Source of the DNA: a virus
Taxonomy: Duplodnaviria > Caudoviricetes
Strand: one strand, 5' to 3'
Virus record (IMG/VR): IMGVR_UViG_3300014091_000001
Coordinates: 1 to 64,000 of that record
Length of the DNA: 64,000 nt
Shown here: piece by piece, positions 1 through 64,000 of the stretch
How the letters are laid out: every line of letters starts with the position of its first letter
Numbering within the stretch: the first letter of the stretch is position 1
Program-made: the position numbers and the translations under genes
The notes under the pieces: generated by a model
What the model saw: only the letters and a program-made list of their open reading frames with translations
Told to the model about the DNA's origin: nothing
Databases searched by the model: none

Positions 1-139
1 CTTCATGGGGATGTCCTCATGTGGCTTATGAAGACATTACTAACATCGCGGTGTATTAATCAACGGGGAGCAGGTCATTACCTCCAGCATCACTGGACGT
101 GCAATTTTTACCTCTGAAATTCCCCAAGATAAAATTGGC

Positions 140-679
140 ATGGAAACTGCGCGCCGCACATTGACTCGTCCAGCAATGCTTTTTTGCCTCGCTATTTTTC
201 ACTATCGCCAATCAGTGAGCAGGCTCAAACAGAAGGTGATGGCGTTTGCGTTGAAAGCCGCGACAGCTCTGCTTTTCGGCCAGATAAGGGGACGCATAAC
301 GAAGCGGGGGACGGGGGCGCAGAATGAGCCACAAAAGGAGATATTAAATTCTCCCTTAGAAAGCCAAAACAAAACAAATATTGCGCCGGAACCGTCGCAA
401 GATGTGAATAACATTTATCAGTCGGTTCAAGGGAAAACACTGGCGGAGTGGAATTTTCAGATCGCAAAAACACGAATTCAGGGGCAGATCAACGCTGCAG
501 AGAGCCGTTATCACGCTCGGCAGGAGAAACTAAGCGCTGAGACGCGCCAGCTCAAAGGTATGTTGCTCAAGATGCTTTCAACGTTCAGGCCTGGCTATGG
601 TGTAAAACCGGATAACGCTTTCCGCGCAAGTTACTCCAATGTGGAGTACGGCACGATCCCTAACGGCTTTCATGGATAA
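140..679 (+). CDS. RepL-like lytic replication initiator (C-terminal part; start uncertain, frame open from position 44)
   Basis: C-terminus YGTIPNGFHG and segment QGQINAAESRY resemble the recalled P1 RepL C-terminus (WGIPAGFRG; QKVEAAARKY). Converges on the endolysin gene at a bidirectional hairpin. Confidence 0.4.
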   Translation: METARRTLTRPAMLFCLAIFHYRQSVSRLKQKVMAFALKAATALLFGQIRGRITKRGTGAQNEPQKEILNSPLESQNKTNIAPEPSQDVNNIYQSVQGKTLAEWNFQIAKTRIQGQINAAESRYHARQEKLSAETRQLKGMLLKMLSTFRPGYGVKPDNAFRASYSNVEYGTIPNGFHG

Positions 680-703
680 CGCCCCGACAATCTGCCGGGG
701 CAT
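679..703. terminator. Hairpin between convergent genes
   Basis: ACGCCCCGACA-ATC-TGCCGGGGCAT inverted repeat between the two stop codons. Confidence 0.6.
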
Positions 704-707
704 GGTT

Positions 708-1196
708 TTACGCTTCGCTGGTGGACTTTTGCGCGCTCTGAACGGCGAGGCGGGCATCACCTGGAAGAGCTTCACCGGCAGGCCAGCGATAGCCGGTAAC
801 GCGGGTGCGCGGGAATGCGCGGATATTTACGGCATCTGACTGATTGCCTCCCAGCACCAGTAGATCGCGATTCTCGTTCTGGCCGACTACAAAGCCTACA
901 TGCCCGCCACCGTCGCGGGCAAATACGACGATACAGCCCGGCACCGGCTCGCGAAGCTCGGTTCCCCATGTCAGGTAGCTACGGGCCGATTCAAAACGAG
1001 TGGACTGGATACCCACGCGCTCAAGCATTGCCCCAACAAACGCCGAGCACCACGGGGTCTCATCGTCTTTGATGCCACCACGTTTGATATCGCGCCAGTA
1101 TTGTAGGATTTCAGGGCAGTGCTGCGGGCCTTTGATTTCGTGAATGTTAATGTTTTTGCGGGCTTCTGCTACCCAGCGTGGCTCGGTCTGACTCAT
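708..1196 (-). CDS. TIGR02594-family NlpC/P60-like peptidoglycan hydrolase, probable endolysin
   Basis: Motifs DDETPWCSAF (catalytic Cys), GGGHVGFVVG (His) and VLGGNQSD. Late-promoter motif directly upstream. Confidence 0.8.
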   Translation of the reverse strand: MSQTEPRWVAEARKNINIHEIKGPQHCPEILQYWRDIKRGGIKDDETPWCSAFVGAMLERVGIQSTRFESARSYLTWGTELREPVPGCIVVFARDGGGHVGFVVGQNENRDLLVLGGNQSDAVNIRAFPRTRVTGYRWPAGEALPGDARLAVQSAQKSTSEA

Positions 1197-1225
1197 CGTT
1201 TTTCCTCTTTCATAATGAGAGCCTT

Positions 1226-1246
1226 ACCGTAATCACTTTGTGATTT
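1226..1246 (-). promoter_or_regulatory. Putative late promoter (endolysin)
   Basis: AAATCACAAA-GTGAT-TACGGT on the minus strand; same architecture before 7 other late genes. Confidence 0.7.
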
Positions 1247-1282
1247 ATTCCGTGACAAAAGCGGCAACATTATTAACTTGCT

Positions 1283-1322
1283 AATACGTCATTTTGACGT
1301 ATTATTACGACATTATGTCGTA
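1283..1322. promoter_or_regulatory. Tandem palindromic operators overlapping a sigma70-like -35
   Basis: TACGTCA-TTT-TGACGTA (1285-1301) and TACGACA-TTA-TGTCGTA (1306-1322), 21 bp apart; TTGACG at 1294. Confidence 0.6.
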
Positions 1323-1351
1323 GTGCATCAGCAACCAACGAAGGATAAATA

Positions 1352-1651
1352 ATGTTGAATTCCGCTAACGCGAAGCTGCAAAAACTTGCTGTGGCTAATC
1401 ATGTTCCCGCCTGGAACGTTTATGTGGATCGTCGCCGCGCCACTTTCTGGAATGAGTCAGATGAGTACCTTACGCTGCTGGGTAAAAATGGTAATGAGGT
1501 TTTCCGCATTCAGGAAACTGCATACAGCGCCTGGGGGCGCATGGAAGAGGCGATGAAGGCATATGCAGCAACCGATGAATGTAAAAATGAATGGCTTCGC
1601 TATGTTGCTGAGGGTTTGCCTGTTTGTGGCCTGCTGGGGCTTGCGCTCTAA
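1352..1651 (+). CDS. Hypothetical protein
   Basis: 99-aa ORF with SD (AAGGA) and a downstream hairpin plus T-run. Confidence 0.65.
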   Translation: MLNSANAKLQKLAVANHVPAWNVYVDRRRATFWNESDEYLTLLGKNGNEVFRIQETAYSAWGRMEEAMKAYAATDECKNEWLRYVAEGLPVCGLLGLAL

Positions 1652-1710
1652 TGTTTGTTTTCCTGATAAACTAGCGGGCCTAACGGCCCGTTTTTATAGC
1701 TGGAGCGCTT

Positions 1711-1938
1711 ATGCCTCAATTGCCCCCTAATACCCCTGAAACAATCATCATCTTACGCAAACGCATGGGATTAACCCAAACGGAGTTAGCGTTGCGGATG
1801 GGCTACCCGCTGCGTTCATGGCAACGTAAAGAAGCGCTGGGCAAAACAAATACGCTTACGCTGAGTGAGTTTGAATATCTTCTGCTGATAGCCGACGCGC
1901 ACCCGCAATTTGAGCTGAAAAATAAAAAACCCGCTTAA
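1711..1938 (+). CDS. XRE-family HTH transcriptional regulator
   Basis: LRKRMGLTQTELALRMGYPLRSWQRKE helix-turn-helix; SD GGAG. Confidence 0.8.
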   Translation: MPQLPPNTPETIIILRKRMGLTQTELALRMGYPLRSWQRKEALGKTNTLTLSEFEYLLLIADAHPQFELKNKKPA

Positions 1939-1951
1939 TGCGGGTTTCTTT

Positions 1952-2242
1952 TCAGTTAACTATCAGTTCCGAAGGCTTTTCGTTGTCGTCCGGGTGTTCA
2001 TCGCCTGGCTCTACTTCGGGCCAGTCAATAGACCATCCTACTGTTTCGAGACTACGCAAAATAAATTGCACCTCCGCATCGGTCGTATTCACGATGCCAA
2101 GCGCGGAGCTGGGTTTGACCGACTTGAGATCCTCAGCAATTTCATCCAATGAGATATCGCCGGATATTTCTTTAATCCTGTTGTTATCCTCACACGCGAC
2201 GCTTCCCTTTCGACGGTCCGGCGAAGAAATATTAATCTGCAT
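1952..2242 (-). CDS. hxr: Hxr (dar-operon protein)
   Basis: Overlaps the ddrB stop as in P1; segment LGIVNT...WPEVE matches recalled P1 Hxr. Confidence 0.75.
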   Translation of the reverse strand: MQINISSPDRRKGSVACEDNNRIKEISGDISLDEIAEDLKSVKPSSALGIVNTTDAEVQFILRSLETVGWSIDWPEVEPGDEHPDDNEKPSELIVN

Positions 2243-5200
2243 TTTTCAACTCCTGTAAACATCCAATCACAAACTCGATAAGCCCATCTTTATTGAGAAT
2301 AGACTTTGCAGCGAGCACCGGGTTTGCGTAGCACTGCAGAGCCATAGAGAAAATCTCGGTTGATTTGCACTGACTAAGCGCAGGCGCTTTAGAAAGGAGT
2401 TTGCCGCTATCACTCACCCGGTTTTCCATATAGATTTTGGACATATAACTGTGGCTGAGTGGTGTTCTCACAATATACTCAGCACTCCCGCGCATACCCT
2501 GATTGACATAGTTAACGCGGTTTCCGGCTTTCATTTTCAAAAACGCCTTTGCACGTTCGAGAAGATGAGGGTTTGAAAACTCAATATGATGGCCCGCCTC
2601 ATGCCAGAGAATGTCCTCTGTATCGGTGTTTCCGTCAATGACGATACAGCGAAAGGGTGCGCTGGCGAAGGCTCGCACACCTTTTTGATGTTCGATTTTA
2701 TCAAGCGTTTCTACTTTGCCGTTTGCCAACGTGTAGACGCTGGCCATCGTTTTACGCAGATCATAACCTGGTCTGTACTCCAGGTCCGCTGCCGCCATAT
2801 CTGACACTACATCATCAAATTTGAGAGTGTCCGCATACGTGCGGGCTTGTTCCAGTGAAATGCTGGAAGAAGCCATTAAGTCGTCTAAGGCCGCCTTAAC
2901 TTTTCCGTGTATATCGTTGACTATTTTTGGGGGGTAAGCATCGCTTTTAGTAAATAAGTCCGAGATTTCATATAATTCATCCGCTATATTTTGATGGTCG
3001 GTAATGCGAAATCTCATCCGTTTTACATCATTTGCCAGGCCACCTCGCGGTATAAATATATCTTTCAGATATGCTTTCAACTTCTCGGGGCGATCCCGTA
3101 TTTTATCAATTTCCTGAACAATGAAATCCACCTGGTCATTCAATGACGACGTAAACTCATAGTCCATGAATGCGGCCATTTCTTTAAGTCTAAATAGCGG
3201 AGAAATGTACGCATCAGCCAGTTCATCACCGCTATAGTTCGTTTTAAGGCCTACGGCATCGAGTTTAGCCGCGCCTGCTGACATAACGCCGGTAATGTCA
3301 GCCAGGGCTTTTTTAGTGGCGGAAACAGCATCCTGAATAACAGCGATAATCTGCGCAACGCTCTGTGCGTTTTTTATTTTTTTATCATAACGCGCCAATG
3401 TTTTTTGGCTTTCCTGTGGCGGCATTTTCATATACCGGCCAACCCACACCCGACAATTACTTTTAATTTCATCCAGTGTTATCTCATCGGGGATCAACGC
3501 TCGTTCTGCAGAGTCGAGCCGGTGAAGGCGGTTGATCAGCAAATCGAGGCTTGTGCCACCCTTACACTGCGCAAGAAAACCTTCTATGTTTACATCGACA
3601 TTGCGCTCATCCGCCAAAGAAGGGGGAGCTGTGTCATTCTCAAGAGCCTCACGTAATGCTTTACTGTAGAAGACACTTTTACGGTAAGACTGGAGCATCA
3701 CATCAACTGCGGCAGGACTGAGTTGGTGGCGGGTTATCCACTCACGGATAAAGTCGTTTTTAAATGCGTAACGTGTATCAAAAGCAAGATCGCTTATGAT
3801 TTGTTCCATGCCACGCCTGGCTGACTGGAATTTTTTCGAAAGGATTACGATTCGGATGAGTTCAGCGCCGCTGGACGCCTTCGATATAAGTCCGGCCAGA
3901 TACGGATCGATGTTTCGTGCGTCAATCACCGATTCAAACATGGCAAAATTCAGCCCTTTCCCTTCCCCAAACTCATTTTCTATCTCCAGCGAAACGGCAT
4001 TGAGCACGTCCACCAGCGACAAATCGCCGCCGCCAAACATATCCCCAAGCGCCTGCTGCTGGTGGGTTAATTCGCTGTTTATCTTTTTCGCCATCTTTTT
4101 AAAGGCGGCACCAATGCGTTTTGCGCTGCGGTTGTTTGCCACAATAAAGAGCGCAAGCGCCTCTGCCTCTTTACTGGTTTCTTCAAACAACCCTTGCTGA
4201 GCTATCACTTCCTCCAGTGCCTGCCCGCTATCTTTGGCCTGGCGAACCAGGTTAATGGCTTCCTGCAACGCGGCTATGGCCTGTTTATCCAGCCCCTTAA
4301 CTTCCTCCACGCCACCAACCAGCCCGTTTACTGCCTGTTTGTGAACGTCACCAGAAAGCATCTGCATTTGTGCAAAATCACTGGCTGCTGTATTAAGCGC
4401 GGTAAGTATATTTCGCATGTCGGGATCGGGTTCTTCCGCCACCAGCTTTACCAGCCGTTCGTCTTTATATGCTTTGGCGAAGATGGCGTTCTGAATGCGG
4501 TCAATCAGCTGCTTGGTAGGCCTTCCGTCTGTGGTGATAAGACCCGCCGTGGCCGTGTCGCCAATTTCCTGCATAAACGACCTTATAAAGCCGTCATTGG
4601 TACGGGCCAATAAATTGCCCTCATCGGATGGCGCAAACAACGCCATGAGTCGTTCATCCAGCATTTCGGCGTCTACGAACGCCTTTTCGCTTGCGGCCAT
4701 TTCCTGTAAATCGGACAGGTTAGAATCGCGGGCAAACTTCGCGCGGTCCAGCTCGGTGACGCGCTCGCGTACCAGCACCGGCATACCCATCATCTCAATG
4801 TCCGCCGCTTTCAGCCCGTAGTCGCCAGCATGCTCAATCAGGTACTGCCGGTAGCTGTCAGCCTGCCCCTGTTCATAGGCGCGCAGGATACCCATAGAGC
4901 GGCCATTCCCGGATTCGACCACATTATCCGGGCCGACAATCGGCGCGCCGTGGCTGCTCAGCCCGGAGTCGGTCAGCTGAGCCGGTCGCAGGTTCCCCGC
5001 GATCTTGCTCACCTGAATTTTGCTGGACATTCGGGTGCGGTCACGCGGTTGTAGCTCGGCGGGAAACTGTGGATTAATGGTACCGTCAAGTTTGTTTGAG
5101 ATGATAAGGCTACGGGCATCAATTACCTTAAAACCAGTTTTTACCTCCTGCCCTTTACTGGTCACGACGTATGACGACCGGCCCAACGTGGTTTGGCTGT

Positions 5201-5276
5201 AATGCAAGGACGCCACCAGCGCCACCAGGCTATCCAGACCTTCCGCTTTGTTAATGGCATCTCTTATATCTTTCAC
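2232..5276 (-). CDS. ddrB: DdrB antirestriction-modulating virion protein with C-terminal zincin motif
   Basis: 1014 aa; ELQPRDRTR, LTDSGLSSHGAP, VESGNGR, LWHEAGHHIE and terminal LKNAD match P1 DdrB. Confidence 0.92.
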   Translation of the reverse strand: MKDIRDAINKAEGLDSLVALVASLHYSQTTLGRSSYVVTSKGQEVKTGFKVIDARSLIISNKLDGTINPQFPAELQPRDRTRMSSKIQVSKIAGNLRPAQLTDSGLSSHGAPIVGPDNVVESGNGRSMGILRAYEQGQADSYRQYLIEHAGDYGLKAADIEMMGMPVLVRERVTELDRAKFARDSNLSDLQEMAASEKAFVDAEMLDERLMALFAPSDEGNLLARTNDGFIRSFMQEIGDTATAGLITTDGRPTKQLIDRIQNAIFAKAYKDERLVKLVAEEPDPDMRNILTALNTAASDFAQMQMLSGDVHKQAVNGLVGGVEEVKGLDKQAIAALQEAINLVRQAKDSGQALEEVIAQQGLFEETSKEAEALALFIVANNRSAKRIGAAFKKMAKKINSELTHQQQALGDMFGGGDLSLVDVLNAVSLEIENEFGEGKGLNFAMFESVIDARNIDPYLAGLISKASSGAELIRIVILSKKFQSARRGMEQIISDLAFDTRYAFKNDFIREWITRHQLSPAAVDVMLQSYRKSVFYSKALREALENDTAPPSLADERNVDVNIEGFLAQCKGGTSLDLLINRLHRLDSAERALIPDEITLDEIKSNCRVWVGRYMKMPPQESQKTLARYDKKIKNAQSVAQIIAVIQDAVSATKKALADITGVMSAGAAKLDAVGLKTNYSGDELADAYISPLFRLKEMAAFMDYEFTSSLNDQVDFIVQEIDKIRDRPEKLKAYLKDIFIPRGGLANDVKRMRFRITDHQNIADELYEISDLFTKSDAYPPKIVNDIHGKVKAALDDLMASSSISLEQARTYADTLKFDDVVSDMAAADLEYRPGYDLRKTMASVYTLANGKVETLDKIEHQKGVRAFASAPFRCIVIDGNTDTEDILWHEAGHHIEFSNPHLLERAKAFLKMKAGNRVNYVNQGMRGSAEYIVRTPLSHSYMSKIYMENRVSDSGKLLSKAPALSQCKSTEIFSMALQCYANPVLAAKSILNKDGLIEFVIGCLQELKNAD

Positions 5277-5308
5277 ATGCCTGTCCTCTGTAGTTATCTG
5301 TCAGAGGA

Positions 5309-5329
5309 ATGGTAAAAGCTCTGTGATTT
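5309..5329 (-). promoter_or_regulatory. Putative late promoter (ddrB-hxr)
   Basis: AAATCACAGA-GCTTT-TACCAT. Confidence 0.7.
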
Positions 5330-5341
5330 AATCTGCCGGCC

Positions 5342-5367
5342 AAAAAAAAGCCCCGTCTCCGGGGCTT
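5342..5367 (-). terminator. Rho-independent terminator after ddrA
   Basis: AAGCCCCGGAGACGGGGCTTTTTTTT on the minus strand. Confidence 0.8.
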
Positions 5368-5371
5368 CGAG

Positions 5372-5710
5372 TTACAGGGTGTAATTGTTCTTCGTTATCC
5401 ATGCGCGTACTTGCTCGCGCATTTCATCCAGCGTAAGAAACTGGTCCAGATATGCCCCGACCTGGCGGAGTGTATCTACAAAATCCATTTGCGTTTGGCT
5501 TACAAATTTACCTGCCAAAAAATCTGATACTACGGAAGGCATAGTATCCGTTGGTGCGGCGCGCTCAGTGCCGTAACCCAGCTTCAACATTACTTCTTCA
5601 ATCTCGTCATTCAGATCGAGAAGGTCCAGCCCCTTGGCCGTTTGAGCCTTAATCATCAGTTCATCGAGCTGATCATTCAGGTCCAGCCGTTCCAGTGCGG
5701 TTAACGTCAT
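5372..5710 (-). CDS. ddrA: DdrA
   Basis: MTLTALERLDLNDQLDELM...VSDFLAGKFV matches P1 DdrA; sits between darA and ddrB. Confidence 0.85.
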   Translation of the reverse strand: MTLTALERLDLNDQLDELMIKAQTAKGLDLLDLNDEIEEVMLKLGYGTERAAPTDTMPSVVSDFLAGKFVSQTQMDFVDTLRQVGAYLDQFLTLDEMREQVRAWITKNNYTL

Positions 5711-8031
5711 GCGGGTGCTCCTTCACGCTGAATTGCCACCAGCAGATCAGAAAGGTGCTGCGCGGCATCGTTTACCAGAGGCTCGTTATCCACGTCGCGT
5801 CCAGCGGCCTGGAGCGCGCCAATAGCGCCACGGACTTTGGTTCGCGCTTCCCGGATAACGCCCATATCTTTCGACTGCAATGACAGGATGCTTTGCAGAT
5901 ATTCCAGCGCATCATTCGCGGCCTTGTCTGCCTCGGAGATCTCTTCACCGCCAGCGCCTTCGCTGCCTGCCTCTTTGATGGTGCCGCCCATTTTTTTCAG
6001 CATCGCTTCGATCTCACTATTTGAATATTCACCTTTGATAAGCTTCTCAGCATCAAACGGGTTATTCATCGGTTCCATGTTAATAAGATCACCGCCTGGC
6101 GTCTTGCGGCTGGTCAGCCAGTTTGCTACCTGATGTGCGCCATCCTGCGACATACTCAGGTAATGCCCCAGAAGTTTCTCGCGGTCCGTTTTACCGAAAG
6201 TGATATCGGTCTGGTTAGCGATCGCATGATCCATTGCAGCATACAGATTCGCCAGCCCCAGCATTTCGGTGCGGGTTGTAGCTGCATCGCCGCCAGACGT
6301 GTAATCCGCTACTGTTTTCGAACCAAATTTGTAGCCTTCCAGGTACGTTAGTGCGGTGTCATTCTTCATGCGCTGCGGCTCGGGGATGTCTTTTGCTGGT
6401 GGAGTCTTCGCAGCCTCAGCCAGCGCGCCTTTCATCGCCTGGAGGAAGTACGCCAGATCATCGCCCTGAGGGAATGCCACGTTTGGCGCGTCTTTGCGGG
6501 CAAAGGTACTGACCTGTGAGCGGAACGTATCAGCGTCATCCGTCGCCATTTCCAGATACTCGGCGGCGTAGCTGTTCATGCTGCCCTGAGCGATCGTCGT
6601 CGCCAGCGCATCGAGATCAGCATGCGTGGGGATAAGCTTTAGCTCAAAGGCCGACGCATCAGCGTCTGACAATGGCGATTCGTAAACAACGAAACCGTGC
6701 CGTGCAACGCGGGCGTAGGGTTCACCGCTGGATAATGGCGGCAGGATTGCTGTGTTGCCAGTGGGTATAGCTCCGACTCCTGCCGGTCGATTTACCAGGG
6801 CGTAACGGTATTTACCTTCGCTGGTCGATTCTTCGGCCGGTACCGCCCCTGCCGTTTCGGGCCCGTCCGCTTTATCGGGGTTTTCGGATGCGGATACGAC
6901 AAATTTTTCAGCTTTATTATCGCGGTAGGCTTTCAAGAGTTTCGTCGCCGTTTCGCCCATTTTCGCACCTTGAGACGACGGCGACTGCATTTTAAAAACT
7001 TTGCCGCTTGTATCTGTGATTTCGACCCAGCCTGATAGTTCACCGTTAAAATCAGCCACTTTATAGGAGATAACCGCGCCATTACTTAGGGTAGATTTAC
7101 CGTCCAAAGAGAGGTTTTGTTTAATCTGACGTGTAGTGTCGGTAAATACCCGGCCTGTTTCTCCCGGTAAGGTTACATCGCCACCATTCACCTTTAAGGA
7201 AGCCAGTTGCGCCTCAAGCTCAGCATTGATTTGACGTTGTTGTGAAATCTTATTTCGCAGAGTTTGGTTATCCCCCTGGCGCGCCAGCAAATCGTTTTGC
7301 TTCACTTCAACTTGTTCAAGCAGTGCGGACTGCTGATCGCTTAGTTGATCTGTTTCTGAGTTCAGGCCGTCAATATCAGCGCGTAATTTTACCTGCGCCG
7401 ACCTTTGCTTTATAAACTTAGCGCTGTTGCGTTCGACCAGGTTAGCCAGCGCCTGGCTTACCTGCTGCAACGAAACATCTTTCCCCCCAATCGGCGCTAC
7501 GATGTGAGTTACGTCACGTTTATTCAGCAAAAAACGAAATGCTACCAGCATATCGTTGTTCTTAATGCGGCCACTGTCGGCGGTCGGCGAATGAAAAATG
7601 AGTGAAATAGACTGACCATCAGATAACGGTATTTGTGCCGTCATGAGCGGAATATTATTAACGCGCCGGACTTTGCCAATTATGGCCCCGCCAATGGTAT
7701 TGCTGCCAGCATCGTCAACGTCGGCATCATTCGTTCCTGCAGTAATACCGGTCCCGTTCATGCCACGGTTCAGAGATCGAATAAAGGCCCGCATTGTCTG
7801 TGATAGTCGGATACGCTCGCTGGTGATAGCCTCAAACATTACATTCTGGCTAGCATGGATAATTTCATCACCAAGATACGCATGATCCACTTCGTCGATC
7901 GTGACGCTTTCCAACATCTTGTCGGCACTGTCACCCTTCATCAACTCATCATAAACATCCGGCGCCAGCGGCGGGGCTATGAAGTTCGGAACGTCGGTAA
8001 TCTGAAACCGTTCGGTAAGGGTTATTTTCAT
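5707..8031 (-). CDS. darA: DarA defence-against-restriction head protein with an internal insertion
   Basis: IPLSDGQSISLIFHSPTA, YRYALVNRPAG and terminal HLSDLLVAIQ match P1 DarA; 774 aa versus about 640 aa in P1. Confidence 0.92.
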   Translation of the reverse strand: MKITLTERFQITDVPNFIAPPLAPDVYDELMKGDSADKMLESVTIDEVDHAYLGDEIIHASQNVMFEAITSERIRLSQTMRAFIRSLNRGMNGTGITAGTNDADVDDAGSNTIGGAIIGKVRRVNNIPLMTAQIPLSDGQSISLIFHSPTADSGRIKNNDMLVAFRFLLNKRDVTHIVAPIGGKDVSLQQVSQALANLVERNSAKFIKQRSAQVKLRADIDGLNSETDQLSDQQSALLEQVEVKQNDLLARQGDNQTLRNKISQQRQINAELEAQLASLKVNGGDVTLPGETGRVFTDTTRQIKQNLSLDGKSTLSNGAVISYKVADFNGELSGWVEITDTSGKVFKMQSPSSQGAKMGETATKLLKAYRDNKAEKFVVSASENPDKADGPETAGAVPAEESTSEGKYRYALVNRPAGVGAIPTGNTAILPPLSSGEPYARVARHGFVVYESPLSDADASAFELKLIPTHADLDALATTIAQGSMNSYAAEYLEMATDDADTFRSQVSTFARKDAPNVAFPQGDDLAYFLQAMKGALAEAAKTPPAKDIPEPQRMKNDTALTYLEGYKFGSKTVADYTSGGDAATTRTEMLGLANLYAAMDHAIANQTDITFGKTDREKLLGHYLSMSQDGAHQVANWLTSRKTPGGDLINMEPMNNPFDAEKLIKGEYSNSEIEAMLKKMGGTIKEAGSEGAGGEEISEADKAANDALEYLQSILSLQSKDMGVIREARTKVRGAIGALQAAGRDVDNEPLVNDAAQHLSDLLVAIQREGAPA

Positions 8032-8660
8032 TGTTGCCCGCCTTTCATTTTAGAAATTTGCTGTTGAAGTTGCTCCGTTTTAGCAACTTCAAGGTTCAGA
8101 TCTGATTGAAGGGTACCGTGCTCTTTTTGCGTTAAATCCTGTTCGCTTTGAAGCGCGACCAGCTTTTCACTCACCGTTTTAATACCTTCTTTGAGAACAT
8201 CACGCCGCGCGCGCGCATCGCTTAGCATCTGGACACCTGATTTAACACCTCTGCTGGAGGCTGGCTTGTCTTTTTCCAGATCCATTTTCGCGGCGCGCGC
8301 AAGTTTCCTGGCGAGCGCCTTTTGGAAGGCAGTCGAGCCTTTATTAAAGAGATCCGCTAAAGATTTCCCCAGCTCTGCCATAGTCTTAACGTGTGTGAAC
8401 GGGGCGTTTTTACCGTTCAGCTTGATACCGGAGATGTCACCCGTGTTATTAACCTGCACAGACATAACCTGCTCATCCATGCCTTTGAGTTCAAAGGTTT
8501 TGGTAGGGATGCCATCCTTTTTTCGCGCTGTACCGGCTGGCGTAACTTTAACAACCTCGTAACCGGCTTTGGTAATAGCTTGTTTTAGCTTATTCAGACC
8601 TTTTTCGTTGAGTTCATCAAAATTAAGAAGTAGGTATGTATTCTTATTATTCGCAGACAC
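8028..8660 (-). CDS. hdf: Hdf (homologue of the DarA N-terminal fragment)
   Basis: FDELNEKGL...QVNNTGDISGIKLNGK matches P1 Hdf. Confidence 0.88.
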   Translation of the reverse strand: MSANNKNTYLLLNFDELNEKGLNKLKQAITKAGYEVVKVTPAGTARKKDGIPTKTFELKGMDEQVMSVQVNNTGDISGIKLNGKNAPFTHVKTMAELGKSLADLFNKGSTAFQKALARKLARAAKMDLEKDKPASSRGVKSGVQMLSDARARRDVLKEGIKTVSEKLVALQSEQDLTQKEHGTLQSDLNLEVAKTEQLQQQISKMKGGQQ

Positions 8661-9102
8661 TTAGCCCCCCTTTTTCGTCTTTGATAATTTGGTAATTACG
8701 TTTAAATGATTCCTGCAGCGGGAAGATTCGATATAAGGGGTTAGTCCTGCTGTTTCCGTGCGTTATTCGCACGGAGAGTTGCCAGATACCGGACTCCAGG
8801 TATCGTTCATCAATCAGCAAATATTCCTGGTTCATGCCCCGGGCTGACATATCCAGGGGGCGGGTTTTGCCTGTAATAACAGCTGTGGGATTTTTTGAAT
8901 CCCTCAAGCTGTATTCGATTTTGGCTCCAGTCAGACGAGAGCACGTTACGTTGAACCGAACCGGAAACGCGATCGCCCGCCCCCGCACCACGGCGTCGCC
9001 ACAATCGACCAGTGTGACTTGTTTCCTTGCTAACACGTAGCGATCCAATACCGCTACTGCAGCCATGCCATACAACCAATATTCATGAATGGCGCTCATC
9101 AT
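8647..9102 (-). CDS. lydB: Antiholin LydB
   Basis: N-terminal TM segment then DRYVL; THGNSRTNPLYRIFP matches P1 LydB. Confidence 0.85.
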   Translation of the reverse strand: MMSAIHEYWLYGMAAVAVLDRYVLARKQVTLVDCGDAVVRGRAIAFPVRFNVTCSRLTGAKIEYSLRDSKNPTAVITGKTRPLDMSARGMNQEYLLIDERYLESGIWQLSVRITHGNSRTNPLYRIFPLQESFKRNYQIIKDEKGGLSVCE

Positions 9103-9413
9103 CCCGAGCCTCCTTTGGGTCCAAATAAAAACTGAATTGCTGCTATCAGTCGGTCTTTTAGCGCAGTTGTTACTTCACGCCCGTTATTACTTGCAACCAG
9201 CACTGCCAGGTACATCAGACTCGGCTCCCACGCTTTATGCTGAGCGATGTAATACGCGGTTAATCCCGCCAGCACTGCCAATACCCATTCGGTTATAAAG
9301 TTAAGTAAGTTGCCCTTAATCCTTCCCTCTCGTACTCCATGAAGGAAAACTCCAGAACCACTGAGCAGAGACAGGGCAAGCACCGTGATCAATTTTGTCT
9401 CTATCTCGGCCAC
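9099..9413 (-). CDS. lydA: Holin LydA
   Basis: Three hydrophobic segments and ASNNGREV motif. GTG start after SD AGGAGG; the ORF-track start at 9503 lies upstream of the promoter. Confidence 0.85.
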   Translation of the reverse strand: MAEIETKLITVLALSLLSGSGVFLHGVREGRIKGNLLNFITEWVLAVLAGLTAYYIAQHKAWEPSLMYLAVLVASNNGREVTTALKDRLIAAIQFLFGPKGGSG

Positions 9414-9445
9414 AATCCCTCCTGAGTAGCCCGAACTGAGATTGG

Positions 9446-9466
9446 ATGGTATGGGGTATGTGTTTT
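9446..9466 (-). promoter_or_regulatory. Putative late promoter (lydA-dar operon)
   Basis: AAAACACATA-CCCCA-TACCAT. Confidence 0.6.
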
Positions 9467-9583
9467 GCAGAAATAAAAAAGCGCCAATGGCGCGATTTTT
9501 CATTGATGGAGTGGATGCGGTGACGTGGAAGCTAAAAGCGTTGAATTGATCAAAGACAAGGCCGCATTTGCGGCCTTTTTAAG

Positions 9584-10015
9584 TTATGACTTAGGTGGTT
9601 CCGGCCAGTGAATCTCTGTAGATTCGGCGCTTATAGCATTAACATCATCAATGTAATTGATAACGGCATTAAGCATGGCTTTTTCACTTTCGCTGAGGGC
9701 GCGCTCAGCTCGGAGTTTCAACTGGATTACGCTGATTGAGCGCATTGCCTCATCAATAAGCCATTTCTTTTTTTGCTCGGTTTGCTGAACTATTTGCTCT
9801 CTGCTTAACGTTGGCACATCAACCCATTCAGGTAGCCCATTATTGCCAGCAGATCGCATCTTGCCCTGCGGTGGTAGCGCAATAAAAAATTCGTGAAAGA
9901 TTTCCGGCGTCATTAAGATCGCGTCGTTCGGCCATGAATCAGTAATCATAAACTGGTCAAACTCGCTGGCCGCATAAGCGCCATTCGTCTTTGCTGAGTA
10001 GTAAAATCCGCTCAT
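9584..10015 (-). CDS. Tail fibre assembly chaperone (Tfa/gpU-like)
   Basis: ATG overlaps the fibre stop (ATGA); YYSAKTNGAY...WPNDA...GLPEWVDVP...WPEPP pattern. Confidence 0.85.
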   Translation of the reverse strand: MSGFYYSAKTNGAYAASEFDQFMITDSWPNDAILMTPEIFHEFFIALPPQGKMRSAGNNGLPEWVDVPTLSREQIVQQTEQKKKWLIDEAMRSISVIQLKLRAERALSESEKAMLNAVINYIDDVNAISAESTEIHWPEPPKS

Positions 10016-12198
10016 CGTCCAATCCCTATAATCCTTGCTGGCGCTGCAATCTGGCCCCAATTATGAATTTCTACGGCAGTACCTGAAAAGTTTCCGGCGA
10101 CGACGTTTCCAGCTATTACGTTAGCTGAAAACGCAGCAGGCACTGCTATTGCAAAAAGGCAAGTGGTAAAAGGATATGCCCAATATCCAGCGCTGGTCGT
10201 GCCTGCATTAACATTTGCCGGAGTTTCAAGCCACTGCAATTTAAAGCCGTTAGGCAACTTGACATAGCCCGCTACTACATTCCCAACGTACTCGAAAGCT
10301 GACATATCGGGAATTTGCCCGGAACCTGTACCAACGTCTCGTTTAGCTGCACTTTTTAAACCAAGGTTTATAAGAAATTGAGCAACATTCGGAATATCCC
10401 CGCCATTGGCGTCCTTATCCATTTTTTTGGATAGTTCAGTTGCCATGGTCGAGGCAAAATTCGGATCGTCATTCAGTGCGGCGGCGAGCTCATTTAGCGT
10501 GTCGAGTGCTGCCGGTGATGAATCCACCAATGATGCAATTGCAGCCTTTACAAATGCCGTAGTGGCAATCTGCGTGTTATTCACGCTCTGCGAGGCAGTT
10601 GGTGCTGTGGGCGTTCCGGTAAAGGTCGGGCTTGCAAGCAGTGCGGCAACTGCAGTTTTGACAAAAGCAGTGGTTGCCAGTTGCGTGTTGTTAACTGTCT
10701 GCGAGGCAGTCGGCGCCGTGGGCGTTCCCGTCAGCGCCGGGCTTGCCAGCGGCGCCTTTGTCGCCAGTAAATTGGTCATTGTGGTGGCGAAGTTAGGATC
10801 ATTGCCCAGCGCGGCGGCAAGTTCGCTCAGCGTGTCCAGCGCTGCCGGGGATGAGTCCACCAGGGCGGTGATCGCCGCTTTCACAAACGCCGTGGTTGCA
10901 AGCTGCGTGTCGTTTGACGTCTGCAGTGCTGTCGGAGCTGTGGGTTTACCGGAAAGCGCCGGACTTGCCAGAGGCGCATAATCGGCCACAACCTGTTTCA
11001 CATGCCCCGTGGTCGCGAGCTTGGTTGTGTTGTCCGTTTTGGCTGGCGTCGGCGCCGTGGGCGTTCCGGTCAGCGCCGGGCTTGCCAGCGGCGCCTTTGC
11101 TGCCAGTAAATTAGTCATTGTGGTGGCGAAATTAGGATCATTGCCCAGCGCGGTGGCAATTTCCTCCAGCGTATCCATGCTGGAAGGAGATGCACCAACC
11201 AACGCAGTGATCGCCGCTTTCACAAACGCCGTTGTCGCGAGCTGGGTGTTACTAACGCTCTGATCTGCGGTCGGCGCCGTGGGGGTTCCGGTCAGCGCCG
11301 GGCTTGCCAGCGGCGCCTTTGTCGCCAGTAAATTGGTCATTGTGGTGGCAAAGTTAGGATCATTGCCCAGCGCGGCGGCAAGCTCGCTCAGTGTGTCCAG
11401 CGCCTCCGGTGATGAATCCACCAGGGCGGTGATCGCCGCTTTAACGAATGCCGTGGTTGCAATCTTTTGAGAGGAATCGCTTTTTTGAGGGGTCGGCGCT
11501 AATGGACTGCCTGTAAATTCAGGACTAAAAATAGGCGCTTTTTCACCGAAACGCTGGTCGAGATTCAGATCGTCTATGGCTTTTTCAGTAAATTGTTTTG
11601 CCGCTTCTACTGCCTTTTTCACAGCTGCAGCAGATGCCGCAATAAAGCTATTATCCAAATCAATCTCGTCGCTAAGCTCGACTCCTACCGTACGATTCCG
11701 GCGATGAGACATATCCACCATAGACCAGCTAAGTTCTTTTGCACCGGGCGGTACAATGAGGCGGCAAACTTCGAGTTGATTATCTGCCAGGCTATAACTC
11801 GCGTCAGCTAAAAATATCCCGCAGGCTGAGAATGGGGATGAGTTGTCAACCTGATTAGTTTTGACACCAAACTGATAATTACCTTCCAGCACAACCAGCG
11901 TTGTAGCCCCAGCAGGAATTGTGAGTATTACATCATCAAGCTGATGGATAGATATCTGACTAATGCCCACATCTACCGATGCAGCGCCAATTTCATCACC
12001 GCCTCCAGATGTGATAGATATATCCATTCCCCCCGCCAATGCAGGCATGAAACCTTCATAAAAGCCAGGCTTTACGATCGATTTCATTTTGCGGTTAAAA
12101 GCTGCGGACGCGTATGGTTCAAGGTACTGGATATCAGCCAGTAATGCCTTTTTGGTTTCGGTGGCAATGAGGGCTATACCATTCAAGATCTCACTCAT
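10012..12198 (-). CDS. S: Tail fibre protein S
   Basis: N-terminus (LADIQYLEPY.SAAFNRK) like P1 gpS; repeated DTL.ELAAALGNDPNFATT shaft units; C-terminal GYVKLPNGFKLQW domain. Confidence 0.88.
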   Translation of the reverse strand: MSEILNGIALIATETKKALLADIQYLEPYASAAFNRKMKSIVKPGFYEGFMPALAGGMDISITSGGGDEIGAASVDVGISQISIHQLDDVILTIPAGATTLVVLEGNYQFGVKTNQVDNSSPFSACGIFLADASYSLADNQLEVCRLIVPPGAKELSWSMVDMSHRRNRTVGVELSDEIDLDNSFIAASAAAVKKAVEAAKQFTEKAIDDLNLDQRFGEKAPIFSPEFTGSPLAPTPQKSDSSQKIATTAFVKAAITALVDSSPEALDTLSELAAALGNDPNFATTMTNLLATKAPLASPALTGTPTAPTADQSVSNTQLATTAFVKAAITALVGASPSSMDTLEEIATALGNDPNFATTMTNLLAAKAPLASPALTGTPTAPTPAKTDNTTKLATTGHVKQVVADYAPLASPALSGKPTAPTALQTSNDTQLATTAFVKAAITALVDSSPAALDTLSELAAALGNDPNFATTMTNLLATKAPLASPALTGTPTAPTASQTVNNTQLATTAFVKTAVAALLASPTFTGTPTAPTASQSVNNTQIATTAFVKAAIASLVDSSPAALDTLNELAAALNDDPNFASTMATELSKKMDKDANGGDIPNVAQFLINLGLKSAAKRDVGTGSGQIPDMSAFEYVGNVVAGYVKLPNGFKLQWLETPANVNAGTTSAGYWAYPFTTCLFAIAVPAAFSANVIAGNVVAGNFSGTAVEIHNWGQIAAPARIIGIGR
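10430..11500 (-). repeat. Tandem near-identical shaft repeats inside the tail fibre gene
   Basis: Four DTL..LA.AL..DPNFA.TM blocks and several APLASPALTGTPTAPT blocks, nearly identical at DNA level. Confidence 0.9.
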
Positions 12199-12653
12199 TC
12201 GGCCACCCCTTTCTGCTCGATGGTCAAAAGGATGGTATAGGTCTTACCCTTATAAACAGTATCTTGCTGGGCGCAGAGGACAGCAAAGGCCTTGCCTTCC
12301 GCATCAACCAACGTAAGTGTGTTGAAATTATAAACCGCGTTGTCAGCAAGCAGGGATTCAGGTAATACAATACTGATAGTGATCGTTGTGCCCTGTCGCG
12401 TACAAATCAGATTACTTTCCGCAAATTTTCCAACCAGATCGTTATTGGTGAAATTGGGTGGAATGTTATCTATCAGCCATCCGCTATCGCCGTTCTGTTT
12501 AACCAGATCGGACCGACCCCAATAAGCTTTAACCATTTGAAACCGCTCGCCAATCCCGATGGCAGAGTCCGCGCGGCGCGTATAGTAATAATCCAGCAAA
12601 AGTGCCTTAAAATGCGCACTTCCAGCCGAAGAAACAGCAATCGTATCCGACAT
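12195..12653 (-). CDS. R: Tail fibre attachment/baseplate protein R
   Basis: LLDYYYTRRADS...YNFNTLTLVD...YKGKTY matches P1 gpR; ATG 6 nt after AGGAG. Confidence 0.85.
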   Translation of the reverse strand: MSDTIAVSSAGSAHFKALLLDYYYTRRADSAIGIGERFQMVKAYWGRSDLVKQNGDSGWLIDNIPPNFTNNDLVGKFAESNLICTRQGTTITISIVLPESLLADNAVYNFNTLTLVDAEGKAFAVLCAQQDTVYKGKTYTILLTIEQKGVAE

Positions 12654-12682
12654 ACCCAACTCCTAATGACTGAATATGCCGG

Positions 12683-12703
12683 ATCATAATCACTCTGTAA
12701 TTT
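12683..12703 (-). promoter_or_regulatory. Putative late promoter (R-S-tfa)
   Basis: AAATTACAGA-GTGAT-TATGAT. Confidence 0.72.
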
Positions 12704-12758
12704 AGACCGTGACAGGGGATAGCGAGATTAACGCTCTTAATTAAACCCTTACCTAACT

Positions 12759-13610
12759 CTATGCGTTACTCGATGGAAGAATTACTGGAAGGTCTATTAA
12801 CCATGCATCAAGAGGCATTGCATCATGCGTTAATAGGATAGTTTCTGTGTTGCGTTTTGTTGGCCTAATATCCATGGCCGTTTTAATACTGACATGCTGT
12901 TGAGTCAGCTTTTCCATGGTGGTCTTAAACAAAAACGGACGGATAATTTTAGTGTCAGTATGGTGCCATACCAGCATTTCAGGGGCATCCTGAAGAAAAA
13001 ACTCCAAGCGAAGAGATATTCCGTCAAAAACAGTTTCAAGCGGTAATAACGGAGCAACGATACGGTCGAAGTCAAATGTAAGACGACGGACCAACTGATC
13101 CTGTTCTTCGTACCCATAAATCTCATAAAGGCTATTCAAATCAACATTGATTGTGCCCCGAGAAGTAAGAAAAAATTCCCCGAAAGTTTCGCGTGCTATT
13201 TCCACACCGTTGGCATTGGTAAAAAATGAACCATACGGATGCTTCTCCTGATCCACAGGTGCATAGAGCGGTTCCCATTTAACTGGTAAATTACCAAATT
13301 CACGCCAGAACGTGGCAATGATAGGGCGATCAGTGCCTTTAAAATGCACCTCATCAAGCCGCTGAGTGAGAAGAATTGGCCTACTGGCCGATCCGGTATC
13401 CCCGATGATAAAAAATCTTCCATATTCGCCAATTCGAGTATCAAGGTCGTCTGGATGCATCGTAAAAAAAGACTTCCGCGCACTTAGGCGATTAAGCAAA
13501 GGCTCTACCTGTTCCTCGTAAACTGTCTGGAGGGAATCGGCAAAACCGGGCCATAGCCCGGACTCTCTCTTTTCAGGGATGAGGTGGTTTTTTATCCAGT
13601 CTTTAATCAC
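12759..13610 (-). CDS. 16: Baseplate wedge protein gp16
   Basis: QRLDEVHFKGTDRPI...W.PLYAPVD...PYG...FLTSRG matches P1 gp16. Confidence 0.85.
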   Translation of the reverse strand: MIKDWIKNHLIPEKRESGLWPGFADSLQTVYEEQVEPLLNRLSARKSFFTMHPDDLDTRIGEYGRFFIIGDTGSASRPILLTQRLDEVHFKGTDRPIIATFWREFGNLPVKWEPLYAPVDQEKHPYGSFFTNANGVEIARETFGEFFLTSRGTINVDLNSLYEIYGYEEQDQLVRRLTFDFDRIVAPLLPLETVFDGISLRLEFFLQDAPEMLVWHHTDTKIIRPFLFKTTMEKLTQQHVSIKTAMDIRPTKRNTETILLTHDAMPLDAWLIDLPVILPSSNA

Positions 13611-15055
13611 CGCATCGCCTCCCCTGCTTGTTTGATCTCAAATGTGGAATTTCCAGTGTCGAGGTATATAAAATCATTCATGTTCTCAGGCGTTTGCATC
13701 CCGATTACCTCTATTTCATATCGATTTAATAATGACAGCTCGTTAACGCAGGTCCATATATCTTTGATTTTAACCTGCACATTCTGATCGTCCGGGTTTG
13801 TTCCGCGCTCAAGATCATCACCGAAAGTCGGCGCATCAAACCCAAAACGCGCTTCGAGTGCGTCTTTAATGGTTTTTGTTGCCTCATTAATGACTACGTT
13901 TTTATTAGCAATTCCTTTAATTGTTATAGTAAATGGCTTTTTTACCAACGGCATATAACGGAAGTTTTTATTAAGGGCATTCGGTATTGAGGCCAGACTT
14001 GAGCGAAACTGGCTTTCCAGTTCCTCCTGACTAATACCTGGTTTATGACCGCATATAAAGATGGTATTAATATTCATTAGATCACGCTTACCTGTAGCTG
14101 CTTCTTGCTGCTGCTCGCCCCAAACGTTTAGCCACGATAAACCTTTAACATGGCTGTGGAGGTAAAAACGGTAGTCTCCCCCCCAAACGACCTGCTCATC
14201 GTACGCGACATAATATTGCGCGCGATACCGGGTTTCTTCGGTGGACTCAATCCCGCCGCCACCTGTAATTGGCGTGTCCGTAATCACTTCGAGCGACTCA
14301 ACCAAGCCTGCAATATTTCCCGCAGGAATCAGCTTCTGCCCCTGCGCCAGAGTCGTATCACCCTGGCTGCACCAAACCTCAACATCAACCTGGCTTCCTG
14401 CCTCCGGCATTACCCCTGACGAGTTATCTCCGAACCGAACTCCTAACTGTTCGGTAGGCCGGTATACGAGTACATAATGCATGCTCGTCGAGCGTGACAG
14501 GCGAAACATCGGGTTGTAGATCCATTTGCGCTTCTGTTTGTTTGTCGTTACAAAAACCTCAAGCGAAGCGGTTTCCGCTGTGATATCGCGGGGTAGCATC
14601 AACGTATAAAATGGGCGGGCCGTTTCAATTTCGCTGCTGATAATGACTTTTTCCATCTGCCGAACATTATCGACTGTTACGGTTTTTCCTGCCGGTATGG
14701 TTACTGCATCCGTAGTTACATAGGGTAAATCCAGTGACGATAAAAATTCTGCATGAGCAGGTAGCTGAATATCGATCGCAGATTTGTTTCGTATTTTGAC
14801 TCTGCCCCATGACGGAGTGATTAACCTTCCTACATACCCTCGATCTTCGGCGGCGGCGAGAATACTTGAGCGTCGAGTTGCCATAGAAATAAAACCCTCA
14901 CCTAATGCGCGGCGCGCATGAGACTGAGCCATATAAATGATTTGCGCACCGAAAATACTCATCATCTGAATAAATTGGCTACTGGCAAATCGCGCCCACC
15001 ATGGGTTTTTTGCCAGTAAACCATTAAATTTATCAAGAAGTTCGTTTATGCTCAT
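13607..15055 (-). CDS. bplA: Baseplate wedge protein BplA
   Basis: GFISMATRRSSILAAAE, QLGVRFGD and RAQYYVAYDEQVVWGGDY match P1 BplA. Confidence 0.9.
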   Translation of the reverse strand: MSINELLDKFNGLLAKNPWWARFASSQFIQMMSIFGAQIIYMAQSHARRALGEGFISMATRRSSILAAAEDRGYVGRLITPSWGRVKIRNKSAIDIQLPAHAEFLSSLDLPYVTTDAVTIPAGKTVTVDNVRQMEKVIISSEIETARPFYTLMLPRDITAETASLEVFVTTNKQKRKWIYNPMFRLSRSTSMHYVLVYRPTEQLGVRFGDNSSGVMPEAGSQVDVEVWCSQGDTTLAQGQKLIPAGNIAGLVESLEVITDTPITGGGGIESTEETRYRAQYYVAYDEQVVWGGDYRFYLHSHVKGLSWLNVWGEQQQEAATGKRDLMNINTIFICGHKPGISQEELESQFRSSLASIPNALNKNFRYMPLVKKPFTITIKGIANKNVVINEATKTIKDALEARFGFDAPTFGDDLERGTNPDDQNVQVKIKDIWTCVNELSLLNRYEIEVIGMQTPENMNDFIYLDTGNSTFEIKQAGEAMR

Positions 15056-15066
15056 AAATCCGCCTG

Positions 15067-15426
15067 TTAGCTATTTTTCATATTGATGTTTAATTCACCG
15101 TTCGGCATCACAAAGCGGATATTCAGTGTGTCTTCTGATATCGCCTCACAGCGCACCTGCTGAATCTGAATGCTCGGCAGGTCCTGGCGTATTTTTGTAA
15201 CCAAATCGTTTTCGATAGCGACTTCAACTAAGTGACTGGACTCGTCACCGATCGGTTCATGTTTATAACGTTGCATAGGGTTGCCCCATGAAGGAAGGCC
15301 ATAAACGCTCCCCAATGGGGTTCTGAGCCATTCCTCCAGACGCATCATACTTGTCTCAGCTGCCCCCTCCTTTACCGTTATCCCTCCGGCATCCACACGC
15401 ATTAGTGCATCAATCTCGGCAAACAT
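15067..15426 (-). CDS. pmgA: PmgA (T4 gp25-like baseplate protein)
   Basis: EWLRTP.GSVYGLPSWGN...KHEP motif; gene position. Confidence 0.85.
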   Translation of the reverse strand: MFAEIDALMRVDAGGITVKEGAAETSMMRLEEWLRTPLGSVYGLPSWGNPMQRYKHEPIGDESSHLVEVAIENDLVTKIRQDLPSIQIQQVRCEAISEDTLNIRFVMPNGELNINMKNS

Positions 15427-15429
15427 TTT

Positions 15430-18400
15430 TTAATCCCTCAGAAGTTCGTTAAGTGCTTCGTCTTTGATAGTTAGAGCCGCTGCCGATCGAGGCGCTGGCT
15501 GCGCTGTGTTGACAACTTTTGCAGGTGCGTCGTCTTTTTGTTTCGATACGCCTAATAACTGTTCCAACGTTCCGCTCATAGCTTTCAGCTCTTTGAGCAT
15601 ATCCACATCATAATTTGCAGTGTTGTCGCTGCTTAGTGATGGTCGGACACCGCTTCTGGCAAGATCTTGTACGGTTTGCATAGTTGCCGGGATGGCAAGG
15701 GATGAAGGCTGGTTTATTAAAGAAGGTTGTTGCTGTGCTTCCGGTAACGATCCATTCAGCATCGCTGACGAGGCATCCTTAACGGTCGTCATGCCGTTTT
15801 CCAGCCAATTACCAGCTTTATCAGTTATTGGAGCTATCGCACGTTGAACGGACGGATCAGATAGGCCAACCTGCCCCATAAGATCGCTCACGACTTGCGT
15901 ACCGCTAAATCCGCTCACGGTCTGGTTTAGCGTATCGCTAACGGCGGGCATTATTGAGGCACCTACCGCTTTAAAACCGTCCATCGCGCCGTCTAATACT
16001 TTATCGAACGTGCTGGGCTCCTGCCCCTCCGTTGCCGTTGCTCCGGGTAAGATAGAAGGCCATTTGCCCTTTACTGGTGTGCTTGATTTAGTGTTTTCGG
16101 CGCCTTTTAAGGGGTTATTACCTGGCCCCGTTTCAGCTGTTTGTTTAACCCCCGCTGGCCGCGTACTCATGGCATGATTTTGCTTTGCTATCTCTGTCGG
16201 CAGTTTTGCTGCACCAGACAAAGCGCTGGGTAATTTCACTCCGGCCGGTAGAGTTAAGCCAGCGTCGGGACGATTTCTACTCATTCCCTCAATGCCTTTC
16301 TCTTGCATAATCTCCTGGACCCATGCATCTGCCTGTTCCGGCGCGCCGGTTGCTGCAGCCAGCCCCTTAGTCATCATTGATTTAAATTTGGAGCTAAAAG
16401 AGTCGCCTCCGGCATCAGCTTTCGAATCGCTGGCTTTCTCCTGTTTCTCTGTCTGACTCGCATGCTGTTTTGCTGAGAGGGGTGGTATAGATGCGGTAGC
16501 TTCGCTTTTCTCTTTATTTAATTCTGCTGCAGGCGCCACTACGGCAACCGGTAACGTGGCGGCGGCCACGGAAGATATAGGTGATAAAGAAGCGGCGAGT
16601 GATGGAGCGACCTCCGGTTTTGAAGGCGTTTGTTTTTTTTCGTCTTGAGTTACTTCTTTTGTCTGTGGTGTAGCAGCTGGCTTATTTGCCGATGGTGTAG
16701 CTGCTGGCATTGATACCGGCCGCCCTGCTTCAACCACGGGCAAGGTTTCAGAAACTGACGGACGGATCGGCTCAGCCTCTTTAGTTGATGTGACGGCTTT
16801 TGCTCCCGAACTAAACAGAGAATTCGCGGCTACAGGCGCCAGACCTTTCTTAGCGCGTTCCTCATTGACAACTTTAAGTGATTGATCGCTAAATTTGCCG
16901 TCAACCCACTTGCCGTTTTCATGTCGCCCTATCGAGTCACGTATAAACTGATCCGTAACCTGGGGGTTGCCGCCTTCGATTGTGGCAATACCACGCATCA
17001 TTTTTGTCATGACTTCCGGGTTAGTCATGTCCAATTGTTCGTCAGAGCGTACACCAAGCTTTTCGGATAGCGACTTAACGTATTGCTGAGTGTCGTTCTC
17101 ATTTTTCGGTGCATAGACACCGATTATGTCCTCAACCGTATTGAGTTTGCGTCCACCAGTTGCCTTCGATTTACCATTCGAGTAAGCCGTAAGCTGATTA
17201 GCTAATGCCCTGAAACCTTCTTCTGGTGTATTGAATTTGGCAAAGCGGGCTTCACCGTTTGCATTGGGATCTTCAAGCCTTGCGCCTTCCTGCCCAACGT
17301 AATTGAGGTTCCCGAAATTGTTATTGCGAAATGAGCGAACTTTCGCATTTTTACCGCCGATGTTTAGGTCCGGCGCAATATCATTAACAGAAACAGAGTC
17401 ATAATCCGCTACAGATTTCCCCGCCGCGCCGACATTATCCTCACCCCACTCGCCCCCTTGTAACTGAGTGCCCAGGCGGTTTATCGCTCCTACCGTTTTG
17501 TCTGTGCCAGAGTTAATAGCTAAAGTTTGATCTGTGAGGACTTTTGTAACGTCTTTGCTCTTTCCTTCGTTCGAATCAGTCAGCTTTGTAACAGCATCGC
17601 GTACTGTGCTCATTCCGTTATCGAGCCCTTTTGCAATACTGCCCGTATCGAAGGTCAGCGCATCAGCTACTTTATCCATCCCAACGGCTCGGGCACCCGA
17701 AGCGAATAAACCGGCTGCGCCTGACACTAAGCCGCCCATGTTGACCACATTAGCCATCGTGTAGGCAGCTTTTTGTTGTGTACTTACTTGTTTCCCTTCA
17801 TCAACATTAAAGGTTTCGCGCTGGCCTTCCTCGTCCGTGGCTCCGTCATAGGCGTCCATGCCTACCCCTATCGCGGTGCCGATCAGCGGGATAGCTTTCA
17901 GTGCTGTTTTAGCGCCAATTTTCGTACCGGCACTTAAAGCACCCTTTTTCGCTACCGCCTCTCCTGCTTCGGTTGCTGTTTTTGATGCGCTGGCTTCAAC
18001 CGTTTTTGTGGTAGTTTTTGCTGCGGTATTTTCTACTGAATTTTCAACAGTTTTTGCTGCTGCTGTTTTAACTGCTTTGGTAGCGGTGGCATCCGCTGCT
18101 TTTGTTCCTGATTCGCTGACTGCTTTAGCTGCAGCTGTAGTCCCGGCAACAGCCGTGCCAGTGCCAGCTACGGCGGCTGCTGTTTTAGCCGTTGCTTCAG
18201 CTGCTGGTTTTGCCGCTGTAACGATAGCCTTCTCAGTGGCTTTTGTTGCAGGTGAGGCAGTTTTAAGAGCCTGTGCGGCTACTTTCTCGGTTGCCGCCAT
18301 GGTAGCCTTTTCAGGCAAATGTGTAGCTGCTGCAGTAGCCAGAGCTCCACCTGCAGTCACCCCCCCAACGGCTTTAAGCGCTTTACCACTCAGAATGGCT

Positions 18401-19794
18401 TTAAGATTGCTACGGCTGGGTTTTCCTCCGGGTAATTTAGAGGCCGAGGTTTTCCCTCGTCTGGTTTTGTTACGGACTTTATCTGACTGAGCACCTTCGC
18501 GCTGGTTATTCCTGCCTGAACCTTTACCTTTTTCCCTTCCTTCACGTTCATTATTTGCGCTTCGAGCATCTCTTCCCCTGCGCCCTTCTTTGCCGTTACG
18601 TGCATTGCGTGATGTTCGGGCTGCTCGCCCCGGCGAACGCCGACTAAATAGTTTTTGAAGACCACCGAGGCCTGCACCATCCTTACCCAGCTTTTTTAAA
18701 TCGCGTCGTATGCCATCAAGCTCATCAATGATTCGTCCATCGTTTTTATCAATGATTCGCGTTTGCTCAACCGTAGCGTCCGCAGCCGCGTCTTTTATGC
18801 CACCAGCGAATTCTGTGGCTGACTTTGGCTCGCCGATTTTAGGTGGCGCTGGAGGCTGGACAATAACTGGCGGCTGAGTTTTCGCCGGTTTGGTTTCAGT
18901 AGGTTCTTTATCTGAATTGCTAACCCAATCTTTTAGAGAAAGAGCATTGTCGCTGACAGCTTTGCCAATATCGAACATGCCTTTTCCAAGGGTCCATATT
19001 GGTCCACCAACGGCAGCGCCCCCAACAATATCAGCGCCTCCAGCATGTAGATCTGTCCCGCCCTTCTCGTTGGATGTAAACAGTTTAGTTAGCCTGCCAA
19101 AGAAACCTATTTGCAGTTTTTCTTGTTCTTTTAAACTTATCTTTTGTTGGCGAGTATTTTCAGAAGCCTGAGCTATTTCACGCGAAACAAAGCGCCCTTT
19201 TGAATCACGCTTTGCGCCTGACGCTTGCTCGCCTTCAAATTTATTTAAGGCTTTTGATGGCACAGGATTCCGGTCGCGGCCTCCATCGGGACTTTGGGAC
19301 GCTTTACTACCCCGGGCGCGAGTCAACCGCTCTTTATACCCTGTGGCTTCGTCTGAAATAATTTCACTGGTGTTTTCCGTGCTACCAGCCACCCCGGTCC
19401 TTTCATGCTCCCTACTTTTACCTTTTGTGGCTTTTTTTGTCCTTTGATTCGGTTCTTTTTTTGGATTTGCTTGAACCGGACTTTCGCTGACCTTGTTATC
19501 AGACCTTGAAGGTGCATTATAATCCTCATTATAAGGACTTTTTTTGGCTGCATCGGTCCTGTTCTTTGATGGGCTCGCTTCGTCTTTATTTTTACTGCTC
19601 AGACGACGGCTTATTACTAAAGCCGGATCACGTTTTGCTCCGTTATCGTGTGTTACTTCAGCTGATTTTTCGCCAACCTCTGAACGGCCCGCCAGCTGCT
19701 TTAGCGATTCATTAATCCTCGCCAGCTCCTTTAATTCCGATTCACTGGCGCTTTCTATAGCTTCAATGATATTAAGCCGATCATTTTTTTTCAT
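15430..19794 (-). CDS. sit: Tape measure/injection protein Sit with a lysozyme-like domain
   Basis: 1454-aa Ala/Lys/Thr-rich protein at the sit position; RNNNFGNL...F.TPEEGFRA...YAPKNENDT lysozyme-like motif. Confidence 0.85.
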   Translation of the reverse strand: MKKNDRLNIIEAIESASESELKELARINESLKQLAGRSEVGEKSAEVTHDNGAKRDPALVISRRLSSKNKDEASPSKNRTDAAKKSPYNEDYNAPSRSDNKVSESPVQANPKKEPNQRTKKATKGKSREHERTGVAGSTENTSEIISDEATGYKERLTRARGSKASQSPDGGRDRNPVPSKALNKFEGEQASGAKRDSKGRFVSREIAQASENTRQQKISLKEQEKLQIGFFGRLTKLFTSNEKGGTDLHAGGADIVGGAAVGGPIWTLGKGMFDIGKAVSDNALSLKDWVSNSDKEPTETKPAKTQPPVIVQPPAPPKIGEPKSATEFAGGIKDAAADATVEQTRIIDKNDGRIIDELDGIRRDLKKLGKDGAGLGGLQKLFSRRSPGRAARTSRNARNGKEGRRGRDARSANNEREGREKGKGSGRNNQREGAQSDKVRNKTRRGKTSASKLPGGKPSRSNLKAILSGKALKAVGGVTAGGALATAAATHLPEKATMAATEKVAAQALKTASPATKATEKAIVTAAKPAAEATAKTAAAVAGTGTAVAGTTAAAKAVSESGTKAADATATKAVKTAAAKTVENSVENTAAKTTTKTVEASASKTATEAGEAVAKKGALSAGTKIGAKTALKAIPLIGTAIGVGMDAYDGATDEEGQRETFNVDEGKQVSTQQKAAYTMANVVNMGGLVSGAAGLFASGARAVGMDKVADALTFDTGSIAKGLDNGMSTVRDAVTKLTDSNEGKSKDVTKVLTDQTLAINSGTDKTVGAINRLGTQLQGGEWGEDNVGAAGKSVADYDSVSVNDIAPDLNIGGKNAKVRSFRNNNFGNLNYVGQEGARLEDPNANGEARFAKFNTPEEGFRALANQLTAYSNGKSKATGGRKLNTVEDIIGVYAPKNENDTQQYVKSLSEKLGVRSDEQLDMTNPEVMTKMMRGIATIEGGNPQVTDQFIRDSIGRHENGKWVDGKFSDQSLKVVNEERAKKGLAPVAANSLFSSGAKAVTSTKEAEPIRPSVSETLPVVEAGRPVSMPAATPSANKPAATPQTKEVTQDEKKQTPSKPEVAPSLAASLSPISSVAAATLPVAVVAPAAELNKEKSEATASIPPLSAKQHASQTEKQEKASDSKADAGGDSFSSKFKSMMTKGLAAATGAPEQADAWVQEIMQEKGIEGMSRNRPDAGLTLPAGVKLPSALSGAAKLPTEIAKQNHAMSTRPAGVKQTAETGPGNNPLKGAENTKSSTPVKGKWPSILPGATATEGQEPSTFDKVLDGAMDGFKAVGASIMPAVSDTLNQTVSGFSGTQVVSDLMGQVGLSDPSVQRAIAPITDKAGNWLENGMTTVKDASSAMLNGSLPEAQQQPSLINQPSSLAIPATMQTVQDLARSGVRPSLSSDNTANYDVDMLKELKAMSGTLEQLLGVSKQKDDAPAKVVNTAQPAPRSAAALTIKDEALNELLRD

Positions 19795-19800
19795 GGTTAA

Positions 19801-19938
19801 CTACTTCTTAGGTTTGTACTTTTCCTGTAGCGCTTTATTCATTTCCAGCGCCCGCCATTCAGGCAAACTTTCCACATCACTTACAGGCTGGTAGCCGTAT
19901 AACGTCAGATTGTTAATAACTATTAACCAGCCATTCAT
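19801..19938 (-). CDS. 45-aa tail-assembly chaperone 'T'-like ORF missed by the ORF track
   Basis: MNGWLIVINNLTLYGYQPVSDVESLPEWRALEMNKALQEKYKPKK; overlaps the pmgB end in the +1 frame and fills the gap to sit. Confidence 0.65.
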   Translation of the reverse strand: MNGWLIVINNLTLYGYQPVSDVESLPEWRALEMNKALQEKYKPKK

Positions 19939-20731
19939 GCTTAAAACCGGGAATGAATGAGCCAGGCCGAAATGGGATCAGCAACCGCGTTGCTTTTCCC
20001 TCCCCGGTTTGACCGTCACAAGCGTGAGGTGGTAACAACAAAAGGACCTGGCCATCGGAAATGCTTACTTCAAGCCCATGTTTAAGCTCGCGTTGCATTA
20101 GCTGAATGTTGGCAACAAGAGGTGTGAATTCCGTGTCCGTTGCCATGGTTTTTATGATGTCAAATCGACGGTTAGCTGCTTGCTCGAAATCTTCAGGATC
20201 GTCGTCCAGGGCTGTATGTAATGCCAGCTCAGCAATGCGCATTTCAGTTTTTGCAGCGTTGTAATTCGGGCTTTCTTTCTCGGGCAAGGTGAAGCGGAGG
20301 CGTTCAAGCATTGTAATGCCTCGCCCATCAAGCGGTTTCAAGGTCCAGATCGTTTCTTTACCTTGCACCGGAACCATAACGCGGCGGTAAGGTTCTTCGG
20401 TGAGCATAGAAGTCGTTTCACTCAAATCACGCATGTCGAAATCGTAGAAATGAGTGGCGCCGCAAAACTGGCATTCGTAGGTAAAGGTACTGACGGTTTC
20501 TATGCGTGAATTAATGTATATCCACCATAGCGCCGTGCGTCTGTCTTGCGCGGTCCATAACGCGGAGTCGTGAACCGTACCGACTTGCATCGCGTTAAGG
20601 TATTCAGTTGAAGTGGCTTCCTCAAACGCCGGATCACTATCGCTGTAACGCATCGCATCGGCGACGGTCGGCATTCTGAATTTAATTTCTGTTCGCGGTC
20701 TGGAAGACAGCGGAAATGCGGGAATATGCAT
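19913..20731 (-). CDS. pmgB: PmgB-position tail assembly chaperone
   Basis: FPLSSRP...WTAQDRRTALWWI...C..CG..H.YD matches the P1 gene between sit and tub; start at 20731 fits the promoter at 20760. Confidence 0.75.
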   Translation of the reverse strand: MHIPAFPLSSRPRTEIKFRMPTVADAMRYSDSDPAFEEATSTEYLNAMQVGTVHDSALWTAQDRRTALWWIYINSRIETVSTFTYECQFCGATHFYDFDMRDLSETTSMLTEEPYRRVMVPVQGKETIWTLKPLDGRGITMLERLRFTLPEKESPNYNAAKTEMRIAELALHTALDDDPEDFEQAANRRFDIIKTMATDTEFTPLVANIQLMQRELKHGLEVSISDGQVLLLLPPHACDGQTGEGKATRLLIPFRPGSFIPGFKHEWLVNSY

Positions 20732-20759
20732 GTTTGCCCCCTGATTTATATCACCGGTC

Positions 20760-20780
20760 ACGTTAACTGGTTTGTAATTT
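20760..20780 (-). promoter_or_regulatory. Putative late promoter (pmgB-sit-baseplate operon)
   Basis: AAATTACAAA-CCAGT-TAACGT. Confidence 0.68.
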
Positions 20781-20829
20781 GCGGGGGCGTAGTGATTGTC
20801 AGGAAAAGCAGGCGTTACGTTTTTCTCTC

Positions 20830-20965
20830 GATATCGTCACATCGTCATATCGTCTTACTGTCTTACTGTCTTACTGTGTTACCGTATTACTTAACTACAG
20901 TATTATTGTCATACAGTATTACTGCATTTCAGTGTGACGATGTTACTGTATTGCAGTGGCACAAT
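20830..20965. repeat. Degenerate 8-bp repeat array A (candidate centromere)
   Basis: 17 units in strict 8-bp phase, consensus nnTACwGT (e.g. CTTACTGT x3). Confidence 0.85.
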
Positions 20966-20993
20966 ATGATTCTGCTACAGACGTACTTCCATA

Positions 20994-21692
20994 TTAGAAC
21001 TTGATAAAGCTTCCGGCGCCGGATGTAAGGCCAGAGGCAAGATTCCCAGCTATGCCTCTAACGCTGCGGTCAATCGACGTATAACGAACAAACGATAACG
21101 GGAAGGTTAAGAACTCTGACACCTGATCTCTGGAGCGTGTAATTTCACCCAGGGCCGTAGGGATCACTTGAGCCTCTTCCTTTAAACTGCGTTGGCCGTC
21201 CTGTGATACGTCATAAATCCGCACATTCAACAAATAAGATGGAGGCAGATTTAGCGTTCCGTCATTATTTATGACTCGCGCACTTCGTGCCTTAAACCAG
21301 TCATAAATGTCTGACTTTTCATTGTCCCTAACTGTCATGGTCAGATTGCCCGCCACTCGATGCGTAGGCTTGTTAAACTCACATCCACCAATAATTTTGG
21401 ACTCGGTTTCAATGTTTCCAAATCCATAAGTCATATCTTTGGCATACATATCAAGCCCAGGCATCCCGTCAGCTTCGACAGTCCACTGCCACCCCTGAGC
21501 GTAACGAATACGCATGGCGGCCTGTAGTATGGCTTTATTGCTTGATAGCTCCGCAGGCAAACCCTGAAACGAAACCGGCCCTCCACTCATGATGCTTGTC
21601 GCGCGTGACAGAATGTTGGATATGAGGTTGCTACCAACAGTTTTTACCGATACGCCGCTGGTTATACTGGCAAGCCCATCAAAGTAACCCAT
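20994..21692 (-). CDS. tub: Tub (tube-initiator/baseplate protein)
   Basis: YAQGWQWTVE...KDMTYG...IETESK tail-tube-like fold; lies between pmgB and pmgC. Confidence 0.7.
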   Translation of the reverse strand: MGYFDGLASITSGVSVKTVGSNLISNILSRATSIMSGGPVSFQGLPAELSSNKAILQAAMRIRYAQGWQWTVEADGMPGLDMYAKDMTYGFGNIETESKIIGGCEFNKPTHRVAGNLTMTVRDNEKSDIYDWFKARSARVINNDGTLNLPPSYLLNVRIYDVSQDGQRSLKEEAQVIPTALGEITRSRDQVSEFLTFPLSFVRYTSIDRSVRGIAGNLASGLTSGAGSFIKF

Positions 21693-21703
21693 TTAAACCT
21701 CGC

Positions 21704-21823
21704 ATTACTGTATTACAATCATACAATCATACAATCATACAATCGTACAATCGTACAATCGTACAATCGTACAATCGTACAATATTAACAAATTACAGTA
21801 TTACTGTATCTTTGTAATACTGT
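21704..21823. repeat. Degenerate 8-bp repeat array B (candidate centromere), including perfect tandem CATACAAT x3 and CGTACAAT x5
   Basis: 15 units in 8-bp phase, same consensus as array A. Confidence 0.9.
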
Positions 21824-21850
21824 ATTCTGCCTTGAAGGATTGAACGCCCA

Positions 21851-22402
21851 TCATGCAATTGTTGCTATAGGGATTATTGCTCTGTTAGCCGCCATCTTTT
21901 CTTCAAGGTCTGTTTTACGCTGCATCAAAGTCATTTCATCGGCCAGCCCGGATGTATCAAGCTTTCCGGCGACATACGCACGTCTTAAACGCTCAGTGTT
22001 CGGTATGTTTATCAGCGCCTCAAGGTAGTCTTCAAGCGCACTGATTATGGAAGGTGGTATTTGCCACTCATCAATATTACGGTCGCGTAGATTTATGAAA
22101 TACAGCATTGTTAGAGGGAATCGTTCGTCACCCGTCAGGTCAAGGTCGATAGAGTCAGGGAAGGGATCGGAATATACGAGCGTCCCCTTGCCATCAGTAA
22201 CATGGATCAGGGACAGATAATCTTCGGGATAAAGAAGGTTAACGCCATGCGACTTCTCGATACGCACACGCGAGATAACGCCAGCTCGGTCCTGATAGGT
22301 TGCCAGCGTCTGCGTTAGCAACGCTTTAAGCGTCACATCGTCGTCCACCAGCAGCGAGGTAAATCGCTTCTTAACGCTTTCCAGTAATTGTGCTGGCGTC
22401 AT
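21851..22402 (-). CDS. pmgC: PmgC head-tail adaptor
   Basis: MTP..LL..VKKRF..LLV...TYQDRAGV matches P1 PmgC. Confidence 0.8.
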   Translation of the reverse strand: MTPAQLLESVKKRFTSLLVDDDVTLKALLTQTLATYQDRAGVISRVRIEKSHGVNLLYPEDYLSLIHVTDGKGTLVYSDPFPDSIDLDLTGDERFPLTMLYFINLRDRNIDEWQIPPSIISALEDYLEALINIPNTERLRRAYVAGKLDTSGLADEMTLMQRKTDLEEKMAANRAIIPIATIA

Positions 22403-22406
22403 TTCC

Positions 22407-22898
22407 TTACTCCGCCCAGTTATAAACGATACGAAGCGTAGGACGAACTACAGTGGTCACGTCCTCGCTGCCGAAATCAATAGCATCTGAGTAAACCTTG
22501 CAGTGCAAAAAATTGCGCTTGAGGCCTGCGTCACTGCCACTGTTAGATTCAGCGGTAGCCTGAAATTCGATATCCACATATTCTTTGCCATAAACCATTT
22601 GGCGAACGGCCTGAAACACATCGCCTTTAATGGTCTCCGCGCATGTAACCTGAAATTCACCAGAGTTACGAATCGGACCGTGCTGGTTAAATTTCATTCC
22701 GCCCGGAGCGAAGTCTTCAACATCTTCGCGGGTCATTTCCGGGATTTGAGTTGTTCGCACCAGGATAGACAGGTGTTCATAACCCTTAATACGCATCCAG
22801 AACTCAGCACTGACAAGCTTTTCACCAGCAGCAATACTCTGATTCAGGCGTTTTTTCAGAAAGCCCACATCGGCTTTGGTATTGGAAAATCCAGACAT
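22407..22898 (-). CDS. bplB: Tail tube protein BplB
   Basis: VRTTQIPEMTREDVED...KFNQHGPIRNSGE...RIVYNW matches P1 BplB. Confidence 0.9.
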   Translation of the reverse strand: MSGFSNTKADVGFLKKRLNQSIAAGEKLVSAEFWMRIKGYEHLSILVRTTQIPEMTREDVEDFAPGGMKFNQHGPIRNSGEFQVTCAETIKGDVFQAVRQMVYGKEYVDIEFQATAESNSGSDAGLKRNFLHCKVYSDAIDFGSEDVTTVVRPTLRIVYNWAE

Positions 22899-22942
22899 AT
22901 AAACCCCTCAGTTATCAAGACAGCAGTTTCTGCCCGAAGGGT

Positions 22943-22963
22943 AGGGTAGGGGGTTTGTGATTT
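22943..22963 (-). promoter_or_regulatory. Putative late promoter (bplB)
   Basis: AAATCACAAA-CCCCC-TACCCT. Confidence 0.7.
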
Positions 22964-22974
22964 GCGTATGAGGT

Positions 22975-23607
22975 TCAAATGAACATGTAGGGGATATCCG
23001 ACTGGTTTTGTACGGCCATACCGGAGCACTGGAGCGTTACGGTGTTGTGGGTGAAATACCCCTCCGATGTTCGAGGTACATCAAGCTGATAACTTACATG
23101 CTGAATTACCACGTCCATAAGTTTTAAACGCCGTCCTATATCAAGCACAACAGGCGTGGGGCGGCGACCGGGTGCTGCGATAGCTTTGAGCTCCGGGGAG
23201 GCCATTTGTAATAATGTTGAAATGGCCGCGTTGACTTCAATCTGAGCATTGGAAGTGGCAAGCAGATCTATAACCAAATTAAAAGTTGGCGGTTGTTGAC
23301 CTTCCCAAATTAACAGGCTGTTAAAAGTGGTCTTTGATGTACTACCGGTTGCGGCCTGGACAGTATCGCCAACTTTTCCTGCAGCACTACTTACTGCACC
23401 GGCCATGCCGCCAAGACTGTCATTACCAAAAGGCGACTCCCACATAGCCTGTAAATCGAAACTACTACCTTGTCCGATATAGCCTACAACCATATGGGCT
23501 GGTGAAGTGATATAGCACTTGAGAAACGGACTGATACCGTCCGGCATGATAGCGCCACAAATCATGTGGGAGACTCCTTCAGAAGCCACCAGCTGAGCTG
23601 GTGGCAT
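22975..23607 (-). CDS. pmgG: PmgG baseplate/tube-initiator protein
   Basis: DGISPFLK...GYIGQG...WESPF...SPELK...IGRR matches P1 PmgG. Confidence 0.85.
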   Translation of the reverse strand: MPPAQLVASEGVSHMICGAIMPDGISPFLKCYITSPAHMVVGYIGQGSSFDLQAMWESPFGNDSLGGMAGAVSSAAGKVGDTVQAATGSTSKTTFNSLLIWEGQQPPTFNLVIDLLATSNAQIEVNAAISTLLQMASPELKAIAAPGRRPTPVVLDIGRRLKLMDVVIQHVSYQLDVPRTSEGYFTHNTVTLQCSGMAVQNQSDIPYMFI

Positions 23608-23613
23608 TCGAGA

Positions 23614-24315
23614 TTACAATCCGCGTTTTTTACGGATCTTTAAAGATTTAAGCCGGTGAAGTTTAGCCGTTGACGTTTGCGCTTTGCGGCGGGCTTTTTT
23701 TAACGCCGCTTTTTGTTTGGATGTGCGACGAACTTTGCGGATACGTTTACGAATAAGGGTGACTTTACCGCCGCGCACAACACGGATTTTCGGCGCTTCA
23801 AACAACGCGTCTTCATCATCCCCTGCAATGGTGTATTGGCTGATCGCATCATCTTCATCATCGACGTCATTCAAAGCGTCATACACGGCGCTTGCCGCAT
23901 CATCATCTTCATCGTCAATCATGCTGGTAACGTCGTCCTGGCTGGCGCCCATCGAAATAGCGGCATATGCCAGGTCAGAGAGAGCGTCGTTGTATGCATC
24001 GACTTGTTCGTCTGTGTATTCAGCGTCTTCGTCCAAATCATCCAGATCGGCTAAGGAGATAGCCAGGGCGCTGAAGTCTGCCCAGGTTGGCTCACCATCA
24101 GTCGCCCACTCCAGTAAAAGAGAGGCCGCCAAACCACGACGGTCTTCTTTAACACGGCGATCGAGCGCTTCAAACATCGCCATTTCTTTGTCTTCTGCAC
24201 CTTGCCCACGCTTACGAGCACTTTCCAACATAGCGTCGGCCGCTTGCGTTTCCGCTTCCGGCGCAAAGGCTGCTTTAATTAATGGGTTATACCGCATGTT
24301 ATTTTTATTAATCAT
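23614..24315 (-). CDS. 21: gp21 (acidic core, very basic C-terminus)
   Basis: D/E-rich middle and VVRGGKVTLIRKR...ALKKARRKAQT C-terminus as in P1 gp21. Confidence 0.85.
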   Translation of the reverse strand: MINKNNMRYNPLIKAAFAPEAETQAADAMLESARKRGQGAEDKEMAMFEALDRRVKEDRRGLAASLLLEWATDGEPTWADFSALAISLADLDDLDEDAEYTDEQVDAYNDALSDLAYAAISMGASQDDVTSMIDDEDDDAASAVYDALNDVDDEDDAISQYTIAGDDEDALFEAPKIRVVRGGKVTLIRKRIRKVRRTSKQKAALKKARRKAQTSTAKLHRLKSLKIRKKRGL

Positions 24316-24326
24316 GATATTTTCTC

Positions 24327-25907
24327 TTAACGGAACAGCATAGGTTTACCGACAATGCGTCGAGATGAACCGGTAGGACATACCGCCCAATCCAATGCCC
24401 ACAGATCAATGTCTTTCTGCGTAAGGCTCAAACGGAATGGTTCTTCGCCCTGAGAAGCGTCGCGCGGTTTGACCAAAGCATTTGCCGCTGAGAAACGTTC
24501 CAGAAGATCGGTCATACCTTCCATCAGGGTTGTATAAGTAACGCCGTCCGGCTCATGTTTGGCTTCTTGAGCAATCTGGTAGAAACCACGCGCAATAGCA
24601 TTCATCAAAGAGCTGATATGCTGCAGCCGCAGATGGTTGTTTTTCGCGTAGGTGGTTAGCGAATCGTCAATGAAAACATCTCCCTGGTCATTTACTGCGA
24701 CAGGGTTGATACGCGCCGTAGCAAAGGATTCCAGATCAATTTCATCGAGATTAGGAATTGGCTCAATGTTTTGACGGCTGATAATGCCGCGTGAAACGCC
24801 TGCAGGGGAGTAGTGCCACCCGCCAACATCCGACACCATGGCAACACCTTTCGCTTTCGCCACAAATGCTTCACAAGAAATCCCGTAACAGACTGAAACG
24901 CCGGAGAATTCATCGCGGCAATAGTAAGGGAAGTAATAACGTGCTGGCTGGTGAGAACCGCCAAAGCCATGGGCTTTAGCTTCATCAACGGCCTGCGTTG
25001 AGAGTTGCGCGCCTTTCAGGTCGTAAAACATATCAACACGTATATTTTCAGCGTATTGAACAAGCGCAGCTAATACGGTTGAGTCGTAACAGCCCAGCGA
25101 CAGTAAGGCTGTGAAGCTTACCGTCGATTTTTTCAACACCGACAGCGCAGTGATATAATCAGCTGCTTTCACCTGATTAAAATCACCGTCGCTACCGCCT
25201 ACAAAGGCCGCATTTTTTACTTCAATAGTCGTTGCCTGCGCTATTTGCTCCTGAGCATCATCACTCACCAGGGCTCGTAAACGCTTAGAACCATTTTCCA
25301 GAGCTGTAGCCAGAAAACCCGGATTACCCATATCCGAACGAGCTTCGAGGCCAAAGGAGACTTGATGTGATTCGAGGATCGCTACAGTACCGGCCTCGTC
25401 GGTTTCAGTTAACGAAAGGATGAGGAAACCATCCGCGCTTTCATCTTTGGTAAGCGTTAACGCGCGGTTGGTGGATGCATCGCCATCATCAATATAAATC
25501 ATGGCCAGTGCATCCACGGGCAGAACCGGCACGGCGCCCGCATTAAAATTAGTACCGCTCGCTTCAACCGCTTTTGCCTCAGCATTAACAGTCAAAACGA
25601 TGGCCGGAATTTTCATTCCCGGCGCGGGTACGCGCACGACGTAGCCATTGCCGCCTTTAGTCGCACGATCAACGTGGCGTAATGGCTCGAATGCCGCCCC
25701 TTGACGCGGATGGATCGCTTTGCCTAATACCGATTGATAATTATCAGCGTTAACAAATAAAACCTTTCCGATCTTCCCACGGCGGCTTAGTACCAGGCCT
25801 GCGAAAGCGGATGCGCCACCAGTCGCGACCGATGCGGTTGCATCAGCATTGACAGGCATAATAGCAGTGCCGGATGCCTGCCCAACAGCAAAAGGAATTT
25901 GTTTCAT
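24327..25907 (-). CDS. 22: Tail sheath protein gp22
   Basis: GGWHYSPAGVSRG...ARINPV...FIDDSLT...LRLQHISSLMN sheath motifs. Confidence 0.9.
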   Translation of the reverse strand: MKQIPFAVGQASGTAIMPVNADATASVATGGASAFAGLVLSRRGKIGKVLFVNADNYQSVLGKAIHPRQGAAFEPLRHVDRATKGGNGYVVRVPAPGMKIPAIVLTVNAEAKAVEASGTNFNAGAVPVLPVDALAMIYIDDGDASTNRALTLTKDESADGFLILSLTETDEAGTVAILESHQVSFGLEARSDMGNPGFLATALENGSKRLRALVSDDAQEQIAQATTIEVKNAAFVGGSDGDFNQVKAADYITALSVLKKSTVSFTALLSLGCYDSTVLAALVQYAENIRVDMFYDLKGAQLSTQAVDEAKAHGFGGSHQPARYYFPYYCRDEFSGVSVCYGISCEAFVAKAKGVAMVSDVGGWHYSPAGVSRGIISRQNIEPIPNLDEIDLESFATARINPVAVNDQGDVFIDDSLTTYAKNNHLRLQHISSLMNAIARGFYQIAQEAKHEPDGVTYTTLMEGMTDLLERFSAANALVKPRDASQGEEPFRLSLTQKDIDLWALDWAVCPTGSSRRIVGKPMLFR

Positions 25908-25949
25908 AACAGTAAATCCTTAAAGGCGTCCCGAAGGACGCCATTATTT

Positions 25950-27704
25950 TTATTTGGTTGTTACGGTCTGCTGCGCTACCGGAGCGTTGGCGTCGTCAGC
26001 CGGTGCGCCCTGAATTTTGAGGCCACTCTGCACGTCGTAAGCGCCAACTTTTTTGTTGGTAAGCTTGAGTTTGCAGAAATAGTTTTCACCGGAACGCGGA
26101 TGCATTTCGTTCAGCGCGGAACCCCATAGCGTCGTGCGGTTGATCAACGATGGGTTAGTTTCATGAACGTAAGGGATAGCCGGTACCGCATCACCTGAAA
26201 CCAGGCCAGCTTCACCGATTTGCTCACCACGTCCGTAGAACAGAATATCGCTACGCCCAAAATTGCAACCATCGTTAGTAAATTGATCGCAAACCATGTT
26301 CGGCACTTCATAGATACGATAAATACCAAACAGCATGCCGATATACTGGATATACGGCGTCTGCACATAGTCAGGGTCCATCACAAAGTATTGAGGCGGC
26401 AGAGACTTAATGAAGTTGGCTGCGTCGCCACCAGCGTAGCCACCACGAATACCGACTTTACGAGTCAGGTTAACCATCTCGGTGCTGAGTTCGCTTAAAC
26501 GATGGCGGATCATGCCTACCCATGATTCGTATTGCTGGGCTTCAGGTAACGCCACGTCGAATTCGGAGTCGCGAACACAATGGAATGCCATGATACGAAG
26601 GCGCATCATGTCCTGCTCATGACTCAGCCAGTTACGCATGGCAGTAAACTGGATAGAGGCCATATTCAGACCAAACTCACGGCTGGCGTCTGACGCGGAC
26701 ATGACGGAATGCTCTGACGCGATCACATATTGAGATGGCGACATAGAGTATTTACGCATTGTCTGGTTGATAACCGGGATCAACTCGGGCGCTTTTTCGA
26801 TATTGATTTCACACTGCGCACAGAGTTCGGTACCTGCAGCCGGTCCTTCAGTGAACACAACACTAATGGTGCCAGTGTCATAGTCCACCTTACAGGTGGC
26901 TGCAAATGCGTTGCCGTTCGCATCTTTATCGTTGAAGTACAGGTTGCCATCACCATCGTCCACTTTGGACATACGACGGTTAATTAACAGCTTGGTGCGG
27001 CCAGCCTTAATAGGCATGTTCTTGCCTTCCAAATCAGCGATTTTGAAGGTGAACGTTTTCTTGGAACCATCAGGCTGCGCGTTTTTCGGGAAAATATAAA
27101 AACGCTTGAGTTGGGCGTAACTGCCTGCACGTTGCATGTGCAACTCGTCGCCCTTTTTGAAGGAGCCAAACTCAGTGCCAGCGATATTGATCAGTTCATA
27201 CACTTCGGCAAGGTCGCGGTCGCAAGGCACAAACGTACATGCATCGCTGGTGGCTGCACCCAAAGAAACCGGCAGAATCAACGCAACATATTGCGCCATG
27301 CGCATAATGCCGTCAGAGGTGCTCATGTCCGAAGCTACAGATTCAAACATGGCGCGGCCATTGCCTTCATGTTTTTCGCGGGCCGCTTCCAGCATCAGGT
27401 TTTCAGTGCAGCGCTGGGCGTTTGCCAGAACGTCCGCAGGCGGCAGACAACCGTTACGACGTTCATAGTCGATCATCGCAGAGGTCCAGCCTGCAGCGAC
27501 GGCACGAACAAAACGGCGATCCACATTTTCAAACATTGGGTCTTTCATAGCGCAATCGGTAGCGATTGCCGCCAGCTCATTCTGATCAGTGATCAGAGTT
27601 CCGTTCCCATTACGTTGAATATCTACAGTAAAAGCCATTACTCGTGCGGCGCGGTTGTTAATGTCTTCAATGCGCGCGCGGGCAGGCGCAATATCTTTGC
27701 TCAC
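25950..27704 (-). CDS. 23: Major capsid protein gp23
   Basis: 584 aa; ILPVSLGAATSDAC, EINIEKAPELIP, GDAVPAIPYVH; P1 gene-23 position. Confidence 0.9.
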   Translation of the reverse strand: MSKDIAPARARIEDINNRAARVMAFTVDIQRNGNGTLITDQNELAAIATDCAMKDPMFENVDRRFVRAVAAGWTSAMIDYERRNGCLPPADVLANAQRCTENLMLEAAREKHEGNGRAMFESVASDMSTSDGIMRMAQYVALILPVSLGAATSDACTFVPCDRDLAEVYELINIAGTEFGSFKKGDELHMQRAGSYAQLKRFYIFPKNAQPDGSKKTFTFKIADLEGKNMPIKAGRTKLLINRRMSKVDDGDGNLYFNDKDANGNAFAATCKVDYDTGTISVVFTEGPAAGTELCAQCEINIEKAPELIPVINQTMRKYSMSPSQYVIASEHSVMSASDASREFGLNMASIQFTAMRNWLSHEQDMMRLRIMAFHCVRDSEFDVALPEAQQYESWVGMIRHRLSELSTEMVNLTRKVGIRGGYAGGDAANFIKSLPPQYFVMDPDYVQTPYIQYIGMLFGIYRIYEVPNMVCDQFTNDGCNFGRSDILFYGRGEQIGEAGLVSGDAVPAIPYVHETNPSLINRTTLWGSALNEMHPRSGENYFCKLKLTNKKVGAYDVQSGLKIQGAPADDANAPVAQQTVTTK

Positions 27705-27808
27705 AGTTCAGCCCCTATTCGGGCGCGGTGCGAGGTTACTTTTGACTCTTACAGTAAATCCACTTTGTACTTTGCAAAGTTAAAAATTATAGAATTTTTA
27801 TTTATACG

Positions 27809-27818
27809 CCTTAGAATT
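27809..27818. promoter_or_regulatory. Putative C1-type operator
   Basis: CCTTAGAATT in the AT-rich intergenic region before the 27858 gene; motif recurs at other early promoters. Confidence 0.5.
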
Positions 27819-27857
27819 AATATTATTTTAGTGTGACTTATTCACTTGGAGAATTAC

Positions 27858-28256
27858 ATGTCATACGAGGTGTTTTACCGGTACCCGGGCGGCGGAAACA
27901 GCCATTATCTGAAAACAGCGTCGCGTCGTATTGCGCATTCGCATTTGCTGGACATTCTTGATGAGGATGAGGTTAGAAGCCTTGCCTCGCATGTCGTAGT
28001 GCATTACGGTGGAAGGCCTATTCTTGACGCGCCAGCCTCATTGGATAGCGACAGTATTTTGCAGTCTGTAGACTATCCCCGCATTGGTCCTCCGCGACGC
28101 ATTCAGAATCCGGTCACGCTTGCAGTCTATATTCCGAAAAAAGCTGCAGATTTCATTCGTGCCCGGGGGAACGGTTCACCTTCCGAAGGCCTGAAACGCA
28201 TTCTTATGGAAGTAGGTGGCGATGAGATAGCGCGATGCTACCGGAGCGGGGAATAA
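27858..28256 (+). CDS. Hypothetical protein, C-terminal ribbon-helix-helix-like region
   Basis: SD GGAG; C-terminal LAVYIPKKAADFIRARGNGSPSEGLKRIL. Confidence 0.6.
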   Translation: MSYEVFYRYPGGGNSHYLKTASRRIAHSHLLDILDEDEVRSLASHVVVHYGGRPILDAPASLDSDSILQSVDYPRIGPPRRIQNPVTLAVYIPKKAADFIRARGNGSPSEGLKRILMEVGGDEIARCYRSGE

Positions 28257-28261
28257 GGCAT

Positions 28262-28561
28262 ATGTCCAGAACAGAGTATGAACGGCATAGTGTAGAGCGT
28301 AAATTGCGACTGCAATACATTGAGGCGATGTATGTGGTTACAGGCTCGATAAAACGTGAGGATATCTGTTACATGTTTTCCGTGGCGGAAGCTTGCGCAT
28401 CGAGAGATATGCGACGTTACCACCAGCTGAACAAAGATACTTATCTCAATCACCGGAACAAAACATGGACCGTATGTGATGATTTCAAACCGGTTGCAGG
28501 GTTGTTGCACATGCCTCACCTTGAATTCATAAAAACTCTAAAATATCTTTTAAATCAATAA
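28262..28561 (+). CDS. Stand-alone winged-HTH resembling the N-terminal domain of WYL regulators (CapW/BrxR-like)
   Basis: RLQYIE...G.I.REDIC.MF.V....ASRD.RRY pattern; no WYL domain follows. Confidence 0.6.
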   Translation: MSRTEYERHSVERKLRLQYIEAMYVVTGSIKREDICYMFSVAEACASRDMRRYHQLNKDTYLNHRNKTWTVCDDFKPVAGLLHMPHLEFIKTLKYLLNQ

Positions 28562-28651
28562 GTCATTCCGGGGCTGGCGAACATTTACGCCAGCTTAGGA
28601 CGTATTCGACTTAGCTGCAAAATCTAGTCACATAACCTTACATCCTCTATA

Positions 28652-28667
28652 CTGTATTTTTATACAG
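28652..28667. promoter_or_regulatory. LexA (SOS) box
   Basis: CTGTATTTTTATACAG (CTG-N10-CAG) just upstream of umuD. Confidence 0.9.
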
Positions 28668-28693
28668 TATTAAATCATTTGGATGTGATGCTT

Positions 28694-29119
28694 ATGTTAC
28701 TGATAAATACAAAAAACAATCCTGAGCGCCTTTCAATCCCTCTTTTTCTTGAGCGGTGTGCCGCTGGTTTCCCGAGCCCCGCGCAGGACTATGTGGAGGC
28801 TGAACTTGATTTAAACGAATATTGCATTCGACACCCGGCAGCTACTTTTTTTGTTCGCGCTAGTGGCAACAGCATGAATGATTTAGGCCTTAAAGACGGC
28901 GATCTCCTTGTTGTTGATCGTTCACTGAGGCCGGAACACGGTGATATCGTCATTGCAGAGGTTGACGGTGGATTTACCGTTAAGCAATTACTAACCCGGC
29001 CAACACTTGCTCTGCAGCCCATGAACCCCGCTTATTCCGTAATTTATCCAGACCCGGATACCCTTTTCATTTTTGGCGTAGTGACTCATTTCGTACACAC
29101 AACCAGGGGAAAAGCCTGA
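28694..29119 (+). CDS. umuD: DNA polymerase V subunit UmuD
   Basis: [12 protein letters not shown] cleavage site, RASGNSM (Ser) and FTVKQL (Lys). Confidence 0.95.
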
Positions 29120-30390
29120 TGTTCGCCCTGGCGGATGTGAACAGCTTCTATGCCAGCTGTGAGAAGGTTTTCCGGCCAGACCTTCGTTACAAGCCAGTTG
29201 TCGTTTTATCTAATAACGATGGGTGTGTTATAGCGAGGTCGAAAGAGTCGAAACGGCTGGGTATAAAAATGGGGGTGCCGTGGTTCCAGCTAAAAAACAT
29301 GCAATTCCCGGAGCCGGTGATCGCATTTTCAAGTAACTATGAGTTATACGCCAGCATGAGTGCGCGAGTTATGAATTGCCTTGAATCGTTATCGCCTCGC
29401 GTCGAGCCCTACTCAATTGATGAAAGTTTTGTTGACGTGCGGGGCATCGATAACTGCATGTCATTTGAAGCCTTTGGCCACGAACTTAGAGACCATGTGT
29501 ACCGTTCAACAGGGCTAACGATCGGTGTTGGTATTGGTCCCACTAAAACACTGGCTAAAGCCGCTCAATGGGCCGGGAAAGAGTGGCCTCAATTTCATGG
29601 CGTGCTGGCCTTAACCCGGAGTAACCGAAACAGGATAGACAAAATGCTGTCATTAATGCCCGTTGGTGAAGTTTGGGGCATAGGCAGTCGTACAACTAAA
29701 AAACTGAGTGCGCTCGGTATTACCACAGCTCTGGATCTGGCAAGAATGCATCCGGCGTTTGTTCGTAAACATTTCAGTGTAGTTATGGAACGAACCGTGC
29801 GGGAGCTGGGTGGCGAAAGCTGTATTGAACTGGAAGAGGCGCCGCCAGCAAAACAGCAAATTGTCTGTAGCCGCTCTTTCGGACAGCGTATTACCACTTA
29901 TGAGGAAATGAGGCAGGCAGTGTGCCAGTACGCTGAAAGAGCAGCTGAGAAATTACGACTGGAAGGCCAGTATTGCCGTCATATTGCCACGTTTATCAAA
30001 ACATCATCGTTTAATGCTCATGAGCCCTACTACGGCAATGTGGCGAGTGAAAAGCTGGCCGTTGCCACCCGAGATAGCCGCGACGTGATAAAGGCCGCTA
30101 TACGAGCCTTAGATCGCATATGGATGGACGGTTATCGATATGCAAAGGCGGGGGTGATGCTGAACGATTTTGTACCGACCGGTATTAGCCAATTAACGTT
30201 GTTTGATGATGTTCAACCAAGCGCAAATACTGATCAGTTAATGAAGGTTTTGGACGGTATTAATAATTCAGGCTTAGGCCGCGTCTGGTTTGCTGGTCGG
30301 GGTGTTGCTCCAGACTGGCAGATGAAGCGAGAAATGCTTTCACCAGCATACACCACAAGGTGGAGCGAAATCCCTCGAGCTCAGTTTTAA
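29119..30390 (+). CDS. umuC: DNA polymerase V subunit UmuC
   Basis: ALADVNSFYASCE, SNNDGC, YSIDE, W.MKREMLSPAYTT. Confidence 0.97.
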   Translation: MFALADVNSFYASCEKVFRPDLRYKPVVVLSNNDGCVIARSKESKRLGIKMGVPWFQLKNMQFPEPVIAFSSNYELYASMSARVMNCLESLSPRVEPYSIDESFVDVRGIDNCMSFEAFGHELRDHVYRSTGLTIGVGIGPTKTLAKAAQWAGKEWPQFHGVLALTRSNRNRIDKMLSLMPVGEVWGIGSRTTKKLSALGITTALDLARMHPAFVRKHFSVVMERTVRELGGESCIELEEAPPAKQQIVCSRSFGQRITTYEEMRQAVCQYAERAAEKLRLEGQYCRHIATFIKTSSFNAHEPYYGNVASEKLAVATRDSRDVIKAAIRALDRIWMDGYRYAKAGVMLNDFVPTGISQLTLFDDVQPSANTDQLMKVLDGINNSGLGRVWFAGRGVAPDWQMKREMLSPAYTTRWSEIPRAQF

Positions 30391-30592
30391 GTGTGTGCTG
30401 ACGGGATAAAGATGTGCGCTGGCGGGAGGTGCTTTGAAAATGTGTGTTGGCGGGAAAGTATTGACTCTACAGTGTGTGCTGGCGGGAACAAAGGCGCTTT
30501 AAAGGGCTTCGTAGGGTAATATTAAGTCCGTAAAAAGCCAGCCATCCCACCAGCGCACATTTTTGCATGATGATATCCCGCCAGCGCACATC
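30390..30592. repeat. Six auxiliary RepA iterons (4 direct, 2 inverted), incA-like
   Basis: 19-bp nnTGTG(T/C)GCTGGCGGGA units at about 30390, 30411, 30439, 30471 and inverted at 30543, 30574. Confidence 0.85.
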
Positions 30593-30603
30593 TTCTTTAT
30601 GTT

Positions 30604-30843
30604 TTATCCACATATCCACTTGATAGATCCAATAAATAGATCCCAAAGAGATCCCATATAGTACCAAACAGATCCCGGACGCCTGAGAGCCGCGCCCCGC
30701 CTGGCTTAAAGACCTTTTTAGATGTGTGCTGGTGGGATAAAGGTGTGTGCTGGCGGGATGAATATGTGTGCTGACGGGTTGAAAATGTGTCTTGCCGGGA
30801 TGTAAGGTGTGTGCTGGCGGGATATGCGATCCTTTTATCCACA
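30604..30843 (+). other. oriR: Plasmid replication origin oriR
   Basis: DnaA boxes TTATCCACA (30604, 30835), four AGATCC(A/C) Dam-site repeats, a GC-rich spacer, and five P1-like iterons at 21-22 bp period (30721-30824). Confidence 0.93.
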
Positions 30844-30877
30844 CTATTCACAAATCACCTCCGGTTAAGGCAACTGC

Positions 30878-31744
30878 ATGACTGATAAGACTTTTATTTC
30901 CGACGCGCTATTCAGCGACATGGAAAAGCGGGAAAAACAGTTAACAGTTAACTCTAACAACACCGTTCAGCCGGTGGCGTTAATGCGTCTCGGCGTTTTT
31001 GTACCTAAACCCACGAAATCCCAGGGGAACAATAACATTGTGGATGCCTCTGAGTTGTTTTCTCAACTGGAGATAGCGCGGGCAGAAGGGTACGACAACG
31101 TAAAGATTGGCGGGCCTCGCCTCGATATGGATGTGGATTTTAAGGTATGGATAGGGGTGATCTTCGCTTTCAGTAAATACGGGCTTAAAGCGAATAAAAT
31201 CCAGCTTAAATTCACAGAATTTGCTAAAGGGTGCGGCTTTAGTGCAAAACGCATGGATGGTCGGTTAAGGCTCTCCATACACGAATCCTTGGGCAAGTTG
31301 CGTAACAAATCGATCTCTTTTAAGCGCGGCGAGGATGCGCGCGGGAGTTATCAAACAGGTTTGCTTAAAACCGGCTATTTTGATGCGGATCGTGACATTG
31401 TTGAGCTGGAGGCGGATGAAAAGCTATGGGAGCTTTTCCAGCTTGATTATCGGGTTTTGCTTCAACAACATGCCATTAAAGCGTTACCGAAGAAAGAAGC
31501 TGCCCAGGCGATATATACCTTCATTGAAAGCCTGCCAGCCAGTCCGATTCCCGTTGCCTTTTCACGGCTGCGTGAGCGCCTTTCCCTGGCTTCCAGTGTA
31601 AGCGAGCAAAACCGAACAATTAAAAAGGCGTTAGAGCAGCTGCAAAAGATAGGTTATCTGGAGTTCACGCTCACGAAGAAAGAACGTGAGAATTATTTGA
31701 TTATTCATAAAAGAAACCCAAAGTTAAAACCGACAGATCTGTAG
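30878..31744 (+). CDS. repA: Replication initiator RepA (P1/IncY-like)
   Basis: LTVNSNNTVQPVALMRLGVFVPKP...KLWELFQLDY...LPKKEAAQAIYTFIESLP, close to P1 RepA. Confidence 0.97.
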   Translation: MTDKTFISDALFSDMEKREKQLTVNSNNTVQPVALMRLGVFVPKPTKSQGNNNIVDASELFSQLEIARAEGYDNVKIGGPRLDMDVDFKVWIGVIFAFSKYGLKANKIQLKFTEFAKGCGFSAKRMDGRLRLSIHESLGKLRNKSISFKRGEDARGSYQTGLLKTGYFDADRDIVELEADEKLWELFQLDYRVLLQQHAIKALPKKEAAQAIYTFIESLPASPIPVAFSRLRERLSLASSVSEQNRTIKKALEQLQKIGYLEFTLTKKERENYLIIHKRNPKLKPTDL

Positions 31745-31795
31745 CGCCCTTATATGCACAGATTTATAAAAACCATTATTAAAAGGGTCGCATAA

Positions 31796-32734
31796 ATGGT
31801 TACTTCTACCACAGCGCATTTACCAATACCTAAATCATGGGATGAATTTGAGGATATTTGCAAAGATGCTTTTTCTCTTAGATGGAATAGTCCTGATTTA
31901 CAAAGGCATGGCCGGTCAGGTCAAAAGCAAGATGGCGTTGACATATATGGTCACGACCATCTTGCTGATTTTGTAGGAATACAGTGTAAGAATACGCATT
32001 CAGGTATTAATAAATCCGTAATAGATGAAGAAATTTTGAAGGCGGAGAAATTTCGTCCTGAACTTGATGCACTGTACATAGCTACAACCGCTCCAAGAGA
32101 CACGGAGATTCAGCGCCATGCGAGAGACGTTTCCGAGGCAAGAAAAAAAGGAAACAAATTTCCAGTAAATGTTGTTTTTTGGGACGATCTAACTCTCGAT
32201 CTGAGTCGAGATGATACAGTTATTAGAAAGCACTTTCCTATGTTTTTTGTGGAAAAAAAGCTTACAAAGGAAGAGCAATTACGCAATAGAGACATTTCAA
32301 ACTTGAAATCGTTATTGAAGTTGATTGAATTTAACGTAACCCTCAGAAGATTAAATAGGGACGCTAAATATATACATCATTTGCTAGTCGAAGAATTTCA
32401 TAACGTACTCAATTTACGCCTTTCGTCTGTGTTTTATCTTAATGATAAAAAGCTTATGAAAATGATAGATGATATGATTTTAGAGTGGTGGGAGCTCCAC
32501 CATTTATGCGGCAAGGCGCCATATGATTATATTGATCATATCTCTGCTTTTTCTTTTACCATGCCCGGCGATATCTGTCGCAATAAAGAAGAGGATGCCT
32601 TGTATGAGCAAATTTCTAACCAAATGAAAACACTAATGAAATCTATCACTTCTTTTTGCGATTTTCTTCATTCAAATTACCATGAGATTGATTTGAACAT
32701 TACCAATCTTGAAGCACAAAGATTTTATAGCTGA
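31796..32734 (+). CDS. Mrr/Cap4-like PD-(D/E)XK nuclease fused to an unknown helical domain; candidate anti-phage gene
   Basis: WDEFE...GRSGQKQDGVDI...GIQCK motif; visibly AT-rich. Confidence 0.75.
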   Translation: MVTSTTAHLPIPKSWDEFEDICKDAFSLRWNSPDLQRHGRSGQKQDGVDIYGHDHLADFVGIQCKNTHSGINKSVIDEEILKAEKFRPELDALYIATTAPRDTEIQRHARDVSEARKKGNKFPVNVVFWDDLTLDLSRDDTVIRKHFPMFFVEKKLTKEEQLRNRDISNLKSLLKLIEFNVTLRRLNRDAKYIHHLLVEEFHNVLNLRLSSVFYLNDKKLMKMIDDMILEWWELHHLCGKAPYDYIDHISAFSFTMPGDICRNKEEDALYEQISNQMKTLMKSITSFCDFLHSNYHEIDLNITNLEAQRFYS

Positions 32735-32779
32735 ACCGGTTATAAACGCAGGGAGGCGCTTCTTGCCTCCCTCTTTACT

Positions 32780-32819
32780 ATTACAGTATTACTGTATTAC
32801 TGTGTTAGCGCCATATTGT
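32780..32819. repeat. Degenerate 8-bp repeat array C
   Basis: ATTACAGT-ATTACTGT-ATTACTGT-GTTAGCGC-CATATTGT. Confidence 0.6.
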
Positions 32820-33105
32820 AATCGTTACGCAACATATTACGTTCGTTACACTGCTCTACCGCGTCATAGAGCGTTTCAGTGTATGCCGGATATAGCTCCA
32901 GATATTCAGGGCTATCCTCTGGTATCAGACACGGCTGGTAAGGCATCGGCTGGCTTTTGGGAAGTGTTACCACCTTCGTTGTTGTTATGACTTTTGGTGT
33001 TGATGTGTTTTGCTCGTTCGCGCTGCATCCTGACAATATTATCAGGCACACGAAGATTTTGAAGGCCCGCGCGCTTAATTTCGGTTGTGATGCTAATGAT
33101 GGCAT
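32797..33105 (-). CDS. Outer-membrane lipoprotein, o-spanin-like (P1 mlp position)
   Basis: Signal peptide with lipobox LSGC, Pro-rich, two further Cys; overlaps the upstream gene out of frame. Confidence 0.75.
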   Translation of the reverse strand: MPSLASQPKLSARAFKIFVCLIILSGCSANEQNTSTPKVITTTKVVTLPKSQPMPYQPCLIPEDSPEYLELYPAYTETLYDAVEQCNERNMLRNDYNMALTQ

Positions 33106-33424
33106 TTCGGCTTTCCTCGCTCAGTTTTGATAGCCTGGCTTCCAGTTCGTTTTGTTTTTGAATATGTGATTGCAGAGCCGTATCACGCTCTTTGAGCGTG
33201 GTTTCGAGTACGCCGATGTGGTCCTGCTGCTGAGCCAGGGAACTTGTCAACGTGGTTATTTGCTCCTTCTGAGACGCGTTTTCTTCGTCCAGAGCCTTTT
33301 TGTCTCCTTCAAGGCTGGCAACGTACTCAAAGTGGTTCGTTATGCTGCTGTATGCCTGAATAAGCGCGTAGCTGAACACCGCCAGGACGATTGCCACCAG
33401 CGGCGCTTTAACTCCTGAAAACAT
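32912..33424 (-). CDS. Inner-membrane coiled-coil protein, i-spanin-like (P1 ppfA position)
   Basis: N-terminal TM segment followed by a long coiled coil. Confidence 0.72.
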   Translation of the reverse strand: MFSGVKAPLVAIVLAVFSYALIQAYSSITNHFEYVASLEGDKKALDEENASQKEQITTLTSSLAQQQDHIGVLETTLKERDTALQSHIQKQNELEARLSKLSEESRNAIISITTEIKRAGLQNLRVPDNIVRMQRERAKHINTKSHNNNEGGNTSQKPADALPAVSDTRG

Positions 33425-33433
33425 ATGTCACTC

Positions 33434-34237
33434 CTATTTCAATGCGTCGATAACGCCTGGTGGCATGATCGCGGCAATAGCCGGGGCCATAATGGGATCA
33501 GCCGCCAGCCCGACTGTTAACGTAATTGCGACGGCATTGTTTAACGACTTCTTGGCCGTGGCAGTTGCCTGGTTTACCTGGTTTGTGTAATCCACAGTTA
33601 AGCCGGTATGTTGATTTAGTGATGAAAACAGCCCGTCCAGGGTTTGCGTTGCCACTCGCAGATCGTCAATTTGTTTGGTCGTTAATGGTGGGGGCGCTCC
33701 AGCGCCGCCAGTTCCACCAGCGCCGCCAGTTCCACCAGCGCTGCCACTGCCTGACGTTGTTTCATCTGGCGCCGTAACTACCACGTCATTGATTGACTTC
33801 ATGGCTTTAACCAGGTCAGCGAGGGTTATTGCGTGTAATGCATTACGCAACGCGCGAGTGGTCACTACGTCATTAAGTGCCGCGACAAGAGGGAAAACCG
33901 GAATCGGGTTAAGTCGATTACCCTTCGCGTGGCATTCCCAGCCAATTTTCATCTGTAACAGTTCAGAGGGGGTTAGATAGGGCGTTATCGCCTTACTGAA
34001 TCCACCTGCGGCACTGCCAGCCTGCGTTAGCTGGCTGGCGTAACCTGGGATTTTTAAGATGTATTGTGTGATGGTTGAAGGGTAGTCAGCGCCATCCACC
34101 AGCAACGGCTTTAGGGTATTGGCCAGCTCGCTTGCCAGCGTCACGGATTCGCCGCATACCGTAACTGGAATGGGGGTAACTGCACCCTCTGCATTGAGGA
34201 TGCAAAACGCAGTAATTTGTTTGTTGTCGTCCAGCAT
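33434..34237 (-). CDS. upfB: UpfB-like baseplate protein
   Basis: Position between upfC and the spanin-like genes; ATG overlaps the upfC stop; Gly-rich linker. Confidence 0.65.
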   Translation of the reverse strand: MLDDNKQITAFCILNAEGAVTPIPVTVCGESVTLASELANTLKPLLVDGADYPSTITQYILKIPGYASQLTQAGSAAGGFSKAITPYLTPSELLQMKIGWECHAKGNRLNPIPVFPLVAALNDVVTTRALRNALHAITLADLVKAMKSINDVVVTAPDETTSGSGSAGGTGGAGGTGGAGAPPPLTTKQIDDLRVATQTLDGLFSSLNQHTGLTVDYTNQVNQATATAKKSLNNAVAITLTVGLAADPIMAPAIAAIMPPGVIDALK

Positions 34238-34521
34238 TAGACCACCTGAAAAAATGGATCGCCGGTTGCGACGACTGAACCGCAAGAAACCGGGTCCGAA
34301 ACACACACAATGGGTTTCCCGTTCACCGTAAACCACGGGCGGGTAGATACGGCTACGCCGCTATGGGATGAATTACCGTCTGAATGGTCCGGGAACAGGT
34401 TTCCGTCCACCAGCACTGCCTTGCCATTAATTTTCAGAAATGGTTCCGCCTCAGCGGTTTTCCGTGGCGGGAATCCGCCATGCCCGGAACAGATTGAGTC
34501 GATAGTTCCTGCTGCGCTCAT
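34237..34521 (-). CDS. upfC: PAAR-like spike tip UpfC
   Basis: SICSGHGGFP...H.DGNS.H...V.DPVSCGS matches P1 UpfC and T4 gp5.4-like proteins. Confidence 0.88.
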   Translation of the reverse strand: MSAAGTIDSICSGHGGFPPRKTAEAEPFLKINGKAVLVDGNLFPDHSDGNSSHSGVAVSTRPWFTVNGKPIVCVSDPVSCGSVVATGDPFFQVV

Positions 34522-34547
34522 AGTGCCTCCTGAAAAGATTCAGGGGC

Positions 34548-34568
34548 AGGATAGGGGGTTTGTGATTT
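34548..34568 (-). promoter_or_regulatory. Putative late promoter (upfC-upfB-spanins)
   Basis: AAATCACAAA-CCCCC-TATCCT. Confidence 0.72.
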
Positions 34569-34605
34569 GGGCAAAAAAAAACCCCGCCGGATAGCGGGGT
34601 TTGTA

Positions 34606-34980
34606 TTAGTTCAGCGTCAGTTGGCTGGGGCGGCAATCGTATAACTCTGCCAACTTTTCCAGTGTGGCAGAACGGGGATTAGCTGATTTCTCCAGTTGAG
34701 AAATAGCGGATTGTTTGACGCCCAGCTTTTCCGCTACATCAGCCTGTGACAGACGGCGAAAGATACGCCAGGCTGCTTGTAGCGTAACTTGGTTATCCAC
34801 CATGATGCTTATCACATCATGTGGAACGGTTTCATCATCATTGTCTCCGCTGGCAAAAGGAATAGATTGATAGTCCTCGTCACGATCAGCGGCATTCAAC
34901 AAGTCTTGATACATTTCAATAGGAAGAACAACGGAGGTGCGATTTCCTTGTTCATCAAACATGTACTGTATCTTTTGCAT
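34606..34980 (-). CDS. XRE-HTH antitoxin (HigA-like)
   Basis: C-terminal LSQADVAEKLGVKQSAISQLE HTH; downstream of a RelE toxin. Confidence 0.85.
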   Translation of the reverse strand: MQKIQYMFDEQGNRTSVVLPIEMYQDLLNAADRDEDYQSIPFASGDNDDETVPHDVISIMVDNQVTLQAAWRIFRRLSQADVAEKLGVKQSAISQLEKSANPRSATLEKLAELYDCRPSQLTLN

Positions 34981-35132
34981 AATCTCTAATCTCTAGTATT
35001 CAAAGTATTCACGATAGTCTTTGATAGTCGTTTCAGGGTTTAGATACTCATTATGGGTATTACATTAAAATTTCATGGATAACTTACTTTTTAAAGATAG
35101 AGTTTTTTCAATACAGGATTATGGTTAATTTC

Positions 35133-35170
35133 AGTCAGAAGTGGGGGGGAAGCCCCCCCAACTTCTGACT
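35133..35170. terminator. 17-bp-stem hairpin between toxin and antitoxin
   Basis: AGTCAGAAGT-G7-AAG-C7-A-ACTTCTGACT. Confidence 0.7.
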
Positions 35171-35427
35171 TAGTACGTCTTACTTGTCCTTCGTAAAACC
35201 TCCTGAATCTCAATGATTTTTGGGCCGTTATCAAACTCAAAAATCACCCTGTAATCACCAATCGTGAGTCGATATTTCGAACCCATGTCGGTGAGTTTTT
35301 TTATATCCAGATTTACCGAAGGGAAGCCGGTAAGCATGGCTACCTTGTCCTTCACGGTTTTTTGATATCTGGTATCTATTTTCGAGAGCTGTTTAATGGC
35401 TCTTTGAGTCCAGTTTACCTTAACCAT
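35170..35427 (-). CDS. RelE/ParE-family toxin (HigB-like order)
   Basis: IKQLSKID...DIKKL...YRLTIGDYRVIF. Confidence 0.9.
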   Translation of the reverse strand: MVKVNWTQRAIKQLSKIDTRYQKTVKDKVAMLTGFPSVNLDIKKLTDMGSKYRLTIGDYRVIFEFDNGPKIIEIQEVLRRTSKTY

Positions 35428-35588
35428 AAGTCCCCATTTTTAAAGAGCTTATCCACAAGGGATGTATGTAATATAAGTCTTTATACTTATAACGTCAAGA
35501 TAGAATCTTATGTTTTTATAAGTGTTTCGGCTCGCCTATCATTTGTGTGATGTAAGTGCAACTCTACGATTCTGAAAGTGAATAGGCC

Positions 35589-35616
35589 TTGCAATATGAA
35601 GGCCAATTGTTATTCT
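35589..35616 (+). promoter_or_regulatory. Sigma70-like promoter for the C4-like leader
   Basis: TTGCAA-N16-TATTCT with TGn extension. Confidence 0.5.
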
Positions 35617-35750
35617 TTGCGCCGCAGGTCACATTACCTGTCGGGCGTGGAAACCCGGAAAAGCAAAAGACGGTTCAGAGCGTCAGAAATGACAGCTGCT
35701 CTGTACCGTAGCGTCAGCGCACCCAAAAAACGGCTAATGCCGTTCGAATT

Positions 35751-35833
35751 ATGGTGGCGCTGGCAGGGCAGCTTACGGGCTGGCCGGTATTCTTTTGCGC
35801 CGGTATTTCCACTCCTGTCAGTGTCACCACCAT
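35751..35833 (+). ncRNA. C4/CI-like antisense immunity RNA
   Basis: 15-bp closing stem (35753-67 with 35814-28, 3 G:U), two internal hairpins, loop TTTCCAC complementary to upstream GTGGAAA (35647-53); Ash-type reading MVALAGQLTGWPV. Confidence 0.7.
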
Positions 35834-35888
35834 TTTCCGTAAAGTAACTTCCCGGTGGTGATAGCAATACCAAACGAGGGATTTTACC

Positions 35889-36152
35889 GTGTCTTATCTT
35901 GCCCCTATCCTTGCCCCCATCTTACACCCCTTAGTTGCGTCCTCCGGCGATACCGGCTTAGACATGAATGCGGCAATTACTGGCCTCTTTCATGGGTACA
36001 ATTCTGAATATTGCCGCCGCCAATGCTGGACACCTGCTGAACATGTGACCCTTGAAGGGGAACAGATGGTATTCAATGACGCTGCTGGTGGAATGACAGC
36101 TTATCTCCCATCTGTAGCTGATCTACTCGCGCTGGATTGGATTCTGGTATAG
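35889..36152 (+). CDS. DUF2829/Tad2-like small protein
   Basis: AI..L..G....RR..W...YLPSVADLLALDWILV pattern; SD GAGG before the GTG. Confidence 0.6.
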   Translation: MSYLAPILAPILHPLVASSGDTGLDMNAAITGLFHGYNSEYCRRQCWTPAEHVTLEGEQMVFNDAAGGMTAYLPSVADLLALDWILV

Positions 36153-36207
36153 CCCCCACAAAACAGTAAATCCTGATCTCTGTCATACAAAAATGCATTG
36201 CCAACCT

Positions 36208-36263
36208 AATACTGTCACATCATAATCTTGTACTACTGTATTACACTATTACAATGTGACAGG
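36208..36263. repeat. Degenerate 8-bp repeat array D (par operator/centromere)
   Basis: Seven 8-bp units (AATACTGT...ATTACAAT) ending 17 bp before the parA ATG. Confidence 0.75.
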
Positions 36264-36280
36264 CTTAACGGGGGGAGTGA

Positions 36281-36907
36281 ATGATAGTACTGCTGGGTTC
36301 ACAAAAGGGCGGCGTAGGGAAATCAACGCTGGCCGTCAGTATTGCCGCTTATCTAATGGAGTTAGGTAAAACAGTTATTATTGTTGATGCCGACGATCAG
36401 AAATCAGCATTAACCTGGTATAACAACCGGGACGAAAACATGCCTCGCCTGCCTGTAGTTGCAGCTACCGGCAATATTAAAAATACCCTTATCGAAATGG
36501 ACAGGCATTACGATTTTGTCATTGCTGATAGCGCCGGACGCGATAGCTCTGAGCTCCGCTCTGGCCTGCTGGCTGCTGACATTTTCCTGTCACCCCTCCG
36601 CCCCTCTCAGATGGATCTTGATGTGGTTCCGCATACGTGCGAGGTGTTCACCACGGCGAAAGACTTTAACGAGAAAGTTAAGGGTTATCTGGTTCTCAAC
36701 ATGACACCAACAAATATGTTTGTGAATGAAGGGAATCTGGCGTCGGAAGTTCTGAAAGACTTCCCGGCTATGATGCAGGCTGAGACGCGCGTTTGCGATC
36801 GCAAAGTTTTTCGTGATACCTGGGCAACCAGTACCACTATTTTTGAAGCCGAAAACGAAAAGGCAAAAGAAGAGATTCGCAATCTGGTTAATGAGGTGAT
36901 TTTGTGA
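36281..36907 (+). CDS. parA: Short ParA ATPase (type Ib)
   Basis: Deviant Walker A QKGGVGKST, DADDQ, DSAGRD; no N-terminal HTH. Confidence 0.93.
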   Translation: MIVLLGSQKGGVGKSTLAVSIAAYLMELGKTVIIVDADDQKSALTWYNNRDENMPRLPVVAATGNIKNTLIEMDRHYDFVIADSAGRDSSELRSGLLAADIFLSPLRPSQMDLDVVPHTCEVFTTAKDFNEKVKGYLVLNMTPTNMFVNEGNLASEVLKDFPAMMQAETRVCDRKVFRDTWATSTTIFEAENEKAKEEIRNLVNEVIL

Positions 36908-37203
36908 GAAATCGAAGCCACACCCCACCGCCGCCGCGTGACGAAGACGAATTTATTAAGCTTGGGACAGCCTCCCAGCCAGTTGCTACCGCTGGTGGCG
37001 CTAAAGCCCGAACAAAAACGTTCCCTGTTACCGTGTCACTGACAGAAGCCAACCTGAACGATGTGAAAACACACCTCCAGTACGCTGCTGTACAAGGTGA
37101 AGTGAGCATGTCGCGTACTGACGTCATGAAGGCGGGATTACTGGCGCTAAAAGAGTTTACGCCAGAACAGATACTGGAATTTATGCGTAAAGTAAAAGTT
37201 TAA
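36904..37203 (+). CDS. Small RHH centromere-binding protein (ParG-like)
   Basis: Overlaps the parA stop; flexible N-terminus, then VTVSL strand and two helices (SRTDVMKAGL). Confidence 0.72.
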   Translation: MRNRSHTPPPPRDEDEFIKLGTASQPVATAGGAKARTKTFPVTVSLTEANLNDVKTHLQYAAVQGEVSMSRTDVMKAGLLALKEFTPEQILEFMRKVKV

Positions 37204-37314
37204 AAAAGGCCGCGTATGCGGCCTTGTTTGCTTGAAATTCTCTACGGTCTGCGGTCGCCTGAAACTGAGGACGTAAGAGCCAGCGTTTAGCGATCTGGTT
37301 TAAATCGGCATGTT

Positions 37315-39330
37315 TCATTGGAGTACCCCGATAATATCTAAAGCCAGCTCACGTTTATCGCCTTTGCACGACATTGAGCGCCGCGCAAACAGGTCACGCA
37401 CGTTAAAACCGGCCTTTGTGTACGCCTCAATCAACGCCGGATGCCCTGAGTTAGTTACCACTACTCGCGCGCCGCGCTGGTGAGCCGCAACCATCTCATT
37501 CAGCAACTGCCAGTGATGCTCATCGGTAAACGGCTCCTGGGTGTATTGTGTGAATCCTGTAGTTTCGGGAAGGGACATATACGGCGGATCGCAAAAAACA
37601 ACATCATCTTTTCCCGCCAGGCGGATAGTGTCCACGAACGAGCGGCAAGCGAACTCGCAAAGGTGTGCCATCGCACTGAATGCCACCAGCTCGGCCTCGG
37701 GGAAATATGGCGCTTTGTATTTGCCATACGAGGTATTGAACTCGCCTTTTTTGTTGTAACGCGTAAGCCCGTTAAATGCGTGTCGGTTCAGGTACAGAAA
37801 CGCTGCTGCCCGCTCCACAGATGTATAATGCATGCTATTGAAATGGCTTTTGATATCTTTGAAAGCGCTATTGGTATTTTGGGTTTGAAACATCAGGCGG
37901 GCTTTATCAATGACTGCTCCAGGTCTTTGCTGCAATGTTTGGTAAAGACAAATCAGATCAGCGCCGGTATCGCCCAAAATGTACCGCTCAAAGCCTGGTG
38001 CATTCATAAAAATTGAACCTGCCCCTACAAACGGTTCAATCAGGCGTTTACCGCCGCCAACAGAGGGCAGAATCTGGTCAAGCTGAGATGATTTGCCGCC
38101 AGCCCATTTAAGGAAAGGCCTGTTACGCTCAGGCTTGTTGCTGGTGGCCGGTGCCTTACGTGAAGGCCGTACCGGTACTGGAGTGTCAGTCATAATTGAA
38201 GCCCTAAGAGCATGAGTGATTCGTTTCATGAGCCAGCGCATAATCGGCACGGCCATCGAGTTACCAATTGCTTTGTAGCGGGGGCCATCAGTTGCCGGTT
38301 TCCCCTTATAAAGAACATTGGTGTGGTAGTCGGGGAAGCCCTGCAATCGCTCGCACTCAAGCGGCGTGAGTCGGCGAACCTTTAAACGAGGTATGGCATC
38401 AGAGCGGTAAGGGAAGGTGATAAATGTTTCAGTATCAAAGTCGATGCGCTGGTTACTGGTAGTCAGAGTTGTAGAAACTCTGATTGCACCTCCTGTATTA
38501 CCCCCACCAAAAGCGATCGGCGTTAGTCCTCCTGAAAAGGGGTTGTTACCCCTTCGGTGAGCACACGATGTAGCAGTGCGGGTAACGTTCGATTCCGGTT
38601 TGTGGCTCGGCGAAGTAGCCCTTCGCATGCTTTCGAACTCAGTAAGTACCTTGATGGGATCGAATCCGTTTCGAGCACTTGCGATAACGAAACAACGTCT
38701 GCGTCGTTGGGCCACTCCGAAAAATTGGGCATCGAGTAACCGCCAGGCAACGGCGCGCTGCTGTCCATAAGCACCACCAGCGTGGGGCCATTTTGCAGTA
38801 TGGATACGGGCTGTTTTTTTCCATCGCCAGAATTTGCTGTTTTTACCGGCGTCAGGTCGTGAACCAGGTTCGATTGCTTCATCTGCGCCAGCCAGTCCGG
38901 CAATGAAATTTCCAAAGGCATTGTCGTGGCTGGAGAGGACGCCAGGGACGTTTTCCCATACGATGATGCATGGCGATTTTCCCTGGGCTTTTCTAACGTC
39001 GTCAATGGCATTTGCCAGCTCCACAAAGGCTAAAGTTAATTGGCCGCGCGCGTCTGAAAGACCGGTGCGCATACCCATAATGCTGAATGCCTGGCAGGGT
39101 GTGCCGCCTACCAGAATATCGGGCGCTTCTACTTCACCGGCGCGAATCGCGACGGCGATTTTTGTCATATCGCCTAAGTTTGTGACCTGGGGCCAATGAT
39201 GCGCCAGTACAGCACACGGGAACGGTTCAATTTCGGCGAACCATGCCGGGCGTAAGCCCATTGATTCCCAGGCTATGCTGGCGGCCTCAATACCACTGCA
39301 TACCGAACCGTAAGAAAGGGGGGTATTCAT
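37315..39330 (-). CDS. dmt: Dmt-like bifunctional C5-cytosine plus Dam-like N6-adenine methyltransferase
   Basis: GGTPCQ, ENV, QRRRR and GNS (C5) fused to PFLKWAGGK and DPPY (Dam). Confidence 0.92.
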   Translation of the reverse strand: MNTPLSYGSVCSGIEAASIAWESMGLRPAWFAEIEPFPCAVLAHHWPQVTNLGDMTKIAVAIRAGEVEAPDILVGGTPCQAFSIMGMRTGLSDARGQLTLAFVELANAIDDVRKAQGKSPCIIVWENVPGVLSSHDNAFGNFIAGLAGADEAIEPGSRPDAGKNSKFWRWKKTARIHTAKWPHAGGAYGQQRAVAWRLLDAQFFGVAQRRRRCFVIASARNGFDPIKVLTEFESMRRATSPSHKPESNVTRTATSCAHRRGNNPFSGGLTPIAFGGGNTGGAIRVSTTLTTSNQRIDFDTETFITFPYRSDAIPRLKVRRLTPLECERLQGFPDYHTNVLYKGKPATDGPRYKAIGNSMAVPIMRWLMKRITHALRASIMTDTPVPVRPSRKAPATSNKPERNRPFLKWAGGKSSQLDQILPSVGGGKRLIEPFVGAGSIFMNAPGFERYILGDTGADLICLYQTLQQRPGAVIDKARLMFQTQNTNSAFKDIKSHFNSMHYTSVERAAAFLYLNRHAFNGLTRYNKKGEFNTSYGKYKAPYFPEAELVAFSAMAHLCEFACRSFVDTIRLAGKDDVVFCDPPYMSLPETTGFTQYTQEPFTDEHHWQLLNEMVAAHQRGARVVVTNSGHPALIEAYTKAGFNVRDLFARRSMSCKGDKRELALDIIGVLQ

Positions 39331-40451
39331 TGGCTCCCGGCCTCGTTTAGGGCATAAGAAATTCGTGCGTCAGATATTGCAACGTAGTGGGGTTCCCGCT
39401 CTATGCCGGTAAAGTCAAAGCCGCCCTGGACGGCGCCAACTCCCGTTGAACCGCTACCCGTAAAAGGATCGAGAACATGGCCGCCTGCGGGCGTGATAAG
39501 CCGTATCAGATACAGCATTAGGTTGACCGGCTTTACGGTTGGATGGTTATTGCCGCTGGTGGCTGTGTTCTCAATCTGGCGAAGCGTTGAACCATGTGAA
39601 AATTGCGGACCTGGGCTTTTCAATCCTCGATGCCGCTCGGAAGGGGAGGATTTTGCGCAATAGAAGAATCGTGCGGCGCTGCCCTTGTCGCCATGATGTA
39701 AGGTTCCTACGCGCTTGCGCATGTTCAATACCTGACCAGTAGCCGCTGCGGAAGGCTCGTTACCGGTCACGGGGGCAAGAGCACCAGCTTGTGCCGGGAA
39801 TAGACTGGTTACAGGCTCACTACCATCATGAATAAGGTTTGCTGGCCATCGCCCCGCTGACTGCGCATCGACACTCCCTTTACTGATTCGGCAAGCATCA
39901 ATATTTAGCGCTCCGGTTCCATACCGTCGCATGTTCTCTGCAACGGTGCCTTTAAAGGGCTTCCGTGCGACGGTAATAGGCTCCAGTGCAGGTTTCAACG
40001 CAGTGCCCCAGCCTTTCAGTTCATCTTTCAGGTTAAGTGACTTAGGGAAGCCACTACCGTAAATCCATGCGAAAAGCGCATCGACAGAAAGTACCTGCGA
40101 GAAAAGTTTGATTTGGTCGGGATTGAGCGAGTTAAGAAAGTTTCTGAAAACCTCTTCGGTATCGTAAAGCGACGCCATCATATCGCGCAGCTCAAAACCT
40201 GCATCCTCTATACGAACGGCCATTCGGTGTTGGGTGCGCGTTCCTGCAAAAGCCAGCAAGTGTCCACCTGGTTTCAAGACGCGCAAGCATTCCGCCCATA
40301 TTTCCGTAGTCGGCACGTCGTAGTCCCATTTCTTACCCATAAACGACAGACCGTAAGGAGGATCGGTAACTATGGAATCAAAGGTGTTGTCTGGCAGAGT
40401 TTTTAATACGTCCAGGCAGTCACCGGTAAATAGGCGAGTTTTAACGCTCAC
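39327..40451 (-). CDS. N4/N6 DNA methyltransferase (beta class)
   Basis: VTDPPY near the N-terminus, HPTVKP, LDPFTGSGSTG. Confidence 0.9.
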   Translation of the reverse strand: MSVKTRLFTGDCLDVLKTLPDNTFDSIVTDPPYGLSFMGKKWDYDVPTTEIWAECLRVLKPGGHLLAFAGTRTQHRMAVRIEDAGFELRDMMASLYDTEEVFRNFLNSLNPDQIKLFSQVLSVDALFAWIYGSGFPKSLNLKDELKGWGTALKPALEPITVARKPFKGTVAENMRRYGTGALNIDACRISKGSVDAQSAGRWPANLIHDGSEPVTSLFPAQAGALAPVTGNEPSAAATGQVLNMRKRVGTLHHGDKGSAARFFYCAKSSPSERHRGLKSPGPQFSHGSTLRQIENTATSGNNHPTVKPVNLMLYLIRLITPAGGHVLDPFTGSGSTGVGAVQGGFDFTGIEREPHYVAISDARISYALNEAGSQ

Positions 40452-41349
40452 ATTCACCTCCCAGCGCCTCAATTAATGAGGCCACCAGCGCGCTAAACTC
40501 CGCTTTAAAGAGAATAAAATCAGCGACGATGCGTGAGTGGATATCTTCACGCTCAATGTCGTCATTCTGGTCGCGAAGTTCGTCGGCGTAATGCACCGCC
40601 TTAATCGTCATATCGTCGGCAAGACGGAAAGTAATGCGTGATTGCCAGTCCAGCGAAAGCGTGGTTGCCACCTTGCCAGCCTCAATATGAGTTGCTATTT
40701 CATCAGTGAAAAGATCCTGCTTGCTGACGCGTAACGCCCCACCAGCCTCTAATATCGCTTTCAGTACAGCCTCTGTTCCCACGCCGTAACCAGCGGGCAT
40801 TTGATTGGTTTTCAGCCAATCTGTAATGGTTAATTCAATGGGGGTTTCCATCGTCAGTGGTACAACCGGCAATGAGCCGAGGGTTTTACGCAATAACGCG
40901 AGTAAATCTTCGGCGGCACGGGCGCTGGAGGCTTCAACGTAAACCAGCTGGCGTTCGATATCGATCCAGAGGTAATTGCATACAGATTTGGTAAACGCGC
41001 GGGGAAGTAGTGAGTGCAACACTTCATCCTTGAGGCTAACACGCTCAGCGCGGCGTACTTTCCGTCCCTGGTCCGCTTCAATTGCAGCTATACGTTCCGC
41101 TACGGCCTCGTTTACTACGGCTGGTGGCAGGATTTTGAACTGGTGCTGACAGCACAACAGGACACTGCGCTCATGCTCAATGAAAAGGCCTTCTGGCGTA
41201 ACGTTTACCCAACCTCTGCGGCCCATATCCTGTGAACCGCAAGGGGTAAAGATGTACGGTGTCAGTTGTTCCGTAAGCTTTTCTTTGTCCAGCGTAAATT
41301 GACGGGACAGTCGGTAAATACAGACGTTTTTAAGAAACGGTGTTTTCAT
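40441..41349 (-). CDS. rdgC: Recombination-associated protein RdgC (P1 HrdC)
   Basis: FLKN...YRL...FTPCG...GWV...KILP...LLPRAF...LRKTLGSLPVVP. Confidence 0.95.
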   Translation of the reverse strand: MKTPFLKNVCIYRLSRQFTLDKEKLTEQLTPYIFTPCGSQDMGRRGWVNVTPEGLFIEHERSVLLCCQHQFKILPPAVVNEAVAERIAAIEADQGRKVRRAERVSLKDEVLHSLLPRAFTKSVCNYLWIDIERQLVYVEASSARAAEDLLALLRKTLGSLPVVPLTMETPIELTITDWLKTNQMPAGYGVGTEAVLKAILEAGGALRVSKQDLFTDEIATHIEAGKVATTLSLDWQSRITFRLADDMTIKAVHYADELRDQNDDIEREDIHSRIVADFILFKAEFSALVASLIEALGGECER

Positions 41350-41394
41350 TACAAATTACCCAATACACATGTTCAGGGTAATTTAACAAATGTT

Positions 41395-41404
41395 CCTTAG
41401 AATT
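41395..41404. promoter_or_regulatory. Putative C1-type operator upstream of rdgC
   Basis: CCTTAGAATT. Confidence 0.5.
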
Positions 41405-41413
41405 ACTGTTATT

Positions 41414-42070
41414 TTATTTCGAAAAAGCAACCGATGTTGCCTTACCCGTGAGTGGGCCTGCGGCTTCAAAGTCCAGTTTCGCACCGGCTTTCATCCCCAT
41501 TTCTGCGCCGGATTCAAATAGGATCTTGCCGCCTGCTTTGGCGATGATATCTCCGGCCATATGAAGTAATAAATTACCCGGCCCTATGAGATACATTTCC
41601 CCGGCCTCGTTAATTCCAACTCGCGCACCAGCGGCGGTATTGGCTATCTCATAACCCCCACCAGCGGTGCGAACCTCAAGAAGGTTGTTTCGATGGACAA
41701 CGAAGTCCTCTGACGAGGCTATTTTCGGGCGCGCCGGGGCTCCTTCGATTTCGCCCGGCGTCCACGGCTCTCCCTGCCCGGATACTTCCGGCGCAACGTT
41801 AGGTACACCGCCTGGAGCGTCCTGTGCCCCGCCCACGATCAGCGGCCTGCGCGTATCTGGTTTTCCCCGGGCATCGGTGTACGGAAATTCCACCCATACC
41901 AGATCGCCGGTTTTGGTGGGTGTAAATGCGTTACCGATCCCCAGCATGTATTCGGCCCATGGCAGACTTTCATCGGGTACGGCATTCCAGTCCGGCAATA
42001 ATCGAACCTGCGCGCGCACCAGTCCGCCAGGGTGTTTGGTTCCTACTATTAAAGCGCGGCACTTACTCAA
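41414..42070 (-). CDS. 5: Baseplate spike gp5
   Basis: OB-fold (LPWAE...GD.VWVEFPY) then beta-helix repeats; matches P1 gp5. Confidence 0.88.
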   Translation of the reverse strand: MSKCRALIVGTKHPGGLVRAQVRLLPDWNAVPDESLPWAEYMLGIGNAFTPTKTGDLVWVEFPYTDARGKPDTRRPLIVGGAQDAPGGVPNVAPEVSGQGEPWTPGEIEGAPARPKIASSEDFVVHRNNLLEVRTAGGGYEIANTAAGARVGINEAGEMYLIGPGNLLLHMAGDIIAKAGGKILFESGAEMGMKAGAKLDFEAAGPLTGKATSVAFSK

Positions 42071-43052
42071 TGTTTGGCACTCCCAAAATCATGCGCGTGG
42101 TATATGAAATACGGTCCTCAAAATGGGCCACACGCTCAACGATAAAGTTCTTTGGTAGTGACTCATCTACTCGATTCTGGTTGTCGTAGCGATGAATCAA
42201 CACTCCGATCACCATGCCAGCGGTGATATCCGGGTTTCCGGTGGCTTCAATGTCCAGTTTTGGTATAAGGATCTGCTGCATGTTTTTTAGTGTGGACATA
42301 TCCGCATCTGAGACATATTTAACCGGCAGCGCCGCATCCCCAGCTTCCAGATACCCGTCAGTCATTGAATACCCAACAAACCGGTATTGGCGGCTTTCAG
42401 TGGTAGCAAAATCATTGTTCAGATTCTGCAATCGGCTGATCGTGTAGTTTGCTGCTGGGTTGTTCGCCTCATAAATATATGCAGCTTTGGTTTTAATGAG
42501 TCGGGACATTTCTTTCACACAAAATTTGCCACGCGCCATCCATACCAAAGCGCCGTTATCGCTCGCCATTTGACTTAAAACCAGTGACGGCTTTTCACCC
42601 ATGTTTAGGTGATACGTGCTCGCTTTTTTGAATGAATCTGCATCGACAGTCATTCCATCCGCTAACTCACGTAAAATGTCTCCTGGTTGTCTATTGGCAT
42701 AAAGCCGCGCCGCTGCAGTTGGGGTTTTCAGGCGCTTTAAATCTGCGCTAACGGCGGTGATCTGAATAACATCACCCCTGGCTGGTGCAGACGTCACAAA
42801 AAAGGTCTCTTTGATAGTTCCGCGAGTGCCGGTGGGGTCGCCGAACTCGGCCACAAGCGAGGAACCATAACGTGCATGAAAATCATCAGTAATTGAGCCC
42901 GTTGCATCCCTAACCTCAAGGCGTATCAGAGGGCCGGTAAGCCGGGTTTTTTCGATGTACAACGTACTGTTTACCCATTCGCGCGGTATGACCTGGCCAT
43001 TAAGTGTGGCTGACTGCAAAAAGTATTGCTGGAGCTGTGCCATATCTATCAC
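42063..43052 (-). CDS. 6: Baseplate hub gp6
   Basis: Position and size of P1 gp6; hub-like (T4 gp27/Mu gp44) features. Confidence 0.8.
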   Translation of the reverse strand: MIDMAQLQQYFLQSATLNGQVIPREWVNSTLYIEKTRLTGPLIRLEVRDATGSITDDFHARYGSSLVAEFGDPTGTRGTIKETFFVTSAPARGDVIQITAVSADLKRLKTPTAAARLYANRQPGDILRELADGMTVDADSFKKASTYHLNMGEKPSLVLSQMASDNGALVWMARGKFCVKEMSRLIKTKAAYIYEANNPAANYTISRLQNLNNDFATTESRQYRFVGYSMTDGYLEAGDAALPVKYVSDADMSTLKNMQQILIPKLDIEATGNPDITAGMVIGVLIHRYDNQNRVDESLPKNFIVERVAHFEDRISYTTRMILGVPNIE

Positions 43053-43813
43053 TCCATCATTGTGCCGGATGTTTCAAAACGGATGCGCTTGGCATCCACT
43101 TCCCAGGCGATATAAACATCTGCCATAACAGTGATCATTGCCTGGGCGGCAAAAACGCGATTTTCTGTAAGCGGAGGTGAAATATCGGTAAATCCGGTGC
43201 TTTTTGCTTCGGTTATGCAGCAATCTATTTCCGCCTGGACATTAAGGAGCGTCTCGAAGGCTTTAAAGCTGGTGTTAGACAGGAATTGCATATCACCGGC
43301 AAAGGCATTGCACATCAGGCCCAAGGTCGTTTTTTCTGCGGAAATGAATGAGATGTTATATGTGAGAGTGGCTTTGGTGATTTCCAGCTCGGCGACAGGC
43401 GTAAAATTGTCTTCCGCATACAGCATTCCAGCATTACGACGGTTGCGCTGGTTATCGTTGCTTTCATAGGCCAAATCAAACGAGCGGGAGACATTCACTA
43501 CCGGCAGCGCGTCACGGTTAACAATCACCTTTTTAGGCACCCGGTTACGTCCGGCAGCTGCACGGCGTAGCGCCGCCAGGAATTCAACCACTGAATCATA
43601 TTGACCGACGAAAACTCGCTCATCCGGCTCGCGGGCGAGAAAGGACGCAAATCGTGCTCTTGCCGGATCAGGATGCGTCACAACAACACGGCTAAAAGTA
43701 GCATCAATTTTTGATGCGACGGCTTTATCAACAGCTGAAAATCCCGTCACTTCAAACTTACCTGTTCGCGTTAATTCCCATTCACGATGGCGCGCAAGTA
43801 GCTCTTTATTCAC
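43049..43813 (-). CDS. 24: Tail terminator gp24
   Basis: TGKFE...LPVVNVSRS...NRVFA matches P1 gp24; GTG overlaps the gene 7 stop. Confidence 0.8.
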   Translation of the reverse strand: MNKELLARHREWELTRTGKFEVTGFSAVDKAVASKIDATFSRVVVTHPDPARARFASFLAREPDERVFVGQYDSVVEFLAALRRAAAGRNRVPKKVIVNRDALPVVNVSRSFDLAYESNDNQRNRRNAGMLYAEDNFTPVAELEITKATLTYNISFISAEKTTLGLMCNAFAGDMQFLSNTSFKAFETLLNVQAEIDCCITEAKSTGFTDISPPLTENRVFAAQAMITVMADVYIAWEVDAKRIRFETSGTMME

Positions 43814-44547
43814 TTCACTATCCCTCCCTCGGTTGAATCCAGGTTGCGCGCAGGTATGCAGTAATACAGCGAACCGACATGCTGAGTACCAAAACTGAAA
43901 ATACGATGCACATACCACCAGCGTTGCGCCAGGTTGCCGGAAGCCATTTCCTCATTCCAGGTAAGGATCGAGCCGACACAAACCCCTTCGGCAGCGATGC
44001 GTAACAACTGAATTTCTTCGGCAAGTCCGTCCTGTTCACCGTCAACGTCTACAGCCTGAAATGAGTCCCGTTCATCAGGGCAATCAACTACTTTTACTTT
44101 GATGGGTTCCAGGTAACGTAAATCGCGCTGGTTATTACTGATTTCAGTGAAAGATGGACCTTCCAGCCCTGTATCATCATCAATCTCACCAACGTCTTCA
44201 GGGTCGGGCCGGAATAGAAGTGCGTCGAAATTGTCCGGGTCCATTTCAATCACTCTGATCCAGTCTTTGCGGACCATCGCGTTTAGCGGCGCATGCCCTT
44301 TAAATCGTGGTTTTAAGCTGGTGTCCTGCTCGCGTGAGGCAAGATCCGTAGGCAAACTTGCGCTATCAGGCTCGGCATCGTTATCGTCAGCAACGGCGTC
44401 CTGTTCCGGCTCGTTGTCGATGTGTGGCGGCGGGGAAACTTCCGCGTCCAAATCGATTATCTTTTCTTGTGGGGATTGTTCTGGCTGCGGCTGGGCGACA
44501 ACGGGTTTATCCTCGTCGTCATACCACTCGTCGTAGGGTCCGGTCAT
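43810..44547 (-). CDS. 7: Head completion/neck protein gp7
   Basis: Acidic N-terminus; VRKDW...DPD.FDA; WWYVHRIF.FGT..VGSLYYC.P.R. Confidence 0.85.
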   Translation of the reverse strand: MTGPYDEWYDDEDKPVVAQPQPEQSPQEKIIDLDAEVSPPPHIDNEPEQDAVADDNDAEPDSASLPTDLASREQDTSLKPRFKGHAPLNAMVRKDWIRVIEMDPDNFDALLFRPDPEDVGEIDDDTGLEGPSFTEISNNQRDLRYLEPIKVKVVDCPDERDSFQAVDVDGEQDGLAEEIQLLRIAAEGVCVGSILTWNEEMASGNLAQRWWYVHRIFSFGTQHVGSLYYCIPARNLDSTEGGIVK

Positions 44548-45749
44548 TGTGAATTACCTTTGTTTTTCACGTATTCAATAAAGCGCTTATCCGCCTCAGT
44601 GCGGGAAACCCCCATCGCCACCAGCGCATCGGTAAAGGCTTGTTTTTGCACTTTGAACTGATCAGCTAATTGCTGCTGTAGCAACTTGCTTTTCTCTTTT
44701 TCCTGTTTGAGTTTCTTCTCTTTCTCGGCTGCGCGGGCGCGCTGAGATGCGCTCATTTTTTTGGCTTTAACAAGCTGCTTGCTCAGCTGGTCCAGCTTCT
44801 TAGCGTCTCGACCAATCTGTTTACCCAACGCCAGCTGGCGCTTCTGATAGCGCTCAAACTCGACTTTAGCGGCGTTTTTATTGGTCAAAGAACTGCGATT
44901 CTTTCCAAACAGCTTGCGATCTTCATCAGTGAAATGCTGTGTGGTACGACGGCGATCGTCACCAAAAGCTACGCGGGCCGCCGCTTTCAACATTGCTTTG
45001 CCGATAACCATTTGCCAGCTGGTGGATTGAAGGCGCGTCATGGCATGGATCACATGCTTGCATGCGACACCACTGAGGTTAGGGTTTCGGATTTTCGGAA
45101 AGGCATATTCTTTCGGCGGGGCCAGGGCGAAATTCCCTGCTGTAGCAATATAGCGGTACCAGTATTGATGGCGTCCGCAATCGCAATCAAAAGAGATACG
45201 ACCGGCACAAAGTCGCTTAGCTACCTTAATGGCGTTCTTTTCATCGCTCAGGTCGTCGATGAGCTCGTCCCATTCTTCGAAGCGAACCTTGACGCGGTGA
45301 TGTTGGTCCTCACTCCGTTCGGAGGCCTCCACACTTACTGAAATGATATTGTGTTTAAGTGCCGATGGCGTTGCCCGCTTAATGCCAGAACCGTCGTCTA
45401 CTTTGTTGTTGGCGCGTTTTATATCAATATCGAGACTCGCGGCCACAAGTTGAGCATACGTGATCCCCGCCACGCCAGAATTGAATTGCTGGCGCGCTTG
45501 CTTTCGCTGATTGGTGAAGTTCTTCAGGTCGTCTTCGGTAAAAAAGGTGCCGTCTTTCTTTTTCTTGCCCAGCGCAATAATGTCGTCAGCTGATTTATTT
45601 TTAAGCGTAAGCGGGGTAAGTGTGCGACGCGCGGCGCGGCGCTTTCGGCGTTTGTCGTCCTCAATCTGATTGAAGAGACGCTCGAACTGCTTTGAAGACA
45701 AGCCTTCTGTCAGATAGCGCCCGTTGCTGGCGCGGAGGAACTCAGCCAC
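44544..45749 (-). CDS. 25: gp25 with SWIM-type Zn finger
   Basis: SFDCDCGRHQYWYRY...ACKHV matches P1 gp25. Confidence 0.88.
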   Translation of the reverse strand: MAEFLRASNGRYLTEGLSSKQFERLFNQIEDDKRRKRRAARRTLTPLTLKNKSADDIIALGKKKKDGTFFTEDDLKNFTNQRKQARQQFNSGVAGITYAQLVAASLDIDIKRANNKVDDGSGIKRATPSALKHNIISVSVEASERSEDQHHRVKVRFEEWDELIDDLSDEKNAIKVAKRLCAGRISFDCDCGRHQYWYRYIATAGNFALAPPKEYAFPKIRNPNLSGVACKHVIHAMTRLQSTSWQMVIGKAMLKAAARVAFGDDRRRTTQHFTDEDRKLFGKNRSSLTNKNAAKVEFERYQKRQLALGKQIGRDAKKLDQLSKQLVKAKKMSASQRARAAEKEKKLKQEKEKSKLLQQQLADQFKVQKQAFTDALVAMGVSRTEADKRFIEYVKNKGNSQ

Positions 45750-46068
45750 TTATCAACTCCGGGGCGCCGGAATAATCGCGCATACGGTCCCGCAACCACG
45801 TTAACGAGGGCAGAGTGAGCGTTTTGCCTACTGGCATAGATTCTGTTTCTGATTCGTGGCCTACCAATAGTCGGAAAACCCAGCGTAAATCTGCATTTTC
45901 ATAGGCTCTGTGAGCGGCCAGGTCGGAACGTTGTGCCTCATCAGGCTTAATGGTGTATGGGAAATTATCAACGTTAAAGCTGGTGGCCCGCGCGATCACT
46001 TCTTGATGGAAAAGCGCCAGTAATACAGCGTCCTCAATTGTACGATCATCCAGTCGGTTGTAACTCAA
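45742..46068 (-). CDS. 26: Baseplate protein gp26 (LysM-like)
   Basis: R.DD..I.D...DE..R.DL.A.R......LRWV matches P1 gp26. Confidence 0.82.
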   Translation of the reverse strand: MSYNRLDDRTIEDAVLLALFHQEVIARATSFNVDNFPYTIKPDEAQRSDLAAHRAYENADLRWVFRLLVGHESETESMPVGKTLTLPSLTWLRDRMRDYSGAPELISG

Positions 46069-46721
46069 AGCACCACCTCATCATCGCTGATACGGGTGCC
46101 TGCCAACGTTTCAGGTACTGCAGCGGAACTAACTTTGTGCTGGTGACTAACGATTTTTGCAAAGACACCCAAAAGACCATTTTTTGATTCGTCTTCAACG
46201 GTACCCGTCATTGCGGCAATATAATCTGCGGAGGCAACAGGATGGTAGATCGTTGCAAAACAGCAAAGGATTGTGAGGACATGCTCAGGACGAATATCCG
46301 GCCAGTTGATTCGGTAGACCTCTTCGCCTTTAGCGTTGAATTCAACTTCAACAATGTTTGCAGGAATGTCATATGCCCCGGAATTTTTTGGGGGTAGTGA
46401 AATGGTTTTCTGACGCCGCATTTCATTGTACCGCTCGATACCCACCACAACGGCGGCACGTCCATCAGTAAATCGCGATTTCAGGGAAACATGATTAGCG
46501 CCAGAAGCTGCTGAAATGGCTCCGCTAATCTCATCCACCAGCACCTTAAACCCGTTTTTGCGTAGGGTATCGATGGCAGGGGTAAGTTTTGTACGCTGAT
46601 TTTCCAGGTTGGCCGGTAGGCTCTTAGGGGCAGACATGATCAGGTTGTCGCCTTTCAGAACGGCGGTGACATACATAGGCCTGTCAGTCGTTAGCGTAAT
46701 TACGGCGATTTTCTGGTCCAT
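46065..46721 (-). CDS. Late-operon protein conserved in P1-like phages, unknown function
   Basis: First gene after a late-promoter motif; overlaps gene 26. Confidence 0.7.
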   Translation of the reverse strand: MDQKIAVITLTTDRPMYVTAVLKGDNLIMSAPKSLPANLENQRTKLTPAIDTLRKNGFKVLVDEISGAISAASGANHVSLKSRFTDGRAAVVVGIERYNEMRRQKTISLPPKNSGAYDIPANIVEVEFNAKGEEVYRINWPDIRPEHVLTILCCFATIYHPVASADYIAAMTGTVEDESKNGLLGVFAKIVSHQHKVSSAAVPETLAGTRISDDEVVL

Positions 46722-46846
46722 TTTCTGTTCCTTTAAAAAGCAAAAAGGCCGCTAATGCGGCCCCTTGCTGGCTATTGGTTCCCGTCCGCGCTTAGCAGGA
46801 AGTTAATTTGTCAAAAGTACCCTCAAGGGTTCCAATGGCTGCGAAG

Positions 46847-46867
46847 ACTTTAAGCGGTTTGTACTTT
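46847..46867 (-). promoter_or_regulatory. Putative late promoter (26-25-7-24-6-5 operon)
   Basis: AAAGTACAAA-CCGCT-TAAAGT. Confidence 0.65.
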
Positions 46868-46946
46868 GTGTTTTCATCGGTCAATAAATTTTTGTCATTT
46901 TATTTTTCGTTATCTTGATTAGCGCTTATCAACGCATCCCGGGCCA

Positions 46947-47528
46947 TTACGCGGCATCCAGAGTCAATCCTGCCTGTTCATAAGCTACCTGCAATAACTC
47001 TTCCTCACTGGCATTAAGGGCTGTAAACATCGCTTTCCCACCTGTACTCCCGCAGGCATGGACAGGTACAAGCCATGGAAACCGATCACGTATGTCCTGG
47101 GGGGCCGCTTCCTGGTGATGCCAGCTGCAAATCGGCAGTACCCGACCGTGGGCGCCGGGTTTTACGCGCCCATCTATATGATGCAGGCTGATCACAGGCT
47201 GAAACTGTCCGTGCAGCGAGCAGGCGACACAGGGCAGGCGGGCGAGGGCATCCATAACACGCTTTTCAGCGGCAGTAGGAGTGCGGCCTTTAAGCCCACG
47301 CCCACGGCTGGTTTTTTTGCGCCGACCGGCTACAACGGCATTTTTGGGCTTTAACGCTGCTTCACGCCTCTTTTCCCGTTGGCGCTCTCGCTGCCGCTCT
47401 GCTGCAGCCTGGCGTTTTTCCTTTTGATGTTGCTGATAAGCCGGGTCAGCCATTTTGGCTTTTGCACGTTCACGCTGGCGCTCTGCTGCGCAGCGTTGCT
47501 TTTCGTATCTTTCATTCGTTGCGTCCAT
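46947..47528 (-). CDS. ref: Ref RecA-dependent HNH nuclease
   Basis: Basic N-terminus; RGLKGRTPT, LPCVAC, SLHHIDGR, LPICSWHH, PWLVPVHA. Confidence 0.93.
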   Translation of the reverse strand: MDATNERYEKQRCAAERQRERAKAKMADPAYQQHQKEKRQAAAERQRERQREKRREAALKPKNAVVAGRRKKTSRGRGLKGRTPTAAEKRVMDALARLPCVACSLHGQFQPVISLHHIDGRVKPGAHGRVLPICSWHHQEAAPQDIRDRFPWLVPVHACGSTGGKAMFTALNASEEELLQVAYEQAGLTLDAA

Positions 47529-47552
47529 TTGCCTACACCCAATAAAAAATAT

Positions 47553-47648
47553 CCTTAGATTTTTGATCACTTTATCTATAGCAGTAAAGCGATACATGTT
47601 TATCCAAGTCATAAATACAAATTATAAAAATAATATTTCCTTAGAATC
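47553..47648. promoter_or_regulatory. Divergent early-promoter region with two operator-like motifs
   Basis: CCTTAGATTT (47553) and CCTTAGAATC (47639) between ref and the early operon. Confidence 0.5.
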
Positions 47649-47701
47649 TCTCTATCTGTATTATGGAAAAAATTAAGGGATTGAGTTGATAGGGGAAAAC
47701 C

Positions 47702-48172
47702 TTGCCAGACATTATCTGCTTTGATTTGTGCGACACGCTTGCCGACACAAGCCACCGTACCCATCTGATACCACCAGCGAGCATCGCGCACCATGCCTCA
47801 AGCTGGGACCGGTTTAGCCTTGCCTGCGGCGGCGACGCACCTATAACCGCCACCATTCGCTTGCTGGTGGCACTGAGTGAGAAGTTCAGGATCTTCATCT
47901 GGACAAGTCGCGGAGATATTGCCCGGGCTGAAACGGTCGCATGGCTGGAACGGTACGGCGTACCTTACGACCGTTTGATTATGCGCGGCCCGGATGAACA
48001 CCGTAAGCCGGAAGATGTAAAAGCCGACTGGCTACGGGCGATAGGACCAGAGCACATTTGTTGCGCGTTTGATGATAACGACGATGTGGTGCGCATGCTG
48101 CGCAGCATGGGAATTACCTGTCTCCAGGTAGCAGATTTCAGGCCTCTTGTTTACAGCCAGGAGGCACTATGA
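47702..48172 (+). CDS. HAD-family phosphatase (P1 Pap-like)
   Basis: FDLCDTLAD, WTSRG, MRGPD, AFDDN motifs. Confidence 0.8.
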   Translation: MPDIICFDLCDTLADTSHRTHLIPPASIAHHASSWDRFSLACGGDAPITATIRLLVALSEKFRIFIWTSRGDIARAETVAWLERYGVPYDRLIMRGPDEHRKPEDVKADWLRAIGPEHICCAFDDNDDVVRMLRSMGITCLQVADFRPLVYSQEAL

Positions 48173-48486
48173 ACCGCTTCAACGAATACGATCACCTTCC
48201 TGACACTGCGATTAACTTCCGCCTATCCCGCCTCAAGGACATTACCGGCCCTGTGCCGAACTACTGCAATGACCCGGCCGCTGGGTGGGCGCTTATTTGC
48301 GAACATCGCCTGGACCTCGAATGGGGTAAGACCGGCATGACGCGCAGACAAGCAACTGTGTCAGCCCGCAAAAACGGGATAAGCACCTTTTACAGCCATG
48401 AAAACCCGTTTCGAGCTGCAGCCATTGTAATGCTGAAACTGTGGAGCTGGCTTGAAAAACAAAAACTTAAAGGAAATACAGAATGA
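48169..48486 (+). CDS. NinX-like protein
   Basis: PNYCNDPAAGW.LI...ENPFRAAAIV. Confidence 0.7.
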   Translation: MNRFNEYDHLPDTAINFRLSRLKDITGPVPNYCNDPAAGWALICEHRLDLEWGKTGMTRRQATVSARKNGISTFYSHENPFRAAAIVMLKLWSWLEKQKLKGNTE

Positions 48487-48836
48487 TTGCTTCACGACAT
48501 GAGATCGCTTTTGAAATCCTGCGCACGATGAACACCTCAGATGTTATGTCTGTCCCGGATTTAACCCACAAAACCCGTAAATCCAACTCTACGGTTGAGC
48601 TCATTATTGCTCCGTTACGTCGTGCAGGTTTAGTTACCAGCCAGCGCGGTCCTGGTGGGGGATACCGCCTGGCGCGGCCTCTTTCTGAAATTTCTGTCCA
48701 GGATCTTCTTAGCGCATTAAGCACACCGGCTAACAAATCGCGAGCCCCAGGTTTACTTGCGGCCCTGATGCCGCAGATACGCACAACGCCCCTCTCAGAC
48801 CTTGCCGAACGACTGGCATCGCCTTCCGCCATTTAA
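48483..48836 (+). CDS. Rrf2-family wHTH regulator
   Basis: LRRAGLVTSQRGPGGGYRLARP..EISV.D. Confidence 0.85.
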   Translation: MIASRHEIAFEILRTMNTSDVMSVPDLTHKTRKSNSTVELIIAPLRRAGLVTSQRGPGGGYRLARPLSEISVQDLLSALSTPANKSRAPGLLAALMPQIRTTPLSDLAERLASPSAI

Positions 48837-48849
48837 CAAGGTACGCGTA

Positions 48850-49374
48850 ATGAAAACTCGTTCAATTGTATTCAGTGATTTGATGATCGACGCCATCAAA
48901 CTTGGCATTAAAAGTCAGACACGACGCGTCATTAAACAGAAACATATCGGAGACCTTCACCCGCAGGTAGCCGGTTCTGATTCTGAAAAGCCAATCATTA
49001 TGCCTGCAGAGCCGGAGCAGGCCTCAATGCTTGGCTGGCTTTTAGCGAACAGCCCGTATGGCAAGGTTGGCGACCGCCTGACCTGTAACGATCTGATACT
49101 GGAAATCACCGATTTGCGCATTCAGCGGGTGCGAGATATTAGTGCGCGCGACGCGGTGCGTGAGGGGCTACATACCTTACCTGCTTCCGGTCGATACTGC
49201 CTCCAGCCCGGCATGCAGTATTTTGGCGAGGCAAGTCATGACTCACGCGAAGTGTTTTCCTGGCTTTGGGACGATATAAACGGTGACGGCAGCTGGAACC
49301 AAAACCCTTGGGTTTTTGTGATCGAATTTCAGCGTGTTACCGGGAGCACCAGTGTTAAAGGCGGTGAGGCATGA
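48850..49374 (+). CDS. ASCH/PUA-like phage protein
   Basis: I.FS..MI.AI..G.KSQTRR...YG..GDRL...RIQRV.DIS..DA..EG...W..NPWV.VIEF. Confidence 0.75.
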   Translation: MKTRSIVFSDLMIDAIKLGIKSQTRRVIKQKHIGDLHPQVAGSDSEKPIIMPAEPEQASMLGWLLANSPYGKVGDRLTCNDLILEITDLRIQRVRDISARDAVREGLHTLPASGRYCLQPGMQYFGEASHDSREVFSWLWDDINGDGSWNQNPWVFVIEFQRVTGSTSVKGGEA

Positions 49375-50012
49375 GCGAACGCTTTTATATGATTTGCTTG
49401 CGCGAAACCGTGGGCAATAACGCATCTTTTCATCGTCACAATGGCAGTGGGTACAGCACTAACGTTAGCAAGGCGCATGTTTATACCCTGGCTGACGCTC
49501 AAAGTAGCTGGGAATGCGGACGTGATATTGATTTGCCTATATCAGCGGAAGCGGTCGATACCCTGACTGTTTACCACGTTGATCACCAATACATCCCATA
49601 TCAAAACGTCATTGAATCTGGCTGCAGCCAGTATGTTGCCTTTGTTAAGGGTGACTGGAACGGTAACGACGTTTACTGGTTATCGGATCTTTTACCGACT
49701 GATGATTTTAGTAAAGCCAGAATATTCACTCAGCCAGACGTTAACGAAACCAATCTTGTCTGGTTGCCGTTTGCAGTAGCCGACGAGAAAAAACGGCTCA
49801 CATTCAACATAAACCAACTCAATCGCCGAACCATGATTCAGGCGGCTGGCCTGCGCATGCCTGAATGGCTGAAAAAACAGAACAGACGTAAGAAAAACGC
49901 TTCCGGCAAAGTGCGCTGGAACTGCCCGCACTGCGGAAAGATATCGTGGCAATTTAACCCGTATGACTTCGAAGGATGCGCTGATTTAACCTGCGAGGAA
50001 TGGCAACGATGA
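49371..50012 (+). CDS. Hypothetical protein with C-terminal Cys cluster
   Basis: Coupled start/stop within the operon; CPHC...C...C. Confidence 0.7.
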   Translation: MSERFYMICLRETVGNNASFHRHNGSGYSTNVSKAHVYTLADAQSSWECGRDIDLPISAEAVDTLTVYHVDHQYIPYQNVIESGCSQYVAFVKGDWNGNDVYWLSDLLPTDDFSKARIFTQPDVNETNLVWLPFAVADEKKRLTFNINQLNRRTMIQAAGLRMPEWLKKQNRRKKNASGKVRWNCPHCGKISWQFNPYDFEGCADLTCEEWQR

Positions 50013-50587
50013 ACACTATAAGTGCTGTAACGGTAGAACGTGACGAAGGCGGATTCTGGCTACACCCTGTGCTGGACAAACTGCTAGGGGAACGCGAAGG
50101 CTTCCAGTCTGGTGAGTTTGAGGCCTGGTTAGACGCTAATAACCTTGAGGCCGCATATGACTATTGGAGTGAAGAAGACACCGACACGTATCGCGCCTAT
50201 GTGGTCAGTGGTTCTTTTGCCGCCTGGCAACCCGAGCCGCCTGCGGGGAGCGGCTGGTTTATTAGCTCGATCCATGACAGCGAAGAGGATGGCCCGCTTT
50301 GTATTTGGCTGCGAAACCGCTTATGTGGCGATGATACCAGCAAAGAAAACCTTGCTCAGCGGATCGCAGAACTGGAATCGCTTTTGCTGGTGGACGTCCC
50401 GGAGACCGTCTGGCCTGCCGAGGTGAATCTTGCCTTCTCTAAGGTCCAAAAGGCCGAAAAAGTCCTTGCTCACCACCAGCACCGCCTGAAATATCACATC
50501 AATCGCATGTTGCTTGAAGGCTTGCCACTTCCGTCCGTAATTACTGCCGCCAGCTCGCTGGCCGATGCTATGGAGGATCGCCAGTGA
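50000..50587 (+). CDS. Hypothetical phage early protein
   Basis: Coupled ORF; ERDE.GFW.HP...W.PEPP.G.GWF..SIHD pattern. Confidence 0.7.
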   Translation: MATMNTISAVTVERDEGGFWLHPVLDKLLGEREGFQSGEFEAWLDANNLEAAYDYWSEEDTDTYRAYVVSGSFAAWQPEPPAGSGWFISSIHDSEEDGPLCIWLRNRLCGDDTSKENLAQRIAELESLLLVDVPETVWPAEVNLAFSKVQKAEKVLAHHQHRLKYHINRMLLEGLPLPSVITAASSLADAMEDRQ

Positions 50588-52416
50588 GCAGCATTCGCGA
50601 ACTAATCCGGGAAATTATCGTTGATAACTTTGCTGGTGGCGGTGGCGCGTCAACCGGCATTGAGATGGCAATTGGCCGCAGCGTTGACATAGCAATTAAT
50701 CACGATGAAAACGCTGTGGCGATGCACTCAACAAATCATCCGCGCACATTGCATTACTGCGAAAGCGTATACGACGTTAATCCGCGCCTGGCTACCGCAG
50801 GGCAGCGCGTGGGCCTCGCATGGTTTAGCCCTGACTGCCGCCATTTTTCCAAAGCAAAAGGTGGCAAGCCAGTTGAAAAAAGTATTCGCGGTCTCGCATG
50901 GATTGTCATTCGATGGGCGCTTGAAGTGCGGCCCCGGGTAATGATGCTTGAAAATGTGAGCGAGTTTCAGACCTGGGGACCGTTACTGCGTGAAATGCCC
51001 GTTCTTACCCATGCAGAGAGGCTTTTGCTTGATTTGGTTGGGCCACCAGCGCCGGTTGAACATACCCCTGACCGTTCGCGCGCGGGTGAGACATTTGCGG
51101 CTTTCGTAGGCATGCTGACAACCGGCATTAACGCGGACCATCCCGCACTGCTTGAATGTTGCCACTTCCTGAATATTGATCCATCCAGCGAGCAGGCGAT
51201 GAGTCTGGTTAACGGGCTGGGTTATGAGCTTGATCATCGTGAGCTACGCGCCTGCGACTACGGCGCGCCGACGATCAGGAAACGTTTCTTTATGGTTATG
51301 CGTTGCGATAAGCAACCTATCGTATGGCCGGACGCCACTCATGGCGACCCTAACAGCGAAGCGGTAAAAACCGGACAGTTGCGGCCGTGGCGTACAGCGG
51401 CGGAATGTATAGACTGGTCCATTAAATGCCCGTCAATTTTTGAGCGTAACAAGCCACTAGCCGCCAATACGCTTAAACGCATCGCTCGCGGTATTCAGCG
51501 TTTTGTCGTGGATAGTGCATCCCCGTTCATCGTTAAGTGCAACCACACCTCAAACAAATCGAATTACGACTGCTTTCGGGGCCAGTCATTAGCAGAGCCG
51601 CTGCAAACCATCACTAAAACGCACGGTTACGCTATAGCCGTCCCGTATCTTACAAAATTCCGAACCGGCGCGACCGGCCAGGAGCTTACAGAACCGGCGC
51701 CGACCATTACGGCTGGCTCATCGGTGAGGCCTGGCGGTAACGGGCATGCCCTTGGACTGGTTGAGGCCGAGCTTTCTCCGTTCATTTCCCGCCAGTTTGG
51801 GGCAAGCATTGGTCACAGGATTGATGAGCCTAGCGCGACGATTACCGCTGGCGGCGGCGGTAAATCACAGCTGGTGGCTGCAAATCTCGTTAAGCACTTT
51901 GGCGGGAACTATACAGGCGCAGGCGTGGATCTGGATGGACCGTCTCACACCATTACGACAACCGATCATCATGCTCTTGTCGCCTCCCACCTCATCATGA
52001 TGTACAGCGCCTGCCCGGACGGGCAGACCGTCGAAAAACCTATGCCGACTGTAACGGCTGGTGGCCTTCATGCTGGTGAGGTCCGCACGTTGCTGGCGGC
52101 TGAAAACTACGACGAGGCCCGTGCAGACCAGGTAAGCGCATTTCTCCAGGAGCATGGAATCAGTGAGTTTGTGACCATCAAAAACGTTGTGTATCGCATC
52201 GTAGATATCGGCATGCGCATGCTGCAACCCCATGAGCTTTACGCGGCGCAGGGCTTCCCGGACTGGTACATCATCGACCGGGATTATCGTGGCGTGAAGT
52301 ACGCAAAAGATAAACAGGTAGCGCGCTGCGGTAATGCGGTACCGCCGCCGTTCGCTGAATCATTAGTTAGAGCCAATTTACCCGAATTATGTGGAATCAA
52401 GGAGCAGGCAGCATGA
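50584..52416 (+). CDS. C5-cytosine DNA methyltransferase
   Basis: DNFAGGGG, FSPDCRHFS, LENV, RKRFF, QGFP, GNAVPPP. Confidence 0.93.
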   Translation: MSSIRELIREIIVDNFAGGGGASTGIEMAIGRSVDIAINHDENAVAMHSTNHPRTLHYCESVYDVNPRLATAGQRVGLAWFSPDCRHFSKAKGGKPVEKSIRGLAWIVIRWALEVRPRVMMLENVSEFQTWGPLLREMPVLTHAERLLLDLVGPPAPVEHTPDRSRAGETFAAFVGMLTTGINADHPALLECCHFLNIDPSSEQAMSLVNGLGYELDHRELRACDYGAPTIRKRFFMVMRCDKQPIVWPDATHGDPNSEAVKTGQLRPWRTAAECIDWSIKCPSIFERNKPLAANTLKRIARGIQRFVVDSASPFIVKCNHTSNKSNYDCFRGQSLAEPLQTITKTHGYAIAVPYLTKFRTGATGQELTEPAPTITAGSSVRPGGNGHALGLVEAELSPFISRQFGASIGHRIDEPSATITAGGGGKSQLVAANLVKHFGGNYTGAGVDLDGPSHTITTTDHHALVASHLIMMYSACPDGQTVEKPMPTVTAGGLHAGEVRTLLAAENYDEARADQVSAFLQEHGISEFVTIKNVVYRIVDIGMRMLQPHELYAAQGFPDWYIIDRDYRGVKYAKDKQVARCGNAVPPPFAESLVRANLPELCGIKEQAA

Positions 52417-52859
52417 CCAAGATTATAAAAATGACGTGCGTCAAATCAGACAACCCTGCGTGGTTTACGGTTGGCTCAAATTATGAGGCGGAACCGCGCG
52501 GGACGGACTTATGTATCTGCGGTGACAACCTTGTTTCTGATCTTAACGTCTCAGACAGGTATGAAATGAGCCGCCGCGAAGATGGGATCTGGTTTCTCAT
52601 TGGCTTTCAGCAGACAGTGCTGTTTCGCGCCGTTGAAGACGTCGTTCAATCATTCAAACTCCCGGCCATCGATATCATTAATGCCCTTGATTACCGCATA
52701 AAAAATATACGGGAATCGATCGACCACTTAACAGGGAAGCAGCCAGAAGAAGCTGAGTCGCTTAAAAGGCTGGTGGACGAACTAATTGCTGCAGGGGAAG
52801 CACGCAGCGCCATTAAACGCAGTAACACCTATGTCGTTTCAGAGGAAGTGAAGGGATGA
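52413..52859 (+). CDS. Hypothetical protein
   Basis: ATGA overlap with the MTase stop. Confidence 0.65.
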   Translation: MTKIIKMTCVKSDNPAWFTVGSNYEAEPRGTDLCICGDNLVSDLNVSDRYEMSRREDGIWFLIGFQQTVLFRAVEDVVQSFKLPAIDIINALDYRIKNIRESIDHLTGKQPEEAESLKRLVDELIAAGEARSAIKRSNTYVVSEEVKG

Positions 52860-53200
52860 GCAAGTATCGCAAGGGCGCAGTATATCTTCGTCATTTAAAA
52901 CCAACCGACAAATCAACGTCATTTCAGGTTTCTATCCGGCTGGCATATTTCAACGATAAAAATATCTGGAAACACCCGGAACGGGTAACTCCCGTCGTCC
53001 TGGTGCAACATGGATGCAAAGGCGTAATGGAAGTGTTTATGACCCGGGAAGATGCCTTGCGACAGCTTATGATGTACCGGGAGCGCCGTGCTCGTAACAC
53101 TAAACATAATGCAAAGCGCGGCCAACGCCAGACAAAAGGGGATTTAAGCAAGGCGTTTCGCCGCTGGGCATTTAAGCATCGTAGCGGCGGTGCAAAGTGA
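52856..53200 (+). CDS. Hypothetical basic protein
   Basis: ATGA-coupled ORF. Confidence 0.6.
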   Translation: MSKYRKGAVYLRHLKPTDKSTSFQVSIRLAYFNDKNIWKHPERVTPVVLVQHGCKGVMEVFMTREDALRQLMMYRERRARNTKHNAKRGQRQTKGDLSKAFRRWAFKHRSGGAK

Positions 53201-53508
53201 GCCTCTTTCAATGCGACGTTTGTGGATGCCGTGAAAATACAGCGTACTCATTTCAGGGGTTTCACCTTTGGCCTCAGTTGTTCGACTGGTCTTATGCCCC
53301 GGAACGGAGGGGGAAGTGTCTGTGCAGCGTTTGCGGACCGGAAAAATTCAAAGATGGCAGGGCGACCGGTTGTGGCAAATGGCATGACACCTTCCCGCGC
53401 ATATTCCTCCCGAAAGGCATGTTTATCACCAATGCTGTAGGCAACCTGGCGCATCGAGATACAGGTGAAGAGAGTTATTCAAAGTATTCGACGGAGACCG
53501 AGCAGTGA
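53197..53508 (+). CDS. Cys-rich hypothetical protein
   Basis: CDVCGC...CLCSVC; GTGA coupling. Confidence 0.7.
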   Translation: MSLFQCDVCGCRENTAYSFQGFHLWPQLFDWSYAPERRGKCLCSVCGPEKFKDGRATGCGKWHDTFPRIFLPKGMFITNAVGNLAHRDTGEESYSKYSTETEQ

Positions 53509-54125
53509 ACACAACCGAACTAATTGCCAGCCTGCGCGGGCGTTACGCGGAGCCAGAGGCGCCAAAATGTCACATTTGCGGGGCTGAAATGACGATCCAG
53601 TCCGCCTCATCAATCCGCATCACCTACGGCTGCACAGGCGCGACCTACGACGACAGCGGCTGTCATTATGCGCCAGGGCGGAATATAGCGGACGACCACT
53701 ACGCCGATTCCCGCGTAACCGTAGCAAACCGCGCTGATCCTGACGTTCTGGCGCTGGTAGAGGCGCTGGAGAGTGCGCAGCGGGGTGAGCAGCAATGGAA
53801 AGCGGCAGTTGAGGCGTTCTGCGCTGATGATGCCGAATGGCACAAACTCACCACGTCTAACAATAAGCTGATTTCTACGCTGGCTACAGCGCTGAGCAAA
53901 CAGGCAGACCGCATCGCTGAGCTGGAGGCGCGGACGGTCACTGTGCAGTTGCCAGCGCACAAATATCGTGAATGCGTCAATGGCCTGCTGGAAGAAGCTA
54001 TTGCTTACGCGGGGACGCAACAGCTTCGTGAGCGCCTCTCTTCGAGGTTGGCTAATTTCGTGCAGCCGGATCATCCGCATACTCGATGTGCGGTCGGAAT
54101 CAAATGCGAAGTGAAGGGGGAGTGA
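53505..54125 (+). CDS. Ead/Ea22-like protein with Zn-finger insertion
   Basis: CHICG; P..VLALVEALE; DRIAELEART. Confidence 0.7.
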   Translation: MNTTELIASLRGRYAEPEAPKCHICGAEMTIQSASSIRITYGCTGATYDDSGCHYAPGRNIADDHYADSRVTVANRADPDVLALVEALESAQRGEQQWKAAVEAFCADDAEWHKLTTSNNKLISTLATALSKQADRIAELEARTVTVQLPAHKYRECVNGLLEEAIAYAGTQQLRERLSSRLANFVQPDHPHTRCAVGIKCEVKGE

Positions 54126-54325
54126 TGGCAGATACAACCGCAGAATGGAGTTTTTCACTCGACACTCAATGCCCGCAGTGCAAACACGTTTTCGATTTGC
54201 GTCAGGAACTTGTAGATAACGTTTCGTCTATTGATATTTGCGAAACGGACACCGTTGCTACGCGGGATTACGAGACGGCATGCCCTGAGTGTGGTCATGA
54301 ATTTACATGCGATTTTGTTTACTGA
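54125..54325 (+). CDS. Small Zn-ribbon protein
   Basis: CPQC...CPEC. Confidence 0.7.
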   Translation: MADTTAEWSFSLDTQCPQCKHVFDLRQELVDNVSSIDICETDTVATRDYETACPECGHEFTCDFVY

Positions 54326-54335
54326 GGTCTAACCC

Positions 54336-54563
54336 ATGACATTCACAAGGGAGCAACTAATCGAGCGTATCGCTGAGCAAAAAACCACATTAGTAAGCAT
54401 GCTGGGGGTGATGCCTCAGCTTTTGCAAAATGCATCGGTTTCTCGGGCAATGGCGGCAGCAGAAAAGGATCTGCGGATTCTTGAAATTGCCCTGACAGCA
54501 CTGGACTCCCGCGCAGCTGTAGAGCCAGCGACAGTGAATAAGGATGATGGCAATGGGAATTGA
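54336..54563 (+). CDS. Hypothetical protein
   Basis: SD GAGG; MTFTREQLIER...LEIALTAL. Confidence 0.6.
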   Translation: MTFTREQLIERIAEQKTTLVSMLGVMPQLLQNASVSRAMAAAEKDLRILEIALTALDSRAAVEPATVNKDDGNGN

Positions 54564-54665
54564 ATACTGGCCTGATCAGCTTTGGCCAAAGCCACCTCGG
54601 CGCTGAAAGAAGCCGCCTGGCTGGTAGCTTCACGCGGCCACCAGCTTCAAATTAAACCGTTTGTA

Positions 54666-54694
54666 TTGACATACAGATTGAAGAGGGCCATTAT
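54666..54694 (+). promoter_or_regulatory. Sigma70-like promoter
   Basis: TTGACA-N17-CATTAT. Confidence 0.6.
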
Positions 54695-54759
54695 TTCCGT
54701 ACTGGCCGCATTTGCGGCCATACGCCCCGGCGTTTCCGGGCAATTAAGGAATACCCCTC

Positions 54760-55428
54760 ATGAGACCAATGCGTAAAGATGCGTTCATTTCCCTGATCAC
54801 CTCCCTACTGGAACAAAATATTAAAATCACTTTCGTGATGGTCCCAGGCCACTTTATCGGCTTCATGAAATGGATCGATCTTGACGGCGAAGAACGTCAG
54901 GAAGTGCTGTTTAACAGCATTCATAGCAACGAGAAACAATCCGAGTTTCATCGTCAACGCTTCATGGCGTGGTATGACGCAGCCGTAGCGGCGCACCAGG
55001 AAAAGCAAGCTATTGAGAGTAAGTGCGATAAAGAACCTGCGCATGCTGTAGCGCTGGAAACGGCTACTATATCGGTGCCGGTAGCTACGTTGCTAAATCA
55101 AACGGCATGGGGGCCGGTCAAAGCCATTCGAGCATCGATGGTAGATGAGCGCTGCCAGCTCGCCTGCGGCTCTGCCACGGCGCTGGCACTACAAGGACAT
55201 ATCGGCATCCATTTTGAATGGAAGGTGGATTACGGTGGCGTAATGGCGGGACTGCCGTGTGTTGTCTCCTTTGAGGGTGAGCCACGTATTATTAGTGGAG
55301 TTAAGATACTGACGAATAAGCCAGTAATGGAGATACTGGAAACTCTGGATGAGTCGCAAGACTTTACCGGCCAAATCCTGAAATATTGCCATGAAAAGCT
55401 TGCCATCCCGCACCCGGAGGGAAGCTAA
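54760..55428 (+). CDS. Hypothetical protein
   Basis: 222-aa ORF with SD AAGGA downstream of a promoter. Confidence 0.65.
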   Translation: MRPMRKDAFISLITSLLEQNIKITFVMVPGHFIGFMKWIDLDGEERQEVLFNSIHSNEKQSEFHRQRFMAWYDAAVAAHQEKQAIESKCDKEPAHAVALETATISVPVATLLNQTAWGPVKAIRASMVDERCQLACGSATALALQGHIGIHFEWKVDYGGVMAGLPCVVSFEGEPRIISGVKILTNKPVMEILETLDESQDFTGQILKYCHEKLAIPHPEGS

Positions 55429-55444
55429 AGCTAAGCGAGAGTTA

Positions 55445-55717
55445 ATGAAAAAGTATCAGACGTTGCACGGTAACAATAATGCATTAAAAGAGGATGATCC
55501 TGCGACCGCCTACATTCAGCAACGCGTCACAATGGCGCGTAAAAACCGCTATGTGGCCCAGGCGCGAAGAGAAGGGCTAAGCCTGTCTGAATGGATACAG
55601 AAACACTGTGACGCGGCTTGCGATGCCGCCGATTCGGGAACTGAAAGAGAAGATAATGGAAGAAATGACACGGGAAACACAGCAGGCGGAACGTCGCGCA
55701 AAGCTGGTAAAAATTGA
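55445..55717 (+). CDS. Small RHH-like DNA-binding protein
   Basis: RVT..RK..YV.QARREGLSLSEWI. Confidence 0.55.
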   Translation: MKKYQTLHGNNNALKEDDPATAYIQQRVTMARKNRYVAQARREGLSLSEWIQKHCDAACDAADSGTEREDNGRNDTGNTAGGTSRKAGKN

Positions 55718-55880
55718 CGAACTCATGCAGCAGGTTGAAGTTTTGACGGTAGAACTGATCGAAGGTTACACCGAAGAACATGATGGTAAATTCAGCGCAA
55801 TTCACCCGCGCATGGGCTTCTCTATGATGCGGAAACAGCTGGTGGAACTACGTCGTGGGTTTCTGAGGGCAAAATTATGA
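55656..55880 (+). CDS. Hypothetical helical protein
   Basis: Coupled to the next ORF by ATGA. Confidence 0.55.
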   Translation: MEEMTRETQQAERRAKLVKIDELMQQVEVLTVELIEGYTEEHDGKFSAIHPRMGFSMMRKQLVELRRGFLRAKL

Positions 55881-56107
55881 AAACTGCATTCAAAAATTAC
55901 GCAACCCGTACTGAGGCTATTACCTCGCTGCAAATCGGTGACTCCATCCTTCTGGCTCCGTATAACGAAGGTGAATATGCCCGTGAGCAAGCCAGCATTA
56001 AATCATGCGCTGTACGCAAGGGAATGCACGTTGAATTGAAACAGGTGCTTATTGTCATTGAAGGTGAGATCCCTCAAAGCTTGATTCGCGTCACTCGCAC
56101 ATCGTGA
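55877..56107 (+). CDS. Hypothetical protein
   Basis: 76-aa ORF, ATGA overlap. Confidence 0.6.
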   Translation: MKTAFKNYATRTEAITSLQIGDSILLAPYNEGEYAREQASIKSCAVRKGMHVELKQVLIVIEGEIPQSLIRVTRTS

Positions 56108-56307
56108 AATAGTGGCCGCATTCCATTTAATGATTCCTGGCGGGTAAAACCCGCCTTGGTTGTTCTCACTCTATCACTCCATCCATAGCTTTCATCTTCC
56201 CTCGATAGCTCTTCAAAATTATCAACTAACAAATTGCTTAAATGTATACAAGCATTAGAATCTATGCGATTAACATGTCGCACGGCTTCAACCGTTAAGG
56301 GTTTAGG

Positions 56308-56601
56308 GTGGCTTTTTTTATTCAGCTTTACATTGCAATGGGCGCGGCGCAGCTCGCTTATGAAGTCCGTTACATGGTCAATAAATCGCCTGGGAAATCA
56401 AAAAAAGGGCTAAAAGGTTTGCTTGATGAGTATTACAGCCTCCTGGATGCAGTAAAGCTCTTACCACTTCCAACACAGCTTTTCGTATCATTAATGGCAG
56501 CCTTGCTTGTATCTGTAGCCGGAGCGCTTGGGATCACGTTCGTGATTTTAAGCTGGCCCGCACTCGTATTAATGCGCGTCAATGGACGCATAAAGAAGTA
56601 A
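56308..56601 (+). CDS. Putative membrane protein
   Basis: Long hydrophobic C-terminal segment; start uncertain. Confidence 0.45.
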   Translation: MAFFIQLYIAMGAAQLAYEVRYMVNKSPGKSKKGLKGLLDEYYSLLDAVKLLPLPTQLFVSLMAALLVSVAGALGITFVILSWPALVLMRVNGRIKK

Positions 56602-56753
56602 CGTTGCTTTATCGCGTGATGGCCGCAGCATATAACCGCCTGCATTTATTGATGGGTTTTATGCCCGGCCGGTCATGATATTGACAAGGATTATTGATTT
56701 CGTTGGATGCGCTCAGGTAGATTCTCAGACCTGATAAGCCGTAAGGATACCCA

Positions 56754-57173
56754 ATGAATCGTCCAAAGGTTTTTGTTGCACTCGCTTTTCTCGCCTCTCC
56801 CTTAGCTGTTCATGCCACCAGCCATCCTGCATTTTTATTCGATTGTGGAAAATACAAAGTAACCGCATTCAAAGACATTCCGGCAGTCACGTTGAATGGC
56901 AGCAAGATGGATGATTACCAGCTGAAACAAAACAAACAGACGCCTGTTATCTCCTTTTCTGAATACGCAGCCGCTGGCGGCTCGCGCACAAATTACGAGT
57001 TGTGGGTTTTGTCTGAGGCCGGTGTCCCAGCGCTGGGGCATCAGTGGGTTAATGCCGACAACCGGCCGAAACATAAAACACAGGTCGAATTCTGTAAGCC
57101 GGTACAGGAAACCACGGCGGAAGAACCCGGCCAGTCAATGCTGGAAATGCTGGCAGAAGACGCTGCAGGGTGA
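56754..57173 (+). CDS. Secreted/periplasmic protein
   Basis: Sec signal peptide (VHA/), two Cys, SD AAGGA, terminator hairpin after. Confidence 0.7.
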   Translation: MNRPKVFVALAFLASPLAVHATSHPAFLFDCGKYKVTAFKDIPAVTLNGSKMDDYQLKQNKQTPVISFSEYAAAGGSRTNYELWVLSEAGVPALGHQWVNADNRPKHKTQVEFCKPVQETTAEEPGQSMLEMLAEDAAG

Positions 57174-57201
57174 AAAAAGAAAGCCCCTTGAAGGGGCTTT
57201 T

Positions 57202-57882
57202 TTATGCATTGGTCGTTGCGATTATTCGTCTTAGACGGGCCTTTTCAAACTCTTCCGCCAAAATCTCTACCGGAACGCCGGTAGCAGCGAATTTATCGAG
57301 GGCTGGCGCACGGAAGAAACAAGGTGCGTTCGCCAATCTTTCGGATGTGCTTTCGGTAGGCATAATATAATGCAATTCAGGCTCATCGCTGGCCCGTTCG
57401 CCGATATAAATCCAGGCATTCTGCCCGATGCCTTGCGCTTGAAGGAAAACCATTGATATGGCCAGCGGTAGCGACTGGTGTTGGTACTGGTGGAGCTGGT
57501 GGCCGTTAGTCATGATATCGCCCCTGGATGGCTGAGGGTTATTTTCCACATGCCACTCACCCAGCAAACTATCATGCTGGAATACTACCGGTGATATCAT
57601 CATCGGTGTAATTCGAAGCAGACTTTGCGAAAAGGCGCTATCTAACGCTGGTGACATTGCAGTGGCGTTAAGATCAGCAGACAAGGCCTCGATATCATGT
57701 TCATTATAATCTTCACGCGGCAACCAGTAACGCAACTCGCCACGAATCCATACGACTTCTCCCAGCATTAGCGACGGTTCGAAACCAGTCAGAGCCAGTA
57801 ACGCACGGTCAATATCCGGCTGGAGGATCTCCGCATCTAACACGGAAATGCTCATGTCCTTACAGATTTGATATTCCATCAC
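57202..57882 (-). CDS. Hypothetical protein
   Basis: Last gene of a coupled minus-strand operon. Confidence 0.65.
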   Translation of the reverse strand: MMEYQICKDMSISVLDAEILQPDIDRALLALTGFEPSLMLGEVVWIRGELRYWLPREDYNEHDIEALSADLNATAMSPALDSAFSQSLLRITPMMISPVVFQHDSLLGEWHVENNPQPSRGDIMTNGHQLHQYQHQSLPLAISMVFLQAQGIGQNAWIYIGERASDEPELHYIMPTESTSERLANAPCFFRAPALDKFAATGVPVEILAEEFEKARLRRIIATTNA

Positions 57883-58340
57883 TGAGCCTTTTGGGTGCGC
57901 TTCACATATTTCGTCGGAGTGGCGGCTTTTACGGGCTCTACATCACTATTGCCATCAATGAGCGTCGGGATAGTAACCGCTTCCAACATTCCGTGCGCTA
58001 CGATCATGCCTGGCTGTGGCTCAAAACTTTTACCGCCATTATCGACCACCAGCCGGAGGATAACTTCATTTTTATCGCCAGGAAGGACCACGGCTACACC
58101 CTCCGCCAGGCGGGCCAGATGATCTCTGGCAAGGGAAGGGGCCGTGTAGAGTTTCAGGACATGGCCGTCCGGCACATCGAAAGCGAGGCCTGTATGGAGG
58201 AAGTAGGCCTTTCCGGGCTTCTCATTAGCGCGCAGCGTTACATGGATTTGTGCATCCATTACCGGGATCTGAATAGCCGCGCCGCTCATTTTCGGCATGG
58301 TCACGCTGTCATTAAGTCTGATTACGGTTAGGGAAGTCAT
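57879..58340 (-). CDS. dUTPase-fold protein with degenerate catalytic motifs
   Basis: V.RL....MP...; HTGLAFDVPDGH.LKL; GV.V; PG..VAH; lacks the RSG, D..YRGE and GFGSTG motifs. Confidence 0.65.
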   Translation of the reverse strand: MTSLTVIRLNDSVTMPKMSGAAIQIPVMDAQIHVTLRANEKPGKAYFLHTGLAFDVPDGHVLKLYTAPSLARDHLARLAEGVAVVLPGDKNEVILRLVVDNGGKSFEPQPGMIVAHGMLEAVTIPTLIDGNSDVEPVKAATPTKYVKRTQKAQ

Positions 58341-58807
58341 TTGGAGGACGCCTCCTGGCGTTTAAATTTGTAATAGCGGCGAACCGCCGTGCGGGGCTTG
58401 CTTTCGAAGGATTCCAGTAACCCGCGCTCGATAAGACGCCGGGCGGCCTTCAAAAATACAGTGCGTGAAACCGGCACATCGTTGGCCGTGATCTCGATGT
58501 GGGTGTTTAGCTTTTCCATGATCTGTATTTCTATTTTGCTCAACCGATGTGGCGTCATAGGCGCGATGAGAGATGGTTTCATGCGTAGCTGATAAAATTG
58601 CTGACCGGTGCATTCCAGTATTTCATTCTCCACCAGCCCTTCCAGGGCTTTGCGAATGCTGAGTGTGGACGCGCCAGGCATCATCGCGGTAAAGGTACGA
58701 CGGGAAACGTTTTTGCGAGATTGGGTCAGGAAGATATCGATGATTCGCGCCGCTTCCGATGGATAAAGCGATGCATATATCTGTAATTGTGGGAACACGC
58801 TTTTCAA
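58337..58807 (-). CDS. Tandem winged-HTH protein
   Basis: SIRKALEGLVENEIL and FLKAARRLIERGLL wHTH-like segments. Confidence 0.6.
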   Translation of the reverse strand: MKSVFPQLQIYASLYPSEAARIIDIFLTQSRKNVSRRTFTAMMPGASTLSIRKALEGLVENEILECTGQQFYQLRMKPSLIAPMTPHRLSKIEIQIMEKLNTHIEITANDVPVSRTVFLKAARRLIERGLLESFESKPRTAVRRYYKFKRQEASSK

Positions 58808-58886
58808 TTTGTTATCCTGTATGTGGCTTTTTCAGAGCCAAATCGCACTGAGTAGGGGGGTGGCATATGCTGCCCCCTTATTCTTT

Positions 58887-59342
58887 TTAATCCTGGGACC
58901 ATCGCTCGCCGGTATCGACGCATACCATGCCGTGACAAACACGCCCCTGGTCAAGGCGAAACGCCAGCCCGCCATGCTTCATACGCTGACGTGCAAATTT
59001 AAGGCCGCTCAGATAAGCCAGTGGCATAGGCGAATCACTTACACCATCCTCTTCACATACGCCGTCCTCTGCATCGTTAACGCCGCGTGAGAATTCATTG
59101 AGGACTTCGCGCCGATCATCAAAGCGGATAACCTCGCCGTATTCCTCGTCCCGGCAGTATTCGATTACGCCTTGTTTAACAAGCGTGGCGACGGTGCGGG
59201 CATGCATAAAGATTTCAGGTCCAAAATAAACGCCTCTTGATGAATCGACATAGGAGCTGTTGCTGTAACCAATAGGGTTATGGATATCGTGAGCGCTGGC
59301 GACGGCCACAAACAGGCGGGCCAGATTGTTGGTGAGGGACAC
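58887..59342 (-). CDS. Hypothetical protein
   Basis: GTG after SD GGAGG at the end of the previous gene. Confidence 0.6.
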   Translation of the reverse strand: MSLTNNLARLFVAVASAHDIHNPIGYSNSSYVDSSRGVYFGPEIFMHARTVATLVKQGVIEYCRDEEYGEVIRFDDRREVLNEFSRGVNDAEDGVCEEDGVSDSPMPLAYLSGLKFARQRMKHGGLAFRLDQGRVCHGMVCVDTGERWSQD

Positions 59343-59346
59343 GGTA

Positions 59347-59667
59347 TTACCTCCGCTTATGCCGCAGGCCATAATCGGTACGGGCAGGGCCGGTAAATAC
59401 GGCATCCACCAGCGTAACGACGCCTGAATGTTCACGCCGGTAGTAATCCAGCAGCTTACGGGCGGCTTTTTCAGTTAACTGATCGACATACAGGCATGCA
59501 GCCTGGGGATCGGGATAGTCTTTTTCGAGTGTCAGGAGGGGAACAATGTCGGAAAGGGTACTGACGCCAAAGACGACAACTGGCATACCGCGCTTATAGC
59601 CTGCGGCAAACGAGATTTTGTGGTCGTCAATAACAAACTGCTTGTGGGTCAGAATCGAACCGGACAT
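59347..59667 (-). CDS. Hypothetical protein
   Basis: SD GGAGG; operator-like motif upstream at 59725. Confidence 0.65.
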   Translation of the reverse strand: MSGSILTHKQFVIDDHKISFAAGYKRGMPVVVFGVSTLSDIVPLLTLEKDYPDPQAACLYVDQLTEKAARKLLDYYRREHSGVVTLVDAVFTGPARTDYGLRHKRR

Positions 59668-59744
59668 TGTGCCTCCTGTCCGGTTAATTCTGACCTAATG
59701 ATAAAGCGTATTCAAATAAAAAAGCCTTAGAATGTCGCTTATTA

Positions 59745-60773
59745 TCACTTTTCCATAATGTCAGACATAGCACTGTTTTTGTTTTTCAGCTTGCGCAGGT
59801 ATCGCATGACTGTCTCAGGCTTTGCCCAAGTTCCTTCGTGCATGATTTGCGTCATGCTAACGTCACGCTCCGCCATATCCTGCGCGGCGCCGACACGGGC
59901 ACTATGCCCGGACCACATAACGTAACGACCTTTATTGGCCGGTTCATCGGATTTCCCCAACAAACGCCATGTATCCTGGAAGATTTTTTCCATTGCAGGT
60001 GTGGACATTGGCTTTTCTGTAACGGTCACGGTGCCATTTTTACGCACAGCAGAAAAAACAACGGCGTCTGGATGTTCGTAAAGCCCCGAAACTTTCAGCC
60101 ACTGACGTAAAACCCGGCTTGCTGGCAAGCTGAGGTGCTTAATAACACCCGCTGCCGTGAGTACCGTTTTCGTATGGGTTAGCTCCAGTATTACCCGTTC
60201 GTCATTAACGCTCACGTCTTTAACCCGGATACGTGCAATCTCCTGAATCCGTAGCAACGTGTTATACGCCACAAAGAGGAAAGCGCGGTTGCGCAGGTCA
60301 GCCATACGATCAGACTGCCCAAGGATGTGGCTCGCGATCTGCAAGTCAGTGAACCGGAACGGTACGGCCTGGCCGGTTTTCTCTCCACCCATTACAGAGC
60401 GGCGGCGAATCTTTTTAAGCGCCAGCAGCACTTCATTGCTGTTCTTCAGATCCGGCAGGCCTGATATGCGCATCAGCATATTCAGCATGGCGTAGTGCGT
60501 GTCTATCGAGCTGGACGCCGCGCCGGTTTCATGGAGGTGGATAAAGTAAGCGCGGGCGTGAGACGGGACCACCGGCAACGCGGGAATTTTCTGTTGCGCG
60601 CACCAGGCGGACCACGACCGGATAACCACCATCAACTTTTTGAACGTGTTTTCAGAATAGGCGTCGCGATCCGCCATGAAAGCACGTAGATTTCTTTCCA
60701 CCTCGCCGGGGGTCAGGCCAGTAAGTGCAGGCAGGCCAGAATCACCTTTTCCAGATACTGTCATTTCATCCAT
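59745..60773 (-). CDS. cre: Cre-family tyrosine recombinase, Dre-like
   Basis: 342 aa; LRNRAFLFVAYNTLLR (R), HTKT (K), GHSARVGAA (H..R), GTW (W), VMRY (Y); many segments shared with recalled D6 Dre. Confidence 0.93.
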   Translation of the reverse strand: MDEMTVSGKGDSGLPALTGLTPGEVERNLRAFMADRDAYSENTFKKLMVVIRSWSAWCAQQKIPALPVVPSHARAYFIHLHETGAASSSIDTHYAMLNMLMRISGLPDLKNSNEVLLALKKIRRRSVMGGEKTGQAVPFRFTDLQIASHILGQSDRMADLRNRAFLFVAYNTLLRIQEIARIRVKDVSVNDERVILELTHTKTVLTAAGVIKHLSLPASRVLRQWLKVSGLYEHPDAVVFSAVRKNGTVTVTEKPMSTPAMEKIFQDTWRLLGKSDEPANKGRYVMWSGHSARVGAAQDMAERDVSMTQIMHEGTWAKPETVMRYLRKLKNKNSAMSDIMEK

Positions 60774-60889
60774 AAATCACCAAAATTCTAAGGAATGTTG
60801 CGCTACGCGAATTCTGAGTAAAACTCAGTGGTGTAACGCTCGATTTTTCATGCAGCATAAAAATGATCAATTTCACTTGATAATACCCC

Positions 60890-60923
60890 ATAACTTTAGA
60901 TAATGCCTATTATCTAAACCTAA
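60890..60923. other. lox/rox-like 34-bp recombination site
   Basis: ATAACTTTAGATA-ATGCCTAT-TATCTAAACCTAA, 117 bp upstream of the recombinase; 27/32 identical to recalled rox. Confidence 0.85.
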
Positions 60924-61170
60924 TGATTTGGGTAAATTGTCTGAAAAGAGAGTGCGGTTAATTGACGAGAAATTCTAAAGGCTTTTGAATATACATCTAT
61001 CAAGCATAAGATGTACCATAGCTGTAAGCGCAGACTGACGAAAAAACAATCGCCTGACGCCTTACCAGACACACACGAGTACCGGTGTCACGTTGGCTTA
61101 CAAAGAATCTTACTTAAAATTCTAAGGGTATTGTAAGTTACGCTACACCAGAAAACGAAGGAGCGCCGCA

Positions 61171-62205
61171 ATGCCGGTATTTGACGATGCAATGTTTGAA
61201 CATCAGTACAAGGAGTTTTTAAAAGTAAAAACTGACTGGCTTGAGCTGGTGGGTTCGCTTGCCGTACATCACAGCAAAAATTCCCGGGATGAGTTAATTC
61301 GCCCGGTCGCATTTTCTAACGATGAAAGTGACTTTTATCGTGCTATTGATTTACATATTAGATGGAAAAAATTTGCTGAAATGGCCGATGAGCGACGCAA
61401 GAAAAAAAGCATTGCGATCCCAGCGTCCTTATATTCACCCGTTCCGTTAATGGTTATTGAACCAGAACGGTTTGGGTTGACGACGTTTAATGCCACCACG
61501 ACGACGACTAATACGCGTGAGGACATTTTGCAGCGTTATGAAAAGCAAAAATTAAAACTAAAGAAAATCCCATACACAGCTGACAGTATTAAAGCCCTGG
61601 ATGAGGAAGCGGCATGGTTTGCCGCCCTGCCAGAAGGTAGGCTTTTCCGTTGCCGCACCAGCGGCTATGAGGACACGATCGCAGAGATAATTTTTAAAGG
61701 AGAGCAAGAGTCCCATAAAACCCGTTACGGGGTTCATGGCGTTTTTGTTTATCATCCTAACTGGACTAAAGAAAACATTATTATTCAGGAAGGTCCATCC
61801 ATTGAATATTCGGGAAAGTACGATTTAATTTCACCCGTGAAATGCTCACTTTTCCCTGGCAGCAAACTTTATGATATCGAAGATATAAATATTGCGGACA
61901 AAAAGGCGCAACAAAGAGCGATTGTGGACCAGGCAATTCATGCCCGACGCTATAACTTCGAACGCCGGGCTAAATCACGCATGATCCGCGCTGAAACTCA
62001 GGAAAAGGCTGAAATTGTTGCAGGTCAGATCGAACAAGACCGGCAGAACATGATGAGACTCAACGAAATGGACCTGCAACTACTGGATAGAAAATTTGCG
62101 TCCGGTAATCTGAATGTGCTCAAAATGACTGAATTACGCGAAATGTACGGCGAAAAGCAGTCCCGCAGAGGAAAGAAATTCAAAGAGCTGGCTCAACGCG
62201 GCTAA
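61171..62205 (+). CDS. c1: C1-like primary immunity repressor
   Basis: Between lox and pacB, converging on pacB as in P1; Y.EF, RPV, LY.PVP, FR.R..GY..T, GVF, KY..I.P..C..FP..KLY.I.DI motifs; extra C-terminal extension. Confidence 0.75.
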   Translation: MPVFDDAMFEHQYKEFLKVKTDWLELVGSLAVHHSKNSRDELIRPVAFSNDESDFYRAIDLHIRWKKFAEMADERRKKKSIAIPASLYSPVPLMVIEPERFGLTTFNATTTTTNTREDILQRYEKQKLKLKKIPYTADSIKALDEEAAWFAALPEGRLFRCRTSGYEDTIAEIIFKGEQESHKTRYGVHGVFVYHPNWTKENIIIQEGPSIEYSGKYDLISPVKCSLFPGSKLYDIEDINIADKKAQQRAIVDQAIHARRYNFERRAKSRMIRAETQEKAEIVAGQIEQDRQNMMRLNEMDLQLLDRKFASGNLNVLKMTELREMYGEKQSRRGKKFKELAQRG

Positions 62206-62235
62206 CCTTCAACGGGGCATCTAATGCCCCGTCCA

Positions 62236-63756
62236 TCAGTCCACCAGACTATCAAACTGTTCCAGCTCCGCCAGCGCGTCCGCGCGCTTCTCACCCATTT
62301 CAAGACCGGTTTCTTCATCAGCTGGCCGGTATGGCATTATCATTTGAAAGCAGTAGGTGTCCCAGCGGTCAGGAGACTTAATATTCAGCTTGGATCGCAT
62401 GTGCTCCTTTTTCATCATCGCTACGCGACCGTCTTCCGCTAACGCCCATGGTATTTTCGATGCCTGTTCAGCAGTTTTCTTTGAATTGTCCAGGCGCATT
62501 CTGCCACCCTGCACAGCGTCGCGCGCTGCGAAGTTCGCCCAGGCGCGCTGGTTGACGAATCGCTCTTTATCCTGGCGAGAGAAAAGTTTCTTGGGGTTCC
62601 CCCAACGGATGCGAACTACGTTAATACCGCGACGCTCCAGCTGATCTGCAGTGGCAGAACCTACGCCGTCAGCATCGACGCCAATTGTGATGTTAGGGAA
62701 TTTTGAGGGGACGCATTCGTTAGCAATGTAGTCGCCAAACTCAGTGGGGTTCATATTCCCGGGCATCTCAATGACACCGAAGGGGACGACACGCCGCTTG
62801 TCACGGTATCCGCTTACGCGAGAAATGTTCAGTACCGATTTATCGCGTCCGTTACCCACGTCAGCTGTAGCCACCCAGCCCCAGCCTTTTTCGACGTATA
62901 CGCGGCGGCGCTGAGCGCGCTCACAGGCATCCAGCCCCAGCAGAAATCCGTTAATCTCGCTGGGGAACTGGCCTAACACCTTGACCATGTACTCAACGGA
63001 ATCACGGCCGCCATACTCGGCTAACTTCATAATGATAAAGTCGAGGGTTACGAACGGCGACTCTTCGGAGTTCAGAACAATGCTTGTCCAGATACCGTTA
63101 GGGTTACTCGGTGTTTTAGCGAGAGAATGATGCGAGTCGTAAAAATAGCCACTCGGCCGCGTCGGCTGCGAGAGCATCAGCATCCTGTTATCTTTCTCGG
63201 TCAGAGCGCCGGTCATTATGCCGATCGCTTTGTCGCTAATACCCGATGCCTCATCGAGAATCAGTAACAGATGTTTGGCATGCTCACCCGCTAACGATTC
63301 TTCATTACCCAGGCGATAACCCTTGCAGAGCACTTCCCATATGCCTTTACGGGTCCGCTCATAAAACATGGTATCCGTTAGGACAAAATGGTTTTGCAAC
63401 CATGGATGCCGTTTTATTGCGTTGGTCCAGAACTGTTTGACGTATTTGAAAACGCCGGTTTTTACCTGCGAAATTTTGTTAGCGACAATTACAACGCGCG
63501 CATCAGGATACAGGATGATAAAGATCATCAGCATCATGGCCGTCAGGGAGGATTTCCCGGTACCGTGGCCGGATGTGACCGTAGTCCTGCTACCTATTTG
63601 CTGTACTGATTCAAGTATCTCGTCCTGTTGCCAGCTTGGCTCCATACCAAACAGCTCGACAACGGCCAAACCCCAATCATGGCGATACCGGATCACCATA
63701 TCGCGCCAGCGCGGGTCTTTCGTTACGCACTTTAGCTTCTTTTTGCCGGATGCCAT
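62236..63756 (-). CDS. pacB: Terminase large subunit PacB
   Basis: SGHGTGKS Walker A, LILDEA, DVG.G.DKS, SPDRWD. Confidence 0.95.
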   Translation of the reverse strand: MASGKKKLKCVTKDPRWRDMVIRYRHDWGLAVVELFGMEPSWQQDEILESVQQIGSRTTVTSGHGTGKSSLTAMMLMIFIILYPDARVVIVANKISQVKTGVFKYVKQFWTNAIKRHPWLQNHFVLTDTMFYERTRKGIWEVLCKGYRLGNEESLAGEHAKHLLLILDEASGISDKAIGIMTGALTEKDNRMLMLSQPTRPSGYFYDSHHSLAKTPSNPNGIWTSIVLNSEESPFVTLDFIIMKLAEYGGRDSVEYMVKVLGQFPSEINGFLLGLDACERAQRRRVYVEKGWGWVATADVGNGRDKSVLNISRVSGYRDKRRVVPFGVIEMPGNMNPTEFGDYIANECVPSKFPNITIGVDADGVGSATADQLERRGINVVRIRWGNPKKLFSRQDKERFVNQRAWANFAARDAVQGGRMRLDNSKKTAEQASKIPWALAEDGRVAMMKKEHMRSKLNIKSPDRWDTYCFQMIMPYRPADEETGLEMGEKRADALAELEQFDSLVD

Positions 63757-64000
63757 TACTCATCCTCCGGCTGTTCAATAGGGATCTCATCCTCATCACC
63801 GTATAAATCTGCGGTGGCCTCATAATCGATATCGAGGCTTTCATGATTGGACTCAAACTCCCCTTCACGGCGCGCCCCTTCCTGAGAAATATCACCATAA
63901 CCCCGCTCATCCACGATGCGCGCTACGGCCTCGCGCTTTTCTTGTATAAGCGCTTCACGATTGGCCTGGCGGGCGCGGTACCGGCGCGCCTCTTCTTCAA
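63756..64000 (-). CDS. pacA: Terminase small subunit PacA, C-terminal fragment (5' part outside window)
   Basis: ...REAVARIVDERGYGDI...LYGDEDE; stop overlaps the pacB ATG. Confidence 0.8.
   Translation of the reverse strand, partial: EEEARRYRARQANREALIQEKREAVARIVDERGYGDISQEGARREGEFESNHESLDIDYEATADLYGDEDEIPIEQPEDE

Follow-up and report, generated by a model that had tools for sequence, protein, structure and literature searches.

Antisense RNAs of the C4/CI type are textbook regulators of antirepressors. The locus studied here raises the question of what such an RNA does in front of a different kind of gene, since a C4-like element is followed by a small ORF that resembles Tad2. A sequence-only reading of this DNA had proposed that the RNA serves as the same timer as in P1, producing a burst of an anti-defence protein upon infection. 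C4 RNAs before Tad2-fold genes would imply either that anti-defence proteins are under the control of an immunity timer or that proteins of the DUF2829 fold have an additional role in the choice between lysis and lysogeny. The timer, if true, would be a simple means of restricting sponge production to the entry of the DNA into a new cell. The control of Tad2-family genes has practical reach, as many P1/D6 phage-plasmids, which are common in clinical Enterobacteriaceae, carry them (bioRxiv 10.1101/2025.09.12.675607). A literature search identified no paper that links C4 to Tad2.

The locus is located in a stretch of 64,000 nt, here called the window, which represents the first 64,000 nt of a source record that is ~86 kb in size and ~87% complete. 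Judged from its P1-like genes (sheath, Sit, Dar, Ref, Dmt, PacB and, at 61171-62205, a C1-like repressor), the host element is a P1-like phage-plasmid. Taken as a whole, we consider it likely that the locus contains a genuine C4 RNA with an a1/b1 partner and a Tad2-fold cargo, and that there is no a2/b2 operator in its clade.

A C4 RNA with a covarying partner in the leader

The Rfam C4 model matched the window over model positions 1-87 of 87 with a score of 76 bits (gathering threshold 45, E = 4.5e-13), and the minimum free energy (MFE) fold of the RNA (-42.6 kcal/mol) consisted of a long basal stem enclosing two hairpins, as expected (Table 1). Among 49 sequences, the basal stem was 99.9% paired with covariation and hairpin 1 was 99.2% paired with compensatory changes. 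The a' and b' segments are arranged in the same manner as in the annotated P1 C4, and both have exact complements in the leader, for which the chance of occurrence in 130 nt is about 0.008 for a 7-mer and 0.002 for an 8-mer. In a set of 49 distinct leaders, pairing in the a1:a' helix was 98.3%, and 6 of its 7 pairs had changed in both partners; for the b1:b' helix, the values were 97.4% and 8 of 8. In a control, sliding the partners by 1-3 columns yielded ~40% pairing. The Rfam match and the covarying leader partner confirm the element at 35747-35834 as a genuine C4-type RNA whose own leader contains a target, as had been claimed.

Table 1. Features of the C4 locus and its downstream flank; positions refer to the window.
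Feature	Position	Strand	Basis or remark
Putative leader promoter: -35 TTGCAA (35589-94), 16-nt spacer, extended -10 TGtTATTCT (35608-16)	35589-35616	+	Direct reading
Leader hairpin 1, GCAGGU-CACAUU-ACCUGU	35624-35641	+	Compensatory change in relatives (GCAGGC/GCCUGU)
Hairpin CGGG-CGUGGAAA-CCCG with a1 (GUGGAAA, 35647-53) in loop	35642-35657	+	a1 is the exact 7-nt complement of a'
b1 target GCAAAAGA	35663-35670	+	Exact 8-nt complement of b'
Middle leader hairpins without U-run	35670-35709, 35729-35744	+	Where canonical loci have the IsrK-type leader terminator
C4 antisense RNA gene	35747-35834	+	Rfam RF01695
b', UCUUUUGC	35791-98	+	C4 hairpin-2 loop
a', UUUCCAC	35806-12	+	C4 multiloop junction
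U-run UUUU directly 3' of the C4 basal stem	35833-35836	+	Putative terminator
Decayed a2 slot GUAACUU	35844-35850	+	Placed relative to the GGUGGUGA spacer of canonical relatives; 2/7 match to a1
GGUGGUGA spacer motif	35854-35861	+	Spacer rather than target; complementary to UCACCACC in the 3' strand of C4
Decayed b2 slot CCAAACGA (35870-77), overlapping SD GAGGG (35876-80)	35870-35880	+	6/8 match to b1
87-aa ORF, GTG start: disordered N-terminal 24 residues and DUF2829/Tad2-fold domain (~residues 25-87)	35889-36152	+	Homology, codon pattern, fold
Promoter of downstream neighbour, TTGCCA-17-CATAAT	36198-36226	+	Upstream of parA
ParA-like partition ATPase	36281-36907	+	3' neighbour of the Tad2-like ORF

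The promoter, the upstream target (GTGGAAAcCCGG, 35647-58), the cloverleaf and the other elements listed in the sequence-only reading were all found, at or within 1-4 nt of the positions it gave. The segment CCGGtaTTTCCAC is indeed complementary to the upstream target; it had been taken for a hairpin loop but is made up of hairpin 2's 3' arm and the adjoining multiloop junction, which is the position of a' in the P1 C4. The second pairing, of b' with b1, had been overlooked. Within the clade of the window, b1 and b' change together in all members, the b1/b' state being A/U in the window and L007 and G/C in L001, L002, L008 and L156-L161. These are two haplotypes, and the co-change was probably a single event. 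L007 indicates that the blocks of leader and ORF recombine.

The 3' end of the RNA (...CACCACCA) reads as tRNA-like with a 3' CCA, and the RNA is presumably excised by RNase P; by analogy with P1, the mature form would cover about 35753-35832. Its nearest phage relative is the C4 of the N15-like phage phiKO2 (82.8%).

The hexamers, spacing and position of the putative leader promoter are conserved in the Leclercia plasmids and in viral relatives; it scored 8/12 in a consensus promoter scan, which is under the threshold. No site resembling the P1 C1 operator was found in an operator search for this promoter. Two other operator candidates were rejected: a GGCCTT..AAGGCC inverted repeat was not conserved in relatives, and the 13-mer TTCTGAAAGTGAA, present in 11 copies against 2.1 expected, had its other copies in coding DNA with no common extension.

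Of the two Rfam models that had been suggested for this locus, C4 thus scored well above its threshold, while the leader model c4-a1b1 (RF03163) matched at full length but below its cut-off (23.3 bits against a gathering threshold of 46.7, E = 0.002). The two-hairpin shape of c4-a1b1 with a1 in the second loop is present in the window, and leader hairpin 1 is the counterpart, in this weak match, of hairpin 1 in the model. IsrK (RF01394) reached 18.1 bits against a cut-off of 50, and there was no T-run between b1 and C4 in the window.

A Tad2-fold protein downstream of C4

The GTG start codon and the SD of the 87-aa ORF are conserved in all relatives, unlike the internal ATG chosen by the gene caller. 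The relatives show an in-frame 12-nt indel, and substitutions are enriched at the third codon position (e.g. 13/12/36). From such patterns we regard the ORF at 35889-36152 as a real gene. The protein scored 24.2 bits against Pfam PF11195 (cut-off 25), for which the shorter gene call has a precomputed match, and homologs scored 33-57 bits (P0005 33.5, P0008 57.3). An AF2 model built from 12 sequences had a pLDDT of 77-94 across residues 31-87; one built from 6 sequences gave a pLDDT of 53 and was discarded. In a Foldseek search, ranks 1-24 were all Tad2 structures (probability 0.97-1.0, TM 0.5-0.6), followed by matches with a probability of at most 0.3. The structure model thus shows a Tad2/DUF2829 fold for the 87-aa protein, which has no similarity to phiKO2 Icd or AntA, bearing out the proposal of a non-antirepressor cargo behind C4. 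Only two plasmids, both from Leclercia, matched the ORF in PLSDB, and no close relatives were found by peptide patterns in viral and genome contigs or by tblastn in phages.

An HMM alignment with SPO1 Tad2 indicated that the ligand contacts W25, D79 and S76 are retained as W47, D78 and S75 and that W73 and I63 are conservatively replaced by Y72 and F62. Contacts N26, T78, T65, D67 and H71 differ (T48, A77, D64, A66 and T70), so that about half of the contact residues differ. The Tad2 family varies its ligand pockets.

We also searched for antirepressors. ANT, Bro-N, AntA and Rha domains were not detected in the record in a domain search, nor were homologs of P1 Icd, Ant1, KilA and Coi or phiKO2 AntA/AntB; tblastn of P1 Icd and Ant1 against the record gave no match. 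Two complete Leclercia replicons had no ANT, Bro-N or Rha domains, and the absence of an antirepressor rests on the ~87% complete record together with these two complete relatives, which are likewise without one.

The Tad2-fold protein could itself belong to the lysis/lysogeny switch and act on the C1-like repressor, as a replacement antirepressor or a small-molecule sensor, rather than being an anti-defence sponge, and on this reading the gene is always in the ant slot because of that role. The gene is exactly at the position of ant, immediately after or coupled to icd (the gap is 2 nt in L151), the ligand contacts have diverged as described, and the element has a second DUF2829 gene that is more standard in sequence than the 87-aa ORF. 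No other antirepressor is detectable and a C1-like repressor is present. We nevertheless consider a switch component unlikely, since all solved or tested DUF2829 proteins that we found are signal sponges or anti-CRISPRs, variation of the pockets is known within the Tad2 family, and an ungated antirepressor is hard to square with stable lysogeny, yet a2/b2 are lost.

No promoter was apparent in the 55 nt that separate C4 from the ORF. Downstream, parA has its own putative promoter (Table 1) and is probably a separate transcription unit from the C4 module. A sequence scan found no terminator-like site between the 87-aa ORF and parA, and read-through into parA is therefore possible.

Loss of the mRNA operator and possible control of the Tad2-like gene

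A C4 gene was located upstream of every Tad2-like homolog for which DNA was available (L146, L148, L149-L156), all of them in P1-like elements. Exact a2/b2 sites and icd precede the Tad2-like gene in L151, L146 and L154, while the L149 type has near-exact sites (one b2 mismatch) and no icd. In the clade of the window, a2/b2 and icd have disappeared, the leader terminator is missing or weakened, and the C4 stem is newly followed by a U-run. The clade is the decayed end of a series that runs from full operator plus icd, through operator without icd, to no operator with a post-C4 U-run. Homology to the icd-type relatives stops just 3' of the GGTGGTGA motif. L151, L154 and L155 passed the IsrK cut-off at 51-53.5 bits. 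The series offers natural variants for asking what a1/b1 do, a question since the P1 work that was partly addressed by the IsrK study.

To what extent can C4 still pair with the 5'UTR in the window? The string GTAACTTCCCGGTGGTGATAGC, proposed as a degenerate downstream target, is present at 35844-65, but its complementarity to C4 is not above chance and its GGTGGTGA part is a spacer: this motif, counted as a complement of at least 7 nt to the C4 3' strand, was found in 32 of 44 distinct C4 loci, and the GGUGGUGA spacer is also present between a2 and b2 in phiKO2, phiP27 and mEp460. Relatives retain GUGGA in the a2 slot. The summed energy of a'/b' pairing with the UTR was -12.4 kcal/mol in the window (z -1.2 to -1.7 against shuffled UTRs, longest complements 4 nt each) and -11.7 to -13.5 kcal/mol in the clade (z -0.6 to -2.1), compared to -19.9 to about -29 kcal/mol (z -3.2 to -6.2) for 40 distinct canonical loci. 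The mRNAs of the clade thus seem to have no a2/b2 operator.

These values bear on the proposal that C4 still gates the ORF as in P1, by pairing with degenerate sites near the SD, with translation blocked, Rho-dependent termination and a burst upon infection that is silenced in the lysogen. In its favour, the b2 slot CCAAACGA, which overlaps the SD, agrees with b1 at 6 of 8 positions in the window, and the geometry, with a spacer of 7 nt and 11 nt to the start, resembles that of P1. Within the clade the UTR shows strong conservation, and relatives of the L149 type have a near-canonical operator before the Tad2-like gene. However, the pairing energy in the clade is that of shuffled UTRs and the a2 slot matches at only 2 of 7 positions. 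The match in the b2 slot is 4-5 of 8 in relatives, with 4 of 8 in those with the other b' allele, and the UTR polymorphism among relatives is independent of the b' allele; by comparison, a2 (7 nt) and b2 (7-10 nt) are exact without exception in about 130 canonical loci. We consider P1-like gating quite improbable. Since the pairing of a'/b' with the UTR is at chance, occlusion of the ribosome-binding site is unlikely to be the timer in the window, and the idea of a C4-gated Tad2-like gene holds in the wider P1-like group, where exact a2/b2 sites precede such genes. Among relatives with ORFs that are ~30% different, conservation of the 5'UTR segment 35851-35891 is ~90%, which may reflect some function, possibly a residual contact with C4.

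We read the locus as an immI-type immunity module, with a promoter, a leader containing a1/b1 and C4, in which the Tad2-fold protein occupies the position of icd-ant in P1. Since a2/b2 are at chance and icd is gone, while a1/b1 are exact, the terminator is lost and a U-run is gained, the Tad2-like gene would most likely be expressed by read-through from the C4 promoter, its ribosome-binding site not being blocked by C4. Under this model, gating in the window would be either relaxed or exerted via a1/b1-dependent termination.

If control is relaxed altogether, the Tad2-like gene may be a passenger with low constitutive expression from the C4 promoter, and C4 with its a1/b1 decoy may confer immunity in trans against icd/ant operons carried by related phages that superinfect or reside in the same cell. 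A search of the 86-kb record for a-N-b sites with at most one mismatch per half in a sensible context identified no target for C4 other than a1/b1, and relaxed control suits a cargo that is harmless to the lysogen. The a' sequence UUUCCAC is the commonest specificity among the sampled lambdoid and N15-like C4s, and of the icd and rha UTRs of other phages, that of the L138 type had a predicted binding energy of -18.8 kcal/mol with the window C4, near the weakest cognate pair (-19.9). Such near-cognate strength was, on the other hand, observed for only 1 of 37 sampled UTRs (L138), and a passenger gene leaves unexplained both the joint gain of the U-run and decay of the leader terminator and the constant linkage of C4 to the Tad2-like gene in every lineage. 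We regard it as a possible but doubtful explanation.

In a strict T4-run test, the post-C4 U-run was present in all clade members examined (U6-U7 in relatives) but in none of the 71 distinct canonical loci; the T count in the 9 nt after C4 was uninformative. A leader hairpin followed by a T5 run was present in 68 of 71 distinct canonical leaders, whereas the window and L007 had no such terminator and the other clade members had a 5-bp hairpin with T3-T5. The U-run of the window has only 4 U, which suggests a weak terminator.

Equilibrium rather than co-transcriptional folding was used to predict leader structures, and in these predictions the MFE fold of the full leader retained 5 of the 27 cloverleaf pairs, with all 27 restored when a1/b1 were blocked (23 of 27 in L008). 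The ddG in this test ranged from -2.7 to -5.9 kcal/mol in the clade. The alternative fold in which a1b1 pairs in cis with a'b' was also predicted in canonical leaders and is not specific to the clade.

A mechanism for a1/b1-dependent termination can be sketched from these models. In a free leader, a1/b1 would pair in cis with a'/b', opening the cloverleaf and allowing read-through into the Tad2-like gene. After free C4 has built up, it would bind a1/b1 of new transcripts, so that the cloverleaf stem and U-run form and termination is favoured. The C4 module would thereby be a self-sensing attenuator, with its own RNA product as the ligand of the terminator. The RNA, its pairings, the missing a2/b2 sites, the fold and the recurring linkage of C4 to Tad2-like genes are observed; we infer processing, termination, when the gene is expressed and what the protein does, and we put the attenuator forward tentatively, at less than even chances. 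If true, it would provide an early pulse of the Tad2-fold protein even though the mRNA has no operator.

Comparison with known systems

The protein has the same fold as the Tad2/DUF2829 sponges, including SPO1 gp34.65 (8SME/8SMF), ModTad2 (8V3E/9EIB), HgmTad2, which is AcrIIA7 (8KBI), and SptTad2 (8WJD), and has the C-terminal PS..D..A.DW motif in common with them. It differs in its low identity (14-22%), in the 24-residue disordered N-terminal extension and in being a divergent second paralog in the element.

Other P1-like elements have modules in which C4 is followed by icd and a Tad2-like gene (Citrobacter portucalensis CP101099.1, which is L151, ENA scaffold_47, which is L146/L152, and L149/L150). 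They have the same C4 scaffold (81-84 bits) and a homologous Tad2-like cargo that is 36-46% identical to that of the window, and a' UUUCCAC is common to the window, L151 and L154. They also have an IsrK-type leader terminator, exact a2/b2 sites and an Icd-like ORF (the latter not in L149), all three of which are lost in the clade of the window, where an N-terminally extended ORF instead follows directly after C4.

The P1/P7 immI region (P51 promoters, a1/b1, c4, a2/b2, icd, ant1/2) shares with the window the P1-like type of element and the order promoter-a1-b1-C4, as well as b' in the loop of hairpin 2, a' in the junction and a tRNA-like CCA end. P1 immI has exact a2/b2 sites, with b2 over the SD of the first ORF, as compared to the chance-level a2/b2 of the window, and it contains icd and ant where the window has neither and carries a DUF2829 cargo instead. 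It adjoins kilA-repL whereas the module in the window adjoins parA, and the post-C4 U-run is a feature of the window.

In the IsrK/STnc1160/anrP locus of Salmonella Gifsy-1, the full-length leader takes an alternative fold that an RNA in trans can shift (PMC4825925). Like the window, IsrK/STnc1160 and the lambdoid C4-Rha loci have an a1b1-type element complementary to a processed RNA of ~80 nt, and a shift in fold is predicted in the window too. IsrK is a separate sRNA that ends at a Rho-independent terminator of its own, unlike the leader in the window, which has no such terminator, and the cargo of the IsrK locus is orf45 and an antirepressor-like protein as opposed to a Tad2-like ORF.

The P4 CI RNA and the N15 CA RNA are processed leader RNAs that promote premature termination. 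As presumably in the window, the small RNA is cut out of the leader in which it lies, and its complement is a site further upstream in that leader; the proposed output in the window is likewise termination rather than occlusion of the ribosome-binding site. In P4 and N15, complementary sites lie both upstream and downstream, and the genes under control are kil/replication or icd-ant. In the window, the upstream site alone remains, and the proposed terminator would be the C4 stem itself, unlike in P4 and N15.

A C4 RNA gene and its covarying leader

The window RNA is a member of the Rfam C4 family: the Infernal search called for by the sequence-only reading gave a full-length match to RF01695 of 76 bits (gathering score 45), and this was the sole Rfam family above threshold within the window. 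The cloverleaf described in that reading has an 83-nt core with a 17-bp basal stem around two hairpins (-42.6 kcal/mol), and the promoter and the upstream target string that it listed are both present. The promoter scores under the threshold of a consensus scan, and its position and hexamers are kept in all relatives. The a'/a1 pairing had been seen in that reading, and a second pairing, b'/b1, had been overlooked. With the annotated P1 record as the template for placing a' and b', the layout is identical to that of P1, a' occupying the junction that follows hairpin 2 and b' the hairpin-2 loop.

Table. Coordinates of features of the C4 locus and of the element
Feature	Position	Strand	Remarks
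HTH gene	34606-34980	-	RelB-like N-terminus and HTH_3; divergent from C4 leader; 190-nt gap to ParE/RelE gene
ParE/RelE-family toxin gene	35170-35427	-	Divergent from C4 leader
Promoter-like site	35498-35470		Own promoter-like site of the ParE/RelE and HTH genes
Leader promoter	35589-94, 35608-16		TTGCAA, 16-nt spacer, TGtTATTCT
Upstream target string	35647-58		GTGGAAAcCCGG
a1	35647-53	+	GUGGAAA; in loop of CGGG/CCCG hairpin
b1	35663-70	+	GCAAAAGA; complement of b'
C4 RNA (RF01695)	35747-35834	+
b'	35791-98	+	UCUUUUGC; complement of b1
a'	35806-12	+	UUUCCAC; complement of a1
GGUGGUGA-type motif	35854-35861		Complements 3' strand of C4 basal stem
Tad2-fold ORF	35889-36152		Disordered N-terminal extension at 35889-35960
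parA promoter region	36185-36280		Inverted and direct repeats CTGTCACA ... TGTGACAG; ACTGTATTACACTATTACA; kept in relatives; probably the partition operon's operator or a centromere-like site
DNA methyltransferase	37315-39330	-	671 aa; fused C5-cytosine and N6-adenine (D12 class); Dam/Dcm fusion, Dmt-like as in P1
Distant C1-like repressor	61171-62205	+	24% identity to P1 C1 over 61198-61887
PacB homolog	62236-63756	-	57% identity; adjoins C1-like repressor, as in P1
Second DUF2829 gene	G000:72962-73192	-	In the viral record (G000), outside the window; 30.2 bits, above the Pfam cut-off

The chance of finding a 7-mer or 8-mer complement in a 130-nt leader is about 0.008 and 0.002, respectively. 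In an alignment of 51 leaders (49 distinct) spanning the a1b1 region and the whole of C4, the a1:a' helix was 98.3% paired, with changes on both sides in 6 of 7 pairs, and the b1:b' helix was 97.4% paired, with changes on both sides in all 8 pairs, while the C4 basal stem was 99.9% paired. Shifting the 3' partners by 1-3 columns reduced pairing to 36-44%. The window clade has two b' alleles, and each always occurs with its matching b1 allele: UCUUUUGC with GCAAAAGA in the window and locus L007, and UCUUUCGC with GCGAAAGA in L001, L002, L008 and L156-L161. This co-change was probably a single evolutionary event and, taken alone, is modest evidence. The a1/b1 pairing energies in the clade (-18.3 to -20.2) lie inside the canonical range.

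Two further observations concern variation among the clade members. Compensatory steps are seen in the C4 basal stem around position 772 of L160, at a pair that is G-C in most members, G.U in L008, L156 and L159, and A-U in L160. L007 (IMGVR_UViG_3300013999_000001) is a recombinant of a window-type leader and C4 (b' with U) and an L008-type UTR and ORF; it differs from L008 at 11 sites over the last 186 nt, with a breakpoint near the C4 3' end.

Operator decay and terminator position

In phiKO2, phiP27 and mEp460, the order 3' of C4 is a2, CCGGUGGUGA, b2 and ATG, where a2 is the exact complement of a' and b2 the exact complement of b', overlapping the Shine-Dalgarno (SD) sequence. GGUGGUGA, which had been taken for a degenerate downstream target, lies between a2 and b2 in these phages and is therefore a spacer complementary to the C4 3' strand, not a target; the a'/b' duplex energy with the UTR is at chance level in the window clade. 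Complements of at least 7 nt to the C4 3' strand were present in 32 of 44 distinct loci, and the motif may provide an alternative pairing with that strand.

All of about 130 C4 loci sampled from viral contigs, a sample biased by the search patterns used, contained an exact 7-mer a2 and an exact 7-10-mer b2. The a'/b':5'UTR energy of 40 distinct canonical loci, i.e. those keeping exact a2/b2, averaged -24.1 kcal/mol (weakest -19.9; z -3.2 to -6.2 versus shuffled UTRs), as compared to -11.7 to -13.5 kcal/mol (z -0.6 to -2.1) in the window clade. By position, the a2 slot of the window is GUAACUU (2/7 matches) and the b2 slot is CCAAACGA (6/8 matches, 4-5/8 in the relatives), and the sole UTR polymorphism near b2 does not track the b' allele. 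We also aligned the closest icd-type relatives (L129, L136, L138 and L139), whose C4 basal stem matches that of the window exactly, which makes the comparison informative; homology extends from the -35 element via a1/b1 and C4 to GGTGGTGA and then stops. No other bipartite C4 target was found in the 86-kb record. There is no C4 operator on the message of the Tad2-fold gene in the window clade. That C4 still occludes the ribosome binding site, through the residual b2 matches, seems improbable.

The terminator has also changed position. A GC hairpin with a T5 run directly follows b1 in 68 of 71 distinct canonical leaders. It is through this terminator that the a1b1 element of Gifsy-1 becomes an sRNA in its own right, IsrK (PMC4825925). 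The window and L007 have no T-run after b1, and in other clade members a 5-bp hairpin remains, with T3-T5. Behind the C4 stem, a T-run was found in none of the 71 canonical loci and in all clade members, as U4 in the window and L156 and as U6-U7 in the others.

The core of the module is a C4 gene with a conserved, covarying leader partner and a Tad2-fold gene that starts 55 nt downstream with its own SD. The P51b promoter of P1 is active in lysogens, and by analogy the leader promoter would fire in new hosts and probably in lysogens too; RNase P would release C4, and the ORF would be translated from read-through transcripts. In predicted folds of the full-length leader, a1/b1 paired in cis with a'/b' and opened the cloverleaf, leaving 5 of its 27 pairs, and making a1/b1 unavailable restored all 27 (23 in L008). 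The open form was predicted to be the more stable one, by 2.7-5.9 kcal/mol in clade leaders and by 0.4-2.9 in the other tested leaders. In a free leader the cis pairing would open the cloverleaf and allow read-through, and C4 bound to a1/b1 in trans would restore the stem before the U-run and cause termination. Since a U-run follows the cloverleaf stem in the clade, this one contact between RNAs could decide between read-through and termination, and the P4/N15-like outcome, termination, would here come through a1/b1 alone. Such a switch would account for four changes occurring together but depends on equilibrium folding, and we put it forward tentatively. Simple, ungated read-through into the Tad2-fold gene is about equally probable.

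The Tad2-fold gene and its element

The ORF is a genuine gene. All relatives keep its GTG start and GAGG SD (the internal ATG picked by the gene caller is not conserved), a 12-nt indel stays in frame and substitutions fall mostly at third codon positions (e.g. 13/12/36). The sequence-only reading had called the product DUF2829/Tad2-like. Its score for the Pfam Tad2-like family PF11195 is 24.2 bits (cut-off 25), and an exhaustive phmmer search retrieved only seven relatives, of which those with domain matches were DUF2829 at 57 bits or less. In a profile search of PDB sequences, the leading matches were all Tad2 or AcrIIA7 entries, each with a weak E-value of 0.03-0.15. The AlphaFold model (12-sequence alignment) had a pLDDT of 77-94 over residues 31-87 and a disordered N-terminus, and its Foldseek ranks 1-24 were all Tad2 structures (probability 0.97-1.0, TM 0.5-0.6; next ≤0.3), which agrees with the earlier assignment. 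Mapping the published SPO1 Tad2 contacts through the PDB-profile alignment, we found W25, D79 and S76 retained as W47, D78 and S75, W73 conservatively replaced by Y72, and different residues at the equivalents of N26, T78, T65, D67 and H71. The comparison does not settle the function because the Tad2 family varies its pockets and ligands; the protein could be either a sponge or a switch component, a question separate from its control. A more standard, full-length DUF2829 gene is also encoded on the element, and the two Leclercia plasmids described below and the record of L007 likewise carry two each.

The N-terminal extension (4722-4790 in L001), e.g. PPIKHPLF, resembles Icd-like N-termini such as PTHIHPKF in L146. 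A deletion may have left the clade ORF as an icd'-DUF2829 fusion, though the match is too short for statistical significance.

The window covers the first 64 kb of an IMG/VR viral record of 86,391 bp that is about 87% complete. Its genes include a contractile-tail sheath, a Sit-like transglycosylase, Dar-like proteins, a Ref nuclease and a RepA-type initiator; together with PacB and the C1-like repressor, this P1-like gene set marks the element as a diverged P1-like phage-plasmid. The P1-type C1 operator consensus was not found in the record. Among annotated sequences, the element is closest to two Leclercia plasmids, both complete, circular and non-mobilizable (90.4 and 93.5 kb), with the common local order ParE (-), leader-C4, small ORF and ParA-like. 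No ANT, Bro-N, AntA or Rha domains were detected in the 86-kb record, nor ANT, Bro-N or Rha domains in the Leclercia replicons or the record of L007, and tblastn of the record with P1 Icd, Ant1, KilA, RepL and Coi and phiKO2 Icd, AntA and AntB gave no match.

Related loci and comparison with immI

Of 34 representative ORFs that come first after a canonical C4, none was Tad2-like: 22 were Rha, 2 Bro-N and one each ORF6N, Ash and Derepression, and the remainder were small ORFs without a Pfam match, the inspected ones with Icd-like N-termini. The homologs of the window ORF with fetchable DNA were all located on 80-96-kb P1-like contigs with DarA, LydB or RepL neighbours, and in every case a full-length C4 (72-84 bits) closely precedes the ORF. 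These loci form a graded series. L151 (Citrobacter portucalensis CP101099.1) and L154/L155 have an IsrK-type leader terminator (Rfam isrK, 51-53.5 bits), exact a2/b2 (-22 kcal/mol, z -3.4 to -3.8) and a 61-aa Icd-like ORF followed by the Tad2-like gene. L146/L148/L152 keep the leader terminator and exact a2/b2 (-23.6 kcal/mol, z -5.4) with a truncated icd, the cell-division inhibitor gene. L149/L150 have no leader terminator and no icd, an exact a2, one b2 mismatch over the SD (-18.2 kcal/mol, z -2.1) and the Tad2-like gene directly 3' of C4. In the window clade the leader terminator is absent or weakened, a2/b2 have decayed (-11.7 to -13.5, z -0.6 to -2.1) and icd is missing. The general idea of an antisense-gated Tad2-like gene therefore holds for the wider group, where C4 lies upstream with exact or near-exact a2/b2, but not for the window locus, a decayed-operator variant.

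An IS605-family TnpB gene (OrfB_IS605/Cas12f1-like_TNB) lies some 30-80 nt past the stop codon of the Tad2-like gene in L146, L148, L151, L152, L154 and L155, and is always directly 3' of the C4-linked Tad2-like gene in icd-containing lineages. The P1-like ENA scaffold_47 (83.6 kb) carries two modules of C4, truncated icd and Tad2-like gene (L146 and L152), about 13 kb apart and with shared a'/b' specificity. Four other viral contigs (L016, L021, L041 and L079) contain 2-3 tandem C4 genes spaced exactly 656 nt apart, with three copies of differing a'/b' and Rha-type ORFs behind them in L021; such arrangements resemble arrays of immunity modules.

No paper that connects C4 with Tad2 was found. 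One preprint reports that P1/D6 phage-plasmids commonly carry Tad2-family genes and is silent on how these are controlled (bioRxiv 10.1101/2025.09.12.675607). The additions here are the chance-level a2/b2 in the clade, the graded series and the swapped terminator position. The P1 immI switch is defined by two features, a2/b2 and icd-ant, and the window operon has neither; "immI-derived module" is the fitting description for it, rather than member of immI.

Follow-up and report, generated by a model that had tools for sequence, protein, structure and literature searches.

Introduction

Cre-type simple recombinases, a class taken here to comprise Cre, Dre, Panto, Vika, VCre and the YR series, are homologous to Cre over their full length, including the N-terminal helical DNA-binding domain, and are 300-400 aa long. 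As members of the tyrosine recombinase superfamily, they carry the R-K-H-R-(H/W)-Y set in a C-terminal domain. Their targets are composed of two inverted arms of about 13 bp around an 8-bp spacer, located at most 1 kb from the recombinase gene. Multiplexed genome engineering makes use of Cre-type recombinases with distinct targets, and data on how these proteins read DNA come with every natural enzyme/site pair.

The systems closest to the locus described here are Dre/rox of Escherichia phage D6, Panto/pox of Pantoea sp. aB and Cre/loxP of phage P1. Dre/rox was reportedly described by Sauer and McDermott in 2004. Panto is encoded by a phage-plasmid of about 90 kb, its rox-like site has natural arm asymmetry, and each of the enzymes Panto and Dre, which share 52% identity, also recombines the site of the other (Karimova et al. 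2016, PMC4957104). According to the same study, K43, R259 and G263 of Cre separate the recognition of loxP from that of rox, and Dre and Panto carry R43, P259 and K263 (Karimova et al. 2016, PMC4957104). Cre with R259P and G263K, in which K43 is retained, recombines rox, and Cre with both changes loses its activity on loxP; for recombination between two sites, matching spacers are needed (Karimova et al. 2016). In the Cre-loxP structure, residue 43 is near arm positions 8-10. Dre recombines not only rox but also pox, lox8 (with two mismatches in each half-site) and lox11 (four mismatches). This cross-reaction is not reciprocal: YR8 acts on its own site alone, though Dre recombines lox8. A survey reports about 500 predicted recombinase/site pairs, 17 of them tested (YR1-YR17), under a limit of at most two asymmetric arm positions (Jelicic et al. 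2023, NAR 51:5285).

In this work, we describe a Cre/Dre-type recombinase gene and an adjoining rox-like site in a viral genome. As judged from the sequence, the putative pair is the counterpart of Cre/loxP of P1 and Dre/rox of D6. An initial annotation of this DNA had proposed a Dre-like, Cre-family enzyme next to its own rox-like site and, in addition, a specificity separate from Dre/rox. The first part agrees with our results, and the second is weighed below.

The phage-plasmid and the recombinase locus

The window, i.e., the whole stretch of 64,000 nucleotides that was analysed, comprises bases 1-64000 of an 86.4-kb IMG/VR record rated 87% complete. The element belongs to the D6-like phage-plasmids of Enterobacteriaceae. 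Of 185 ORFs (those of at least 80 aa, overlapping shadow ORFs counted), 89 match the phage-plasmid D6 (genome MF356679) in collinear order, with amino-acid identities of 23-77%. Together with this collinearity, pacA and pacB, c1, a lox-type site and a recombinase gene occur in the order that marks D6-like (P1-related) phage-plasmids. Locally, pacB, the c1-like gene, the site and the recombinase are followed by small ORFs and a dUTPase-like gene, as in D6, and plasmids of 84-95 kb from Leclercia, Citrobacter, Pantoea and E. coli are annotated with the same gene order. The features of the locus are as follows.

59745-60773, minus strand: Cre/Dre-type tyrosine site-specific recombinase gene, 342 aa (intact ORF, Pfam and Cre/Dre alignments)
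60774-60889, minus strand: intergenic leader from site to recombinase, with GATC at 60865-60868
60890-60923, no strand assigned: putative 34-bp lox/rox-like target site (palindrome, rox match, homologous sites in relatives)
60890-60902, read on the plus strand: gene-proximal arm ATAACTTTAGATA
60903-60910, read on the plus strand: spacer ATGCCTAT
60911-60923, read on the plus strand: distal arm TATCTAAACCTAA, reverse complement TTAGGTTTAGATA
61171-62205, plus strand: homologue of D6 orf1 (annotated as a C1-like prophage repressor), 344 aa, on the far side of the site
62236-63756, minus strand: PacB-like large terminase subunit, 74% identical to D6 orf2 (pacB) over 502 aa

The product of 61171-62205 aligns with D6 bases 242-1231 at 31% identity over 336 aa (tblastn, E 5e-32) and gave no match in Pfam; a homologue is found at the corresponding place in plasmids of Leclercia, Citrobacter, Pantoea and E. 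coli. The PacB-like counterpart in Leclercia plasmids is annotated as a terminase. The C1-like protein is far more diverged from D6 (31%) than the adjacent PacB (74%), which is to be expected if immunity specificity differs between D6-like phage-plasmids.

The recombinase and its relatives

The 342-aa product matches the Phage_integrase family of Pfam (PF00589, E 3e-20, 73 bits with the cut-off at 27.1). Residues 13-341 align nearly end to end with residues 10-340 of Cre in solved structures (E 1.2e-80), so that homology includes the N-terminal helical DNA-binding domain, and the length lies within the 300-400 aa of Cre-type simple recombinases. All six catalytic residues (R173, K201, H289, R292, W315 and Y324 in Cre numbering) are present in the alignment, in the C-terminal domain and in the order typical of the tyrosine recombinase superfamily. 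The start codon lines up with the starts of the Dre, Leclercia and UViG homologues. The earlier description of an intact Cre-family recombinase with all catalytic residues thus holds.

The protein shares 49.7% identity with Dre over its full length, 43-44% with Cre and about 57% with close relatives of Panto from Pantoea agglomerans plasmids. The latter stand in for Panto itself, whose printed sequence agrees with them at the N-terminus, and on this comparison the Panto type has the highest identity among the characterised types. A BLASTP comparison had been proposed as a check on whether the enzyme was an already characterised one, and it is identical to none of Cre (43%), Dre (50%) and Panto (about 57%). 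Its nearest relatives are encoded by the Leclercia adecarboxylata plasmids pE1_003 (82%) and pZ96-1_2 (81%) and the viral contig UViG 3300013999 (79%), followed by an Enterobacter hormaechei protein (78%) and Citrobacter plasmid proteins (about 70-73%). Three relatives at 75-81% identity (P0003, P0004 from Enterobacter hormaechei, and P0005) are known as proteins alone. The Leclercia and the Citrobacter freundii/portucalensis plasmids resemble the element in both lineage and synteny, and their homologues are annotated only as 'tyrosine-type recombinase/integrase'.

In a quick maximum-likelihood tree, the window protein forms a group with its Leclercia and UViG counterparts (SH-aLRT 96), which Citrobacter joins (99); the lineage stands next to the clades of Dre type and Panto type, and Cre is more distant. 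As placed by this quick tree, the window, Leclercia and Citrobacter recombinases are a third lineage beside Dre and Panto. Among 401 sampled genomes of Enterobacteriaceae species, 19 carry a Cre-type homologue, and only that of Citrobacter NCU1 exceeds 50% identity.

A megablast search of positions 59600-61200 against phage and plasmid records returned no match, because even the nearest relatives share only about 72% DNA identity with the window. Against Leclercia and UViG 3300013999, identity is about 72% on both sides of the site, with no jump across it that would point to recombination between phages. The 50% identity to Dre, in turn, falls within the genome-wide range of 23-77%, which indicates vertical divergence of the whole element and not a special co-evolution of this enzyme.

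The putative target site

A 13-8-13 site upstream of the recombinase gene had been noted before, and it is present at 60890-60923; the upstream position stands, while the distance given for it, 117 bp, is corrected to 116 nt between start codon and site. Complementarity is perfect in a 10-4-10 arrangement (TTTAGATAAT / GCCT / ATTATCTAAA, 60895-60918). In the 13-8-13 reading, 10 of the 13 arm positions match: the inner eight are perfectly complementary, and all three mismatches are found among the five outermost. The inner palindrome is present a single time in the window and was absent from all 100 shuffles, and the site is found once in the whole 86,391-bp record, in which neither a second copy nor terminal repeats were detected. 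In its two inverted arms, its 8-bp spacer and its proximity to the gene, the site has the composition of a Cre-type target.

When compared with rox, in the form given by the pEVO-rox primers of Karimova et al. 2016 (supplement), the site is identical at 27 of 32 positions and has the same 14-4-14 / 13-8-13 layout. The differences are at positions 9, 18, 24, 29 and 30; a position-by-position recount gave the same five that had been reported, including the symmetric pair A>G at 9 and T>C at 24. Relative to rox, the window site has G for A at position 10 of each arm, one changed spacer base, and two to three asymmetric bases in the outer distal arm. The locus is otherwise like that of D6 in gene order and genome collinearity, and the enzyme is like Dre in its 342 aa, its catalytic residues, P259 and K263. 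It differs in being only 50% identical, in carrying K43/K44 in place of R43/D44, and in the location of the site, which is 116 nt from the start codon here and 151-152 nt in D6-type elements.

Panto/pox shares with the window pair the Cre-type enzyme, the phage-plasmid setting, the rox-like site and the natural arm asymmetry. Its enzyme belongs to another clade and has R43/D44, not K43/K44, and the arms of pox are GAAACTTTA(A/T)ATA, with another spacer. Cre/loxP is similar in fold family, catalytic residues, the 13-8-13 site upstream and GATC in the leader or regulatory region. It differs in the protein (43% identity, R259/G263 in Cre against P259/K263) and at arm positions 8-10, which read CGT in loxP and TAG in the window. 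The outer arm ATAACTT of the window site is also that of loxP.

Natural sites across the family

Upstream of every homologue, the best repeat of 13-8-13 form was extracted, and about 80 natural pairs were compared. The sites are written below on the recombinase strand, in the order distal arm, spacer, proximal arm.

Window: TTAGGTTTAGATA, ATAGGCAT, TATCTAAAGTTAT
Leclercia: ATTACTATAGATA, ATAGGCAT, TATCTATACCTAT
UViG 3300013999: GTTACTATAGATA, ATAGGCAT, TATCTATAGCTAT
Citrobacter: ATAACTATAGATA, ATGGG(A/G)GT, TATATAAAGTTAC
Panto-type: GAAACTTTAAATA, various spacers, TATATAAAGTTTC
D6-type: (A/C)TAACTTTAAATA, ATTGGCAT, TATTTAAAGTTAG

In plasmids of Leclercia, Citrobacter, Pantoea and E. coli, and in most of the 72 viral contigs fetched, the gene has a homologous site upstream of it, with a distance of 116 to about 230 nt to the start or match start that varies by clade; in a few divergent contigs of this set (L083, L087), the search gave no convincing site. 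The presence of a homologous site at the same place in nearly every element supports the site as the target of the enzyme.

The spacer ATAGGCAT is identical in the window, Leclercia and UViG 3300013999, with flanks of only about 72% DNA identity, which points to selection. G at arm position 10 is likewise shared with Leclercia, but the inner arm there is CTATAGATA, whereas the window has CTTTAGATA in the proximal and GTTTAGATA in the distal arm, and the outer arms differ too. Throughout the window/Leclercia subclade, the outer four to five bases are asymmetric and the inner 8-9 bp perfectly symmetric. This pattern indicates tolerance of outer-arm variation, a trait of the lineage and not decay. 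The outer right arm of the window site had been regarded as broken; the asymmetry is real, but it belongs to the subclade and is not damage. The three asymmetric outer positions of the distal arm could nevertheless weaken binding.

Among the relatives fetched, A, G and T all occur at arm position 10, and the two arms of a site often do not agree there: about 25 Panto-type loci have A/T, Citrobacter and L070 have G/T, and several D6-type loci have G/A. G in both arms was seen in the window, Leclercia and UViG 3300013999. Among the loci with unlike arms, L011, L012 and L023-L037 (Panto-type) have A distal and T proximal to the recombinase gene, and L009 and L017-L021 (Citrobacter-type) have G distal and T proximal. 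This asymmetry of distal A or G and proximal T, found in about 30 Panto- and Citrobacter-type loci, may reflect shared ancestry or a second function of the proximal arm. The proximal TATATAAAG of these loci resembles a -10 element pointing at the gene.

Natural rox is also variable. In 7 of the 31 contigs whose recombinase is 89-100% identical to Dre, a distal arm CTAACTTTAGATA is combined with the normal rox proximal arm, so that the site reads CTAACTTTAGATA, ATTGGCAT, TATTTAAAGTTAG (L044, L045, L046, L049, L053, L062 and L067); an eighth locus, L065, has the arm CTAACTTTAGATA with a different spacer. The proteins beside such a single TTTAGATA arm are 100% (L053, L062) or 99.4-99.7% (L045, L046, L049) identical to Dre. 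Other natural rox sites vary in the spacer, with ATGGGGAT in L068 and ATTAGCAT in L069. The G-bearing arms and spacer variants beside Dre-type proteins show natural rox to be polymorphic. Across the roughly 80 natural pairs, free variation is seen at position 10 and in the outer arm positions, even beside Dre-identical proteins, and it helps to judge which site differences are likely to matter.

Proposed function of the pair

The gene and site very probably constitute a functional, cofactor-independent Cre-type recombinase with its cognate 34-bp site, acting as a module for circularisation and dimer resolution, with arm recognition of the rox/pox type and cross-reaction with rox-type arms. By homology with Cre/loxP, two monomers would bind the two arms of each site, and two sites would synapse as a tetramer. 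The tyrosines equivalent to Y324 would then cleave, with strand exchange taking place within the 8-bp spacer ATGCCTAT. Terminally redundant DNA carrying two copies of the site, as would result from headful packaging (pacA and pacB are present), could be circularised after infection, and dimers of the plasmid prophage could be resolved, letting the copies segregate. Biologically, such a pair would be ordinary, namely the circularisation and dimer-resolution module expected of a D6-like phage-plasmid.

Recognition of the arms and orthogonality

The rox/pox group has T-A-A or T-A-T at arm positions 8-10 and enzymes with R43, P259 and K263. The window has T-A-G, and its recombinase has K43, P259 and K263, the same combination as the rox-active Cre R259P+G263K. 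With an inner arm of the form TTTA(A/G/T)ATA and with P259/K263, cross-reaction with rox-type arms is expected, and Dre, at least, would be expected to act on the window site, which leaves no clean orthogonal specificity. The one-base spacer difference (ATGCCTAT against ATGCCAAT in rox) would hinder recombination between the window site and rox, whatever the enzyme.

In the alignment, K43/K44 is found throughout the window lineage in place of the R43/D44 of Dre and Panto. No other feature could fit a shifted readout near positions 8-10, and this one is confounded with phylogeny; residues 43 and 44 face the part of the arm that holds the G, so preference may be shifted. It is conceivable, though we lean against it, that the lineage is a third rox/pox-type one with a changed inner-arm readout, in which the enzyme with K43/K44 would prefer G at position 10 and recombine its own site but neither rox nor pox, as reported for YR8, the inner 8-9 bp would suffice, and Dre would possibly still act on the site. 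If true, multiplexed genome engineering would gain an additional recombinase, and the reading of arm positions 9-10 by residues 43 and 44 would have a natural test case. One-way selectivity, in which the window enzyme would be inactive on rox, is a comparably tentative prospect; the published cross-reactions, being non-reciprocal, allow that the window enzyme might not act on rox.

It is rather unlikely that the arm asymmetries are functional, either as unequal arm affinities that order strand exchange or because the site doubles as a promoter/operator of the divergent recombinase and c1-like genes. The distal A/proximal T state of the Panto-type loci and the G/T state of Citrobacter would fit such a role, but the loci are closely related, so the common asymmetry may be inherited, and the window site itself is symmetric at position 10. 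Moreover, Panto efficiently recombined a pox made symmetric (Karimova et al. 2016, PMC4957104). As for a promoter, GATAAT in both inner arms provides the -10 hexamers of promoter-like matches that point outward both ways (60877-60936), the best with 10/12 on the plus strand towards the c1-like gene (60877-60904) and another with 9/12 on the minus strand towards the recombinase. However, the scan did not exceed chance (4 matches against 2.3 +/- 1.4 in shuffles), and at this level we make no promoter claim for the site.

The initial annotation had read the A>G/T>C pair as the mark of an enzyme and a site that co-evolved a new arm specificity, with G at position 10 of both arms, and that may be orthogonal to Dre/rox and Cre/loxP. 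The symmetric G of the window and its two nearest relatives (Leclercia and UViG 3300013999), the lineage-wide K43/K44 and the high specificity of some natural enzymes with near-rox sites, e.g., YR8, speak in favour of this proposal. Most of the evidence presented above goes the other way. The same G occurs natively in one arm beside proteins 99-100% identical to Dre, which is hard to reconcile with a G that needs a co-evolved enzyme. Position 10 varies among relatives and between the arms of Panto-type, Citrobacter and L070 sites; P259/K263 is the state common to Dre and Panto. Dre tolerates up to four half-site mismatches and cross-reacts with Panto at 52% identity. We therefore regard a co-evolved specificity as improbable, and mutual orthogonality with Dre/rox is, on the same sequence comparisons, equally hard to expect. 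Orthogonality to Cre/loxP is plausible, since P259 and K263 abolish the loxP activity of Cre; if so, it would be inherited from the rox/pox type, as a property of that whole group.

Cre accepts a loxP site with changes in the five outermost bases of one arm (lox66/lox71), and this counts against the notion that the window site is decaying. That the site has drifted in its outer distal arm or is not the true target, with a recombinase inactive or acting elsewhere, is very improbable: although the arms are complementary at only 10 of 13 positions and, in the 2023 survey, about half of the predicted pairs tested failed, the ORF is intact with all catalytic residues, the outer asymmetry is common to the whole subclade around perfectly symmetric inner arms, the 86.4-kb record holds no other candidate site, and the spacer is conserved in three elements amid diverged flanks. 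The preferred reading thus remains a working recombinase and site of the rox/pox type.

Novelty and significance

With three asymmetric positions, the window site would lie outside the limit of two set in the 2023 survey; a Citrobacter-type site would come within it if read with 12-bp arms. A full-text literature search with the core strings of the site returned no relevant paper, and neither did a search for D6-like Leclercia elements and reuse of the YR names. On present evidence, and with the roughly 500 survey pairs outside the comparison, the pair is real and not yet described, and it is an ordinary addition to a well-surveyed family. It adds a lineage without prior characterisation in the literature searched, and its value as a tool is modest.

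Further observations at the locus and in related plasmids

A GATC-bearing GTGATCATTTT in the leader is common to the window, UViG 3300013999 (L004) and Citrobacter NCU1 and is absent from D6 in the alignment. The annotation of P1 places Dam sites in the cre regulatory region, which the leader GATC at 60865-60868 recalls; a regulatory role for it is something we only infer.

In the Leclercia plasmid pE1_003 (L007:1-2541), a gene for a Tn3-family (Tn5403-like) transposase abuts a 'large terminase' ORF of 753 nt, compared with 1521 nt for the same ORF in the sister Leclercia plasmid, which suggests that pacB of pE1_003 is disrupted by a transposon insertion.
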